Source: Infirmifilum sp. (GTDB lineage: Archaea > Thermoproteota > Thermoprotei > Thermofilales > Thermofilaceae). Taken from it: a DNA stretch of 11,621 nt. Position numbers and translations under genes: made by a program. Below the pieces are notes generated by a model. The model was given only the letters and a program-made list of their open reading frames with translations. It was not told where the DNA came from and did not search any database. Location of the stretch: the NCBI GenBank assembly GCA_041287245.1, contig JBEULP010000038.1, forward strand, positions 1 to 11,621, read 5' to 3'. This document shows positions 1 through 11,621 of the stretch, one piece after another (positions within the stretch are counted from its first letter, which is position 1; the number at the start of each line of letters is the position of its first letter).

Positions 1-980
1 CGCGCAAGCTTCTCCATATCACTCTTCTTCACACGCCTAACAGCCAAAATACCAGCCTTAGCAAGATAATACTGAGCAACATCATCAATACCCTTCTGGC
101 AGAATACGACATTAGCACCACTCTCCTTAATCTTCTCAACCTTCTTGCGCAGTATCTCGGCCTCCTGATCCAAGAACATCTTCAACTGGTCTGGGGTTGT
201 TACATTGATCTTAGCTGTCCACTCGGGCTTCTCGATCTCGAGCGGCGCGTCTAGGAGGGCGATCTTAGCGTTCTCAACCCTCTTAGGCATCGCAGGGTGA
301 ACAACCTCCTTGTCAAGGACTATTCCCCTGACAAGCGTAGTCTCAGTGATGCTTTCTCCTTTCTTCTTCTCTACCTTTACGTCATCTAGGCTAAGCTTGT
401 AACCTCCATCTTTCTTTTCGACTACCTGGAGGGCCGCATCTACAACTATTTTAGAGAGAAACTCCTTGTACTCAGCTACCACCTTGCTAGAGAGAGCAGT
501 TTGGCTGATTTTTTCGAGAATGTTTCTATCAAGCGGGTTTATCTTCTCTGCGGTTTCGTCGACGATCCTCGTGGCTTCCACAAGCGCTTTTTCGAATCCC
601 TCGGTTATTACAGTCGGGTGAACGTCCTCGTCGATAAGCTCTTCAGCCGCAGTCAGCAGCTGCCCGGCAAGCACAACAACACTTGTTGTACCGTCTCCGA
701 CCTCGTCGTCCTGCGCCTTAGCCACCTCTACAAGCATCTTAGCTGCGGGGTGCTGAACCTCCATCTCTTTTAGTATTGTTGCCCCGTCACCAGTAATTGT
801 GGCATTGCCGAAGGAGTCGACGAGTAGCTTGTCCATCCCGCGCGGACCTAGGGAGGACGCTAGTGCCTCTGCAATGACCTTAGCAGCATAAATGTTTGCC
901 TTACGGGCATCGCGACCCGTCGTACGTTGTGTGCCTTCTTTTAATATTAAAACAGGAATCTGAGTTGCAGGCTGAGCCAT
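1..980 (-). CDS. ths: Thermosome (group II chaperonin) subunit, 5' part; runs off the window start
   Basis: Manual translation from ATG at 980 is open to base 1: [19 protein letters not shown]...[12 protein letters not shown]...[20 protein letters not shown]...[10 protein letters not shown]...[17 protein letters not shown]...CQKGIDD. GGTGA Shine-Dalgarno at 986-990. Absent from the ORF track because it is truncated. Alpha vs beta subunit not determined. Confidence 0.98.
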
Positions 981-1017
981 GGAACTCACCTTTAGCATTC
1001 AAGAAAAACATCGCTTC

Positions 1018-1031
1018 TATAAAAACTTTTC
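1018..1031 (-). promoter_or_regulatory. BRE-TATA promoter of the thermosome gene
   Basis: Minus strand reads GAAAAG-TTTTTATA, about 38 nt upstream of the ATG. Confidence 0.7.
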
Positions 1032-1282
1032 TTCTCTGTAACTCCAGACTGAAAGGCGAGCTGCCCATACACAGAAAAGCACTTGTAGATGTCATCGCGC
1101 GCAATACACATTGATGCTAAGTTAAACGTGAGTCTTCGTTGCTAGAAGACCGGACGTTAGCTGTCGCCAACGCAAGGAGTCGTTGAGAACCTTATAAGAG
1201 TAGCTCTTCCAGGGGATTGATGAAGAAAAAACTAAATGTTTTATATTGTAAAGTAACACCACATACTCGCTAGTGGTGTAAA

Positions 1283-1687
1283 ATGAGTAAGAAAGTTGTA
1301 TCATGGGAAAACTTGTTACTCCTCCTCACTGTTGTACTAGCATTGGTTCTTGTCTTCTCGCTGGGGTTTCTACTACATACCCAAGTGCCCCTTGCGGTAG
1401 TGTCAAGCTGGTCTATGGAGCCCACACTACACGTGGGAGACATCGTTGTAGTTGCAGGAGCTAAAAGCTACTCTCCCGGCGAAATAGTAGTATACGAGTC
1501 CCCCTCTGGTTTAATAGTCCACAGAGTTGTTGAGGTTCATAGCACTGAGTATATAACCAAGGGTGACGCGAATCCCTACCCTGACAGCATCCATCCGACA
1601 CAGGAGATGGTTAAGGGAAAGGTTGTCTTCGTTATCCCATATATAGGAAATATTAAGCTTTTCTTCGAGCAACTGATAACTCATTAG
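1283..1687 (+). CDS. Signal peptidase I, archaeal/ER type (S26B, Sec11-like)
   Basis: N-terminal transmembrane helix, then VVSSWSMEPTL.VGD (catalytic Ser), IVHRVV (His) and ITKGDAN..D boxes. Confidence 0.95.
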   Translation: MSKKVVSWENLLLLLTVVLALVLVFSLGFLLHTQVPLAVVSSWSMEPTLHVGDIVVVAGAKSYSPGEIVVYESPSGLIVHRVVEVHSTEYITKGDANPYPDSIHPTQEMVKGKVVFVIPYIGNIKLFFEQLITH

Positions 1688-1740
1688 TTTCTATACGAAT
1701 TATAAAACATTCCATTTTAGTTTTTAAATTGGTTCCTTAA

Positions 1741-1757
1741 AATAAGCATTTATATAT
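1741..1757 (+). promoter_or_regulatory. BRE-TATA promoter of tbp
   Basis: Purine-rich AATAAG followed by TTTATATA (1749-1756), about 32 nt before the GTG at 1788; implies a very short leader. Confidence 0.7.
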
Positions 1758-1787
1758 CCCGTAAGGGTACTTATAAGCTCGTAAGAG

Positions 1788-2380
1788 GTGGTAAAAATAC
1801 CGGAGCCAACATATGAGATTCAAAATGTTGTTGCTTCAGTAACACTTAACCAACGCTTAGACTTGGAGCGTATAGCAGAGCGAATACCTCACGCCGAGTA
1901 TAGCCCGGAACATCCCAGGTCTCCGGACCTGGGATCCGAGAGTTCCCCGGATTGGTACTACGGCTTAACCGTCCAAAGACGGCTACACTGATATTCTCCA
2001 GCGGAAAAATGGTCTGCACAGGAGCAAAATCCGAATCAGAGGTCAAGAAGGCAGTGGGTAGTATAATTAAACTGTTAAAACAGCACGGCATCGACATAAA
2101 AAATGAACCTATAGTTGAGATCCAGAATATAGTTGCTAGTGCTAATCTAAAAACTGCCGTGGATTTGGAAAGAGCCGCTTTTCAACTTGAAAATGCCATG
2201 TACGAGCCGGAGCAGTTTCCAGGACTTATCTATAGAATGAATGACCCGAAGGTCGTTCTTTTAATATTCAGCAGTGGAAAAGTGGTCTGCACGGGGGCTA
2301 AGAAGGAGGAGGAGGTAAAGGAGGCTGTAAACAAGATATACAATATACTTAAGGAACGGGGCGTTCTAATAGAAGAATGA
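1788..2380 (+). CDS. tbp: TATA-box binding protein, split by an intron: join(1788..1911,1941..2380), 187 aa after splicing
   Basis: ORF 1788..1991 encodes [10 protein letters not shown]...AEYSPE and ORF 1952..2380 continues FPGLVLR...[15 protein letters not shown] plus a complete second repeat. Removing 29 nt gives 564 nt in one frame, with AEYSPEQFPGLVLR matching the second repeat [14 protein letters not shown]. Confidence 0.96.
1912..1940 (+). other. Predicted 29-nt BHB (tRNA-endonuclease type) intron in tbp mRNA
   Basis: Central helix CGGA(1906-1909)/TCCG(1935-1938); 3-nt bulges ACA(1910-1912) and AGA(1939-1941); 9-bp intron stem TCCCAGGTC/GACCTGGGA capped by C(UCCG)G. Cuts AC|A and AG|A rebuild codon C|AG (Gln). 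Confidence 0.92.
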
Positions 2381-2422
2381 TAAATAAATAATAAATAATA
2401 GTGAAGGTCTCTTTTCTCTATT

Positions 2423-2929
2423 TTGACAAGACTAGAGGTGTTTGGAACGTCTGCGAGGGAGTTTATTGTAAGAGAAGCTAAGCGCGAAGATCTCGAAGAG
2501 GTTATAAGAATAAACAAAGAAGTGCTTCCTGAGAATTACCCGGCTTTCTACTTCGACATGCATCTTAGGAGCTTCGGCAAGGCCTTTTTGGTTGCAGAGA
2601 TGAATGGCTCTATAGTCGGGTATATTATGTGCAGGGTAGAATACGACGCGCTATACACCAATCCAAACAAAGTGGGTAAAAGAGGACATATAATATCAAT
2701 AGCAGTCCTACCCCATGCACAAGGAAGGGGGATAGGAACAGAATTGATGGTCAAGGCTTTGGATAGTATGAAGAGATACTATGGTGCAGAGGAATACTAC
2801 CTTGAGGTACGCGTGAGCAACGAGGTAGCTCTAAAACTCTATAAAAAACTTGGTTTCAATGTGGTAAAGGTTTTGCCGGGCTACTACCTAGACGGCGAAG
2901 ACGCATATCTTATGGCGCGTCCGGCTTAA
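2423..2929 (+). CDS. GNAT N-terminal acetyltransferase, Ard1/RimI family
   Basis: LPENYP, GHIISIAV..AQGRGIG (acetyl-CoA loop), LEVRVSN..A..LYKKLGF and YYLDGEDAYLM motifs. Start uncertain (TTG 2423 or GTG 2438). Confidence 0.93.
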   Translation: MTRLEVFGTSAREFIVREAKREDLEEVIRINKEVLPENYPAFYFDMHLRSFGKAFLVAEMNGSIVGYIMCRVEYDALYTNPNKVGKRGHIISIAVLPHAQGRGIGTELMVKALDSMKRYYGAEEYYLEVRVSNEVALKLYKKLGFNVVKVLPGYYLDGEDAYLMARPA

Positions 2930-4194
2930 ACCTTTGAAACCTGGTCGGTTAGAGAGTTGTATTGTGCTATCTGAACCCAGTCATATCCGTTCTGCGTTTT
3001 TATAACAGCCCAGACGGCATAGTCTCCCGCTACTCTGTCCCCATTCTGGTCTAGCGCCGTGTTCCCAGTTACGCCGAAGTAGTGTTGGGCTATCGTAGGT
3101 AATGCCTTCGCTATCGCTTCTCCGCTGTATTGGCCTGTAGCCATTACCGAGAGTGCGATAAGCCAGGCGGCGTCGTAAGCATTCATAGCATAGGAGTGGG
3201 GGTACTCGCCTGTTTTCTGCTGGAAGACATGAATAAACCTTTCCTGTTGTGGATTGTTTGCAGGCTGGAAGATTGTACATGGGAAGCCTCCTAGCGATGC
3301 AAGCTGCTGGCCAATCTGGTCTGTAAACTTAGTTGATAAGGCAACACCGTCAGTTCCGTACCACTTTAATTGTGAAAGCGTGGGGTTCTGCACCGCGGCC
3401 TGTATTACCCTTATTCCATCGTCTTCAAAGCTTATGAGTACAACAGCCGTGGCTGCTCCCAGGTTCGACGCTTCCTGGGCTAGTCTTGCCACTTCACCGC
3501 TGACATCCTGCGCGTTTGGATCATAGGGTACTCCTACCACCCTTCCCCCCAGCTCTTGAAATCTTGCACTGAAGGCGTCGTAAAGCCCTTTGCCCCACGC
3601 GTCGTTCCTATAGATGACCGCGGCGTTCTTGAATCCGTCGCTCCATACAAGTCTTGCAAGAGCCCGTCCCTGAAAGGCGTCCGTGGGGACAACGCGGAAA
3701 ATATAGTCCCCTGTAATTGCTAGGGAAGTTGCGGTTGAGCCGATACTGATGACGACTATCTTGTTAGCATCTGCGAACTGCTTGACGCTGCTTACCTCAC
3801 TGCTAGCCTCCAATCCTACAACAGCCTGTACCCCCTGTGCGGCGAGAGCCTGTAGCTTCGATAAAGCCTGCTCGGGAGTTGTAGCAGTGTCTTCTACGAG
3901 AAGCCTAAACCTAAAGGGCGACCCTATGCTTTCAGCAAACGCGTTAATGTCCTGAACTGCTAGTTCGAGGGCGGCTTGATCTCTCTTTCCATAAGATGCG
4001 AGATCCCCGGTGAGTTCTAAAAGTGCTCCTATAGGAACAACTGTGACTTGTTGTTGCGACGTCGAGACAGGTGTTCTGTTGAATAGGACGCTGTTAAGAG
4101 AGGCACCCAGTAGTAAACCTATAATCAGTAGTACCAGGTATAATACAGCTGACCTCACTTTATTATTTCTACTTATGCTTTTTTCTTGGCTCAC
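2926..4194 (-). CDS. Branched-chain amino acid ABC transporter-type substrate-binding protein (LivK/PBP1 family), membrane anchored
   Basis: N-terminal TM helix, IGALLELTGDLASYG, VEDT, YIFRVVPTDAFQG, YRNDAWG, AYDAAW and FGVTGNTALDQNGDR motifs. Ligand not assignable from sequence. Confidence 0.9.
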   Translation of the reverse strand: MSQEKSISRNNKVRSAVLYLVLLIIGLLLGASLNSVLFNRTPVSTSQQQVTVVPIGALLELTGDLASYGKRDQAALELAVQDINAFAESIGSPFRFRLLVEDTATTPEQALSKLQALAAQGVQAVVGLEASSEVSSVKQFADANKIVVISIGSTATSLAITGDYIFRVVPTDAFQGRALARLVWSDGFKNAAVIYRNDAWGKGLYDAFSARFQELGGRVVGVPYDPNAQDVSGEVARLAQEASNLGAATAVVLISFEDDGIRVIQAAVQNPTLSQLKWYGTDGVALSTKFTDQIGQQLASLGGFPCTIFQPANNPQQERFIHVFQQKTGEYPHSYAMNAYDAAWLIALSVMATGQYSGEAIAKALPTIAQHYFGVTGNTALDQNGDRVAGDYAVWAVIKTQNGYDWVQIAQYNSLTDQVSKV

Positions 4195-4373
4195 AAGTCG
4201 CCTCTGAGATTTCTAGAGAATTTAAAGGTAGTGCTTCTAATGAATCTGAAAGAGGGTATCGGGAGTTTTAGAAGTATATATCTTAAATGGACAACTTTAT
4301 ATTCATCCTGGTAACCTAGCTGGGCAAAAAGTTTTAATTTGAATAGAAGCGGTTTAGGTGTGGGGTGTTGTAG

Positions 4374-4529
4374 ATGCCCATAAGGGATCCTGAAAAGCTT
4401 CAGCTGGCTCTGGACCACCACTTCCGAGTAAAGATATGCAGGAGATGCAATGCACGTAATCCCTGGAATGCGGAGAGATGCCGTAGGTGCCACAGCCGGG
4501 ATCTAAGACCTAAACGCTATAGGAAGTAG
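4374..4529 (+). CDS. rpl40e: 50S ribosomal protein L40e (51 aa)
   Basis: Manual translation MPIRDPEKLQLALDHHFRVKICRRCNARNPWNAERCRRCHSRDLRPKRYRK contains the L40e pattern KICRRCxARNP..A..CRRC.S..LRPK. GGGGTG SD at 4362-4367. Below the ORF-track length cutoff. Confidence 0.97.
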   Translation: MPIRDPEKLQLALDHHFRVKICRRCNARNPWNAERCRRCHSRDLRPKRYRK

Positions 4530-4589
4530 TGTTTACGGAGTGCCTAACATTTTTTATTACCCAAACCATCTATACATAATGGATTTAGT

Positions 4590-4802
4590 ATGGGGCGCAT
4601 CGACAAAGGTGAGAAGTGTTCTGTAGAGGGGTGCGATGCGGCGGCGATTAGATCCATTTCTCTAGAAAACTTCAAAAAGAGTGGTCTCCAAGTTAAATTA
4701 AAGGAGGGGACGAAGAGAGTATATCTATGCCGGGAACATTACAAGGAATATAAGAAGCATTTCCGGAAGAACGTTTGGAAAGTTGAAAGGTTCACCCGGT
4801 GA
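4590..4802 (+). CDS. Small basic putative Zn-binding protein (CxxxxC...CxxH), function unknown
   Basis: KCSVEGC...VYLCREHYKEYKK; Lys/Arg rich; stop overlaps the polB start (GTGA); TTTTTATT at about 4551-4558 upstream. Confidence 0.85.
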   Translation: MGRIDKGEKCSVEGCDAAAIRSISLENFKKSGLQVKLKEGTKRVYLCREHYKEYKKHFRKNVWKVERFTR

Positions 4803-7345
4803 AAAGCTTGCTATACCTTTTTTCTGTGAGATACTCGGGCTCTGAAGAACGGGCAGTCCTATATTTCTACGATGACGAGACAGAGTCTATTAAAAAAATA
4901 CCGGACTATAGTGGACACAAACCTTATTTGCTAACCGACCTTACACCAGAGGATATTATTGAGAAGTTCCCAGAGGTTTTAAAGCATCCAGGTTTTAATA
5001 GGCTTGATCTTACCGAGAAATACGACGCCTTAAATGACCGCTGGATCCAGATGACCAAGGTTGAAGCACTAGACCCCCTGTCGATTGGCGGGTCATCCAA
5101 AAGTATCCGTGAAATCCTGAAAAACCACACGTGGGAGTCGAAGATAAAATATCACCACTGCTACATTTTCGACAGGCAGTTAATCCCAGGCATGCCTTAT
5201 AGGCAACAGGATGGAGAGCTTATACTCGAAGAAGTAGAAGTTCCCGAGAGCATACGCAAGCTGGTGCAGAGCCTCTCCGATGACAAGGTACAGGAGACGG
5301 AAATGCTAGAGTGGGCTAAGCTACTAAACGCGCCTATACCGAAAGTTCGAAGAGTAGCAATAGACATTGAGGTGGAGTCGGAGGCTTTCAGGGTTCCAAG
5401 CCCAAAACTCGCCGAAGACAAGGTGATCGCGGTTTCCTTCTACTCCTCAGATGGAAAGAGAGGAGTCTTCCTGCTTAAAAGGGCTGGCAATAATGGAGAA
5501 GGGCAAGTTGCCCTCGAGGGGGCTGAAGTAAGGTTCTTTAGTGAGGAGAGAGAGCTTCTGAAAGCTACTTTCGCACTTCTAGATGCTTATCCAGTTGTAA
5601 TTACTTTCAACGGCGATAACTTCGACATGCCTTACCTCTATAATAGGGCTTTGAAGCTGGGTTTTAAGAAGGAGGATATACCTATCAGCTGGAGCGAAAA
5701 AGCGGACTATGCCGAGCTACGTAACTCAATACATATAGACCTCTATAAGTTCTTCACCAATAAGTCGATGAGAGTCTATGCCTTTGGAAACAAGTACAGG
5801 GAGGGTAACACTCTCGACGAGATAGCCTCTGCATTGCTGGGCAAGGGTAAGGTGAAGCATGATGAAGGAATAGCAGAGATGACGTACCAGCGTCTGGCAG
5901 AGTATAGTTTTCGGGACGCCGAGCTAACATATGCACTGACAGCGTTCGGAGATGACCTCGTCGTCAAGCTGATTATTCTAATGATGAGAATATCCAAACT
6001 TCCGATGGAAGACCTAACCCGACATAACATCTCAGCGTGGATACGCAACATGTTTTACTACGAGCACCGGCAAAGGGGGTGGCTCATTCCCAACCCCGAG
6101 GATATAAGGAGCCTTAAAGGGGAGACGTCAACGCGGGCTGTAATTAAGGGTAAGAAATATCTCGGAGCAATAGTCATCGACCCTATCCCTGGAATATACT
6201 TTAACGTTTTAGTCGTAGACTTTGCCAGTCTATATCCAAGTGTTATCAAAACGGGAAATCTCAGCTACGAGACGGTGCGTTGCCCCCATGAAGAGTGCAG
6301 GAAAAACACGATACCCGGGACACCTCACTGGGTATGCACGCGTAGAAGAGGCATGATGGCTTCAATAATAGGCATTCTCAGGGATCTACGCGTCTACGTC
6401 TACAAAAAAGTAGCTAAAGAGAGCAGGTCAGAGCAGGAGCGGCAGCAATACGAGGTAATTCAATCAGCGTTAAAGGTCTTCTTGAATGCGAGCTACGGTG
6501 TATTTGGTTCCGAGGCCTTTCCACTATACTGCCCTCCTGTCGCGGAAAGCACAACAGCACTGGGAAGATACGCCATTCTAAAAACCATGAGGAAAGCGGT
6601 GGACATTGGCATACCGGTTCTCTACGGTGATACCGATAGCCTCTTCCTATGGAACCCAAGCGCTGATCAACTTGAAAAACTCCTTCAATCCGTTCTAGAA
6701 GAGTTAAAGATAGATCTCAGCATAGATAAAGAGTACAAATGGGTAGTCTTCAGCGAGAGAAAGAAGAACTATCTAGGAGCATTAAAAGATGGGAAGATAG
6801 ATGTTAAGGGCCTCGTTGGGAAGAAGAGAAATACTCCCGACTTTATTAAAAAACTCTTCGCAGACACTGTGACACTTCTCTCCAAGGCTGAAAATATAAC
6901 ATCTTTTGAGCAGACAATCGAGCAAATAAAGGACGACATTAAGGAAACAATTAAACGGTTGAAAAGCAGCGAAATCCCACTCGACGAGCTCGCCTTCAGT
7001 GTCGTCCTAACTAAGGACCTTCAAGAGTATGATAAAACAACCCCTCAGCATAAAAAAGCAGCCCAGCAACTGCTGCAAGAATACAAGAGGCTCTACGGTA
7101 ATGTCCCAGCAAACATCGCCAGGGGCAGCGTAATAAGCTATATAAAGACGCGGGATAAGCAGGGCGTCAAGCACGTCCAGTTGGCCCGTATAGACGAAAT
7201 AGACGTTGAAAAATATTTAGAGGTCATGAAAACCACACTAGAACAAGTACTAGATGCGTTAGAAATAAGTTTCGACGAATTACTCGGCGTACAGTCGATA
7301 GACGAGTTTTTAACAGCTAATCCGAAGAAAAACCCTGGAAGTTAA
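4799..7345 (+). CDS. polB1: Family B DNA polymerase, crenarchaeal PolB1 type
   Basis: Exo motifs AIDIEV and FNGDNFD; polymerase motifs VDFASLYPS, KVFLNASYGVFG, YGDTDS and KKNY; B1-type NLSYETVRCPHEEC..HWVC segment; C-terminal PIP-like QSIDEFL. No intein evident. Confidence 0.97.
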   Translation: MKSLLYLFSVRYSGSEERAVLYFYDDETESIKKIPDYSGHKPYLLTDLTPEDIIEKFPEVLKHPGFNRLDLTEKYDALNDRWIQMTKVEALDPLSIGGSSKSIREILKNHTWESKIKYHHCYIFDRQLIPGMPYRQQDGELILEEVEVPESIRKLVQSLSDDKVQETEMLEWAKLLNAPIPKVRRVAIDIEVESEAFRVPSPKLAEDKVIAVSFYSSDGKRGVFLLKRAGNNGEGQVALEGAEVRFFSEERELLKATFALLDAYPVVITFNGDNFDMPYLYNRALKLGFKKEDIPISWSEKADYAELRNSIHIDLYKFFTNKSMRVYAFGNKYREGNTLDEIASALLGKGKVKHDEGIAEMTYQRLAEYSFRDAELTYALTAFGDDLVVKLIILMMRISKLPMEDLTRHNISAWIRNMFYYEHRQRGWLIPNPEDIRSLKGETSTRAVIKGKKYLGAIVIDPIPGIYFNVLVVDFASLYPSVIKTGNLSYETVRCPHEECRKNTIPGTPHWVCTRRRGMMASIIGILRDLRVYVYKKVAKESRSEQERQQYEVIQSALKVFLNASYGVFGSEAFPLYCPPVAESTTALGRYAILKTMRKAVDIGIPVLYGDTDSLFLWNPSADQLEKLLQSVLEELKIDLSIDKEYKWVVFSERKKNYLGALKDGKIDVKGLVGKKRNTPDFIKKLFADTVTLLSKAENITSFEQTIEQIKDDIKETIKRLKSSEIPLDELAFSVVLTKDLQEYDKTTPQHKKAAQQLLQEYKRLYGNVPANIARGSVISYIKTRDKQGVKHVQLARIDEIDVEKYLEVMKTTLEQVLDALEISFDELLGVQSIDEFLTANPKKNPGS

Positions 7346-7644
7346 GCTAAGGCTTCCTCTATTTTCTTTCTTGCCGCCTCGAAGTCGGGTTGAGTCCCAG
7401 CAATAGGAACCTTAGTCAATACATGCTTTATCTGTCCGTCATCGAATACTACAAAAACCTGCGGTATATCAGCCCCCCCAAGCTCGTCCTTCTCACCGTA
7501 TTTTGTTAGAAATATATAGTCTTCCTCTCTCTCTTCGAATTCAAGACCCTTGTTCGCTGCTATCTCCTGGCATAGCTTCTTCAATTTATCATTGAAATTC
7601 GCCCAGGAAGCTCCCACAAACACCAGTTTAACAGGCTTAGGCAT
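7342..7644 (-). CDS. Thioredoxin/glutaredoxin-fold-like protein lacking CxxC
   Basis: Strand-helix start VKLVFVGASW, DIPQVFVV (cis-Pro-like motif) and C-terminal helix; GGTGA SD at 7651-7655; minus-strand GAAAAAAC-TTAATAAA promoter near 7699-7714. Fold call is inference. Confidence 0.7.
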   Translation of the reverse strand: MPKPVKLVFVGASWANFNDKLKKLCQEIAANKGLEFEEREEDYIFLTKYGEKDELGGADIPQVFVVFDDGQIKHVLTKVPIAGTQPDFEAARKKIEEALA

Positions 7645-7942
7645 ATCTACTCACCAATCGTTCACGCGCCACGCGCGGGTGCTTCTTAGCAACCGGTATT
7701 TATTAAGTTTTTTCCACCCTTCACTGAAAAAGGGCAATTCCGCACACTTCTGGCTAGGGCAACTAAAGCCTGTTATTACACCTACCAAAGAGTGCGGTGC
7801 GCGTGCCAGCTGAAAGAAACTGTAACCCCCTAGGTGCCTATATTTTTCTAGGTGCCATTACACAAATCTCGTAACCTCTTCACATGGTATGCCATGGCGA
7901 TAAAATATGAGAATAAGATAGATTCTGCATTAAAAACTAGTT

Positions 7943-8311
7943 TTATTCCTCTTCCTTCAATATTTCACTTATAGACTTGTACTCGCCACCCTTCTTGTAT
8001 ACAATTCTGGTTTCAAGCCTTATGGGTAAACCAATCTCGCTGAAAATCCAGTATACAGCCTCGGCATCCAGCTTCCCACGCAGCCTACCTATATGATAAA
8101 GCCTGCCCAGCTTCTCGGCTATCTTTCTAGCAGTATCCCCATACTGCTCCACTGCTTTTTCAAACATCACTCTACCGTCATCAGTCAAGTTTCCTAGAAA
8201 AACATTGTAGTAATCTGGCTCTGCCCTCTTGACCTCCTTCTCCATCATCCTTTTCTGCATCTCAAGCAACATCCTCTTCTTGATAAGCTCCAAGTCGATC
8301 TCTTCACCCAT
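7943..8311 (-). CDS. PDCD5-related (dsDNA-binding family) protein
   Basis: DLELIKKRMLLEMQKR...LTDDGR...A..IAE.L..L...GRL.GKLD....IF......RLETRIVY resembles the PDCD5 family pattern. ATG 8311 preferred; GTG 8323 is the alternative start. Confidence 0.7.
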   Translation of the reverse strand: MGEEIDLELIKKRMLLEMQKRMMEKEVKRAEPDYYNVFLGNLTDDGRVMFEKAVEQYGDTARKIAEKLGRLYHIGRLRGKLDAEAVYWIFSEIGLPIRLETRIVYKKGGEYKSISEILKEEE

Positions 8312-8375
8312 ATAACATCCCACTATAGTCTATCAGCAAATAACAATTTAACCCTTTACTTCGACATATTCATAA

Positions 8376-8453
8376 GCCGGGTGCTCAAAAGGTCGCCGCC
8401 CGAGACGCCGCAGCGCATGCAATGAAAGGCGGCAACCCACACCCGGCACACCA
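8376..8453 (+). ncRNA. Single-hairpin box H/ACA pseudouridylation guide RNA
   Basis: Lower stem GCCGGGTG(8376-8383)/CACCCGGC(8440-8447) immediately followed by ACA(8448-8450); upper stem GCCGCC(8395-8400)/GGCGGC(8428-8433); 14 nt from upper stem to ACA; pocket strands GGTC and AACCCA; TTTAA at 8347-8351 in promoter position. Confidence 0.8.
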
Positions 8454-8594
8454 TATAAATCCGTCCCGGAGAAGGCGATTTTTAGAAAAGATAGAGTGTT
8501 ACTATAATCCCGGGCACTTCATAGTTTAGCAAAAAAGTAAAACTGGGCTCTAAAAGCCGGCTTAAACCCTGACACCTTTTAGAAGAATGTCAAA

Positions 8595-8719
8595 TGGGCC
8601 GGCCGGGATTTGAACCCGGGACCTATACCGACAGCCGCGCGCTACGCGGTGTGTTTTCGGTTATCAGCCGAACGCTTTTGGCGCAGCTGAGAGGCTCTAC
8701 CTGGCTGAGCCACCGGCCC
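8595..8719 (-). tRNA. tRNA-Ile(GAT) with two introns (D arm about 22/23, 20 nt, 8677-8696; 43/44, 31 nt, 8625-8655)
   Basis: Acceptor GGGCCGG/CCGGCCC+A, D stem GCTC/GAGC, anticodon arm TTCGG-CTGATAA-CCGAA, T arm CCGGG-TTCAAAT-CCCGG; 125-51=74 nt mature; CCA not encoded. D-arm intron boundary can slide by up to 3 nt. Confidence 0.95.
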
Positions 8720-8741
8720 CAAAGGTTTTTCGCATAAAGGT

Positions 8742-8756
8742 TCTTAAATTTTACTT
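8742..8756 (-). promoter_or_regulatory. BRE-TATA promoter of tRNA-Ile
   Basis: Minus strand AAGTAAAATTTAAGA; 14/15 identical to the element upstream of tRNA-Trp. Confidence 0.75.
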
Positions 8757-8993
8757 CGCAGGCGAGAATAAGCATTCTAGGAAACATCTCTCGGGCAGGC
8801 CAGACGGAAAAACCTGTAGCCCAGTTAAAACATTAAACTCCATATGGCTCACCAGTGTAAAATGAGCAGAACATCTATCAAGAACCCCTTAGAACGGAAA
8901 TCAAGCCATCCCCCGCGCATAGCCCAGAACCCATCCAAGAGAATTTAACCTCGACATTTCTTGCAATAAACTCAGTAAGCCCTACAGAAAAAG

Positions 8994-9086
8994 TGGGCCG
9001 GGAGGGACTTGAACCCCCGACCTTCGGGTCTGGAGCATCGACCTCTCTATAGAGACCGCCGCTCTACCTAGCTGAGCTACCGGCCC
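8994..9086 (-). tRNA. tRNA-Trp(CCA) with a 19-nt intron at 30/31 (9037-9055)
   Basis: Acceptor GGGCCGG/CCGGCCC+A, anticodon loop CTCCAGA, T arm GGGGG-TTCAAGT-CCCTC. Full BHB: central helix CGGC/GTCG, bulges GG|T and AT|G, intron stem CTCT/AGAG, exon stem GAG/CTC. 93-19=74 nt. Confidence 0.95.
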
Positions 9087-9120
9087 TCAAACTTTTCCTA
9101 GAGTTCTTCTACATTAAAAC

Positions 9121-9135
9121 TCTTAAACTTTACTT
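9121..9135 (-). promoter_or_regulatory. BRE-TATA promoter of tRNA-Trp
   Basis: Minus strand AAGTAAAGTTTAAGA, about 35 nt upstream of the mature 5' end. Confidence 0.75.
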
Positions 9136-9237
9136 TTAGAGATCCAGGTAAATAGTATGAGATCTAGCTCTACCTAGCTTGTAAAGAAGTCGTAGCTCTA
9201 AAGATCTATTAAGGATGAAATAAAGACTCGAAGATAG

Positions 9238-9348
9238 CGCCCCGGCCGGGATTTGAACCCGGGTTCTCCGCGCCACTTCAGGGCTCTGCGGCTCGACAGG
9301 CCGCCTTGAGGGGCTTGCATCTATCCTCGACCACTAGACGACCGGGGC
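9238..9348 (-). tRNA. tRNA-Asp(GTC) with two introns (25/26, 17 nt, 9306-9322; 45/46, about 20 nt, 9266-9285)
   Basis: Acceptor GCCCCGG/CCGGGGC+G73, anticodon arm GCGGC-CTGTCGA-GCCGC, T arm CCGGG-TTCAAAT-CCCGG. BHB1: GAGG/CCTC with bulges AT|A and AA|G. BHB2: CCGC/GCGG with bulges AG|A and AG|A and intron stem GCC/GGC. Confidence 0.95.
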
Positions 9349-9425
9349 ACGGAAATGTGCGTGCCTGATGGCAGATCCTATCCTGGACTCTCGGCACGCA
9401 CCATCTATTGTGATTGACATGTCTC

Positions 9426-9439
9426 TTTTAAAGCTTTCG
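9426..9439 (-). promoter_or_regulatory. BRE-TATA promoter, probably for tRNA-Asp with a long leader
   Basis: Minus strand CGAAAGC-TTTAAAA; predicted start near 9402, about 55 nt upstream of the tRNA. Confidence 0.6.
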
Positions 9440-9467
9440 TGTGGGAGGGTCGCTCTGGTCTCCCTCT

Positions 9468-9971
9468 TTAGAAGGAGTTGGTTACTTGTTTTAATATGTA
9501 TTCTATTTTGGATGCGAGTTGCTGGGGGTCTTTGGTTGCTATTAGTATGGCCTCTAGTATTGTGTTAGAGTTTTGAAGGTGTTCGCGAAGTAGTGGGTTT
9601 AAGTCCCGCGCTGCCTTGTTCGAGTTTATTGCTATTGTTCTCCCATCCACGTATGTGCTTCTCCTTACAACTATGGATTTAGAGTCTGTGAATTGGAGTG
9701 TTGGAGCACCATTCGCTATTAGGTAGTCGTAGATGCCCAGACTTGGTAAGTACAGGATTAGGATTAGCCATTGGCTGTTTTGTAATGCCTTTTTAAGGTT
9801 AAATTCAAGCTCCGCGGCTGATTTTGAAGAATTAACGCCTATTATGCAATCGCCTCGGGGGGTTACGTGCGGCTCCTTGGTTAGCTCTAGGGTTGTCTTG
9901 TGTGCGGCTCTAATATTGGGGTGTCCGCGAGCCTTAACCACGTCCACGATAAACGGCGTAGCATCCGACAA
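9468..9971 (-). CDS. DUF371 family protein
   Basis: ARGHPNIRAAHKTTLELTKE..VTPRGDCIIGV.S.K and SIVVRRSTYVDGRTIAINSNKAARDL match the archaeal DUF371 pattern. TTG at 9971, 1 nt after the FEN1 stop, preferred over the ORF-track start at 10088. Confidence 0.88.
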   Translation of the reverse strand: MSDATPFIVDVVKARGHPNIRAAHKTTLELTKEPHVTPRGDCIIGVNSSKSAAELEFNLKKALQNSQWLILILYLPSLGIYDYLIANGAPTLQFTDSKSIVVRRSTYVDGRTIAINSNKAARDLNPLLREHLQNSNTILEAILIATKDPQQLASKIEYILKQVTNSF

Positions 9972-9972
9972 G

Positions 9973-11013
9973 TTAGAACCCGAACCAGCTCTCGAGAGAA
10001 GATTGTTTAAAATGCGACATAAAGGCTTTTTCAAGTCTTTCAAGAGCGTTTTCAACTCTTTCAATAGAGAATTGATGCTCGTCAACAAGCAGCTTTTTGA
10101 CTTTTTCCCTGTCTGGCTGACGCCAAACTAGAGTGTAGTTGTCTGATACTTGGGGTTCTAGGAAAAGTTTGAGTATTTTCTCGGGTGGGACGTCAAATTC
10201 CCAAGTGACAGCCTTGAATATATTCTCAGGTGTTTTGAGCTCTTTTACCAGCTTGAGGGCCTTTTTTACTCCATAGCCTTTCACGCCGCCCGGGTTGTAG
10301 TCGGTACCGATCAGTATGCCTATGACGACTAGTTGTTCACGTGTTATCCCGTGAAAAGAGAGAAGCTGGTCTAGCTCAATAACCTCTGGTTTAACGTCTA
10401 CGTAGATATCTTTTCTGGGAAGCTTTCTTTTACCGGTAATGGCGAGGTTCCTGACGAGCCTCGTGCTCCCGAAAAGGAGGGAGTCGAAGTCCTGGCTTCC
10501 AGATGCCCACGCGTCTCCCTTCCTGGTCATGTGTGCTGCTTGGGCTTCTCCCTCGCTAGGCGCTTGTACGTAGGGGACACCCATGTATTCGAGGAGCCTC
10601 TTAGCGTCTTCAACCATCGAGGTTGTTAAACGGCTTGTCTGTTGAGCATAGACACGTGCTTCTTCAAGGTCACCTCTCTCTAAAGCCTCAATATATTTTT
10701 TCTCGGCTTCGACCTTTATCTGCTGTCTTTTCTCAAGCTCTCTCAATTTAAGCTCGGGTGGTTTTCCGTCGAAAACATATACAGGTTTCATACCGCTCTC
10801 AATATAATTGATTGTTCTATAAAAAAGACCGTTTAGGTGGCTAGTAATGTTACCCTGGGCGTCGATTAGAGGTGTGCCGTCTCTCTGCCTTATTGTAGCT
10901 AGGAACTGGTATAGACTGTTATAAGCGTCTATAGCTAGAACCTTGCCGCTTAGATAATCAAGCTCAACCTCCCTAGCAACGGGTTCGACAAGCTCTTTAA
11001 GATCCACCCCCAT
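9973..11013 (-). CDS. fen: Flap endonuclease 1
   Basis: MGVDL...[67 protein letters not shown] and C-terminal PIP box KQSSLESWF. True start is ATG 11013 (MGV), not 11052. Confidence 0.98.
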
Positions 11014-11281
11014 TCGAGACCCCCTCAGCTTCACTTCTATATTCACGTTCACGTAAAAGCTGTATGTTTCGCATATTTTTCTTTAGAAACGACACTCTGA
11101 TCAGCCCTCTCGTCTCTAGAATGAGTAGAATTTTGTTGAAATCTCGCTGAGATAAAGTGATTCCGTTTTCGTTTTCTAGATACTTTTTAACTGCATCGTA
11201 AAGCTCTTTCTCGGATGCCTGTCCTCCTCTATTCTTAAGCTCTACTATAACCAATGGAAAGATACTACTCATGGTCGTCAT
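10997..11281 (-). CDS. Small winged helix-turn-helix-like protein, function unknown
   Basis: SEKELYDAV...[21 protein letters not shown] pattern typical of wHTH; overlaps the cdc48 stop (ATGA) and the fen start, so probably operonic. Confidence 0.75.
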
Positions 11282-11621
11282 ACATAGAAACCTGTAACAG
11301 TCAATTGTTGCTTAGTGATCTTTCTAGCCCTCTCGTTCCATGACTCGTAGAACTTGATAATATCAGGGGTGAGAGACGGGTGAATCTTCCTGAGAGACTC
11401 CTCGAAGTGCCTCATGTAGACCTTTTCATTCCTAATATTTTCCCTCAACGCTATAAGCCCAGCCTCGCGTACAAGCACCTCGATGTCTGCTCCTGTGTAT
11501 CCTTCCGTCTTCCTGGCTAGCTCGGCTAGGTCTACGTCTTCGGCTAGTGGCATCCTGCGCGTGTGAACCTTGAATATCTCAAGCCTAGCCCTCTCGTCTG
11601 GCGGCGGTACATAGATAAGCC
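11278..11621 (-). CDS. cdc48: Cdc48/VAT family AAA+ ATPase, C-terminal part; starts beyond the window
   Basis: Frame open to the window edge: [54 protein letters not shown]...HFEESL..IHPSLT; ends in FYV, an HbYX proteasome-docking motif. Confidence 0.95.

Follow-up and report, generated by a model that had tools for sequence, protein, structure and literature searches.

The single tbp gene found in this Infirmifilum genome, which encodes the TATA-binding protein (TBP), is interrupted by a 29-nt insert. The insert is real and shifts the reading frame inside the EQFPG motif of the first TBP repeat, exactly where the initial annotation had located it. Our comparison indicates that it is very probably an mRNA intron of the kind processed by the tRNA splicing enzymes EndA and RtcB, whose excision would restore a TBP of 187 amino acids. 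A TBP intron dependent on the tRNA machinery had been proposed in the initial annotation; comparison among relatives supports this reading, with the splicing step itself deduced from sequence. The EndA/RtcB reading is supported because the insert site is shared, the inserts occur in all three phases, the stems covary, the boundaries lie where the bulge-helix-bulge (BHB) rule places them, tbp is single, exon 1 is under selection, and the enzyme genes are present.

The tbp locus and its predicted fold

The window, meaning the whole 11,621-nt stretch that was analyzed, carries tbp on its forward strand (Table 1). Exon 1 matches the TBP profile NF001592 at positions 5 to 40. As had been claimed, the unspliced frame (1788-1991) encodes 67 amino acids, and a downstream open reading frame with a TTG start (1952-2380) encodes 142. 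Excision of 1912-1940 gives PEQFPG in repeat 1, the same motif as in repeat 2. That the BHB rule restores E-Q-F as in repeat 2 was borne out by a deletion test comprising 75 deletions (26, 29, or 32 nt, with starts at 1900-1924), among which PEQFPG was obtained only from the 29-nt deletions starting at 1912 and 1913, two deletions that yield an identical product. No other tbp was found in the assembly by tblastn or with Pfam PF00352; a second intact copy, which the initial annotation had named as evidence that would count against an intron, thus did not turn up. Since the assembly consists of 119 contigs, has 5% contamination, and contains two pyrG copies, the single-copy status of tbp rests partly on relatives. 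The two CTP synthase (pyrG) genes lie at C74:385-1218 and C83:2945-3772, which fits the 5% contamination.

Table 1. Features of tbp and of the predicted intron (window coordinates)
Feature	Position	Strand	Description	Basis
tbp gene	1788-2380	+	Between signal peptidase I gene and N-acetyltransferase gene	
Exon 1	1788..1911	+	Codons 1-41 and first base (C) of Gln42; predicted GTG start at 1788	ORF list
Exon-exon helix (weak)	1902..1944	+	1902-1904/1942-1944, C1905 unpaired	Relaxed BHB/BHL geometry
Central helix, 5' strand	1906..1909	+	CGGA, 4 bp, in exon 1 (Pro40-Glu41 codons)	Pairs in 30/30 sequences
5' bulge	1910..1912	+	ACA, predicted cut after 1911	Sequence
Predicted intron	1912..1940	+	29 nt, between bases 1 and 2 of the Gln42 codon	Sequence comparison, RNA model R1
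Intron hairpin	1913..1934	+	9-bp Watson-Crick stem 1913-1921/1926-1934 with TCCG loop	Double changes
Central helix, 3' strand	1935..1938	+	TCCG, intron side	Covariation count
3' bulge	1939..1941	+	AGA, predicted cut after 1940	Variation at middle base
Exon 2	1941..2380	+	Remainder of Gln42 to stop	ORF list, deletion test, profile matches

Every element of the fold described in the initial annotation, namely the 4-bp helix, the bulges ACA and AGA, the 9-bp stem, and the UCCG loop, is present at its place. The loop occurs here as described, but its conservation does not extend outside the family. With regard to the exon-side helix, the proposed AGC/GUU pairing of 1902-1904 with 1942-1944 stands and is found in 30/30 sequences, whereas the alternative C1905-G1942 pair does not, C1905 being better read as unpaired. 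This helix consists of 3 bp and one unpaired base in all 30 sequences, with one C-G to U-A change among them, and its pairing is largely dictated by the protein sequence. The fold of 1902-1944 (-24.0 kcal/mol, z = -3.75) was equalled by 1 of 200 shuffles. In energy per base, the motif ranks 8th among the 50,363 motifs with BHB geometry in the genome, and 1st among the 68 that are able to rejoin two coding-like frames. A strict motif definition, biased in that it was drawn up after the tbp motif had been seen, identified one site in the genome and none in each of three shuffles. No second convincing mRNA intron was found in this genome by the BHB scan (stems of at least 5 bp, non-relaxed motifs), which listed 67 other putative candidates; its coding-score filter was a loosened one, as tbp itself was borderline and had initially been dropped. 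No Rfam match was present at the 29-nt insert site, and a self-splicing group I/II intron or an rRNA intron of the homing-endonuclease type was rejected on the basis of this length and the lack of an Rfam match.

The genome harbors two EndA-family (PF01974) genes. One scores above the cut-off of TIGR00324, the EndA equivalog; the second protein falls under it and displays weak beta-subunit matches. An RtcB gene was also found, and ARAGORN predicted introns in most of the 45 tRNA predictions of the genome. In the window itself, tRNA genes with an intron-containing appearance lie at 8595-8719, 8993-9086, and 9237-9348 (-), with anticodon calls that differ between ARAGORN and Rfam. We propose that the tbp pre-mRNA folds into the BHB motif, that EndA would cut after C1911 and G1940, and that RtcB would ligate the exons, so that full-length TBP would be translated from the spliced message. 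Unspliced mRNA would give rise to the 67-residue peptide as a dead end.

Related genomes and alternatives to splicing

Among 50 tbp loci examined, 29 carry an insert at C|AG of the Gln codon and 21 do not, the latter including five rows in which PEQF is intact and the apparent difference is an alignment artefact. The RNA model R1 was positive in 30 of the 120 genomes of the class, most of its matches being so by construction, as it was built from 26 of these inserts. Carriers comprise 25 of the 41 genomes of the order, together with all 5 from two families beyond this order, and include the single-contig, 99%-complete genomes G005, G006, and G007. The window intron scores 61.6 bits with R1, a model built from these same sequences. 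When 151 genomes drawn across the phylum were searched with R1, only G005, an already known carrier, was recovered. In a scan for the junction in metagenomes, 120 of about 310 stretches comprised at least 16 intron-bearing contigs, 95 insert-free loci, and 9 chance matches. A pattern scan over all prokaryotes gave 46 matches, the archaeal ones being tbp genes and those with bacterial labels not tbp where parsed; titled records with the motif were labelled Thermofilum, Thermofilaceae, Thermoproteales, Thermoprotei, Thermoproteota, or archaeon. No tRNA intron resembling the tbp intron was detected, R1 matching only tbp sites in the 120 genomes under strict filters, and no phage match was found.

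The initial annotation had suggested looking for inserts with covarying BHB pairs at the same site in the tbp genes of relatives, and these were found in 30 genomes. In the 30 aligned sequences, the 4-bp central helix and the first 7 stem pairs were paired in 330 of 330 cells (central helix alone, 120 of 120), compared with 5 to 54% in slid-register controls, and double changes occurred in 54 cells at 8 of the 11 pairs, a count reached in none of 500 shuffles; as the carriers are kin and not independent, the shuffle counts are overstated and all pairing counts are inflated. The intron stem displays double changes at all 7 counted pairs, none of which is broken, and RNAalifold recovers the identical structure unaided. 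In the central helix, the 5' strand shows a G-C to A-U double change in 3 of the 30 sequences. In these three genomes, CGGA/UCCG has become CAGA/UCUG, and the exon change (Pro CCG to CCA) is synonymous and compensated within the intron. Codon usage around the junction differs as well: Pro-Glu is encoded by CCG GAA in 25 of 29 intron-bearing genes versus 1 of 21 intron-free genes, and the Ser codon before the junction is AGY in all 20 intron-bearing genes but TCN in all 8 intron-free genes that have the Ser. The TCN codons (L011, L012, L018-L021, L026, and L029) represent both intron-free lineages with this Ser, and a change from AGY takes two steps.

When each bulge is cut behind its second base, PEQFPG results in 28 of 29 genes and PGQFPG in the remaining one. 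At the 5' boundary, the exon C never changes, but the intron base after it does (G in L016, T in L199); likewise, the middle base of the 3' bulge, which is the last intron base, can be G, A, or T between two invariant A residues. Variable intron ends together with invariant exon flanks fix the boundaries where the BHB rule places them. One of 16 metagenome copies (L199:468-507), whose protein resembles that of the intron-free G001, contains a central helix with an A-G mismatch. This mismatch and the non-canonical exon-side helix in the present genome count against the splicing interpretation.

Insert lengths are 26 nt (n = 1), 27 nt (2), 28 nt (6), 29 nt (13), 30 nt (3), and 31 nt (5), and thus span all three phases. 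This bears on the alternative that the insert stays in the mRNA and is skipped by the ribosome, through a programmed frameshift or a bypass over the hairpin of the kind known from T4 gene 60, where such a hairpin, codon, and stop are features of bypassing. A stable hairpin does follow GAA. In 23 of 29 genes the would-be landing codon encodes Glu (GAG or GAA), and an in-frame stop lies within 18 of the 29 inserts. However, the lengths would demand corrections of 0, +1, and -1 at one site, the landing codons are mixed (GAG in 22 genes, TAG in 3, AAG in 3, and GAA in 1), and a hop from Glu to Glu would remove the Gln, which is invariant. Pairing of exon 1 with the 3' end of the intron is conserved and would have no role in bypassing, yet it forms an EndA substrate. 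We consider ribosomal skipping very improbable. The stops are present in all 5 frame-preserving (3n) inserts; they are weak evidence and may be inherited rather than selected, because 13 of the 24 other inserts have one as well.

Equally hard to sustain is the idea that no splicing takes place and that the downstream reading frame functions alone, or with the N-terminal peptide as a split TBP. The 142-residue product from the TTG start does span one whole TBP repeat. Its start is not conserved, however, as 7 of 29 genes lack ATG, GTG, or TTG until 22 codons after Phe43, and FPGLV is invariant in the 29 genes in spite of such late starts. The Phe directly after the junction is, we assume, one of the DNA-intercalating phenylalanines of TBP. 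The fragment falls below the curated cut-offs of all 10 NCBIfam TBP models that it matched, and the intron-free orthologue of G001 can be aligned gap-free with an archaeal TBP of known structure (PDB 1mp9, residues 9-180). Both exons are under selection. For exon 1 it is purifying, as this exon contains stops in 0 of 29 genes and displays a pN of 0.17 against a pS of 0.87 over 406 pairs (0.05 versus 0.88 within the genus).

Removal by another route, either by a different nuclease or by excision at the DNA level in part of the population, likewise has very little probability in our view. EndA cleavage is itself a prediction and the exon-side helix is relaxed, which leaves some room for such a route; each boundary, however, directly follows the second base of a 3-nt bulge, and the two bulges are 4 bp apart. 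Concerning excision from DNA, no near-identical insert-free copy of an intron-bearing gene occurs among the 95 insert-free metagenome loci listed, the best match being 86% over 63 nt. Finally, a pseudogene or assembly error might be suspected from the fragmented, partly contaminated assembly and from four genomes of the class whose tbp is split by single-base deletions, but is extremely improbable given the same site in 30 genomes, the covariation, the purifying selection on exon 1, and the lack of a second tbp. The four split genes (L105-L108, in G086, G087, G091, and G092 of family f14) were rejected as intron cases, as their single-base deletions lie at varying places; these are probably sequencing errors.

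Gain, loss, and further inserts

When the intron label is mapped on the TBP tree (50 rows), 5 changes are needed, 4 of which are forced by well-supported branches; this tree is based on a single gene and midpoint rooted, and gains and losses are not separable from it alone. The intron-free genes of G001 and G033 each have a carrier gene as sister; 7 rows without the intron also form a clade, which lies within the carriers. As the intron sequence is homologous at a single site, one gain and at least three losses are the simplest account, with the gain probably old and preceding the split of the order from the two other families of the class. Horizontal spread may also have contributed. No recombination patch was seen around the lost intron of G001.

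In G047 (L138), two homologous introns interrupt the same codon of the two repeats, at 1197-1238 (31 nt, repeat 1) and at 1501-1538 (27 nt, repeat 2). The repeat-2 intron contains an in-frame TAG, and excision of both introns gives a full TBP. The codons flanking this site remain those of repeat 2, and an outer helix of canonical form (4 bp) is possible there. The second intron was probably copied from repeat 1 into the equivalent codon, a case known from a single genome as assembly sequence. This double intron would be a direct trace of the entry of an intron into a new site of a protein gene, and bears on the origin of archaeal introns.

A wider survey of the phylum covered 301 genomes, 289 with a TBP, and 150 of 470 match rows, with five odd cases followed up. 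In family f42 of another class, 3 of 4 genomes (G229, G385, and G306; L273, L274, and L275, near 1904-1931) carry a 28-nt insert with BHB geometry in TBP repeat 2, one codon further on and inside the Phe codon, while G386 is intact. This insert is flanked by a long exon-exon helix, and its excision restores YEPEQFPGL. It has no R1 match and therefore looks like an independent gain; the case is less secure than the first, as its three copies hardly differ from each other and the central helix of one of them contains a mismatch. Other survey hits were rejected, since the sequences of G167 and G196 run into contig edges, and both copies in G318 are intact.

In the genome of the window, cbf5 (a 341-aa frame), pyrG, and rnhB are uninterrupted. 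Outside its order, frame-breaking inserts were observed at the catalytic-Asp site of cbf5 in L279 (G047), L280 (G041), and L281 (G229). G047 and G041 have both the tbp intron and an insert at the published cbf5 intron site. In G229, a hairpin insert that contains an in-frame stop follows directly on the DEAGR motif of the RNase HII gene rnhB (L282:130-190), so that tbp, cbf5, and rnhB all appear to be interrupted in this genome.

At the scale of lineages the tbp intron is dispensable, and this speaks against any essential role in regulation. At least three nested lineages lack it, so that it is probably a tolerated passenger, and we regard a regulatory role as unlikely. Within the genus the intron hardly varies although synonymous sites are saturated, and paired G+C stems may be sufficient to explain this. 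Probably, the intron is old, is spliced constitutively, and has been lost a few times, its retention reflecting that TBP survives intact only if the deletion is precise. A broader scheme seems to us unlikely. In it, short BHB introns would be mobile in archaeal protein genes, both inside one gene and from gene to gene, and would repeatedly land in the Glu-Gln-Phe stirrup of TBP (three occupied sites and two unrelated intron families), while tbp splicing would act in these lineages as an XBP1/HAC1-like switch linking the supply of TBP to tRNA and rRNA processing. One genus holds close relatives with and without the intron, several of them as single contigs, so that splicing, regulation, and cost are testable.

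Relation to known archaeal introns and unconventional splicing

In the literature that we found, splicing within archaeal coding regions has so far rested on one gene, cbf5. A full-text search, mostly outside subscription journals and of articles without their supplements, gave no report of a tbp intron and no archaeal coding-region intron beyond cbf5. The accessible parts of PMC12397907, PMC3082918, and bioRxiv 10.64898/2026.10.13.758758 contain no further archaeal mRNA introns. A conserved intron in a single TBP gene would make basal transcription dependent on the tRNA splicing machinery, and from such organisms gene callers recover TBP in truncated form.

In Haloferax volcanii, HVO_1309 has a BHB intron in its 5' UTR (Schwarz et al. 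2020, PMC7714728), and the text available from this paper gives cbf5 as the sole other archaeal mRNA case. The HVO_1309 mRNA is an EndA substrate, as proposed for that of tbp, but its intron is untranslated, whereas the tbp intron breaks the frame of a single-copy gene. Relaxed BHL motifs are cleaved by hetero-tetrameric EndA, according to the accessible part of Hirata 2011 (PMC3241643). Transposition of tRNA introns in the Thermoproteales has been described (Fujishima 2010, as cited in the part of bioRxiv 10.64898/2026.10.13.758758 available to us). The tbp intron resembles the non-canonical archaeal tRNA introns in its motif, size, and predicted enzymes, and in that related introns recur at new sites, but differs from them in that its host is an mRNA.

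XBP1/HAC1 splicing involves the nuclease IRE1 and a 26-nt intron. As in that system, a short frame-breaking intron is located in the mRNA of a transcription factor and would be processed by a protein endonuclease and a tRNA ligase, both predicted in the case of tbp. A role of RtcB in XBP1-type unconventional splicing is reported in the accessible text of PMC8718801. The nuclease and the motif of XBP1/HAC1 are different, and that system is a proven stress switch; the likeness of tbp to it is one of mechanism and not of membership.

The cbf5 pre-mRNA intron occurs in Desulfurococcales and Sulfolobales and undergoes BHB-dependent splicing by EndA (Yokobori et al. 2009, PMC2738675). As far as the accessible text of that paper goes, no archaeal pre-mRNA splicing had been confirmed outside cbf5 in 2009, predicted cases are cited from a rudivirus and from a Sulfolobus book chapter, and Thermofilum cbf5 is listed as intron free. 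The two introns are alike in being short (16-44 nt in cbf5, 26-31 nt in tbp), in having a BHB or relaxed motif, in lying between bases 1 and 2 of a conserved codon, and in their variable interior, lineage-specific losses, and mis-annotation by pipelines. They differ in lineage and in host, TBP being a core transcription initiation factor, and in that splicing has been demonstrated experimentally for cbf5 and is predicted for tbp. For the second copy in a paralogous repeat, as seen in G047, no cbf5 counterpart was found in the accessible part of the cbf5 literature. Judged by comparison among relatives, the predicted tbp intron shares with the cbf5 type the central helix between two bulges, the restored protein, the covarying structure, and the enzyme genes of the host, and is strongly supported as an intron of this kind.
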